A stretch of 64,000 bases of DNA, from NCBI GenBank assembly GCA_963700145.1, contig OY969474.1:1504001-1568000 (forward strand). The letters are read 5' to 3'. Shown piece after piece: positions 1 through 64,000 of this stretch. Source of the DNA: an uncultured Acidobacteriota bacterium (GTDB taxonomy: Bacteria; Acidobacteriota; Thermoanaerobaculia; Multivoradales; UBA5704). The notes beneath the pieces are model-generated. The model saw only the letters and a program-made list of their open reading frames with translations. It was not told the origin of the DNA and ran no database searches. Each line of letters begins with the position of its first letter. Position 1 is the first letter of the stretch. Made by a program: the position numbers and the translations under genes.

Positions 1-912
1 GCGGTCGTCCCGGTCCTCGAAGAAGCGCTTCTGCGGGTCGGTCGAGAAGACGGGCGCCATCGCCAGCGGCACGTAGAGATCGGGGCGGGCGAAGATCAGC
101 ATCCCCCGGAACTCCTCCGGCGCGACGCCGATCACGGTGAACTCCGTACCGTTCAAGCGGATCGTCCGGCCGACGACGGCGGGGTCGCCCCCGAACTCGT
201 ACTTCCAGAAGTCCCACCCGAGCACCGCCACCGCGTCGCGGCCGGGCACCTCGTCCTCGTCCTTGCGGAAGCCGCGCCCCAACGGCGGCTCGACGCCGAG
301 CACGGAGAAGTAGTTGCCGGAGACCAGCATGCCGATCTTGACCCGCGGCGTGGCTCCCGGCTCGGCGGCGAAGCCGACGGCCTGGGCCGAAGTGTTGGCG
401 ATCACGCCTTCGTAGCTTCTCGTCTGGTCCCGGATGTCCAGGTACTCGCGGTACGAGAAGTGGTCGTAGCGGTTGTCGCGCGACGTGCTCGCCAGCCAGA
501 CGACGTCCTCCGGGTTCGGCACCGGATGCGGCCGGAAGATCAGCGCGTCGAGCATGCTGAAAGGCGTCGCGGTCATCCCGATCCCCACGGCGAGCGTGAC
601 CACCACGAAGGCGGCCAGCCCGGGGTTGCGCAGCAGGCTCCGGACGGCGTAGCGCGTATCGGCGAAGAAATCAGTCAACCAGTTGACGCGTCGCATGTCC
701 CGCATCTCCTCTTTCCGTTGTTCCAGCCCGCCCATCGCGCGCATGGCCCGGCGGCGCGCCTCGTCCGGGGGCAGCCCTTGGGCGATGCCTTCCTCGATCT
801 TGTGCTCGAGGTGGAACTGCAGCTCCTCGTCGAGCTCCTGCTCCACCCGGCGGCGGCGGAAGATGGACCGCAGCCGCAACGGCGCCGTGAACCACCAGTG
901 TTCGATCCGCAT
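1..912 (-). CDS. ADOP/MacB-like ABC transporter permease, N-terminal part (runs off the window edge)
   Basis: Not in the ORF track. Translated by hand from ATG at 912: MRIEHWWFTAPLRLRSIFRRRRVEQELDEELQFHLE...DTRYAVRSLLRNPGLAAFVVVTLAVGIG...VSGNYFSVLGVEPPLGRGF, the typical acidobacterial duplicated orphan permease N-terminus. Lies downstream of padR. Confidence 0.9.
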   Translation of the reverse strand, partial: MRIEHWWFTAPLRLRSIFRRRRVEQELDEELQFHLEHKIEEGIAQGLPPDEARRRAMRAMGGLEQRKEEMRDMRRVNWLTDFFADTRYAVRSLLRNPGLAAFVVVTLAVGIGMTATPFSMLDALIFRPHPVPNPEDVVWLASTSRDNRYDHFSYREYLDIRDQTRSYEGVIANTSAQAVGFAAEPGATPRVKIGMLVSGNYFSVLGVEPPLGRGFRKDEDEVPGRDAVAVLGWDFWKYEFGGDPAVVGRTIRLNGTEFTVIGVAPEEFRGMLIFARPDLYVPLAMAPVFSTDPQKRFFEDRDDR

Positions 913-923
913 GGCTTTTCTCG

Positions 924-1613
924 CTACTCGTTGATCGGCGTTCGTATTCCCTTGACCAGCAGCCAGATGCCCAGACCGACTTCGTAGATCCCTATCGGCG
1001 CCATGTAGGTCAGCCCCATGGCACCCAGACTCGGGAACACCATGATGGCCAGCGTGACGCCCGACAGCACCAACGACGCGAAGATCCCCCAAGCGGCCAG
1101 CGCCCGCGGGATGTAGCGCGACCTGAGCCAGAGGTAGCTGAAGAGGGCCGATCCCAGGCCGAGAAAGACGAAGGCGATCCTGAGCCCCTGCCCCTGCACG
1201 CCGATGAAGAGGCGCGCCAGCGCCTGCAACTGCTCCGGGTCGACCGCCCGCAAGTACTCGGCGCCGCCCAGGAGCCGCAAGGCCACGAAGCCGTTCAAGA
1301 CGGCGACCGCGCCGACGGCGTTCTCGGCCAGCCGCCAGAACGCCGCCAGCAAGGCCAGATGCCGGTTGACCGGCGCCAGCACGACGTAGAGCGCCACGAT
1401 CAGCGCGATGACGGTCACCGCCGTCATCAGGTCGCTTGCCAGACCGATGCGGAAGAGGCGGTCGGACGCCGCCAGGTTCGCGGCGGTCTGCGCGGCGTCG
1501 CGGGTCACGACCTGGCCTTTCGCCCAGAACCCGAAGACCCCGGTCGCCATCTGCAGCAGGTAGAGGAAGCCGGCCGCCTTGGCCGCGGTGCGTTGTGCCG
1601 GTTCGAGCGCCAT
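924..1613 (-). CDS. DUF4386-like multi-pass membrane protein
   Basis: C-terminal part of track ORF 924..2333. Likely start MALEPAQRTAAKAAGFLYLL at 1613, 2 nt after the padR stop. About 6 hydrophobic helices; RSRYIPRALAAWG and GIWLLVKG motifs. Confidence 0.75.
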   Translation of the reverse strand: MALEPAQRTAAKAAGFLYLLQMATGVFGFWAKGQVVTRDAAQTAANLAASDRLFRIGLASDLMTAVTVIALIVALYVVLAPVNRHLALLAAFWRLAENAVGAVAVLNGFVALRLLGGAEYLRAVDPEQLQALARLFIGVQGQGLRIAFVFLGLGSALFSYLWLRSRYIPRALAAWGIFASLVLSGVTLAIMVFPSLGAMGLTYMAPIGIYEVGLGIWLLVKGIRTPINE

Positions 1614-1615
1614 CC

Positions 1616-1951
1616 CTAAGCCTCTGAAAGCTGGAGGACGTGCGAGATGGCGGCCGACAGCCGCTGCCAGTTCGCCGCCTCCGATTCGAGCTGCTTCCTG
1701 CCCAGGCGGGTGAGCGCGTAGAACTTCGCGCGCCGGTTGTTCTCCGTCTGCTTCCACTCCGCCTTGATCCAGCCTTCCTGCTCCAGCTTGTGCAGGGCCG
1801 GGTAGAGCGAGCCTTCGCTGACCTGCAGCACGTCGCCGGAGATGGATCGCAGGCGCAGGCCGATGGCCCAGCCGTGCAGGGGCTCCAGCGCCAGCAGCTT
1901 CAGCAGGAGCAGGTCGAGGGTGCCGAGGACGAGGTCGTTGGGCTTGCTCAT
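1616..1951 (-). CDS. PadR family transcriptional regulator (acidobacterial type)
   Basis: GTLDLLLLKLL...HGWAI...GSLYPALHKLEQEGWI...NNRRAKFYALT winged-helix motifs. Confidence 0.95.
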   Translation of the reverse strand: MSKPNDLVLGTLDLLLLKLLALEPLHGWAIGLRLRSISGDVLQVSEGSLYPALHKLEQEGWIKAEWKQTENNRRAKFYALTRLGRKQLESEAANWQRLSAAISHVLQLSEA

Positions 1952-2002
1952 ATCGGTTTCCTAGGGGAGAATACACAGACTCCCCTCGGTAAGCAAGGGG
2001 AG
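1947..2002 (-). promoter_or_regulatory. Sigma70-type promoter of the padR operon overlapped by putative PadR operator sites
   Basis: Minus strand: TTGCTT (1996-1991), 17 nt spacer, TG-TATTCT (1973-1968). Perfect inverted repeat CTCCCCT-N9-AGGGGAG at 1980-2002 and a degenerate second copy at 1947-1969 overlapping the ATG. Confidence 0.7.
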
Positions 2003-2049
2003 GGCGTCGGAGACTGGGAGGACCTACGCAGGCTGGAGCGGTAAGGCCT

Positions 2050-3423
2050 TCAATCCGATCCGGCGGTGTACCAGGTCCCGCCGGGCCCGGTGAAGCTGTC
2101 GCCTTCGCCCCAGACGAGGTGATTGCGGCCGCCGGCGTCGACGGCGATCTCCAGGTAATCGCCGTAGGGGAAGCGGTAGCCGTTGGCGTGCTTGTAGGGG
2201 GCGCCGCTCGTCTGGTCGGAGAGACGCACGGCGGCGCTCCACGTCGCGCCGCCGTTGCGCGTCTCGCGGAACCAGGTGTTCCAGGAGTCCGTCCCGCCGC
2301 CGCGCGTGTCCTGCCAGACCAGGCGGAAGTCACCGGCCGCGCCTCCGGCGCCGAGCGCGGGGAAGCCGTTGTACACCGCCGGATCGGGGACCGACACCCG
2401 GAGCCGCGCGCTCCAGGTGGCGCCGCCGTCGGTGGAGGTGCGGACGTACATCGGCTGCGGCGCCCCCGCAGCGCCGCCGGCGTGGTAGGCGACGACCACG
2501 GTCCCGGCGAGGTCGGCGGCCACGCCGACGGAGGGCCCGAAGAACCCGAAGTAGCAGCCCACCGCCCAGGGGCAGTCAGGCATCTCGCTCGAGGTGTCCA
2601 GCCGGGTGTGCGTCCAGGTCGCGCCGCCGTCGCTCGACTTCAGCACCCCGACGTGGGAGTCGCCCGAGTAGTCCTGGCTGTAGTCGGCGGTGGCGAAGAA
2701 GACGTCGCCGTCCGGCGCCACGGCGCCGGCGCTGTGGAACCAGTAGCGGGTGTCGTTGCTGGTCTTGACCGCCGGCGCGAAGCTGGCCCCGTAATCATGC
2801 GAGGCGGCGACCCAACTGTCGCTGGCGTTGAAGGCCACGTAGACGTCGCGGCCGTCGGGCGAGATGGCGAGGACCGGCCGGTCGGACCAGCTCGGCTTCT
2901 TCCCTTTGCCGGTGAACGCGATGGGCTCCGACCAGGTGGCCCCGCGGTCGGCCGACTTGATGAACTTCACGCCCGGCCGGTAGTCGTCGAGCCAGGCGGC
3001 GTAGATGGTGCCGTCGGTCGCCACCTCGATCTGCGGGTCGTTCTGCGGCTTCCTGGTGAGGGGGAAGAAGCGGTCGGGTCCCCAGGTGCCGCCGCCGTCG
3101 GCCGAGGCGCGGAAGACGATCACCGGGAAGGGGCAGTTCGGGCAGGCCTTGGGGCCGCTGTAGCGCGTCGTGAGCTGATAGACGAAGCTCGAGGAAGGGT
3201 CCGCCGCGACGGCCGGCTCCCAGTCGTCGTGGCCGCTCCACACGCGCTCGGCGTCGAACCCGGAAGCGGCGGCCGACGCGAAGGGCGCGCGCTCGACGAC
3301 AGTCGTCGCGAGGTAGGAGCGGCCGCTGGGGAGCTTCCTCCCCTCGCCCCTCTCCCCGACCTGGCTACAGGTGATCGCGACCGCGCCCAGCAGCAACGAG
3401 GAGAGAAGAGGTTGGCGGTTCAT
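2050..3423 (-). CDS. Secreted BNR/Asp-box repeat (sialidase-like beta-propeller) protein
   Basis: Signal-like N-terminus MNRQPLLSSLLLGAVAITC. Six Asp-box-like repeats (SADGGGTW, SADRGATW, SHDYGASF, SSDGGATW, STDGGATW, TRNGGATW) and a C-terminal YGDY motif. Confidence 0.8.
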   Translation of the reverse strand: MNRQPLLSSLLLGAVAITCSQVGERGEGRKLPSGRSYLATTVVERAPFASAAASGFDAERVWSGHDDWEPAVAADPSSSFVYQLTTRYSGPKACPNCPFPVIVFRASADGGGTWGPDRFFPLTRKPQNDPQIEVATDGTIYAAWLDDYRPGVKFIKSADRGATWSEPIAFTGKGKKPSWSDRPVLAISPDGRDVYVAFNASDSWVAASHDYGASFAPAVKTSNDTRYWFHSAGAVAPDGDVFFATADYSQDYSGDSHVGVLKSSDGGATWTHTRLDTSSEMPDCPWAVGCYFGFFGPSVGVAADLAGTVVVAYHAGGAAGAPQPMYVRTSTDGGATWSARLRVSVPDPAVYNGFPALGAGGAAGDFRLVWQDTRGGGTDSWNTWFRETRNGGATWSAAVRLSDQTSGAPYKHANGYRFPYGDYLEIAVDAGGRNHLVWGEGDSFTGPGGTWYTAGSD

Positions 3424-3471
3424 GAGCCCTCCCTTTCCAGCGCGAATGGAACGAGCTACCCGCAACAGACT

Positions 3472-3849
3472 CTACTCCCGCTTGGCTTGAGCGGCCTCGG
3501 CGTCGAGTCGGGCGAGGAGGGCACGGATGCGCGACTCGGCAGCCGGGGCGTCCGCCGTAGCGCTATGCCACACCGTCTCGAGATCGACCTCGAAGTAGCC
3601 GTGCGCGAGACGATCACGCATGCCAGCGATCGCTGCCCACGGGACCTCCGGCGCCAACGCACGCACCTCGGAGGGAACGTGCTTCGCCGCTTCACCCACG
3701 ATCAACAGAGCTTGGACCACCGCATATCGGCTCATGCGATCTGACGCCAAGTCGTCAGGCGACGAAAGCCGTGCGCAGAACTCCTGAGCCAAGCGCAGGT
3801 TCTCCACCATGTCCGCCAAACGCACCCGGACGTCGCGGGGCTCGGTCAT
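3472..3849 (-). CDS. HEPN/DUF86 (HepT-like) RNase toxin
   Basis: 125 aa; IVGEAAK, PEVPW and RDRLAHGY (Rx4HxY) motifs; 4-nt overlap with the upstream MNT gene. Confidence 0.9.
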   Translation of the reverse strand: MTEPRDVRVRLADMVENLRLAQEFCARLSSPDDLASDRMSRYAVVQALLIVGEAAKHVPSEVRALAPEVPWAAIAGMRDRLAHGYFEVDLETVWHSATADAPAAESRIRALLARLDAEAAQAKRE

Positions 3850-4154
3850 ACCGGCACCGCAGCGCCCAGAATGCGTTCCTTGAGCCGCGGCTTGATCGAC
3901 GTCGGAGTCAGTACGTCAACCTTGACACCGAAGCGGTCACTCAGCTCCTGCTCCATCCCTACGAGCTCGAACAGGCCAACCGGCCTCTCGAACGTCACCA
4001 ATAGATCGAGGTCGCTCTCGGCGGTAAAGTCGTCGCGGACGCGGGAGCCGAAGACCGCCATTGTCCCGATGCCGTAGCGCTCCCGCAGCTCGGGCAGCAG
4101 CTCGCCTAGCTGCGCGAGAAGGCCCTTGAGGTCGGTGGCGAGAGCGGATGTCAT
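3846..4154 (-). CDS. Minimal nucleotidyltransferase (MntA-like) antitoxin
   Basis: 102 aa; FGSRVRDDFTAESDLDL (GS-x10-DxD) and KVDVLT motifs. Confidence 0.9.
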   Translation of the reverse strand: MTSALATDLKGLLAQLGELLPELRERYGIGTMAVFGSRVRDDFTAESDLDLLVTFERPVGLFELVGMEQELSDRFGVKVDVLTPTSIKPRLKERILGAAVPV

Positions 4155-4172
4155 GAGCGATCGCGGTCCCGG

Positions 4173-5657
4173 TCAATCCCGCTCCACCACCATCGCGAAT
4201 CCCACCCCGCCGGCCGCGCAGACCGTGGCGAGGCCGAGGTTGCCGCCGCGGCGGCGGAGCTCGTAGAGGAGCTGGGTGACGACGCGGGCGCCGGTGGCGC
4301 CGAAGGGGTGGCCGATGGCGATCGAGCCGCCGGTGACGTTGAGGCGCTCGAAGTCCACCTCGCCGAGCGGCGCGCTGCGGCCCAGCTCGCGCTCGGCGAA
4401 CTTGCGCGAGGCGAAGGCCTTGAGGTTCGAGAGGATCTGCGCCGCGAAGGCCTCGTGCATCTCGACGAGGTCCATGTCGGCGAGGGTGGCGCCGGCGCCG
4501 TCGAGCGCCTCCGGCGCCGCGTAGGCCGGCCCCTGGAGGAGCTGCTCGCCCGGGTTGAGCGCCGTGAAGGCCCAGGAGCGGACGTAGCCGAGCGGCTGGT
4601 AGCCGAGCGCCGCGGCCTTCTGCTCGCTCATCAAGAGGACCGCCGAGCCGCCGTCGGTGAGCGGGCTGGAGTTGCCGGCGGTGAGCGTGCCGTAGCGCTT
4701 GTCGAAGACCGGCGGCAGCTTGGCCAGGGCCTCGAGCGAGCTGTCGGCGCGGATGCCGTTGTCGCGCGCCACCGCCTTGTCGTAGCGCGGCGGCGGGAAG
4801 GTGGGGGCGATCTGCGCCGCCAGCCGCCCGTCGGCGGTCGCCGCGGCGGCGCGCTGGTGCGACAGCAGCGCGATCTCGTCCTGCGCGCGGCGCGAGATGT
4901 CGTTCTCCTTCGCCATCTTCTCGGTCGACTCCCCCATCGTCAGCCCGGTCGAGTACTCCGAGATCGACGGCGGCACCGGCGCCAGGTCGGCGGGGCGGAG
5001 CTTGCCCAGCACCGCCAGCTTCTGCGGCAGCGACTTCGCCTTCGACAGCTCCATGAAGGTGCGCGCCGCCTTGCGCGAGAACTGGATGGGGACGTTGGAG
5101 AGCGACTCGGCGCCGCCGGCCAGCACCACGTCGCACTCGCCGGCGAGGATCGCCTGCGCGCCGAAGGCGATGGCACGGCTGGAGGAGGCGCAGGCGAGGT
5201 TGACGGTCACCCCAGGCACCCGCAGCGGCATCGAGGTGCGGATGACGACCTCGCGCCCGAGGTTGGGGGCGTGGAGGGCGGGCACGACGACGCCGAAGAC
5301 CGACAATTCGACGTTCTCGGGGTCGAGCGCGGCGCGGGTCAGCAGCTCCGAGGCCGCGGCGCTCGCCAGGTCGATGACGTCCATGCCCTGGAAGTCGGTG
5401 CCGGCCTTGGTGAACGGCGTGCGGCAGCCGTCGACGATCGCCACCCGCCCGCGCGGGCCGCGCAGCTCGCGCCGGGAGACTCGCTGGGTGGGGGCGTAGG
5501 CGGGGCGGCGGGCGGGTGCGCTGCCGTTGCCCTCGGCGTGCGTCCAGACGGTGTCCGCCCGCTCCCGCACCTCCTCGACGGCGCTCGCTTCGTTCGGCGG
5601 GCGGAGCGGCGGCGGAAAGTCGTTCTGCGGCTGCGGCTCCGGCGCGTCCTCGGCCAT
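4173..5657 (-). CDS. fadI: Acetyl-CoA C-acyltransferase (FadI-like thiolase)
   Basis: GCRTPF, NLACASS catalytic Cys, [21 protein letters not shown] and CAAGG thiolase motifs. Confidence 0.85.
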
Positions 5658-5684
5658 GGCGCTCCTCCGATCGGCCCAGTTATA

Positions 5685-6278
5685 TCAGCCGCCGTCGCCG
5701 GCGGCCGGCAGCGGCACGACGGCCACGCCGCGGGCCCGCCAGAACGCGAGGTCGCCCGAGGCGAGCGGCGCCGGGCCGGTGACGACCAGGGAGTGGAGCC
5801 GCCGCAGGGCAGCCCGCGGCGCGCCGGCGGCGGCGCGGCGCAAGGCGGCAAGGCGCGGGGGGTCGCCGTGGAAGACGGTCGGCCGGGCCCAGAGTGCGGA
5901 AGGGACCAGAGCCGCGGGCTCCGGCTCGAGGACGAGCGCCGCGCCGGCGAGGAGGGACCAGGTGAAGAGGACCCGGTCCGCGGGCTCCGGCAGGTCGGCG
6001 GGGAGGACTAGGACTTCGCGGCGCGAGCGGCCGAGGTCGCGGCCGGGCGGCAGGGCGGCCTCCAGCGCCCGGGCGGCGGCGGCGAGGGTACCGGCATTCG
6101 GCGCTCCCAGGACCTCCTCGACCGCCGGCGGTAGGCCCCCCCCGGCGGCCGCCCGCCCCCACCCGATCCAGTCCCAATCCCCGCCGCGCGGCACGAAGAG
6201 CCAGGGCTCCTCCGGCGCCGCCGCGGCGCGGGCGGCGAGGGCCGCGCGGAGCGGGTCGGGGGCGTCGGGCCCCGGCAT
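5685..6278 (-). CDS. Hypothetical protein resembling a shortened acyl-CoA synthetase large subdomain
   Basis: 197 aa. ARAAAAPEEPWL, ARPTVFHGDP and LVVTGPAPL...FWRARGV resemble AMP-binding enzyme segments, but there is no TSGxTG P-loop. Confidence 0.5.
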   Translation of the reverse strand: MPGPDAPDPLRAALAARAAAAPEEPWLFVPRGGDWDWIGWGRAAAGGGLPPAVEEVLGAPNAGTLAAAARALEAALPPGRDLGRSRREVLVLPADLPEPADRVLFTWSLLAGAALVLEPEPAALVPSALWARPTVFHGDPPRLAALRRAAAGAPRAALRRLHSLVVTGPAPLASGDLAFWRARGVAVVPLPAAGDGG

Positions 6279-6300
6279 GGGCTCTAGGGTCGGGGGAGCG

Positions 6301-6582
6301 CTAGGCCGCCGCGGCGGCGCGCATGACCTGGGTGATCTTCTGCTCGATGACCGGGCGCATGAGCGAGGCGGGGGGGCCGAGCTGGGCCTCGCCGACCAGG
6401 CGGGCCTCCTCGAGGCGGATGGTGCCCGTCGCGCCCGGGCCGTTGAGGTGCATCACCTCGCCGTCCCAGCGCCATTTCAGCATCCCCCCCGGGAAGGCCG
6501 CCTTGAGGCCGGCGTCGAGGAGCGGCCGCAGCTCCTCCATCGAGCGCTTCAGGGTCTCGACGACGATCGTCACACTGCTCAT
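6301..6582 (-). CDS. Small hypothetical protein (possibly polyhydroxyalkanoate-system protein-like)
   Basis: 93 aa with normal, non-shadow composition (KWRWDGEVMHLNGPGATGTIRL...IEQKI); co-oriented with the thiolase operon. Confidence 0.55.
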   Translation of the reverse strand: MSSVTIVVETLKRSMEELRPLLDAGLKAAFPGGMLKWRWDGEVMHLNGPGATGTIRLEEARLVGEAQLGPPASLMRPVIEQKITQVMRAAAAA

Positions 6583-6607
6583 GGGAGGCGGATGCTACCA
6601 TTCGCCA

Positions 6608-8347
6608 ATGAGCCGCCGTCTCCTCGCCGCCGCCCTCCTCCTCATCCTCCCCGCGAGCGCGGCGCCCCTCGCCGCCCAGGCCGTCTCCGACCCCGACCTC
6701 TACGGCAAGAGCCTCAAGGTGGCGCAGCAGGCGCTCCTCCACTACGGCGCCTACGACAACGAGACCGAGATCGAGCGGGTGAACCGCATCGGCTACGAGC
6801 TGGCCCGGCACGCGACCTCGCAGAAGTTCCCCTTCACCTTCGGCCTGGTGGACGTCGGCGTGCCCAACGCCTTCGCCCTGCCCGGCGGCCAGATCTTCGT
6901 CACCCGCGGCATGCTCGACCTGGGGCTCAGCGACGACATGCTGGCGAGCCTCCTCGGCCACGAGATCGCCCACGTCACCCTCGCCCACTACAAGCGGATG
7001 CAGCGCAAGGCGCAGCTGATGAACGTGCTGTCGACGCTGCTCGTCGCCGGCGTCGTCATCGGCTCCGACGGCGGCCGCGACGACCGCGGCCCGGCCCCGT
7101 ACGACCCACGCCAGCCGGAGCGGGACTCGCGCGGCAACCTGGTGCAGGGGGCCGCCGCCGCCAGCCTGGTCATCTCCGAGCTCCTGCTGCGCAGCTACAG
7201 CCGCGAGCACGAGACCGAGGCCGACGAGGAGGGGCAGCGCCTGGCCGCCGCCGCCGGCTACGACCCGATCGGCGCGCGCCAGCTCTGGGAGCTGATGCTC
7301 ACCCATTTCCCGCACGCCAAGGAGTACGGCTACTGGCAGACCCACCCCTTCCCCGACGAGCGGATGCGCGCCGCCGAGACGCGGCGCGGCCTGCTCAGCG
7401 TGGCGGCGCGGCAGCCGGCGGACGACTACCGCCTGCGCACCCAGGCCGCCCTGCTGACCTACCTCGACCGGCACGAGCCGACGCCGGAGGAGACCGATTT
7501 TCTCGAAGCGGCGGCGCTCCTCGCCTGGCCGCAGGGGAAGGCGGCCGACGAGCTGCGGCGCGAGGAGCTGGCGGCGCTGCGCGACGCCGAGCTGGCGAAG
7601 CCGCTGCTGTCGCGCGATTACGGCAGCCTCCTCGCCGCCTACCGCAAGGGGATCGAGGCGGTGCGCCGGGTGACGCCGGCGGGGGCGCCGGAGAGCCCGC
7701 TCGTCGCCGAGCTGCAGCGCGAAGTGGCAGGCTTCGAGGCGAGCCTCGGGGACCTCTACCCCAGGGCCAAGGAGGTGCTGGCCGGCGGGGTCTACGAGAC
7801 CTCGTTCCTGACCGGCTTCCTCTCGAACTTCGCCGACAAGCCCGAGGTGCCGCAGGTGGCGCTGGCCCTGGGCGACGCCTACGCCCGCCTGGGCAACGCC
7901 ACCGCCGCCGTCGAGCAGTACCTGCGCGCCTGGGAGGCGGACCCGCAGGGGACGGCGGGGAAGCGCGCCGCGACGGGCCTGCGCAACCTGGCGCCGGCGC
8001 TCGAGCAGCTCGCCGCCCTGCAGCAGCTCGTCGATCAGAAGCGCGACCCCGAGCTGCAGCGCCTGGCCGCCGAGCGCCTGGCCAAGATGGCGGCGAGCTA
8101 CCGCGAGCTTTCCAACGGCGCCGAGTACCTGCGCCGCTTCCCCGAGGCGGCGCAGGCGCAGGCGGTGCTCGGCCGGCTCGACTCCCTGGCCGACAACCTC
8201 TACGGCGAGGTCGTGCTCTACCAGGGGGTGGGCGACAACGTGAAGGCGCTCGAGCGGATGAACGCCATCCTCACCCACGCTCCCCTCTCCCCCGCCGCCG
8301 AGCGCCTGCGCGACCGCGCCGTCCTCGACCTCGAGCGGCGATCCTAG
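6608..8347 (+). CDS. M48 family zinc metalloprotease with C-terminal TPR-like region
   Basis: Signal peptide MSRRLLAAALLLILPASA; PNAFALPGG, HEIAH (HExxH), YSREHETEAD and THP motifs. Confidence 0.9.
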   Translation: MSRRLLAAALLLILPASAAPLAAQAVSDPDLYGKSLKVAQQALLHYGAYDNETEIERVNRIGYELARHATSQKFPFTFGLVDVGVPNAFALPGGQIFVTRGMLDLGLSDDMLASLLGHEIAHVTLAHYKRMQRKAQLMNVLSTLLVAGVVIGSDGGRDDRGPAPYDPRQPERDSRGNLVQGAAAASLVISELLLRSYSREHETEADEEGQRLAAAAGYDPIGARQLWELMLTHFPHAKEYGYWQTHPFPDERMRAAETRRGLLSVAARQPADDYRLRTQAALLTYLDRHEPTPEETDFLEAAALLAWPQGKAADELRREELAALRDAELAKPLLSRDYGSLLAAYRKGIEAVRRVTPAGAPESPLVAELQREVAGFEASLGDLYPRAKEVLAGGVYETSFLTGFLSNFADKPEVPQVALALGDAYARLGNATAAVEQYLRAWEADPQGTAGKRAATGLRNLAPALEQLAALQQLVDQKRDPELQRLAAERLAKMAASYRELSNGAEYLRRFPEAAQAQAVLGRLDSLADNLYGEVVLYQGVGDNVKALERMNAILTHAPLSPAAERLRDRAVLDLERRS

Positions 8348-8350
8348 GCG

Positions 8351-9397
8351 CTAGGGCACGATGTACCCCTCGAAGATCGCGTCCCACGTCAGGTTGGGGT
8401 TGCCCGACGGGTTCGCCGAGTTGAAAGCAAAGGCATAGACCTGCAGGTCGTTGTTGAAGTTCGGCACGTTCTCGATCGAGACCCAGCCCGACAGCGTGCC
8501 GATGACCTCGATCACGTTGACGACGTGGTCGAGGCGCGTGACCGAGTCGACGAGCGGGTTCCCGGCCTCGTCGTAGCGCTTGTACGGGTAGGTGACGGCG
8601 CAGGGCTCGGGCGACGCCTCGCACAGCTCCGACGGTCCGCCGCCGGTCGAGAAAGTGTTCCAGGTGAAGATCACCAGCTTGCTCCGGCCGCTCAACGGCG
8701 CCGAGCCGAAGTGGCGCAGGTGGATGCGCTCGAGGACGGCGTTGGCGTCGCCGGTGCACTCGACGCCGGTGGTGAGCTGCTGGGCGCAGAGCCGCGCGTC
8801 GGCGTCGAGCTCCTCCCGCGAGCCGCCGCCGGCGTAGAAGTCGCGCAGCAGCGAGTTGGTGGAGGCGGGGACGAACTCGAGCGGCACCATCGCCAGGCCG
8901 TTGGCCGAGCCCTGCGACAGGCGCGTGTAATAGATGTACCCTTCGAGCGCGGCGGTGTTGGCGAAGGGGAAGGCGCCTTGGAGCGGATGGAGCGCGGTCG
9001 GCGCCGTCACCAGGTCGATGGTGAGGAAGCCGCGGTAGAACTCGCCGTCGGTGAGCTGGGCCTTGATCGGCGCCGACGCCGGCGTGATGAGGTCGCGCAG
9101 CGCCACCGACCAGGTGTCCCGCGCGGTGAGGACGACGTTGCCCTGCAGGCCGGTGGCGTTGCCGTCGATGTCCCAGAACTGGTAGTGGATGGTCTGGCCG
9201 GCGTCGAGCACGTTGGTCACCACCAGCAGCGTGTCGTGCGGATGGGTCGTCGAGTTGATGCCGGTCTCGAAGAAGGGCACCAGCAGCGACGGGGCCGGCA
9301 CGCGGTCGGTGGCGCCGGCGATGGCGCCCGCCGGCGCGGCGGCGACGGCGGCGGCCAGAAGGCAGAGCAAAACGAGCGGCAGGGGTTTTCTTCGCAT
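8351..9397 (-). CDS. Secreted hypothetical protein
   Basis: Signal peptide MRRKPLPLVLLCLLAAAVAAAPA; beta-rich body starting TDRVPAPSLLVPFFE; GGAG upstream; divergent from NRPS1. Confidence 0.75.
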   Translation of the reverse strand: MRRKPLPLVLLCLLAAAVAAAPAGAIAGATDRVPAPSLLVPFFETGINSTTHPHDTLLVVTNVLDAGQTIHYQFWDIDGNATGLQGNVVLTARDTWSVALRDLITPASAPIKAQLTDGEFYRGFLTIDLVTAPTALHPLQGAFPFANTAALEGYIYYTRLSQGSANGLAMVPLEFVPASTNSLLRDFYAGGGSREELDADARLCAQQLTTGVECTGDANAVLERIHLRHFGSAPLSGRSKLVIFTWNTFSTGGGPSELCEASPEPCAVTYPYKRYDEAGNPLVDSVTRLDHVVNVIEVIGTLSGWVSIENVPNFNNDLQVYAFAFNSANPSGNPNLTWDAIFEGYIVP

Positions 9398-9519
9398 TTG
9401 TTGGTCTCCTCCCAATGGGTGTCCCCCGACGCGTGCAGGGAGCGTGCCCCCGTCCCGGGGACGACGGGCGGCGACACCTGGGGAATGCTGGACGGTCCCG
9501 TCCTGAAAGGTAGAGAACT

Positions 9520-17852
<8,333 letters not shown>

Positions 17853-17856
<4 letters not shown>

Positions 17857-19427
17857 CACGGCGCCTCGCCGCCGCCGCCGCGCTCCTTCTCCTCGCCCTC
17901 CCGCCGGCGCCGGCGCCCGCCGCCGAAGGCCCCTTCCCCCGCCTCATCCTCCGCGGCGCGACCCTGATCGACGGCACCGGCGCCCCCGCCGTCGGCCCGG
18001 TGGACATCGTGATCGAGAAGGAGCGCATCGCGCAGGTGGCGATCGTCGGCGCGCCGGGCGTGCCGATCGACCCGGACGACCGCCCGAAGGCCGAGCCCAG
18101 CGACCGCGAGCTGGACCTCGCCGGGATGTACGTGCTGCCCGGCTTCATCGACCTCTACGGCCACCTCCACGAGCCCTTCGACTACAGCGCCAAGCTCTTC
18201 CTGGCCCACGGCGTCACCACCGCCCGCGAGCCGATATGCGCCGCCGGCGTGCCGCGCTGCCTGGCGTTGCGCGACGAGACCGCCAAGGGGACGAGCGTGG
18301 CGCCGCGGGTCGTGCCCTACGTCTACTTCGGCCTCACCGGACCGCAGCAGACGGCGCTGCTGCCCGACGAGGCCGCGGCCCGCCGCTGGGTGGCGGAGAC
18401 CGCCAAGGCCGGCGCCGCCGGCGTGCGCTTCCGCGACTTCTCCCCCGCGGTCCTCGCCGCGGCGGTCGACGAGGCGCACAAGCGCGGCCTCCGCACCTCC
18501 GCCCACCTCGACCAGCTCCTGGTGGCGCGCGCCGACGCCCTCGACGCGGCGCGCGCCGGGCTCGACATCCTGGAGCACTGGTACGGCCTCCCCGAGGCGC
18601 TCCTCGAGGGCCGCACCCTCCAGGACTTCCCGCCCGACTACAACTACAACGAGGTGCAGCAGCGCTTCGCCGCCGCCGGCAGGCTCTGGCGGCAGGCGGC
18701 GCCGCCGGGGAGCGAGCGCTGGAACGCGGTGCTCGCCGAGCTGGCGGAAGAGGGGCTGGTGCTGGTCCCCACCTTGAGCCTCTACGAGGCCAACCGCGAC
18801 CTGATGCGCGCCCGCACCGCCGAGTGGCACGCGCTCTACACCCTGCCGGCGCTCTGGGACTCCTTCGCCCCCGACCGCGCCGCCCACGCCGCGCACTGGT
18901 TCTACTGGACGACAGAGGAAGAGGTGGAGTGGGGGCGCAACTACCGCCTCTGGATGGAGCTCCTCAACGCCTACAAGAACCGCGGCGGCCCGGTGGCGGT
19001 GGGCTCGGACTCCGGCTTCATGTACAGCCTCCACGGCTTCGCTTACGTGCGCGAGCTGGAGCTGCTGCGCGAGGCGGGCTTCCACCCGCTGGAGGTGATC
19101 CGCGCCGCCACCCTAGAAGGCGCCCGGGCCCTCGGCCTCGACGCCGACTTGGGCAGCGTCGAGCCCGGCAAGCGCGCCGACCTCGTCGTCGTCGCCGAGA
19201 ACCCCCTCGCCAACCTGAAGGTCCTCTACGGCACCGGCGCCTTGAAGCTCGACGCCGACAACCGCCCCATCCGCGTCGGCGGCGTCCGCTGGACGATCAA
19301 GGACGGCGTCCTCCACGACGCGCCCGCGCTCCTCGCCGAGGTGCGGAAGACGGTCGCCGAGGCATGGGCGAAGGCGGGGCGCTCACCCGCGCAACCAGGG
19401 CTGGAGCCCGCGACGCCGAAGCCGTAG
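17853..19427 (+). CDS. Secreted amidohydrolase-superfamily protein
   Basis: ATGA overlap with the NRPS1 stop; signal peptide; LRGATLIDGTG, PGFIDLYGH, AHLD, LEHWYG, VGSDSG and GSVEPGKRADLVV motifs. Confidence 0.88.
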
Positions 19428-21677
19428 TTACTGCAGCCAGGCGTAGCCCACCTTGACGAAGAAGGCGCGGTCGCGTTGTCGGAGGTCGATCTCGACGCTC
19501 CCCTCGTAGTCGTCCGAGTAGCCCACCAGCAGCACCGTCTGCGGGTTCAGCTTGTAGGAGAAGAGGAACTGGGTGAAGAGGGTCTCCTCCTCGGGCGCCA
19601 CCGGGAAGGTCCAGCGCTCGACCTCCCGCTCGACGTCGAGGTACTGCACGATGACGCGCGCGAAGGAGCGGACGTTGAAGTGGTAGAGGAGCTTGCCCTG
19701 GGTCAGGTTCGCCTCCTGGAACCGCGGGCCGCTCTTGATGTCGAAGGTCTGCCAGGTGTGGTCGAACGACCCCTGGACGTGCCGGCCGATGCGGAAGTCG
19801 ATCGTCGGCTGGATGAGCTCGAACTCGGCCTGCCGGGCGTTGTTGAAGTCGATGATCTCGCCGCCGCGGATGAAGAGCTGGAGGCCGAGGTTGCCGCTCG
19901 GGCGCAGGCCGAGCAGCAGGTCGCGGCGGAAGTTCTCGTACTCGACGCCGCGGAAGGCCTCCTTGTTGGGGCGCAGCCCGAGGCGCGCGAGGCTCTGCAG
20001 CGCGCCCTCGTAGGTGAAGACGATGTTGGTGCTCTTCTCGAAGAGGTCGCCGTCGAAGGTCCGCGCGTCGTTGGTGTTGAGGTCGAATTGCAGGCGCGAG
20101 AACCAGCCGCCCTCGCGCCCCCACACCGTGCGCACTACCTGGCCGTAGGCCTCCTTGATGTCCACCTGCGGCAGGAAGCCGCTGTCGGCGCGGAACTCCG
20201 GATCGCGGGAGTTGTAGCCGAAGTCCCAGGCCCAGTTGCGGGTGGCGTGCGAGTAGTCGACGCGCCAGGCCGGGCCGCTGAGCTCGTCGAGCGGCTGGCC
20301 GTTGTCGATCGCCACCTGCCGGTCGTAGCGGGTCTCGGAGTTGACCGCCTGGAAGCGGATGGTGTCGGCGTCGGTCGGGCGCAGCGAGCCGTCGAGGCCG
20401 TAGACGCGGTTGAAGTAGTCGCCGTCCCCCTCGCGGTCGGCGAGGAGGACGCCCAAAGTCGAGGTCTTGCCGATGTCGCGCCGCCAGCGCACGACGGCGC
20501 TGCGCACGTCCTCGTCGAGCGAGGTGAAGCCCGACTCCTCGGCGCCGGGGAAGATCAGGTTGTTGATGCGGTCCTCGGCGGCGAAGACGCCGAAGGCGTT
20601 GCTCCCTTCCTTGCCGGTGAGCTTGAGCCCGACCTTGGGGTCGGCGACCGTGCGGGTGAAGACGACCTGGTAGGGGGTGGCGAAGAAGTCCGCCCCCTCG
20701 AGGAAGAACGGCCGCTTCTCAGGGAAGAAGAGGGCGAAGCGCTCGTTGACGTTGAGCTGGGCGACGTCGGCCTCGACCTGCGAGAAGTCGGGGTTGACGG
20801 CGGCGTTGAGCGCCACGTTGGGCGTGATCGCCCAGCGCACTGAGACGCCGGCCTCGAACTCCTCGTCCCCCGACGCCAGCGGCTGGTCGAGGGCCGACCG
20901 CTCGTCGGTGCGCTTGGCGGTCACCGTCGGGACGACCTCCAGGTTGTAGCCGCTCTCGACACGCTGGAACCCCTCGATCGAGTCGAACTGGCAGACCAGG
21001 CAGTCGAGGCTGCGGTCGTTGCGCGTCGAGCGGAGCTGGTGGAGGACCGAGCGCGGGTAGGCGCGCAGCGCCAGGAACCCCCAGGTCTGCGGCCGCTCGC
21101 CGCGCGGGAAGCGGAGCTGCTTCCAGGGGACGGCGATCTCCACCTCGTAGCCGTCCGTGGTGATCCTGCCGGCCGAGTCCCAGATGGCGTCCCAGGAGAA
21201 GTCCTCGGTGGCGTCGACGTCGCTCACCGTCGCCTCCATCTGCACCCCCAGCGGGTTGACGCGGAACTCGAAGGCGCGGCGGCGGTCGTTGAAGGTGTCG
21301 ATCATGAAGCCGACGGCGTCGTCGTTGAAGGCGGTGTCGCGGTCGGCCAGGTAGGCGCGGATCGCGCCCGGCTCGGGGTCGTGGGCGCGGAAGCCGACGT
21401 AGAGGTTCTCGTCGTCGAAGGTGACCAGGCACTCGGTGGCAACCGGCGGCGGGGTGTTGTCGCCCGGCAGCCACTCGTGAGTGAGCGGGACGACCGCGGC
21501 GGTCTCCCAGGCGGTCTCAGAAAGGGCGCCGTCCACCGCGATGTCCGAGGCGGCCGGGGCGACGGGGAAATAGTTGCGGCCCGGCTTCTCGCCGGGGTCG
21601 GCCTGCTGGGCGGTGGCGATCAGGGCGGGGCAGAACAGCACGACAAAACACGCCGCGAGGCGCGCAAAGGCTCCCAT
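19428..21677 (-). CDS. DUF5916-like exported/outer-membrane protein with N-terminal carbohydrate-binding family 9-like domain
   Basis: Start MGAFARLAAC after GAGGAGG. IAVDGALSETAW, DTFNDRRRAFEFRVNPLG, NPDFSQVEAD and FFPEKRPFFLEG motifs; C-terminal FFVKVGYAW beta-strand. Confidence 0.85.
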   Translation of the reverse strand: MGAFARLAACFVVLFCPALIATAQQADPGEKPGRNYFPVAPAASDIAVDGALSETAWETAAVVPLTHEWLPGDNTPPPVATECLVTFDDENLYVGFRAHDPEPGAIRAYLADRDTAFNDDAVGFMIDTFNDRRRAFEFRVNPLGVQMEATVSDVDATEDFSWDAIWDSAGRITTDGYEVEIAVPWKQLRFPRGERPQTWGFLALRAYPRSVLHQLRSTRNDRSLDCLVCQFDSIEGFQRVESGYNLEVVPTVTAKRTDERSALDQPLASGDEEFEAGVSVRWAITPNVALNAAVNPDFSQVEADVAQLNVNERFALFFPEKRPFFLEGADFFATPYQVVFTRTVADPKVGLKLTGKEGSNAFGVFAAEDRINNLIFPGAEESGFTSLDEDVRSAVVRWRRDIGKTSTLGVLLADREGDGDYFNRVYGLDGSLRPTDADTIRFQAVNSETRYDRQVAIDNGQPLDELSGPAWRVDYSHATRNWAWDFGYNSRDPEFRADSGFLPQVDIKEAYGQVVRTVWGREGGWFSRLQFDLNTNDARTFDGDLFEKSTNIVFTYEGALQSLARLGLRPNKEAFRGVEYENFRRDLLLGLRPSGNLGLQLFIRGGEIIDFNNARQAEFELIQPTIDFRIGRHVQGSFDHTWQTFDIKSGPRFQEANLTQGKLLYHFNVRSFARVIVQYLDVEREVERWTFPVAPEEETLFTQFLFSYKLNPQTVLLVGYSDDYEGSVEIDLRQRDRAFFVKVGYAWLQ

Positions 21678-21768
21678 GTGAGGATCCTCCTCGTTTCCAG
21701 AGTGTCCCATGAAGGCTACCGGGAGACGGAGCGCTAGACTCGGGCCCGGAATCCGAAGGAGGCGAGCG

Positions 21769-23328
21769 ATGCGGCAGAGCTGGAAGCGGCGGGCGTGGCG
21801 GTCGGCGGCGGCGGTGGTGATCCTCTCGGCCTTCGCGATGGCGGGCTGCCGGTCGGCGGGACCGGCCAAGCCGGGGGTGGTGGTCGAGCCGGCCCCGGCG
21901 CCCGGCGCGGCGGCGGGCGCCGTCATGCTGCCGCCGCGGGTCGAGCTGGCCCCGTGCGGTCCGGCGCAGCTCGGCCCGCAGCCCGCGCCGGAGATGGCCG
22001 GCGCGCAGTGCGGCGTCTACGAGGTCTTCGAGAACCAGCGCACGCGCGCCGGCCGCACCATCCCGCTGCAGGTCCTGGTGCTGCCCGCGACCGGCCCCGA
22101 GCGGCAGCCGGACCCTCTCCTGGTGCTGCTCGGCGGCCCCGGCCAGGGCGCGGTCGCCGCGGCGCCGATCTTCGCCAAGGCGTTCGCGCCGCTGCGGCAG
22201 AAGCGCGACCTGGTCTTCATCGACCAGCGCGGCACCGGCGGCTCGCGCCCGCTACACTGCCCGCTGCCCGGCAGCGACGACGACCCGCAGGCCTTCCTCG
22301 GCGACTTCCTGCCGGTCGAGGCCGTGCGCGCCTGCCTCGCCGCGCTCGACGCCGACCCGCGCCTCTACACCACGACGCACGCGGTCGAGGACCTCGAGGA
22401 GGTGCGCTCGGCCCTCCAGTACCCGCGCCTCAACGTCTTCGGCCACTCCTACGGCTCGCGCACGGCGCTGGTCTGGATGCGCACCTTCCCGGCGAGCGTG
22501 CGCGCCGCGGTCCTCTACGGCGCGGCGCCCACCGACATGCACCCCCCCCTCAACCACGCGCCCGACGCCCAACGCGCGCTCGACCGCCTGCTGGCGGAGT
22601 GCGCCGCCGACGCCGCCTGCGGCGCCGCCTACCCCGACCTGCCGGGCAAGCTCCAAGAGGTGCTGGCGCGGCTGGCGGCGGCGCCGGCGGAAGTCGAGAT
22701 CGAGGACCCGAAGACCAAGCGGCCGGTGCGGCTGCGGTTGTCCCGTGACCTCTATGCCGAGGTGCTGCGCTGGCGCCTCTACGACGAGCGGGCGGCGAGC
22801 CTGCCGTCGTTCATCGCCGCCGCCCACGCCGGCGACTTCGCGCCGGTGGCCCGCGCGGCGCTCGGGCTGCGGCGGGCGGGCGCCACCGGCGCGCTCCTGG
22901 CGGTCGGGACGTTCCTCTCGACGACCTGCGCCGAGGACGTGCCCGAGATCGAGAAGGCGGAGGCCGACCGGCTGGCGAAGGGGACCTTCCTCGGCAGCTA
23001 CCGCGTGGATCAGCAGCGCCGCGCCTGCGAGGTCTGGCCGCGCAACGACCTGCCGCGCGGCTACGAGGCCCCGGTCACCGCGCCGGTCCCGACCCTCGTC
23101 GTCTCCGGCGAGCGCGACCCGGTGACCCCGCCGCGCTGGGGCGAGAAGGTCACGAGCCACCTGCCACGTGCCAGCCACCTCGTCCTCCCCCACGGCGCCC
23201 ACGGCGTCCCCGGCCCCTGCCTGGCCGAAGTCTTCGCCGAATTCCTCGACCGCGCCGACCCGCAAGGGCTCGACACGAGCTGTGTCGAGAAGATCGAGCG
23301 GCCGGCGTTCGTGCTGCCTGGGGGGTAA
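21769..23328 (+). CDS. Alpha/beta hydrolase lipoprotein (S33/TAP-like peptidase)
   Basis: AAGGAGG RBS before ATG 21769; lipobox AMAGC; GGPG, DQRGTG, GHSYG nucleophile, GERDPVT and GAHG triad motifs. Confidence 0.88.
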   Translation: MRQSWKRRAWRSAAAVVILSAFAMAGCRSAGPAKPGVVVEPAPAPGAAAGAVMLPPRVELAPCGPAQLGPQPAPEMAGAQCGVYEVFENQRTRAGRTIPLQVLVLPATGPERQPDPLLVLLGGPGQGAVAAAPIFAKAFAPLRQKRDLVFIDQRGTGGSRPLHCPLPGSDDDPQAFLGDFLPVEAVRACLAALDADPRLYTTTHAVEDLEEVRSALQYPRLNVFGHSYGSRTALVWMRTFPASVRAAVLYGAAPTDMHPPLNHAPDAQRALDRLLAECAADAACGAAYPDLPGKLQEVLARLAAAPAEVEIEDPKTKRPVRLRLSRDLYAEVLRWRLYDERAASLPSFIAAAHAGDFAPVARAALGLRRAGATGALLAVGTFLSTTCAEDVPEIEKAEADRLAKGTFLGSYRVDQQRRACEVWPRNDLPRGYEAPVTAPVPTLVVSGERDPVTPPRWGEKVTSHLPRASHLVLPHGAHGVPGPCLAEVFAEFLDRADPQGLDTSCVEKIERPAFVLPGG

Positions 23329-23331
23329 AGC

Positions 23332-23445
23332 TCAGCCGCTGGTCGTGCCGCGCGCTTTCGCCACGTCGGCGAGGGCGGCCAGGAACACGTCGGGATTGGG
23401 ATCTTCCAACGCCGCGGTCAGGTACTCCGCAATCGTCTCCACCGC
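23332..23445 (-). pseudogene. Remnant of an addiction-module antidote protein (HI1420-like)
   Basis: ETIAEYLTAALEDPNPDVFLAALADVAKARG matches the N-terminal half of this antitoxin family as I recall it. It stops before the HTH, and the 5' end is replaced by the tandem repeat. Confidence 0.65.
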
Positions 23446-23449
23446 GGCC

Positions 23450-23680
23450 GCCGACCCACTCGGTTCCGCTGCGGACCCACTCGGTTCGGCCGGTGGACCC
23501 AGTCGGTTCCGTCGCGGACCCACTCAGTTCGCCGCTGGACCCACTCGGTTCGGCCGATGACCCACCCGGTTCGCCGCCGGACCCACTCGGTTCAGCCGCC
23601 GATCCAGCCGGTTCGGCCGCTGCTCCAGTCGGTTCGGCCGCCGACCCACTTGGTTCGGCCGCCGACCCACCCATTCGGCC
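23450..23680. repeat. Degenerate 21-bp tandem repeat, about 11 copies
   Basis: Consensus GCCGACCCACTCGGTTCGGCC, head-to-tail without spacers; one unit is 22 nt. Confidence 0.92.
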
Positions 23681-23752
23681 GCCGGTTTACCCTGTCCCGC
23701 TCGCGGGCTGGGCGAACACCGTACAATTGGCGCTCGCGGCGGAGGGGGACGT

Positions 23753-24757
23753 GTGCCGCAACACGAAATGACTCAGCGACTTCGCGGATGGTCTACGGTG
23801 AGGACGGCAGCACTGCTGCTCTGCGCCGTTTTGTGCGCCGGCGGCGCCTGGGCCGTGCCGAACGGGCCGGTCGCGGCCGCCGCCCCGGCTCCCGGTCTCG
23901 AGGGGCTGTGGGAGGGGCTGATCGTCTATCGCTCCGCCGAGGTCGAGATCGAGTTCGCCGTCGAGGTCGCGCGCGACGCGAACGGCAAGCTGGTGGGGAC
24001 GATCGACATCCCGAACCAGCAGCTCCAGTTCCACCCCCTCGACCGCGTGGCGCTCGACGGGCGCAAGGGGGAGCTTGCGTTCACCTGGTTCGTGCCGCAC
24101 GCGCAGCAGAACGTCTCGACGACCTTCACCGGCACCCTGACCGGCGACGGCAAGAGCTTCGCCGGCACCCTGGTCGAGAGCGACGCGCCGGAGACCAGCG
24201 TCCCCTTCACCATGCGCCGGGTCGGCGACCCCGGCACGCCGCGCCCGGAGACCAAGCAGGGCGCGCTCCTGCCCCTCTCCCCCGCCGCCGCCGAGCTCAA
24301 GGAAGCCTTCAACCGCGACGCCGGGAAGACCCGCCTCGTCATGCTCCTCTCCCCGACGTGAGGGGTGTGCCTGATCAGCGCCCGGGTGGTGCAACGTTAC
24401 GTGCTGGACGAGATCGCGAGCGACGACCTGCGGGTCTACACGGTCTGGGGGCCGATGCTGGGCGACGAGAAGGAGCCCGACGCCCGACGCGCCACGGTCT
24501 CTCTCCCCGATCCGCGGGTGAGTCACTTCTGGACCGATGCGCACGGCGTCGCCGAGGCGTTCCAGGCGCCGCTCGCGCTGACCGCGGAGCGCGCCTGGGA
24601 TACTTTCCTGCTCTACCCGCCGGACGCCCGCTGGGCGGAGGCGGCTCCCGCGCCGACCTACTACATGCACGTCGGCAAGCCGCTCCCCAAGGAGCGGCGG
24701 CTGAACGGGCAGAAGCTGGCCGACCAGGTGCGCGCCACGCTCGGGGGGGCCAGATAG
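23753..24757 (+). CDS. Putative secreted selenoprotein with C-terminal thioredoxin-like UxxC domain
   Basis: Track ORFs 23753..24361 and 24365..24757 are in frame, separated only by TGA 24359-24361 plus GGG. Read-through gives RLVMLLSPT-U-GVCLISARVVQ. GGAGG RBS, signal peptide and SECIS-like hairpin. Confidence 0.82.
24362..24400 (+). promoter_or_regulatory. Putative bacterial SECIS element
   Basis: Stem GCGCC (24378-82) / GGUGC (24388-92) with loop CGGGU. G is at loop position 2 and the loop starts 21 nt after the UGA. Folded by eye only. Confidence 0.55.
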
Positions 24758-24770
24758 GTCACCCGGGCTG

Positions 24771-41531
<16,761 letters not shown>

Positions 41532-41546
41532 CGCAGAATCGCCGGC

Positions 41547-42323
41547 GTGACCGGCCCCACCCTCCGCGCCGTCCTCCTCGGCGCCAGCAACGTCACCTTC
41601 TCGCTCCCCGCCTGGGTGGCGCGGCTGCGCGGGGCCGCCAGCGGGCCGGTCGAGGTGCTTACCGCCTGCGGCAACGGCCGCTCCTACGGCATCGAGAGCC
41701 GCTTCCTCTTCCTCCGGCGGCTGCCGGGCATCCTCGACTGCGGGCTCTGGGAGGAGCTGGCGCGCCGCCCGCCGCTGCCGACCGTGGCGCTGGTTGGCGA
41801 CGTCGGCAACGACATCCTCTACGAGCAGCCGGTGGAGCGGATCGCCGGCTGGGTGGACGACTCCCTGGCGCGGCTGAGCGGGCTCGGCGCGCGCACCGTC
41901 CTCGCCACCGGCTCGCTGCCGGTGATCGAAGGTGTGGGGCCGCTCCGCTACCTCGCCATGCGCACCTTCTTCTTCCCCGGCCGCACCCTGTCCTTCGCGC
42001 CGGCGCGCGAGCGGGCGCTGGCGCTCGACGCCGCGCTGCGCCGGCTCGCCGCGGCGCGCGGCGTCCCGCTTCTCGTGCCGGAGCCTTCCTGGTACCGGGG
42101 CGATCCGATCCACCTACGGCCCTCCTGTCGCGGCCTCGCCTGCGACGCCGCGCTCGCCGCCTGGGGGCTGCCCTGCCGGACGCCGGCGCCGCCCCCCGGT
42201 CCGCGCCGCCACCGCGGCCTCCCCGGCCTCCCCTTCCATCGCGAGCGCTTCTGCGGCGTGACGCTCCGCACCGCGCAGCCGGCGCACCGCTACGCCGACG
42301 GCACGAGCGTCAGCTTTTTCTAA
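41547..42323 (+). CDS. SGNH/GDSL-hydrolase-like protein
   Basis: LLGASN (block I-like), GDVGND (block III-like) and DPIH (block V-like) motifs; 15 nt after the TE stop. Confidence 0.6.
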   Translation: MTGPTLRAVLLGASNVTFSLPAWVARLRGAASGPVEVLTACGNGRSYGIESRFLFLRRLPGILDCGLWEELARRPPLPTVALVGDVGNDILYEQPVERIAGWVDDSLARLSGLGARTVLATGSLPVIEGVGPLRYLAMRTFFFPGRTLSFAPARERALALDAALRRLAAARGVPLLVPEPSWYRGDPIHLRPSCRGLACDAALAAWGLPCRTPAPPPGPRRHRGLPGLPFHRERFCGVTLRTAQPAHRYADGTSVSFF

Positions 42324-42415
42324 TCGTTCGCGCCGCTGCGCGGCGAGGGGAACGGTCCTCGGCGGGCGTTGTGTCCTTCGTGTGTGTGACAGACTTGCCC
42401 GTGAGTACCGGCCAC

Positions 42416-45091
<2,676 letters not shown>

Positions 45092-45114
45092 CTTTCTTTA
45101 TCCGAGGAGGGATC

Positions 45115-45567
45115 ATGTCGAGGATCCGTTGGACCGTTCTCGCCGCCGCCGCCCCGCTCGTCCTGCTCGCCCTCGCCTGCGGCAGCGCGCCGCCGTCCGA
45201 GGGGACGTACGCCGCCGCCCCCGCCACCAAGGCCGCAGACGCCGCCACCGCGTGCGACCCGACGCCGCGCAACCACGTCATCGAGGTGGGGGGGCAGGTG
45301 AGCTGCAAGGACCCCCACGTCTCCAAGAACAATGGGAACCAGATCACTTGGCGCTCGGTGGTGGTCGGCAGCAACCTGGAGATCAAGTTCAAGCCCAAGG
45401 CCGGAGTCGATCCATTCCCCAGCCTGAGCTGCCCGGGCACCACCCCGGTGTGCAACTCGGGGCCGATCGCGGCGGCAGCGAACGGCGCCTACGACTACGA
45501 CATCTGGCTGGTGGCGTCGGGCGGCGTCAAGACGCAGATCGACCCCGGGGTGATCATCGACCCGTAG
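45115..45567 (+). CDS. Small beta-rich lipoprotein
   Basis: GAGGAGG RBS; lipobox LALAC; four further Cys; C-terminus IDPGVIIDP. Confidence 0.8.
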   Translation: MSRIRWTVLAAAAPLVLLALACGSAPPSEGTYAAAPATKAADAATACDPTPRNHVIEVGGQVSCKDPHVSKNNGNQITWRSVVVGSNLEIKFKPKAGVDPFPSLSCPGTTPVCNSGPIAAAANGAYDYDIWLVASGGVKTQIDPGVIIDP

Positions 45568-45574
45568 CCGGCTC

Positions 45575-46009
45575 TCAGGTGGCGCGGACCGCGGTGTCGG
45601 CGACCTCGGGGGGCAGCGCCACGTCCCCCGGCGCCGAGGTGAGCGCCTGGCGCATCGCCTCGAGTTCGCGCAGGTGCTCCTTCTGCGCCGCCACGACGCG
45701 CAGCAGGGCGTCGGCGGTCGCCGGGTCGAGGTCGCGGATCATCTTGGGGTAGAGCACGTCGTTCTCGAAGCGCTCCTCGGCGATGGCGTCGGCGATGTCG
45801 GTGGCGCCGCCGCGCACCTGCTCGGCGGCCTCGAGGAGGGCCACGGCGAGGGCGTCCTTGGCGCCGGCCAGCCGCTGCCAGCGGCGGGCGAGGTTGGGGT
45901 GGCCGTCGCGCTCGGCGCGGGCGGCGTTGGCGCGGAAGCGGGCGGCACTGACCGCTTCGGCGGTGAAGGCGGTCTTCAGGTGCTCCTGGAAGCGCGGGAT
46001 CCTGGACAT
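45575..46009 (-). CDS. Rubrerythrin/ferritin-like protein
   Basis: LKTAFTAEAVSAARF...AERDG...AIAEERFENDVLYP...QKEH four-helix pattern; no rubredoxin domain. Confidence 0.75.
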   Translation of the reverse strand: MSRIPRFQEHLKTAFTAEAVSAARFRANAARAERDGHPNLARRWQRLAGAKDALAVALLEAAEQVRGGATDIADAIAEERFENDVLYPKMIRDLDPATADALLRVVAAQKEHLRELEAMRQALTSAPGDVALPPEVADTAVRAT

Positions 46010-46110
46010 GGCTGGGGATTCTATCGAAGGAAACTTCACTCGCCGGCTGGCGTAGTCTTCGGGCAGGCGTCCGGCGCCGCGATGGCGCCCGGCGGCTGCC
46101 TCCCGAACCC

Positions 46111-48075
46111 GTGAAGCGCGTCCGCCTCCTCGTCCTCGCGAGCGTCGCCGCGCTTCTCATCCTCCTCGCCCAGCTCGACCTTCCGTTCGTCAGCGCCTTC
46201 GCCACGGTGGTGGTGGCGCTCGCCGCCATCGCGCTGTTCCTGTGGCTCCTCTGGCGCGCCTTCCGCGCCTTCCTCTGGAGCGTCGGGCGGCGGCTGGCCT
46301 TCTCCTACTTCCTGCTCGGCGTGCTGCCGATCCCGATGCTGGCGCTGCTGGCGGCGGTGGCGACCTACCTGCTGGCCGGCTTCTTCCTCGGCCACCTCTA
46401 CCGCGACACTGCGCGCGCTCTGGAGGCGGACCTGACCGTCCTGGCGCGCGAGCGGCTGGCGGACTTCGCGGGCGGCGCCACCCCGGAGGGGAGCGGCCAG
46501 GCCTCCTACGCCTACTACCGCGACGGCCGGCGGATCGCGGGCGACGCGCGCGCTCCCGAGAGCTGGCCGGCGTGGGTGGCGGCGCGCAGCGCGCCGGGGA
46601 CCGCCGCGCGCGCGGGGGCGCCGCCGATCTACGCTCTCCCCGACGGCTCCCCGACCCTCGCCGCTCCGGCCGCGCGGAACGGGCGCGGCGTCCTGGCGCT
46701 GCCGGCCGGCGACCTCGACAAGAGCCTCCGCCGGCGCGGCGACTTCTGGATCGAGGTGGCGGTGCCGGAGGAGGGGGAGCCCGATTTCGTCAGCGTCGAG
46801 ATCGGCGAGAAGAAGATCCCCCTCCAGTGGTCGGCCAAGGGGGCGCGCTCGGGGGAGGCGCAGCGCTTCTTCGGCGCCCCCGACGGGGCGGGCTGGCGGG
46901 ACCGGCCGGTGCTCTGGTGGGGGGAGGCCAGCGGCCCGCTGATCGACCTGGCGACCGGCAAGGAGCTGCCGCGGTACGCGGCGGTGACCCTCAACGCCAC
47001 ACCGCGCATGGTGCAGCGCCACCTCCTCTCCGGCTCGGCCGAGGTGGACGCCGCCGCCTGGGCCCTGCTCCTCGCCGTCAGCGCCCTGCTCCTCAACCTC
47101 TACGCCGTGGCGGCCATCATGGCGGTGGTGATGATCGTCGGCCTGTCGCGGGCGGTGAACCGGCTCTCCCGCGCCACCGCGGCGGTGCGCCGCGGCGACT
47201 TCGCGGTGCGCATCCCGGGGCGCCGGCGCGACCAGGTCGGGGACCTCCAGCGCTCCTTCAACCTGATGGCCGAGAACCTGGAGTCGCTGGTCGCCACCTC
47301 GGCGCAGAAAGAGGCGCTCGAGAAGGAGCTGTCGATCGCCCGCGAGCTGCAGCAGAGCCTCATCCCGCACGACCTGCCGAGCCGCGAAGGGGTGGAGTTC
47401 GCCACCCTCTTCGAGCCCAGCGCGGCGATCGGCGGCGACTACTTCGACATCCTCTCGCTCGGCGAGCGGCGGCTCGCGGTGGTGGTGGCCGACGTCTCCG
47501 GCCACGGCCTCTCGACCGGCCTGCGCATGGCGATGCTCAAGGCCGCCCTGCTCATCCTGGTCGAGGAGGAGCGCGACCCGGAGGACATCCTCCGCCGCCT
47601 CGACCGGCTGGTGCGCTCCGATCCCGAAAGGCGGGTCTTCGTCACCGCCACCTACTCGCGCATCGACCTCGCCGCCGGCACGCTGGAGATCGTCAACGCG
47701 GGGCACCCGCCGACCTATGTGGTGCGGGGCGGGGTCGTCGAGGAGGTGCTCCTCCCCGGCTCGCCGCTGGGCGGCCTGGGGTCGACCTACGGGCGGCGGA
47801 CCCTCCAGCTCGTCCGGGGCGACCTCGTGGTCTGGCTGTCCGACGGCCTGATCGAGGCCATCGGGCCGGACGGCACCCCATTCGGCTACGACCAGGTGAT
47901 CGACACCCTCACCGGCGCGACCGGCAGCGCCGAGGCGCTGCGCAACCGGCTGCTGGCGGCGGTCGAGAAGCACGCCGCCGGCCAGCCGGTGCAGGACGAC
48001 CGGACGCTGGTGGTGATGCGCTATGGCGGCGAGGGAGGGCAGGCCCAGGGGGCGCCCGCCGGGATCGAAGGCTAG
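46111..48075 (+). CDS. Membrane PP2C/SpoIIE-family phosphatase with HAMP domain
   Basis: TM helices; HAMP (GDF...DQVGDLQRSFNLM); GGDYFD, DVSGHG, NAGHPP, SDGLIE and DDRT motifs. Confidence 0.92.
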   Translation: MKRVRLLVLASVAALLILLAQLDLPFVSAFATVVVALAAIALFLWLLWRAFRAFLWSVGRRLAFSYFLLGVLPIPMLALLAAVATYLLAGFFLGHLYRDTARALEADLTVLARERLADFAGGATPEGSGQASYAYYRDGRRIAGDARAPESWPAWVAARSAPGTAARAGAPPIYALPDGSPTLAAPAARNGRGVLALPAGDLDKSLRRRGDFWIEVAVPEEGEPDFVSVEIGEKKIPLQWSAKGARSGEAQRFFGAPDGAGWRDRPVLWWGEASGPLIDLATGKELPRYAAVTLNATPRMVQRHLLSGSAEVDAAAWALLLAVSALLLNLYAVAAIMAVVMIVGLSRAVNRLSRATAAVRRGDFAVRIPGRRRDQVGDLQRSFNLMAENLESLVATSAQKEALEKELSIARELQQSLIPHDLPSREGVEFATLFEPSAAIGGDYFDILSLGERRLAVVVADVSGHGLSTGLRMAMLKAALLILVEEERDPEDILRRLDRLVRSDPERRVFVTATYSRIDLAAGTLEIVNAGHPPTYVVRGGVVEEVLLPGSPLGGLGSTYGRRTLQLVRGDLVVWLSDGLIEAIGPDGTPFGYDQVIDTLTGATGSAEALRNRLLAAVEKHAAGQPVQDDRTLVVMRYGGEGGQAQGAPAGIEG

Positions 48076-48821
48076 AGGGTCGTGCTGGCGGTGGCAGCCG
48101 GAGCGGCGGCAGGGGCCGGCAGCTCGAGGCCAAGGTTGCCGAAGATCCGCTTCACGTAGTCGCGGGTCTCGCGGTAGGGGGGGACGCCCTGGTAGCGCTC
48201 GACCGCCCCCTCGCCCGCATTGTAGGCGGCGAGGACACGGGGGAGGTCGTTCGGGAAGCGGTCCACGAGCCAGCGGAGGTAGGCCATCCCGGCATGGAGG
48301 TTCCGCTCCGGCTCGAAGAGCTCGCGCGTCTCCACCCCGAAGCGGCGGGCGGTGGCCGGCATGAGCTGCATCAGGCCGCGGGCGCCCTTGCGGGAGACCG
48401 CCTTCGGGCGGTAGGCCGACTCCTGGCGGATCATGGCAGCCACGATCTGCGGGTTGACGCCGTGCTTCTTCGCGCCGGCCAGGATCAGGTCGGCGTACGG
48501 CGTGTCGGCCGGGACGGCCTGCCCCTCGGCGAAGAGGAGGGGGATGCCGGCCTCGGCCGCCATCGCGGCCCCAGGCACCGGCTCTGGCTCGGGGAGCACC
48601 TCGTCGTCCACCACGTGGGCGACGCGGGCGAGCGGCAGGGACATCCGGCCGCCGGAGGCGAGGACGAGCTGGGCCCGCTCCCCGACCACCTCGTAGCCCT
48701 GGACCTTCAGCACCTCGCCCCCCCCGAGGACGACCAACTCGGCGCCGGCCGGACGGGGCACGAGGGCCCCGGCCGCCAAGGCGAGGCAAAGCAAGAGCGA
48801 GGAAGGTTCGAAGCGGGGCAT
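48072..48821 (-). CDS. Lytic transglycosylase (SLT domain)
   Basis: Signal peptide; IRQESAY, GARGLMQLMPATA, LAAYNAGEG and PPYRETRDYV motifs. Confidence 0.93.
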   Translation of the reverse strand: MPRFEPSSLLLCLALAAGALVPRPAGAELVVLGGGEVLKVQGYEVVGERAQLVLASGGRMSLPLARVAHVVDDEVLPEPEPVPGAAMAAEAGIPLLFAEGQAVPADTPYADLILAGAKKHGVNPQIVAAMIRQESAYRPKAVSRKGARGLMQLMPATARRFGVETRELFEPERNLHAGMAYLRWLVDRFPNDLPRVLAAYNAGEGAVERYQGVPPYRETRDYVKRIFGNLGLELPAPAAAPAATASTTL

Positions 48822-48940
48822 CGGCTCCTTTGATTCTACGGGACAGCCGGCCGTCGCGCCTAGGCGGGGTTGGCCACTCCCTCAAACCCCGGCCGGAAAG
48901 GCCGAATTCCGCCAGCGCCGCGCAGGGGCGAGCGGGGAGA

Positions 48941-49852
48941 TCAGGAGCGGGGATGGAACCGATCGTAGAGGCTGCGCAGCCGCTGCTGGTGGATGTGGGT
49001 GTAGATCTGCGTCGTCGAGATGTCGGCGTGGCCGAGCATCATCTGCACCGCCCGCAGGTCGGCGCCGTGCTCCAGGAGGTGGGTGGCGAAGCTGTGGCGG
49101 AGGACGTGCGGCGAGACCTCGCGCACGCCGGCCGCCCGCGCGTAATCGCGCAGCGCCTTCCAGAACCCCTGGCGGGTCATCGTCTCCCCGAGGCGGGAGA
49201 GGAAGACCCCCGCCGTGCGGCCGCCGCCGGCCAATCCAGGCCGCGCCTCGCGCAGGTAGCGCCCAACCCAGGCCTCGGCCTGCTCCCCCACCGGCACGAT
49301 CCGCTCCTTGCTCCCCTTGCCGTAGGCCACCAGGAACCCGGCGTCCAGCCGGAGCTGGGGCAGGGCGAGCCCGACGAGCTCGCTGACCCGCAGGCCGGTG
49401 GCGTAGAGGAGCTCGAGCATCGCCCGGTCCCGCAGCCCGCGCGGCGTCGCCGTGTCGGGAGCGGCGAGGAGCGATTCCACCTCGCTCTCCGAGAGCACCT
49501 TGGGCAGCGGCCGCCAGAGCTTGGGCGGCAGCAGGTTGACCGCCGGGTTGTCGGCGCGTGCGCCGCTCTCGACCTGCTGCTCGTAGAAGGCGCGGATCGC
49601 CGACAGCGCCCGCGCGATCGAGCGCGGCGCGAGCCCCTGCCGCCGCAGCTCCCGCAGGTGCGCGGCGAGCGCCTCGGCGTCGGCGGTCAGGAGGTCGCCC
49701 CCCCGCCGCGCCAGCGCCTTGCCGAGCCGCTCGAGGTCGCGCCGGTAGGCGGCAGTCGTGTGCGAAGAGAGCCCGCGCTCAACCGCCAAGTGCTCGAGCC
49801 AGCGCTGCAGCTCGCGCCGCCAGGCCGCGAGAGGCGCCGCCCCGGCGCTCAC
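48941..49852 (-). CDS. xerD: Tyrosine recombinase XerD
   Basis: GTG start overlapping the upstream stop. ERGLSSHTTAAYRRDL, RDRAMLELLYATGLRVSEL, GKGSKER, HVLRHSFATHLL and LGHADISTTQIYTH motifs. Confidence 0.9.
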   Translation of the reverse strand: MSAGAAPLAAWRRELQRWLEHLAVERGLSSHTTAAYRRDLERLGKALARRGGDLLTADAEALAAHLRELRRQGLAPRSIARALSAIRAFYEQQVESGARADNPAVNLLPPKLWRPLPKVLSESEVESLLAAPDTATPRGLRDRAMLELLYATGLRVSELVGLALPQLRLDAGFLVAYGKGSKERIVPVGEQAEAWVGRYLREARPGLAGGGRTAGVFLSRLGETMTRQGFWKALRDYARAAGVREVSPHVLRHSFATHLLEHGADLRAVQMMLGHADISTTQIYTHIHQQRLRSLYDRFHPRS

Positions 49853-50667
49853 GGGCAGGTTTCGAAGGCGCTGGTGTCCTGGATCGGCTGGAAAGGGAGG
49901 TTCTGCGGGTTGATGTAAGTCTTCACCAGGCCGGCCTGAAGGTCGGTGACGGTGAAGAGGGTGCGCACGTTGGTGAGGCCGCCGGCGAAGACCCAGTAGT
50001 GGTCGCTCGGCAGGCAGCCGTCCAGGACCTTGACCACCGCTTCGACGTTGGCGGGGCTGAAGAACCAGAGGAAGCCGGTGTCCTCGGTCAGCTCGATCGT
50101 GCTCGCCACGCCGGAGAGGGCGGAGTTGGTCAGGAAGCGCCCTTCGACCTTGAAGCGCTCCCCGGCGCCGAGGCAGAGAGCGCCGGTCGAAGGGCAGATG
50201 CCCGACACCGTGCCGGTGCCGCGGACCTCGATCTCGAAGGGCTCGATGCCGGAGTCGGAGCCGTCGAGTGTGAGCTTCAGCACGTCGCTCGCCAACCCCG
50301 CCTGATCGGCCACCCATTGGACGTCAAAGCGCGCCGCCTCCCCCGGCTCGAGCGTGAGCGGCAGGACGCCCGGGGAGATGGCGCCGGTCGCGCTCACGCG
50401 GAAGACCCCGGCGAGGTAGAACGGCGGCGCCAGCGCTTCGGTCAGGGAGATCGTGCCCAGCGCGCCGCACGGGATGGGAGGGGAGCCAATGGCCTCGAAG
50501 CAGACGAAGGACGTCGCCTCGGCGATCCCGCCCAGGTCGCGGCTGCCGAAGTTGATGAAGTCTTTGATCGGCTCGAGGGCCACGCCGGCGGCGAGCGACG
50601 GGGCCGCCGCCCCGAGGGATGCGGCGAGCGTTAGAGCGAATCCCAGGCGGGGGACGAGGTGCGGCAT
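49849..50667 (-). CDS. Secreted protein with conserved C-terminal domain (paralogue 2)
   Basis: Signal peptide MPHLVPRLGFALTLAASLGAAA; Ig-like middle; C-terminal LCL...RFKVE...DTGFLWFF...NVEAVVKVLDGC...WVFAGGLTNV...QDTSAFETCP. Confidence 0.8.
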   Translation of the reverse strand: MPHLVPRLGFALTLAASLGAAAPSLAAGVALEPIKDFINFGSRDLGGIAEATSFVCFEAIGSPPIPCGALGTISLTEALAPPFYLAGVFRVSATGAISPGVLPLTLEPGEAARFDVQWVADQAGLASDVLKLTLDGSDSGIEPFEIEVRGTGTVSGICPSTGALCLGAGERFKVEGRFLTNSALSGVASTIELTEDTGFLWFFSPANVEAVVKVLDGCLPSDHYWVFAGGLTNVRTLFTVTDLQAGLVKTYINPQNLPFQPIQDTSAFETCP

Positions 50668-50675
50668 GAGACACC

Positions 50676-51521
50676 TCACGGGCAGGTGGCGAAGGCGCCG
50701 GTGTCCTGGATCGGCTGGAAGGGGAGGTTCTGGGGGTTGATGTAGGTCTTCACCACGCCGGCCTGGAGGTCGGCGACGGTGAAGAGGGTATACACATTGG
50801 TGAGGCCGCCGGCGAAGACCCAGTAGCGGTTGTTCACCGGGCAGCCGTTCAGCACCTTGACGACCGCCTCGACGTTGGCGGAACCGAAGAACCAGAAGTA
50901 GCCGGTGTCGGGGGTGAGGTGGACCGGGGACGCCCGCCCCTCCTCCGCGGTGTTGGTCAGGAAGCGGGCCTCGAGCTTGAATCGGCCGTCGCCGAGGCAC
51001 ATGCGGCCGAAGAACGGGAAGCAGGCGTCGAGCGCCGTGCCGGTGCCGCTGAGCTGGACCGTGAGCGTGTCTGCGAGCTCGCCGCCCGGACTGCGCGCTC
51101 CCAGGGTGAAGGAGCCGTTCACCTCTCCGACGCGATCGACGGCCCAGTGGACGACCACTATCAGCCGCTGCCCCGGCTGCAGCGCGATGGGGAAGGACGC
51201 GGGGGTCACCGCGCCGGTGGCGATGATCTCGCGGAACGGCCCCCCGAGGTGGAAAGGCGGTGCCGGCGCCGCGTCGAGCGTCACGATGCCCGCGGCGTCG
51301 CAGGTGCCGGGGGTGTCGTCGTCGTCCAGGCAGAGCTCCAGGAGGACGTCGGAGATCTCGCCCAGGTCGCGCTCGCCGAGGCCGATCGGCACCGTGAGCG
51401 GCTCGGCGGCGGCGCCGCCGACGCGCAGCTCGGCGGCGAGGCGTCCCGGCGCCGCTCCGGCGGTCGCCGGGGCGAGCGCGCCGAGGAGCGCCGGCAGCAG
51501 CGCCAGGCGGCGGGCCCTCAC
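50676..51521 (-). CDS. Secreted protein with conserved C-terminal domain (paralogue 1)
   Basis: GTG start overlapping the leuA-like stop; signal VRARRLALLPALLGALA; same C-terminal domain ending QDTGAFATCP. Confidence 0.8.
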   Translation of the reverse strand: MRARRLALLPALLGALAPATAGAAPGRLAAELRVGGAAAEPLTVPIGLGERDLGEISDVLLELCLDDDDTPGTCDAAGIVTLDAAPAPPFHLGGPFREIIATGAVTPASFPIALQPGQRLIVVVHWAVDRVGEVNGSFTLGARSPGGELADTLTVQLSGTGTALDACFPFFGRMCLGDGRFKLEARFLTNTAEEGRASPVHLTPDTGYFWFFGSANVEAVVKVLNGCPVNNRYWVFAGGLTNVYTLFTVADLQAGVVKTYINPQNLPFQPIQDTGAFATCP

Positions 51522-52771
51522 GAGACCGCCGCTCCCACGCCGTGCTCCTTGCACAGGGCGAGGATCTCGCCCTCCTCGAGCACGCGGTCGGACTCCTTGG
51601 CCCGCTCGAAGACGCTGCGCACGAGCTCCGGCTCGGGCTCGATCCCGCGCTCGCGCAGCCAGCAGACGACGTTGGACTCGCCGCTCATCGGCCCCACCTC
51701 GATGACCTGCTTGCGGCCGATCAGGCTCGCCGGCACCGACGAGTAGACCCGGTCGGCCAGCCAATCGTCGCCGCGCTGGCGCGCCTTGGCGATGGCCGCG
51801 GCGTGGACGCCGGTGGCGGTGCGGAAGGCGTCGCGGCCGACGACCGGGTAGTTGTCCGGCAGCGGCACGCCGGTGGCCTCGGAGACCAGGCGGCAGTAGT
51901 CGGGGAGCGACGACAGGTCGCGGTCGAACCAGCCGAGCAGCTGCATGTTGACCAGGAGCTGGTCCATCGGGCAGTTGCCGACGCGCTCGCCGATGCCGAG
52001 GGCCGTCCCGTGCAGCCGGTCGGCGCCGGCCTCGGCGGCGGCCAGGGCGTTGATCACCGAGAGGCCGCGGTCCTCGTGACCGTGCCAGTCGACCTTGACG
52101 TCCTCCCCGGTCGCGTCCACCACCCCGCGGATGAAGCGCACGACGTTGCGCGCGCCGCTCGGCGTGGCGTGCCCGACGGTGTCGGCGATGCAGACCCGCT
52201 TGGCGCCGGTTTCGACGGCCACGGTGTAGAGGCGCCGCAGGTCCTCGGGCGCGGCGCGGGTGGTGTCCTCGGTGACGAACATGACCGGCAGCCCTTCGCC
52301 CACTGCGAAGCCGACCGCCTCCTCGACCAGTCGCAGCATGCGCTCCAGCTCCCACCCTTCGGCGTACTGGCGGATCGGTGAGGAGCCGATGAAGCACGAG
52401 GCCTCGATCGGGATCCCCACCCGCTGCGAGATCTCGACGATCGGGCGGATGTCGGCGATCACCGTTCGGGCGGCGCAGTTGGGGAAGATGGGCAGCCGGG
52501 CCTCGACGATCTCGCGCGCCAGCGCCTCGACCTGCCGCACCACGTGCGGCCCGGCGCCGGGCAGGCCGATGTCGGCCGACTCGATCCCCAGCGCCGCGAT
52601 CTCGTGCAGGATGCGCAGCTTGTCCTGGAGCGACGGCGAGCGGACGGAGGGGGACTGCAGGCCGTCGCGCAGCGTCTCGTCGTCGAGCTCGACCCGCGGG
52701 CGCACCGGACGCATGTCCGGCCCGGCGGCGCGGTTCCAGTCGTGAATGAGGTCGGACTCGGCGGGGCGCAT
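51518..52771 (-). CDS. 2-isopropylmalate/homocitrate/citramalate synthase family protein (DRE-TIM), no C-terminal regulatory domain
   Basis: DETLRDGLQ, EDTTRA, IADTVG, HGHEDRGL and GIGERVGN motifs; 417 aa. Confidence 0.88.
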   Translation of the reverse strand: MRPAESDLIHDWNRAAGPDMRPVRPRVELDDETLRDGLQSPSVRSPSLQDKLRILHEIAALGIESADIGLPGAGPHVVRQVEALAREIVEARLPIFPNCAARTVIADIRPIVEISQRVGIPIEASCFIGSSPIRQYAEGWELERMLRLVEEAVGFAVGEGLPVMFVTEDTTRAAPEDLRRLYTVAVETGAKRVCIADTVGHATPSGARNVVRFIRGVVDATGEDVKVDWHGHEDRGLSVINALAAAEAGADRLHGTALGIGERVGNCPMDQLLVNMQLLGWFDRDLSSLPDYCRLVSEATGVPLPDNYPVVGRDAFRTATGVHAAAIAKARQRGDDWLADRVYSSVPASLIGRKQVIEVGPMSGESNVVCWLRERGIEPEPELVRSVFERAKESDRVLEEGEILALCKEHGVGAAVS

Positions 52772-52781
52772 CGCCCGGATG

Positions 52782-53438
52782 TTACCGCGGGAAGCGGTAG
52801 GAGACGCCCACGGCGGCCGAGGCGATGCCGAGGTTGCCGTACAGGTCGCGGTCCTGCTCCTGGTACTGGGTCTCGGAGTAGCGCACCTCCAGCCCGGCCG
52901 ACCAGGCGGAGGCGCCGAGAGGCACCTCGACGCCCAGCTTCCCGCCGAGGGCGATCTCCGGCTTGCGCCGGGAAAGGCTGAAGGTGTCGTCGATCGAGTA
53001 GTCCACCCAGGCGAGCTGCGGACCGGCGTACCAGTCGAGGCGGCCGGCGGGCGCGAAGTGAAACAGCATCGCCAGCCCGAGCTGCTGGGTGGCGAAGTCG
53101 GGGGAGGACTGGTGCTGCAGGACCGGCCGCACCGTGTAGGGGTTGGTCGAGAAGTCCGGCACGTACTGGAAGAAACGCACGTCCGTTTCGAAGGTCATGC
53201 GACCGGCCGACAGCTCCCACCCGATGCGCGGCGTCTGCCGGAACTCCAACGCCGCCTCGGCACCCCCCTCGCCCTTCAGGTCGAGCGTGCCGAAGCCCGA
53301 AAGTACGCCGTAGGAGGAGCTGTTGCTGTAGTCGGTCCAGAGGCCGCGCGCCCGCAGCGCCCAGCGCGGATCGTCGGCCGCGGCGGCCGGGGCGGTGGCG
53401 GCCAGGAAGGCCAGGCCGGCGAGGAGCGCGCGCTTCAC
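52782..53438 (-). CDS. Outer-membrane beta-barrel protein (OmpW/OmpA-like)
   Basis: Signal peptide, alternating beta-strands, C-terminal VGVSYRF. Confidence 0.75.
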   Translation of the reverse strand: MKRALLAGLAFLAATAPAAAADDPRWALRARGLWTDYSNSSSYGVLSGFGTLDLKGEGGAEAALEFRQTPRIGWELSAGRMTFETDVRFFQYVPDFSTNPYTVRPVLQHQSSPDFATQQLGLAMLFHFAPAGRLDWYAGPQLAWVDYSIDDTFSLSRRKPEIALGGKLGVEVPLGASAWSAGLEVRYSETQYQEQDRDLYGNLGIASAAVGVSYRFPR

Positions 53439-54538
53439 GGCCGCGCCGCGACGGCCTCGCTGACGGCGCGCGCCAGGAGGTCTCCTACTTGCGAGGTCGT
53501 CAGGGTGCCGCCGAGGTCGGGGGTCGTCCGCCCCTCGCGCAGGCTCTGCGCCACGGCGCGCTCGACCTCCGCCGCCGCTTCGCCGTGCCCCAGCGTCTCG
53601 AGCATCAGCGCCGCCGACAGCACCGCCCCCACCGGGTTGGCGCGGCCGGTGCCGGCGTACTTGGGGGCCGAGCCGTGGACCGGCTCGAACATCGAGGTGC
53701 GGCCGGGGTGGAGGTTGGCGGAGGCCGCGAGCCCGAGCCCGCCCTGGAGGGCGGCCCCCAGGTCGGTGACGATGTCCCCGAACATGTTGTTGGTGACGAC
53801 GACCTCGAACTGCTCGGGCTTCAAGACCATCTGCATCGCCAGGGCGTCGACGAAGAGGTGGCGCGCCTCGATCCCCGGGTACTCCGCCGCCACCGCGGCG
53901 AAGACCCGCTGCCAGAGCTCGTGGGCGTGGCGCATGACGTTCGACTTGTCGGCCATCACCACCGACCGGCGGCCGCGCGCCGCCGCGTACTCGAAGGCGG
54001 CGCGCACGATCCGCTCGACGCCGCGGCGGGTGTGGATCTCCTCCTGGATCGCGATCTCCTCCGGCGTGCCGCGCTTGAACTGCCCGCCGACCCCGACGTA
54101 GGCACCCTCGGTGTTCTCGCGGAAGACGACGAAGTCGACGTCCTCCTCGCGCTTGCCCTTGAGCGGGCAGAGCCGCGCGTCGTAGAGCTTGACCGGGCGG
54201 AAGTTGATGTAGAGGTCGAGGCCGAAGCGGATGCCGAGCAGGATGTCGGCGGCGTGCTTCATGTCCGGCACCCGCGGGTCGCCGTAGGCGCCGATGAAGA
54301 TCGCGGCGTAGTGGTCGCGGAGGTCCTCGAGGGCCCCCGGCGGCAGCGTCTCGCCGGTCGCCAGGTACCGGTCGGCGTCCCAGGGCAGCCGCACCAGCTC
54401 GAGCGGCAGCTCCCAGACCTCCGCCGCCGCTTCCAACACCTTGACCGCCTCGGCGGTCACGTCCTTGCCGATGCCGTCGCCCGGCAGCACCGCGATCCGC
54501 TGCGGCCGGCGCTCGCGCGGGTCGGTGGGGGTCGTCAT
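53435..54538 (-). CDS. leuB: 3-isopropylmalate/isocitrate dehydrogenase family enzyme
   Basis: LPGDGIG, RENTEGAY, DKSNV, NMFGDI and FEPVHGSAP motifs. Substrate is not certain. Confidence 0.8.
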   Translation of the reverse strand: MTTPTDPRERRPQRIAVLPGDGIGKDVTAEAVKVLEAAAEVWELPLELVRLPWDADRYLATGETLPPGALEDLRDHYAAIFIGAYGDPRVPDMKHAADILLGIRFGLDLYINFRPVKLYDARLCPLKGKREEDVDFVVFRENTEGAYVGVGGQFKRGTPEEIAIQEEIHTRRGVERIVRAAFEYAAARGRRSVVMADKSNVMRHAHELWQRVFAAVAAEYPGIEARHLFVDALAMQMVLKPEQFEVVVTNNMFGDIVTDLGAALQGGLGLAASANLHPGRTSMFEPVHGSAPKYAGTGRANPVGAVLSAALMLETLGHGEAAAEVERAVAQSLREGRTTPDLGGTLTTSQVGDLLARAVSEAVAARP

Positions 54539-54565
54539 CGGTCCGATGCTAGCAGCGGGCAGCTA

Positions 54566-55345
54566 TCAAAGGCAGGCGGCGCTGCGGGTGGTCGGCGCCG
54601 GATGCGGCACGCCGCTCGGCAGGGCCACCTTCGGCACGAAGCCCAGCTCCAGCTCGAAGGGAATCTCGGGGCAGAGCCAGCAGGAGTGGAGCGGCGGCCA
54701 GGCGGGGTCGCCGGCGAGCGGCAGGAGCTCGGGGAGGAGGCCGTCGGCCAGCACCTCGGCTTGCATCGGCCAGACCGCCGGGGGCTCGATCGCCTGGCGC
54801 GTCTGCACACGGCGCAGGCCGTGGCGTCCCTCGGCGTAGCCGCGCTGGCGGTTGCGGAAGTAGTCGATCGCCCGCTCCAAGGGGCCGAGGCGCGGCCCCT
54901 CCCCCACCGCCGGGCTGTCCGGCCAGGCCTCGACCTCCAGCGGGTGGCTGCCCTGCACCGACCAGCGCCAGCGCCCGTTGCCCTGCTCGCGCGAGGGGCG
55001 CGGGAAGTCGAGCCGGGCGCGGGCGGCCGGCTGGTGCGAGACCAGGCGCACGCCGGGCACCACCCAGGCCGGCATCAGCATGCGCAGGAAGAGGACCGAG
55101 GGGACGGACGAGGCGTCGAGGACGTAGAGCCGCAGGTTGAGCTGCGGGTAGGAGAGGCGGAGGCCGGGGATGCCGCCGACCTGCATCCGTTCCTGGTAGA
55201 AGAGGAGGGCCGAGGCGAAGACCCAGTCGCCGCCGCGCCAGGCGTGGACCTCGTAGCGCAGCGGCGCGGGCGGCGGGGGCAACGCCGCGGCCGGGAGCGC
55301 CCAGTTGAGGTAGAGGCAGTCCCGCACGATGGTCCGCAGCAACAT
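54566..55345 (-). CDS. DUF2071 (YqjF-like) protein
   Basis: DCLYLNWALP...LP...SYPQLNLRLYV pattern; start MLLRTIV. Confidence 0.65.
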   Translation of the reverse strand: MLLRTIVRDCLYLNWALPAAALPPPPAPLRYEVHAWRGGDWVFASALLFYQERMQVGGIPGLRLSYPQLNLRLYVLDASSVPSVLFLRMLMPAWVVPGVRLVSHQPAARARLDFPRPSREQGNGRWRWSVQGSHPLEVEAWPDSPAVGEGPRLGPLERAIDYFRNRQRGYAEGRHGLRRVQTRQAIEPPAVWPMQAEVLADGLLPELLPLAGDPAWPPLHSCWLCPEIPFELELGFVPKVALPSGVPHPAPTTRSAACL

Positions 55346-55442
55346 GGCGTGGGCACCCGTCGTCGAAACATAGCGTGGAGGGCACGAGGGGGCAACTGCT
55401 AGAGTCCGCCCGCCCATGATTCCTACGGAGGTCCCCCACGCG

Positions 55443-57134
55443 ATGACCCAGCAGAGCTTGTTCGGCGGCCCGCTCGCGGCCGTCCTGACCGCCTTCCTCC
55501 TCCTGCCCGCGGCCGTCCTGGCGAACGGCGCCGCCCCGGTCCCGCCCGCCGCCGAAAAGGCCGCCCGGACGATCGACGAGGCCGCCCTCCGCGGCCCGAT
55601 CCGCTACCTCGCCCACGACCTGCTCGAAGGGCGCGGCCCGGCGAGCCGCGGCGACCAGCTCACCCAGGAGTACCTGGCCTCGGCGCTCGAGGCCCTCGGG
55701 CTCGCCCCCGGCGGCGAGAACGGCACCTACCTGCAGCGCTTCGACATCGTCGGCATCACCAGCGAGGTGCCGGAGGCCTGGACCTTCCGCCAGGACGGGC
55801 AGACGCTCGACCTCAAGCGCTGGGACGAGTTCATCGCCGCCAGCGGGGTGCAGGAGCCGGCGGCGCGGATCGACGGCGTCGAGGTGGTCTTCGTCGGCTA
55901 CGGCATCCAGGCCCCCGAGTACCAGTGGGACGACTTCAAGGGCGCGGACCTCAAGGGGAAGGTCCTGCTGATGCTCAACAACGACCCCGACTGGGACCCC
56001 AAGCTCTTCGAGGGCGAGCGCCGTCTCTACTACGGCCGCTGGACCTACAAGTACGAGAGCGCGGCGCGGCAGGGGGCGGCGGGGGCGATCATCATCCACA
56101 CGACGCCCTCGGCCGGCTACCCCTGGCAGGTCGTGCAGACCTCCTGGAGCGGCGAGCAGTTCGAGCTGCCGGCCGAGGGGGAGCCGCGCGTCCAGGTCGC
56201 GGCCTGGGCGACCGAAGACGCGTCGCGGGCGCTCGCCAAGCTCGGCGGCAAGGACCTCGACGCGCTCCGCGAGCAGGCGCGCAGCCGCGACTTCCGGCCG
56301 GTGCCGCTCGGCGTCACGACCTCGCTCTCCTTCCCTAACAAGATCTCGCGCGTGCAGACCGCCAACATCGGCGGCCTCCTGCGCGGCGGCGACGCGGGGC
56401 TGGCGGACGAGGTCGTCGTCTACAGCGCCCATCACGACCACTTGGGGATCGGTGAGCCGGACGATTCAGGCGACCGGATCTACAACGGCGCCCTCGACAA
56501 CGCCTCGGGCACGTCGCAGGTGTTGGCAATCGCCAAGGCCTTCAAGGCGCTGCCCGAGCCGCCGCGGCGCTCGGTCCTCTTCCTGTTCGTGGCTGCCGAG
56601 GAGCAGGGCCTCCTGGGCTCCGAGTACTACGCCAAGCACCCCACCTTCCCGCCCGGAAAGATCGCCGCCAACATCAACTACGACGGCGGCAGCATCTGGG
56701 GGCGGGCGACCGAGGTGGCCTTCATCGGCTACGGCAAGTCCGACCTCGACAAGGTCGTCGAGCGCTACGCCGCGGCGCAGGACCGGACGGTCGTGGGCGA
56801 CCAGTTCCCCGACCGCGGCTTCTACTACCGCTCCGACCAGTTCAACTTCGCCAAGATCGGCGTCCCCGCCGTCTACCTCGACACCGGCACCAAGTTCCGC
56901 GGCAAGCCGCCGGAGTGGGGCAAGCAGCAGATCGAGGCCTGGGAAGCGGTCAACTACCACCAGCCGAGCGACGAGCTGACCCCGGAGTGGAACTTCGAGG
57001 GGATGGTCGAGGACGCCATGCTCGGCTTCTTCATCGGCCTCGACATCGCCCAGTCGGAAAAGCTCCCGGCCTGGAACCCGGGCGACGAGTTCGAAGCGGC
57101 GCGCAAGGCGGCGCTGGCGGCGGCGGGAAGGTAG
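55443..57134 (+). CDS. M28 family aminopeptidase with PA domain
   Basis: Signal peptide; LAHDLLEGRG, VFVGYG, SAHHDHLG, GALDNASG, AEEQGLLGS, RSDQ and YHQPSD motifs. Confidence 0.92.
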   Translation: MTQQSLFGGPLAAVLTAFLLLPAAVLANGAAPVPPAAEKAARTIDEAALRGPIRYLAHDLLEGRGPASRGDQLTQEYLASALEALGLAPGGENGTYLQRFDIVGITSEVPEAWTFRQDGQTLDLKRWDEFIAASGVQEPAARIDGVEVVFVGYGIQAPEYQWDDFKGADLKGKVLLMLNNDPDWDPKLFEGERRLYYGRWTYKYESAARQGAAGAIIIHTTPSAGYPWQVVQTSWSGEQFELPAEGEPRVQVAAWATEDASRALAKLGGKDLDALREQARSRDFRPVPLGVTTSLSFPNKISRVQTANIGGLLRGGDAGLADEVVVYSAHHDHLGIGEPDDSGDRIYNGALDNASGTSQVLAIAKAFKALPEPPRRSVLFLFVAAEEQGLLGSEYYAKHPTFPPGKIAANINYDGGSIWGRATEVAFIGYGKSDLDKVVERYAAAQDRTVVGDQFPDRGFYYRSDQFNFAKIGVPAVYLDTGTKFRGKPPEWGKQQIEAWEAVNYHQPSDELTPEWNFEGMVEDAMLGFFIGLDIAQSEKLPAWNPGDEFEAARKAALAAAGR

Positions 57135-57153
57135 GCGCGAAGGCCTTCGCGCC
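57134..57153. terminator. Palindromic hairpin between convergent genes
   Basis: Perfect 20-bp palindrome GGCGCGAAGGCCTTCGCGCC starting at the last base of the M28 stop; no U-tract. Confidence 0.45.
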
Positions 57154-57176
57154 GGGCTCCGATCAGGGGGCTCAGC

Positions 57177-57959
57177 TCAGGCGTCGGGCGGCGCATCGCC
57201 GAGCGCAGCCCAGCCGGCGTCCCAGAGCCGGCGGCTGAGGTCGGAGCGCAGCTCCGGGAGGTCGCATCGCACCGCCGCGAGCGCCCGCCCGGCCTCCGCC
57301 CCCCGCCCGGCGGCCGTCAGCGCCGCGGCCGCCCGCGCCGTGAACGCCACCCGGTCGTCGGCGCCGGCGGCGGCGCGGGCGGCGGCAAGGAACGCCGCCG
57401 CCGCGGCGCCGAGCTCTCCCAGCGCCTCGTACCGCCCGCCGAGCCAGCCTTGCAGCTCCATCGCCAGGAGGCGCACGGTGTCGCGGGCCACCCCGGCGCC
57501 CGGCTCCAGGTCCTCGACCATGGCCGCCGTCTCGCGGCCGAAGGCCGTGCAGCGCTCGAGGTTGGCGGCCTCGTGCTCGCCGAGCAGGAAGAGCGTGTGG
57601 CCGAGCTTGAAGCGGAGCGCCGCCCGCTCGTAGTCGGAGCGGGCGTCGGCGCGCGCCAGCCGCTCGTCGTGGGCGAGGGCGTAGAAGGCCGCCGACTCGG
57701 GCAGCTCGCCGACCTCCTCGAAGGCGCGCTCGACGAGCAGCACCACGTAGCGCTCGGCGCGGCGGATCTCCTCACGCGCCACCCCCCGCGCCGCCAAACG
57801 CTCCACCGCCAGCTCGTGGAAGCGGGAGCCGCACCGCGCCCGCTCCGCCTCGCCGCAGCCGAGCAGAGTGCCGCCGCCGTCCAGCCGCAGGCGCCCAAGG
57901 AGCGCGGCCGCGAGCTCGCCGGCGGAGCGGCCGTCCCGATCGCTGTCGTCGTCGTTCAT
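57177..57959 (-). CDS. Hypothetical alpha-helical (TPR-like) protein
   Basis: Plausible composition with helical repeats (YERAALRFKLGHTLFLLGE); co-oriented after the C25-like gene. Confidence 0.6.
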   Translation of the reverse strand: MNDDDSDRDGRSAGELAAALLGRLRLDGGGTLLGCGEAERARCGSRFHELAVERLAARGVAREEIRRAERYVVLLVERAFEEVGELPESAAFYALAHDERLARADARSDYERAALRFKLGHTLFLLGEHEAANLERCTAFGRETAAMVEDLEPGAGVARDTVRLLAMELQGWLGGRYEALGELGAAAAAFLAAARAAAGADDRVAFTARAAAALTAAGRGAEAGRALAAVRCDLPELRSDLSRRLWDAGWAALGDAPPDA

Positions 57960-58002
57960 CCCGGAAAAAGGAGACCCGGAAGGCACGTTCTTTGTTGAGA
58001 CA

Positions 58003-59424
<1,422 letters not shown>

Positions 59425-59457
59425 GGCGCGGCCCGAGCGGCGGCGTTGATGACGTCA

Positions 59458-59658
59458 TCAGGCTCCGGGCGCGGACATCGCTCCCTTCGTGCCGCCGCCG
59501 CCGGTGTCGGGCGGATCGTCGGGCGAGAAGGAGAGGCCGAGGATGCGCGCCCAGGTCACCTCGCCCTGTCCGTCGTCGAGGCTCGGCGCGTCGTGCGTCG
59601 CCGACGGCGGCGGCGTCTGGGCGGTCTGCGGCTGCATGGTCAGGGTCTCGTCGGCCAT
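59458..59658 (-). CDS. 66-aa acidic peptide with C-terminal DDPPDTGGGGTKG motif
   Basis: Strong AAGGAGG RBS before the ATG; fills the gap between the CHAT and C25-like genes; non-shadow composition. Confidence 0.7.
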   Translation of the reverse strand: MADETLTMQPQTAQTPPPSATHDAPSLDDGQGEVTWARILGLSFSPDDPPDTGGGGTKGAMSAPGA

Positions 59659-59730
59659 GATCCCTCCTTGAAGTTTGCGCGGCTGGCACGCGGGGTTCGC
59701 GTGCTTGAGACCCTGGGGTCGCGCTTTTGT

Positions 59731-62541
59731 TCAGGGGAGGGCGATGCCGCGCCATTCGCCCTCGAGCACGAAGCCCGCCCAGTAGGCGGGCGCGCTCCAG
59801 CGCGGGTGGCGGCGCATCGCGAGCTGCGCCTGGCGCAGCGCCGCGGCGGGCGCGAGACCTTCGCGGAAGAGGCCGCGGTAGAAGACGGCCATCAGCTCGG
59901 CGGTGGCTGCGTCGTCGGCGGCCCAGAGGCTCACCAGCGCCCGCCGCGCGCCGGCACGGAGCACTGCCCGCGACAGGCTCTGCACCCCCTCGCCGCGCAC
60001 CTCCTCGCCGGCCGCCGTGTGGCAAGCGCTGAGCACGACGAGCTCCGCCGGCAGCTTCATGCGCGCCAGCTCGCCGGCGCGCAGCAGCTCGGCGCGCGGC
60101 GCGCCGGCGGCGTCGACGCCGGAGAGGACGATGCCGGAGCGCTCGAGGTCGCGGGCGGCGACGCCGTGCGTGGCGAAGTGGACGATGCGGAACTCTTCCA
60201 GATCGCCGCTCAGCACGGCGTCGCGGCTCGCCGCGCGACCGAGCAGTTGGCGGCAGCTGCCGGGGGGTGCCAGCGCGACGATCCGCTCCGCCTCGACGCG
60301 CGAGAACGGCAACCGCGGCAGCGCGCCGAGGCCGAGCTCCCCTTCGGCGCGCAAGGCGGCCGCCGCGGCGTCGCCGCGGCCGAAGACCGGATCGGCGACC
60401 ACCGCGATCAGACGATCGGGCGCGCCCCGGCCCGGCGGCCGCCGGCGCAGCTCGGCGAGGTACGCGGCCGAAGGCAGGCCGACGACCTCGTGTCGCGCCA
60501 GGAGCGGCGCACGCGGATCGGCGGGATCGGGGAGCATGGCGAAGGGAACCGCGGCGAGGGCGCCGTCCGCCACCACGAGCAGCCGCCGCGGGAGCGGCCG
60601 GCCGGCGAGGGGCGTGAGGATCCGCGCCGCGAGCTCCGCCAGCGCCGCGCGTGCCTCGGCCGCCGCCGGCGGCGCGGCACTGCGCACGAGGAGCCGGTGC
60701 GCCTGCCGCGCGAGCGCCTCGATCTCCCCCCGCGGCGGCAGCTCGTGGCCGGTCAGCCTCCCCCGGTCCAGCCGCCAGGCGAAGCTCCGCTCCTCGCCGA
60801 GGAAGTAGGAGAGCAGGACGGTCTCCTCATCCAGGAGCTCGCGTCGGATCTGCCCGGGGTCGGAGACCGTGCGCGCCGTCGAGTCGAACAGCCCGCGCGC
60901 CCGCGTCCGCTCCACCGCCGCGAAGGCCGTGGCGTCGAAGCCGGCGCCGGGAAGCTCGCGGTCGAGCCGCATGAGAAGGCTCACGGCCAGCTCGTACGGA
61001 TCGAAGACGGCGCTGGTGAAGGAGGAGCGGAGACGGTCCGCGGGGACGCTCGAGCGCAGTCCGTCCAGCCCGACAACCGCCTCCTCGGCCGACGCGCGCG
61101 CCCGCGCCACCTCGCCGAGATCGCGCTCGGCCAGGGCCCGTCCATAGACAGTGAGGGGGATCTCGCTCCGCTCCCCCAGCCGCGCATAGAGCGCCTCCGC
61201 CCGCGCGAGCAGCGCCAGGGCCTCCCGCTCGCGCCCGAGCAGGACGTCCAGGCGCCCGAGGCTGGCGAGCGCGTGGGCCTGGCCGCGCGGGTCGCGGACC
61301 GCCGCCGCCAACGCGAGGGCTCGGCGCTGCGCGGCGCGGGCGCGGGCATGCTGGCCGTCGAGGAGCAGGAGGTCGCCGTAGGCGTTGAGGACCATCGCCT
61401 CGGACGCGCGATCGCCGCGGCCGCGGGCGAGGGCGAGGGCGCGCCGGTAGCTGGCGCGCGCCCGCTCGCGATCGCCGAGGCGGGCCTGCGCGATCCCCAG
61501 GCTGCGCAGCAGCACGATGAGCTGCTCCGGCGCCTGGCACTCGAGGGCGAGCGCCTCGCGGAAGTGCGCCAGCGCGCGCGGCAGGTCCCCGAGGATGATC
61601 GAGGCCTCGCCCAGGTTGGCGAGCGCCAAGGTCTCGCCGCACGGCAGCCCCGCCGCCCGCGACAGCTCGCGGGCGCGCTGCAGCCGGCGCGCGGCCTCGC
61701 CCAGCTCGCCCAACGCGCGATGGGCGAGGGCGAGATGGCCGTGAGCAGCTGCGGCGTGGAAGGGCTCGCTGGCGGCCGCCGCGAGGGCCGGGGAGCGCTC
61801 GAGCGTGCGGATGGCGGCGCGAGGGTCCCCCAGCCGCCAGTGCAGCCAGCCCAGGCGGTTCAGAGCGGCCAGCCGGTCGTCGCGGTCGGCGAGGCCGAGC
61901 GCCAGCGCCCGCTCGTACGCCGCCCGCGCCTGCGGGTACTCGCCCAGGCTGGCGTGGACCAGACCCAGCCGCGCCGCAGAGCGGGCGGCGGCCGCCGGCG
62001 CGGGGACGCCGAGCTGCGCGCGCAACGCCCTGGCGTAGGGCCCCACGGCGGCGCGCAGCCCGGGGCCGTCGCCGCGCTTGCGCGCCCGCTCGCCGGCGTC
62101 GAAGTCCAGCTCCGCCGCGGCCAGGCGCCGGTCGGCGGGCGTCGCGGCGCGGACGGCGACGAGCCGCTTGCGGTAACCCACCAGCGAGCCGCGGCGCGGC
62201 AGGACGACCTCGACGGCGAGCTTCCCCGCGGCCTCCGCAACCGCGAGCAACCGCTCCTCGCCACGCGTGCCGTTCGGACTGTCGCGCTCGAGCAGGACTG
62301 CCCCGCCCGGCTCGCGCAGGCGGACGGCGACGTCGCTCCCTAGCTGCTCGACGACGACCTCGAGCGCCTGGCCGCGCCGGACCTCGACGACTTCGCGGTC
62401 CACCGGGCCGTCGGCCGCCGACCACGAAGACGCGCGCCAGCCGAGACGGGAGCCCGGCGCCGCTTCGTGGCGGAGCACGAGGAGCCCACCGCAGGCGGCG
62501 GCGAGCAGGGCTGCGGCGGCCGGGAGCGCGCGCGGCTTCAA
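59731..62541 (-). CDS. TPR-CHAT domain protein (caspase-like protease)
   Basis: TTG start overlapping the anti-sigma stop; N-terminal hydrophobic segment and PPC-like domain; TPRs; ERTRARGL, ADGAL..VPF, VADPVF, HFATHG (His), VVLSAC (Cys), SLW and YWAGFVLEG motifs. Confidence 0.92.
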   Translation of the reverse strand: MKPRALPAAAALLAAACGGLLVLRHEAAPGSRLGWRASSWSAADGPVDREVVEVRRGQALEVVVEQLGSDVAVRLREPGGAVLLERDSPNGTRGEERLLAVAEAAGKLAVEVVLPRRGSLVGYRKRLVAVRAATPADRRLAAAELDFDAGERARKRGDGPGLRAAVGPYARALRAQLGVPAPAAAARSAARLGLVHASLGEYPQARAAYERALALGLADRDDRLAALNRLGWLHWRLGDPRAAIRTLERSPALAAAASEPFHAAAAHGHLALAHRALGELGEAARRLQRARELSRAAGLPCGETLALANLGEASIILGDLPRALAHFREALALECQAPEQLIVLLRSLGIAQARLGDRERARASYRRALALARGRGDRASEAMVLNAYGDLLLLDGQHARARAAQRRALALAAAVRDPRGQAHALASLGRLDVLLGREREALALLARAEALYARLGERSEIPLTVYGRALAERDLGEVARARASAEEAVVGLDGLRSSVPADRLRSSFTSAVFDPYELAVSLLMRLDRELPGAGFDATAFAAVERTRARGLFDSTARTVSDPGQIRRELLDEETVLLSYFLGEERSFAWRLDRGRLTGHELPPRGEIEALARQAHRLLVRSAAPPAAAEARAALAELAARILTPLAGRPLPRRLLVVADGALAAVPFAMLPDPADPRAPLLARHEVVGLPSAAYLAELRRRPPGRGAPDRLIAVVADPVFGRGDAAAAALRAEGELGLGALPRLPFSRVEAERIVALAPPGSCRQLLGRAASRDAVLSGDLEEFRIVHFATHGVAARDLERSGIVLSGVDAAGAPRAELLRAGELARMKLPAELVVLSACHTAAGEEVRGEGVQSLSRAVLRAGARRALVSLWAADDAATAELMAVFYRGLFREGLAPAAALRQAQLAMRRHPRWSAPAYWAGFVLEGEWRGIALP

Positions 62542-63317
62542 GGCCGGATCAGCAGCTCCTGCACGGCCAGCTCGCGCGATCCTTGCGGTCCGCTGGCGGT
62601 AAGGCGCAGCCGGTACTCTCCTGGAGCCAGGAAGTGCGACGGCAGCTGGAGCACGAAGCGATCACGGGCGGGCCGCGGTAGCGGGGGGCTGCGCCAGACG
62701 CGCCGGCCGCCGGCTCCGACGATCTCCCATCGGAACCCGCCCTCGTCGCGTCGCGGCGCCGCCTGGACGGCGACGACCAGCGGCGCCGCCGCGCTGGACA
62801 CCACCGGCACGTCGCGCAGCGTGCCGCCGGTCGCGGTACGCTCGACGAGCACGGCGTCGGTGCGCGGCCGCGCCGGCGCCCCCAGCCGCCGCTGCAGCGC
62901 GACGACCCATGCCGACGCGCCCAGCGTCGTGACCAGCAGCCCCGCCGCCAGCGCCCACGGCACCCAGGGAGCGCGCGGGCCTACCCGCTGCCACGCCGCC
63001 GGCCGCGGCTCCGCCGCCTGCACGCTTCCCCACAGCCGCCGCCATTCGCGCTCGGCCTCTTTCGGCGAGAGCTCCGGCACGTCCGCCGCCGGCGCGCTGC
63101 CGGGAAAGGCGCGCAGCTCGAGCACCTGGCGGCTGCACTCGCGGCAGAGCGCCAGGTGGTCGCGCAGCTCCTCGGCCTCCGCCTCCTCGAGCCCGCCGCC
63201 GGCGTAGGCCACGAGTCGCTCGGGCGCCGGGTGCTCCCCCTCCTGCCGGCGCGCCTCCTCGGCCCAGCGCTTGACCGCTGCCGCAAGCGGATCGTGCCGT
63301 TCGTCCACGCTCGTCAC
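62538..63317 (-). CDS. Zinc-finger (ZAS/zf-HC2) anti-sigma factor
   Basis: GTG start overlapping the sigma stop; EHP...LVAY...HLALCREC (HxxxCxxC); TM WALAAGLLV; C-terminal beta domain (LAPGEYRLRL). Confidence 0.85.
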   Translation of the reverse strand: MTSVDERHDPLAAAVKRWAEEARRQEGEHPAPERLVAYAGGGLEEAEAEELRDHLALCRECSRQVLELRAFPGSAPAADVPELSPKEAEREWRRLWGSVQAAEPRPAAWQRVGPRAPWVPWALAAGLLVTTLGASAWVVALQRRLGAPARPRTDAVLVERTATGGTLRDVPVVSSAAAPLVVAVQAAPRRDEGGFRWEIVGAGGRRVWRSPPLPRPARDRFVLQLPSHFLAPGEYRLRLTASGPQGSRELAVQELLIRP

Positions 63318-63925
63318 CCTCCTTGCAGCGCGTCGCCGAGCCGCGTCTTGAGCTGCTGCCGTCCCTGGAAGAGGTGGGCCTTGACCGCCCCCACCGAGAT
63401 GCCGAGCAGCTCGGCGATCTCGTTGTAGCCGAGCTGCTGGTCGATGCGCAGCGTCATGCAGCGCCGCATCTGCGGCGCCAGCTCCCGCATCGCCGAGTGC
63501 AGCAGGCGGGAGCGCTCGCCGGCGAGGACCCCCTCGAGCGGGCCGCTCGCCTCGCTCCGCGCGGCGCTCGGCGCGGCGGACGCCGCCAGCCGCTCCTCGG
63601 TGACGTCCGCGAGCGGCAGCTCGGGGGCGTCCCGCTTGAGCGCCCGGCGTTCGCGGATCCGGTTCAGGGCCACGTTGCTCATGATCTGGAAGAGCCAGGT
63701 CCTGAAGCTGGCGTCGCGCCGGAAGGCGTCGAGACCCGACCAAACCTTGAGGAGGGTCTCCTGCGCCAGGTCGAAGCCCTCGTCGCGGGTGAAGCCGTAG
63801 CGCACGAAAAAGCAGAGGACGGAGTAGTGGTAGCCCAGGAAGAGCCGGCGGAAGAGCTCTTCCCGATCACCGCCGGACTGCCACTCGGCGGCGACGAGAT
63901 CGCCGATCTGCTGCTGTTCCGACAT
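63314..63925 (-). CDS. ECF RNA polymerase sigma factor
   Basis: DLAQETLLKVW, SFRTWLFQI and region 4 YNEIAELLGISVGAVKAHLFQGR. Confidence 0.93.
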   Translation of the reverse strand: MSEQQQIGDLVAAEWQSGGDREELFRRLFLGYHYSVLCFFVRYGFTRDEGFDLAQETLLKVWSGLDAFRRDASFRTWLFQIMSNVALNRIRERRALKRDAPELPLADVTEERLAASAAPSAARSEASGPLEGVLAGERSRLLHSAMRELAPQMRRCMTLRIDQQLGYNEIAELLGISVGAVKAHLFQGRQQLKTRLGDALQGG

Positions 63926-64000
63926 GGGAGACGGTCGCCAATCCTAACGCAGGCGGCGCGAGGGCCGACGGCGGGCGCCGGGTGTGGCGCCCGCCGCGGT

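Follow-up and report, generated by a model that had tools for sequence, protein, structure and literature searches.

A predicted exported UxxC selenoprotein from an uncatalogued thioredoxin-like family, encoded beside nonribosomal peptide synthetase genes in Acidobacteriota

Thioredoxin-fold selenoproteins with a UxxC motif are a familiar kind, and thiol-disulfide oxidoreductases are also found inside a peptide-antibiotic cluster, BdbA and BdbB of the sublancin operon being the example; literature searches found no UxxC thioredoxin-fold selenoprotein tied to nonribosomal peptide synthesis. Table 1 of PMC13188914 lists as UxxC families Sec-Trx (PF00085), thiol:disulfide interchange protein (PF13098), Prx-like (PF00578), redoxin (PF08534), thiol-disulfide isomerase-like (cd02966), SaoT (NF040730) and the HUIPC-motif family (NF047660). 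Neither the passages of that paper considered here nor our literature searches reported a catalogued UxxC family beside nonribosomal peptide synthetase (NRPS) genes.

We analysed a 64,000-nucleotide stretch of DNA from an uncultured Acidobacteriota bacterium (the window; all features below are on its forward strand), where the predicted product of one gene is an exported Sec thioredoxin-like protein from an uncatalogued family. With the UxxC families in Table 1 of PMC13188914 it shares Sec in place of the first Cys of CxxC in a thioredoxin fold, the existence of Cys homologues and an annotation that cuts the gene short; a scan with the Pfam and NCBIfam models named in Table 1 gave no match to it. 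Across Pfam as a whole, no family matched the read-through protein at E values up to 1, and NCBIfam held no relevant model that did. At E values no higher than 0.001 the family itself numbers 1452 representative clusters, and its signature is R194, SP(T)-U/C-xx-C, W232, D253, R255, W260, W282-D283, W294, P299 and P301.

The gene is complete (23753..24757), its read-through frame comprising 334 codons including Sec203 followed by TAG at 24755–24757; full-length Cys homologues of 286–353 aa align end to end with the product. A Shine-Dalgarno-like GGAGG (23741..23745), 7 nt 5′ of GTG 23753, favours that codon as the probable start over the other in-frame starts, ATG 23768 and GTG 23798, the last of which is the database gene call P0002. 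The initial annotation had proposed a hidden selenoprotein here, and its reading of the DNA was accurate: the in-frame TGA lies in the context ATG CTC CTC TCC CCG ACG TGA GGG GTG TGC, 131 codons stay open in the same frame between this TGA and the TAG, the peptide strings VYTVWGPML, HFWTD and AWDTFLLY all occur in the read-through translation, and a gap of 13 nt separates the stop from ATG 24771, the start of NRPS2. Read through, the TGA (24359..24361) would be the selenocysteine codon U203, first position of the motif U203-G-V-C206; the TGC at 24368..24370 encodes Cys206, the putative resolving Cys, and is kept in all Sec forms of the relatives' DNA. A promoter and terminator scan found no promoter-like or terminator-like site. 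NRPS2 may be co-transcribed with the gene, as the initial annotation proposed; bearing on this are the 13-nt gap, the absence of a terminator-like site and a metatranscriptome contig over 24626–24773.

Relatives of the protein argue that the TGA is decoded. At the column of U203, 118 of 199 database relatives have CxxC, 42 end just before it and 17 start just after it; in alignment A1 the full-length homologues read LLSPT-C-xx-C and all the short ones stop at ...LLSPT. In the relatives' DNA, for which metagenome contigs were searched with a small alignment, the codon is TGA in 88 copies and TGC or TGT in 14, a ratio that is skewed towards Sec forms because the search patterns were drawn from SPT-ending sequences, and that omits L036, L039 and 11 spurious wrong-frame matches with neither Cys nor TGA. 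The unbiased figures for Sec and Cys are the count over the 199 relatives and a genome sample, in which 25 of the 46 matches spanning residue 203 have exactly one in-frame TGA. All 88 TGA copies and all 14 Cys copies continue in frame through xxC into a conserved VW.P block, and a paralogue within the same genome, with 54% identity, also has TGA at the Sec codon. This Cys/Sec pairing supports the earlier suggestion of selenocysteine at a thioredoxin-type UxxC, and the search for homologues with Cys or TGA at the codon, which had been put forward as a check, gave both. Going by the sequences, then, TGA 24359–24361 is very probably read as selenocysteine, and 23753–24757 as one gene, not two. 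Sec members are currently filed as truncated hypothetical proteins, and recognizing them would mend many soil-metagenome gene models; the natural Cys-type orthologues should be easy to express.

Were the TGA a true stop, the locus would hold either two genes, one for a barrel protein of 202 aa and one for a fragment of 130 aa starting at GTG 24365, or a single gene inactivated by a TGC-to-TGA nonsense change or by a base-call error. The gene callers' entries that finish at ...SPT or begin immediately beyond it agree with such a reading, as do the nearby indel problems of the assembly in NRPS2; however, a stop at this codon would separate strand 1 of the thioredoxin fold from helix 1, and the TGA and the conserved frame downstream are kept in the 88 relatives. 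Contigs of runs X1, X2 and X3 span 24359–24361 and agree on the bases: among the base differences listed there is no change at the TGA, where TGC or TGT had been named as the thing to look for in reads, and no indel is listed around it. We consider a true stop scarcely credible, in view also of a conserved hairpin and of the genome's Sec machinery, both of which count against it.

That hairpin is a candidate bacterial SECIS element (24378..24392), in which the arms GCGCC (24378–24382) and GGTGC (24388–24392) would form a 5-bp stem, GCGCC/GGUGC in the RNA, closed by the loop CGGGT (CGGGU), whose second nucleotide is G; the hairpin starts 17 nt and its loop 21 nt after the TGA. It had been noticed from the sequence of the window, and comparison shows it to be real: each of 17 Sec-type close relatives carries it unchanged and with the whole stem paired. 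Codons +6, +7, +9 and +10 (S, A, V and V) show no synonymous change in any of the 16 sequences, and are the sole four invariant ones among 23 conserved columns with four- or six-fold degeneracy; these frozen synonymous sites sit badly with a true stop. This hairpin is small (consensus energy -7.19 kcal/mol), and covariation is absent because its sequence never varies. Cys-type relatives pair 57.5% of hairpin cells, no better than shuffles, in a control of just 8 sequences, which are also more diverged. In the single-domain branch of the family, pairing in a related hairpin reaches 99.1%, and none of 500 shuffles did as well; of the 31 sequences, 6 replace a U-A pair by G-C. Plain minimum-free-energy folding of the 82 nt that follow the UGA gave no signal against shuffled sequence (z +1.79), and an Rfam scan matched no family, its one return being a chance microRNA match (E 6.7). 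The bSECISearch criteria of Zhang and Gladyshev reportedly call for a stem-loop shortly after the UGA with a G in the apical loop, and the hairpin at 24378–24392 has both features. It probably directs decoding of the UGA as Sec.

A genome scan for the Sec machinery, named earlier as a way to check the proposal, found tRNA-Sec (70.3 bits, anticodon tca), selA (442.9 bits), selB (361.8 bits) and selD (339.5 bits), all above curated cut-offs and on the same single contig; possession of the full set is a further point against a true stop. Since selA occurs in 384 of the 401 genomes of the class, the presence of the machinery cannot tell Sec forms from Cys forms. Separately, we observed that selA was not found in G232, a TGA-carrying genome that is 89% complete.

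The AF2 model of the read-through protein (pLDDT 91.1, pTM 0.83) comprises a leader and two domains, in line with the signal peptide and extra N-terminal beta domain anticipated from the sequence. Residues 1–34 (23753..23854) form a predicted signal peptide, with a basic n-region, a AALLLCAVLCAGG core and AWA followed by VP, whose pLDDT is below 60; a comparable hydrophobic leader stands at the N-terminus of all homologues in alignment A1, and from inspection of this region we infer that the product is exported. Residues 51–158 (23903..24226) are modelled as a separate eight-stranded, lipocalin/avidin-like beta-barrel: an exhaustive VIA search gave Z of 10–11.4 over model residues 44–158 to 8ah9, 6czj, 7n34 and 3szh, and the best Foldseek matches in the PDB, lipocalin PGDS and the PvdP barrel, were weak (E ~5e-4). 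No Pfam sequence model matched the barrel domain.

The remainder, residues 171–334 (24263..24754), is a TlpA/ResA/DsbE-like thioredoxin-fold domain by VIA, with Z of 12.5–12.8 and rmsd of 2.6–3.1 over 122–131 residues to 3or5, 2f9s and 1lu4. In the model the core runs from strand 193–199 through U203 to helix 204–218, which places Sec203 at the N-terminal end of helix 1 and Cys206 a turn further on; the thioredoxin fold with U at the CxxC position after a beta-strand, as first proposed from the letters, is reproduced at Z ~12.5. The TlpA, ResA, DsbE (CcmG) and DsbF reductases (3or5, 2f9s, 1lu4, 1kng and 1jfu) have the same fold with added elements (Z 10.3–12.7, rmsd 2.6–3.1, about 120–130 residues), and share with this protein a dithiol-type motif at the start of helix 1 and probable export. 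Unlike them, the protein matches no Pfam or NCBIfam model such as AhpC-TSA, Redoxin or Thioredoxin_8, and it has a fused N-terminal beta-barrel, selenocysteine as the first cysteine and signature residues of its own. Among these, W282-D283 (90% and 88% conserved) directly precedes strand 284–288; to judge from the DSSP string, this W-D would stand where TlpA/ResA-type proteins have a cis-proline before the strand. The only sequence-level match in the PDB was the Pyrococcus furiosus protein disulfide oxidoreductase 1a8l (glutaredoxin-like, TIGR02187 type), whose active-site segment 'vRilvfvtPTCPYC' aligns marginally (E 0.053, 43 residues) with 'vRLvlLlSPtCpvC' of the family; unlike 1a8l, the protein has no NCBIfam match, and the overall architectures differ.

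Downstream, NRPS2 begins with condensation and adenylation domains in one frame (24771..27731; Pfam Condensation and AMP-binding, with the in-frame stretch defined by tblastn), and as assembled it is not one open frame, tblastn indicating at least 15 frame changes. Upstream lies a gene for an S33-type alpha/beta hydrolase (21709..23328; Pfam Abhydrolase_1 with a TAP-like C-terminus), and an S33-type hydrolase is fused to the barrel and thioredoxin domains in the family members P0066, P0138 and P0137. A link to the synthetase had at first been guessed from adjacency; it gains support from close relatives, in which NRPS or NRPS-PKS genes (Pfam or tblastn) adjoin the family gene at each of the 20 loci that could be assessed, many of them from related soil Acidobacteriota and not independent. 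In the window and in L044–L050, L052, L053, L055, L056, L058, L059, L061, L017, L018 and L021 the NRPS immediately follows the family gene, on the same strand; in L015 and L016 a T-TE end of an NRPS is directly upstream. This conserved adjacency offers natural-product research a concrete candidate for tailoring or resistance, and suggests that selenium availability may matter to Acidobacteriota secondary metabolism. Against a role with the NRPS stand the cytoplasmic location of these synthetases, the selenoprotein being predicted to be exported, the frame changes of NRPS2 and the lack of a nearby NRPS in some more distant relatives; we regard the case for a link between the selenoprotein and the NRPS product as evenly balanced.

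The adjacency could instead reflect the shared ancestry of a few clusters, the protein being a real selenoprotein with a general housekeeping role in periplasmic redox, as an antioxidant or envelope reductant. Its closest folds are indeed housekeeping reductases (ResA, CcmG, DsbE/F and TlpA), the non-independence of many of the synteny loci would fit, and the distant two-domain relatives L019, L020 and L022–L024 have no NRPS within about 1.5 kb. However, the adjoining synthetases vary in architecture (C-A-T, A-MT-T-C, A-T-C-A and A...KS-AT) and the family gene precedes the first module in some clusters and follows the last TE in others, which together make one inherited cluster hard to accept as the explanation; the same-genome paralogue is likewise placed beside a second NRPS. 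We consider a housekeeping role improbable.

We favour a redox role at the NRPS peptide. The genome's SelA, SelB, SelD and tRNA-Sec would decode the UGA as Sec, probably by way of the small hairpin; in the periplasm the Sec203 selenolate would be the attacking nucleophile in thiol/disulfide (selenylsulfide) exchange and Cys206 would resolve the intermediate, while the barrel may hold a small hydrophobic ligand. The NRPS adjacency of close relatives, taken with the S33 hydrolase fusions, makes a redox step on an exported nonribosomal peptide the most likely role, in which the enzyme would reduce, form or exchange a sulfur bond; within the same role, it may instead protect the producer from the peptide. 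BdbA and BdbB offer a likeness, as extracytoplasmic thioredoxin-type enzymes encoded beside genes for a secreted peptide and acting on the sulfur chemistry of that peptide; they differ in that their peptides are ribosomal, they use cysteine and they lack a barrel, whereas the neighbours here are nonribosomal synthetases. Taken as a whole, Sec read-through of one exported gene for a barrel and thioredoxin protein, with a putative redox role at the NRPS peptide, is in our view a likely explanation of the locus. A more specific proposal, of a selenoenzyme dedicated to nonribosomal peptides whose Sec acts on a sulfur bond or a soft metal, whose barrel holds the lipophilic product, whose partner is the S33 hydrolase and which recurs in soil Acidobacteriota clusters, is tentative and may well not hold; if true, it would be the founding example of a selenoenzyme for nonribosomal peptide biology, and selenium supply would sway Acidobacteriota secondary metabolism.

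The same selenoprotein might use its U/C-xx-C to handle a soft metal (Cu, Hg, Zn or similar) and not a disulfide, for example by transferring metal to or from a periplasmic metallophore made by an NRPS, or by reducing the metal it carries. Selenolates bind soft metals tightly, and parts of the wider family point the same way: P0129, P0132 and P0190 combine the thioredoxin-like domain with heavy-metal-associated (HMA) domains, and at L107 a CopZ-type zinc-binding protein and a MerT-like membrane protein are encoded between two single-domain Sec members. Sco copper chaperones are also among the VIA fold matches (6n5u, Z 10.9; 4bpy, Z 10.5). This metal context is, however, limited to single-domain branches with 32–40% identity in the thioredoxin domain, none of the single-domain loci has an NRPS nearby, and Pfam revealed no metal transporter or HMA gene in the window's neighbourhood; we think metal handling unlikely, and continue to prefer a redox step on the peptide.

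On the RNA side, a single metatranscriptome contig covers 24626–24773 only, beside two short off-target pieces, and may be DNA carry-over; one contig is too little for a claim that the selenoprotein gene is expressed. As a minor observation on the Sec machinery, the genome's selD itself carries a TGA.

The in-frame TGA at 24359-24361 lies in a forward-strand ORF that starts at GTG 23753 (context CTC TCC CCG ACG TGA GGG GTG TGC); as the initial annotation had it, the frame stays open for 131 further codons, up to TAG 24755-24757, and ends 13 nt before ATG 24771, where the NRPS2 synthetase ORF begins (Pfam Condensation and AMP-binding). Read-through of the TGA gives a 334-residue product with the motif U203-G-V-C206. 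GGAGG lies 7 nt 5' of GTG 23753; ATG 23768 and GTG 23798 are alternative in-frame starts, the latter used in database gene call P0002 (187 aa), and the mature protein is identical whichever of the three is used. Four independent lines, namely Cys/Sec pairing, the relatives' DNA, the decoding machinery and a recoding signal, support at the sequence level the reading of this TGA as the selenocysteine codon of a putative selenoprotein. Just 5' of the gene, a tandem repeat (23445-23682; 21 nt x 11.3 copies, 78% matches) encodes AAEPSGS-like heptads on its minus strand, which run into an HI1420-type antidote fragment (23332-23523, minus strand; Pfam) in a different frame.

A word-indexed search returned 55 relatives in two size classes; in their protein alignment (A1), proteins of 286-353 aa carry LLSPT-C-xx-C, and those of 183-218 aa all terminate at LLSPT. 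An exhaustive search extended the set to 1452 representative clusters with E no higher than 0.001; cut-offs of 1e-10 and 1e-30 left 539 and 89. Across 199 aligned proteins from both searches, the U203 and C206 columns hold CxxC in 118; the protein ends immediately before the U column in 42, begins just after it in 17 and has other pairs, mostly SxxS-like, in 22, presumably non-redox members. The fragments are named only 'hypothetical protein' in the database, and come from Thermoanaerobaculia MAGs. Of 401 sampled genomes of this class, 54 have a family match; among the 46 matches there that span residue 203, 25 have exactly one in-frame TGA and 21 have none (hand count from the table). A metagenome scan added 80 loci. 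Homologues do carry either TGA or Cys at the U codon: a motif script run on all fetched loci, leaving out L036, L039 and 11 spurious wrong-frame matches, counted 88 TGA, 12 TGC and 2 TGT copies, a ratio of 88:14 that overstates the Sec share because the metagenome search patterns came from SPT-ending sequences. Each copy continues in frame through xxC into a conserved VW.P block; 23753-24757 is one gene, with a Cys/Sec pair among its relatives. Some two-domain members, that is, those with a barrel and a thioredoxin domain (P0104, P0131, P0139, P0141, P0157, P0160, P0170 and P0174), have SxxS, AxxS or LxxS instead of CxxC, several also lacking the W-D pair, and are presumably non-redox descendants. 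One 1272-nt metagenome contig (L060) holds two partial gene copies at 605 and 893, 288 nt apart, the second beginning within the downstream region of the first; this looks like an assembly artefact or local duplication.

The short hairpin noted after the UGA proved to be real and conserved. In 17 distinct Sec-type sequences from the subfamily to which the window's gene belongs, aligned from the TGA onward, GCGCC (columns 20-24) pairs with GGUGC (columns 30-34) in 17/17 by RNAalifold, around a CG[G/U]GU loop (window 24378-24392; consensus energy -7.19 kcal/mol). Because the helix is invariant it offers no covariation, and synonymous sites were tested instead: of the 23 conserved codon columns near the TGA with four- or six-fold degeneracy, only 4 are without synonymous variation in 16/16 sequences, and each of these (S(+6) AGC, A(+7) GCC, V(+9) GTG, V(+10) GTG) falls within the five hairpin codons, a placement with a chance of 5 in 8855 by hand arithmetic. 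At the remaining hairpin codon, R(+8), only the third base varies, and that base is located in the loop. Among eight Cys-type two-domain relatives, the hairpin columns are paired in only 57.5% of cells, and shuffles did as well in 212/500. The single-domain branch (thioredoxin domain only; 31 sequences) has a different hairpin that begins right after the Cys codon and is 99.1% paired, with a U-A to G-C double change in 6/31 sequences (5/30 without L043, from unpublished genome G004); its pairing or covariation was matched by 0/500 shuffles. The small size of the window's hairpin is a point against the selenocysteine reading; the 82 nt after the UGA have no fold signal beyond shuffles (z +1.79), and an Rfam scan gave no match. 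A true stop or pseudogene is nonetheless highly improbable, the frozen codons and in-frame continuation favouring selenocysteine.

All four Sec components lie on the one 5.46-Mb contig: tRNA-Sec (70.3 bits, cut-off 47; anticodon tca by ARAGORN), selA (442.9 bits), selB (361.8 bits) and selD (339.5 bits). The selD gene (L012, G000:C1:3788741-3789661) has one in-frame TGA of its own, and its product, selenophosphate synthetase, is probably itself a selenoprotein. Since selA is present in 384/401 genomes of the class, five flagged unpublished being included in the tally, the Sec trait is general in the lineage, and selA does not separate Sec-form from Cys-form carriers. Contigs from two sequencing runs of one study (X1 and X2) span 24359-24361 with no change and no indel among the differences listed; a roughly 95% identical contig from run X3 of another study likewise leaves the codon unchanged, without indel, among the differences listed, and has a synonymous G>C at 24358. 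On this list, which omits 28 differences, a base-call error at the TGA is unlikely.

AlphaFold2 on A1 (pLDDT 91.1, pTM 0.83) models a beta domain joined to a thioredoxin fold, in line with the initial annotation. Residues 1-34 are low-confidence and by inspection resemble a signal peptide (basic residues, hydrophobic core, AWA-VP), suggesting that the candidate selenoprotein is exported; residues 51-158 form the extra all-beta N-terminal domain, and residues 171-334 a thioredoxin-like domain with strand 193-199, U203 and helix 204-218. Exhaustive structural comparison places the latter closest to extracytoplasmic thioredoxin-like reductases (3or5, Z 12.7; ResA 2f9s, 12.5; Mtb DsbE 1lu4, 12.5), followed by CcmG, TlpA, Sco proteins, GPx and deiodinase. 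The N-terminal domain resembles 8-stranded barrels (Z 10-11.4 versus designed barrels, the Cap15 receptor and avidins), and Foldseek matches it, at E about 5e-4, to lipocalin PGDS and to the barrel of PvdP, a periplasmic pyoverdine enzyme. The recoded protein matches no Pfam family at E up to 1 and has no meaningful NCBIfam match; a PDB sequence search gave one marginal match, to P. furiosus PDO around PTCPYC (E 0.053). The signature of 119 CxxC members comprises F186, R194, S200, P201, C203, C206, W232, D253, R255, W260, W282, D283, W294, P299 and P301. Thioredoxins usually have a cis-proline before the strand corresponding to 284-288; W282-D283, just before it, would occupy that position.

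The link to NRPS, originally a guess, gains a conserved adjacency: NRPS adjoins the gene in 20/20 relatives' loci with enough flank (at least 41% identity, window included; L051, L054, L057 and L060, with too short a flank, are left out). By Pfam and tblastn it lies immediately 3' of the gene, in the same orientation, in the window, L044, L045-L050, L052, L053, L055, L056, L058, L059, L061, L017, L018 and L021; in L015 and L016 an NRPS T-TE terminus lies directly upstream instead. The adjacent synthetases differ in architecture (C-A-T, A-MT(FkbM)-T-C, A-T-C-A, A...KS-AT); the loci are not copies of a single conserved cluster. Upstream of the gene, an amidohydrolase and MFS genes are found repeatedly. 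In the window, Pfam places NRPS1 (9520-17856, +), an amidohydrolase (17853-19427, +), a DUF5916/CBM9 protein (19428-21926, -) and an S33 alpha/beta hydrolase with a TAP-like C-terminus (21709-23328, +) before the gene. A paralogue in the same genome (G000:C1:2953649-2954572; L044 about 5920-6930; 54% identity) keeps the TGA, in the motif U-W-I-C, with an NRPS frame of at least 2015 aa directly after it and, like the window, an oppositely oriented DUF5916/CBM9 gene before it. A second link comes from gene fusions: in P0066 (877 aa) and in P0138, which has 741 aa and ends at SPT, an S33 hydrolase precedes the barrel and thioredoxin domain, and P0137 has them in reverse order; this is the hydrolase type encoded upstream in the window.

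Sec203 would act as the attacking selenolate and Cys206 would resolve the selenylsulfide, as in CxxC reductases, while the barrel may hold a ligand; the target could be the exported NRPS product, which the enzyme may mature, alter by exchanging sulfur bonds or guard the producer against. A housekeeping redox role, the adjacency being coincidental, is unlikely given the varied architectures of the adjoining synthetases and the second NRPS beside the genome's paralogue; it would suit the distant two-domain relatives L019, L020 and L022-L024 (32-40% identity), with no NRPS within about 1.5 kb. The single-domain (32-40% identical in that domain) and group-C loci have none nearby. The main rival, metal handling through metallophore loading or unloading, is a tentative possibility: metals are linked to the single-domain branch, through HMA-domain fusions (P0129, P0132, P0190) and the gene order Trx(Sec), zf_CopZ, MerT, Trx(Sec) at L107, unlike the two-domain relatives.

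In Table 1 of a 2026 review (PMC13188914), families of prokaryotic selenoproteins carry Pfam, NCBIfam or CDD identifiers; the protein matches none of the Pfam or NCBIfam models among them, CDD-defined families lying outside this comparison. Title and abstract searches, whose coverage leaves out most subscription journals, found no selenoprotein tied to NRPS clusters, nor, within the same coverage, literature on selenocysteine and Thermoanaerobaculia or on selenoprotein families and soil metagenomes. Within these sources, and against Pfam- and NCBIfam-defined families, we therefore rate this UxxC thioredoxin-fold selenoprotein family with its barrel fusion as uncatalogued and its conserved NRPS association as new.

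At L107 (5070-6950) and also L090 (1036 and 2507), single-domain relatives are paired on either side of genes for a CopZ-type zinc-binding protein and a membrane protein resembling MerT, a mer-like module with two putative selenoproteins. Within NRPS2, homology to a paralogous synthetase makes at least 15 switches among the three forward frames over 27700-35650, with clean flanks at 24771-27731 and 35616-41531, reflecting either indels from the assembly of repetitive modules or decay of the gene. Pfam places its A-T-KS-AT-T-TE end at 35721-41531 (+); the 3' end of that NRPS-PKS ORF also contains the listed start of a long ORF (40364-45091) that encodes a Ser/Thr protein kinase domain together with many TPR repeats.
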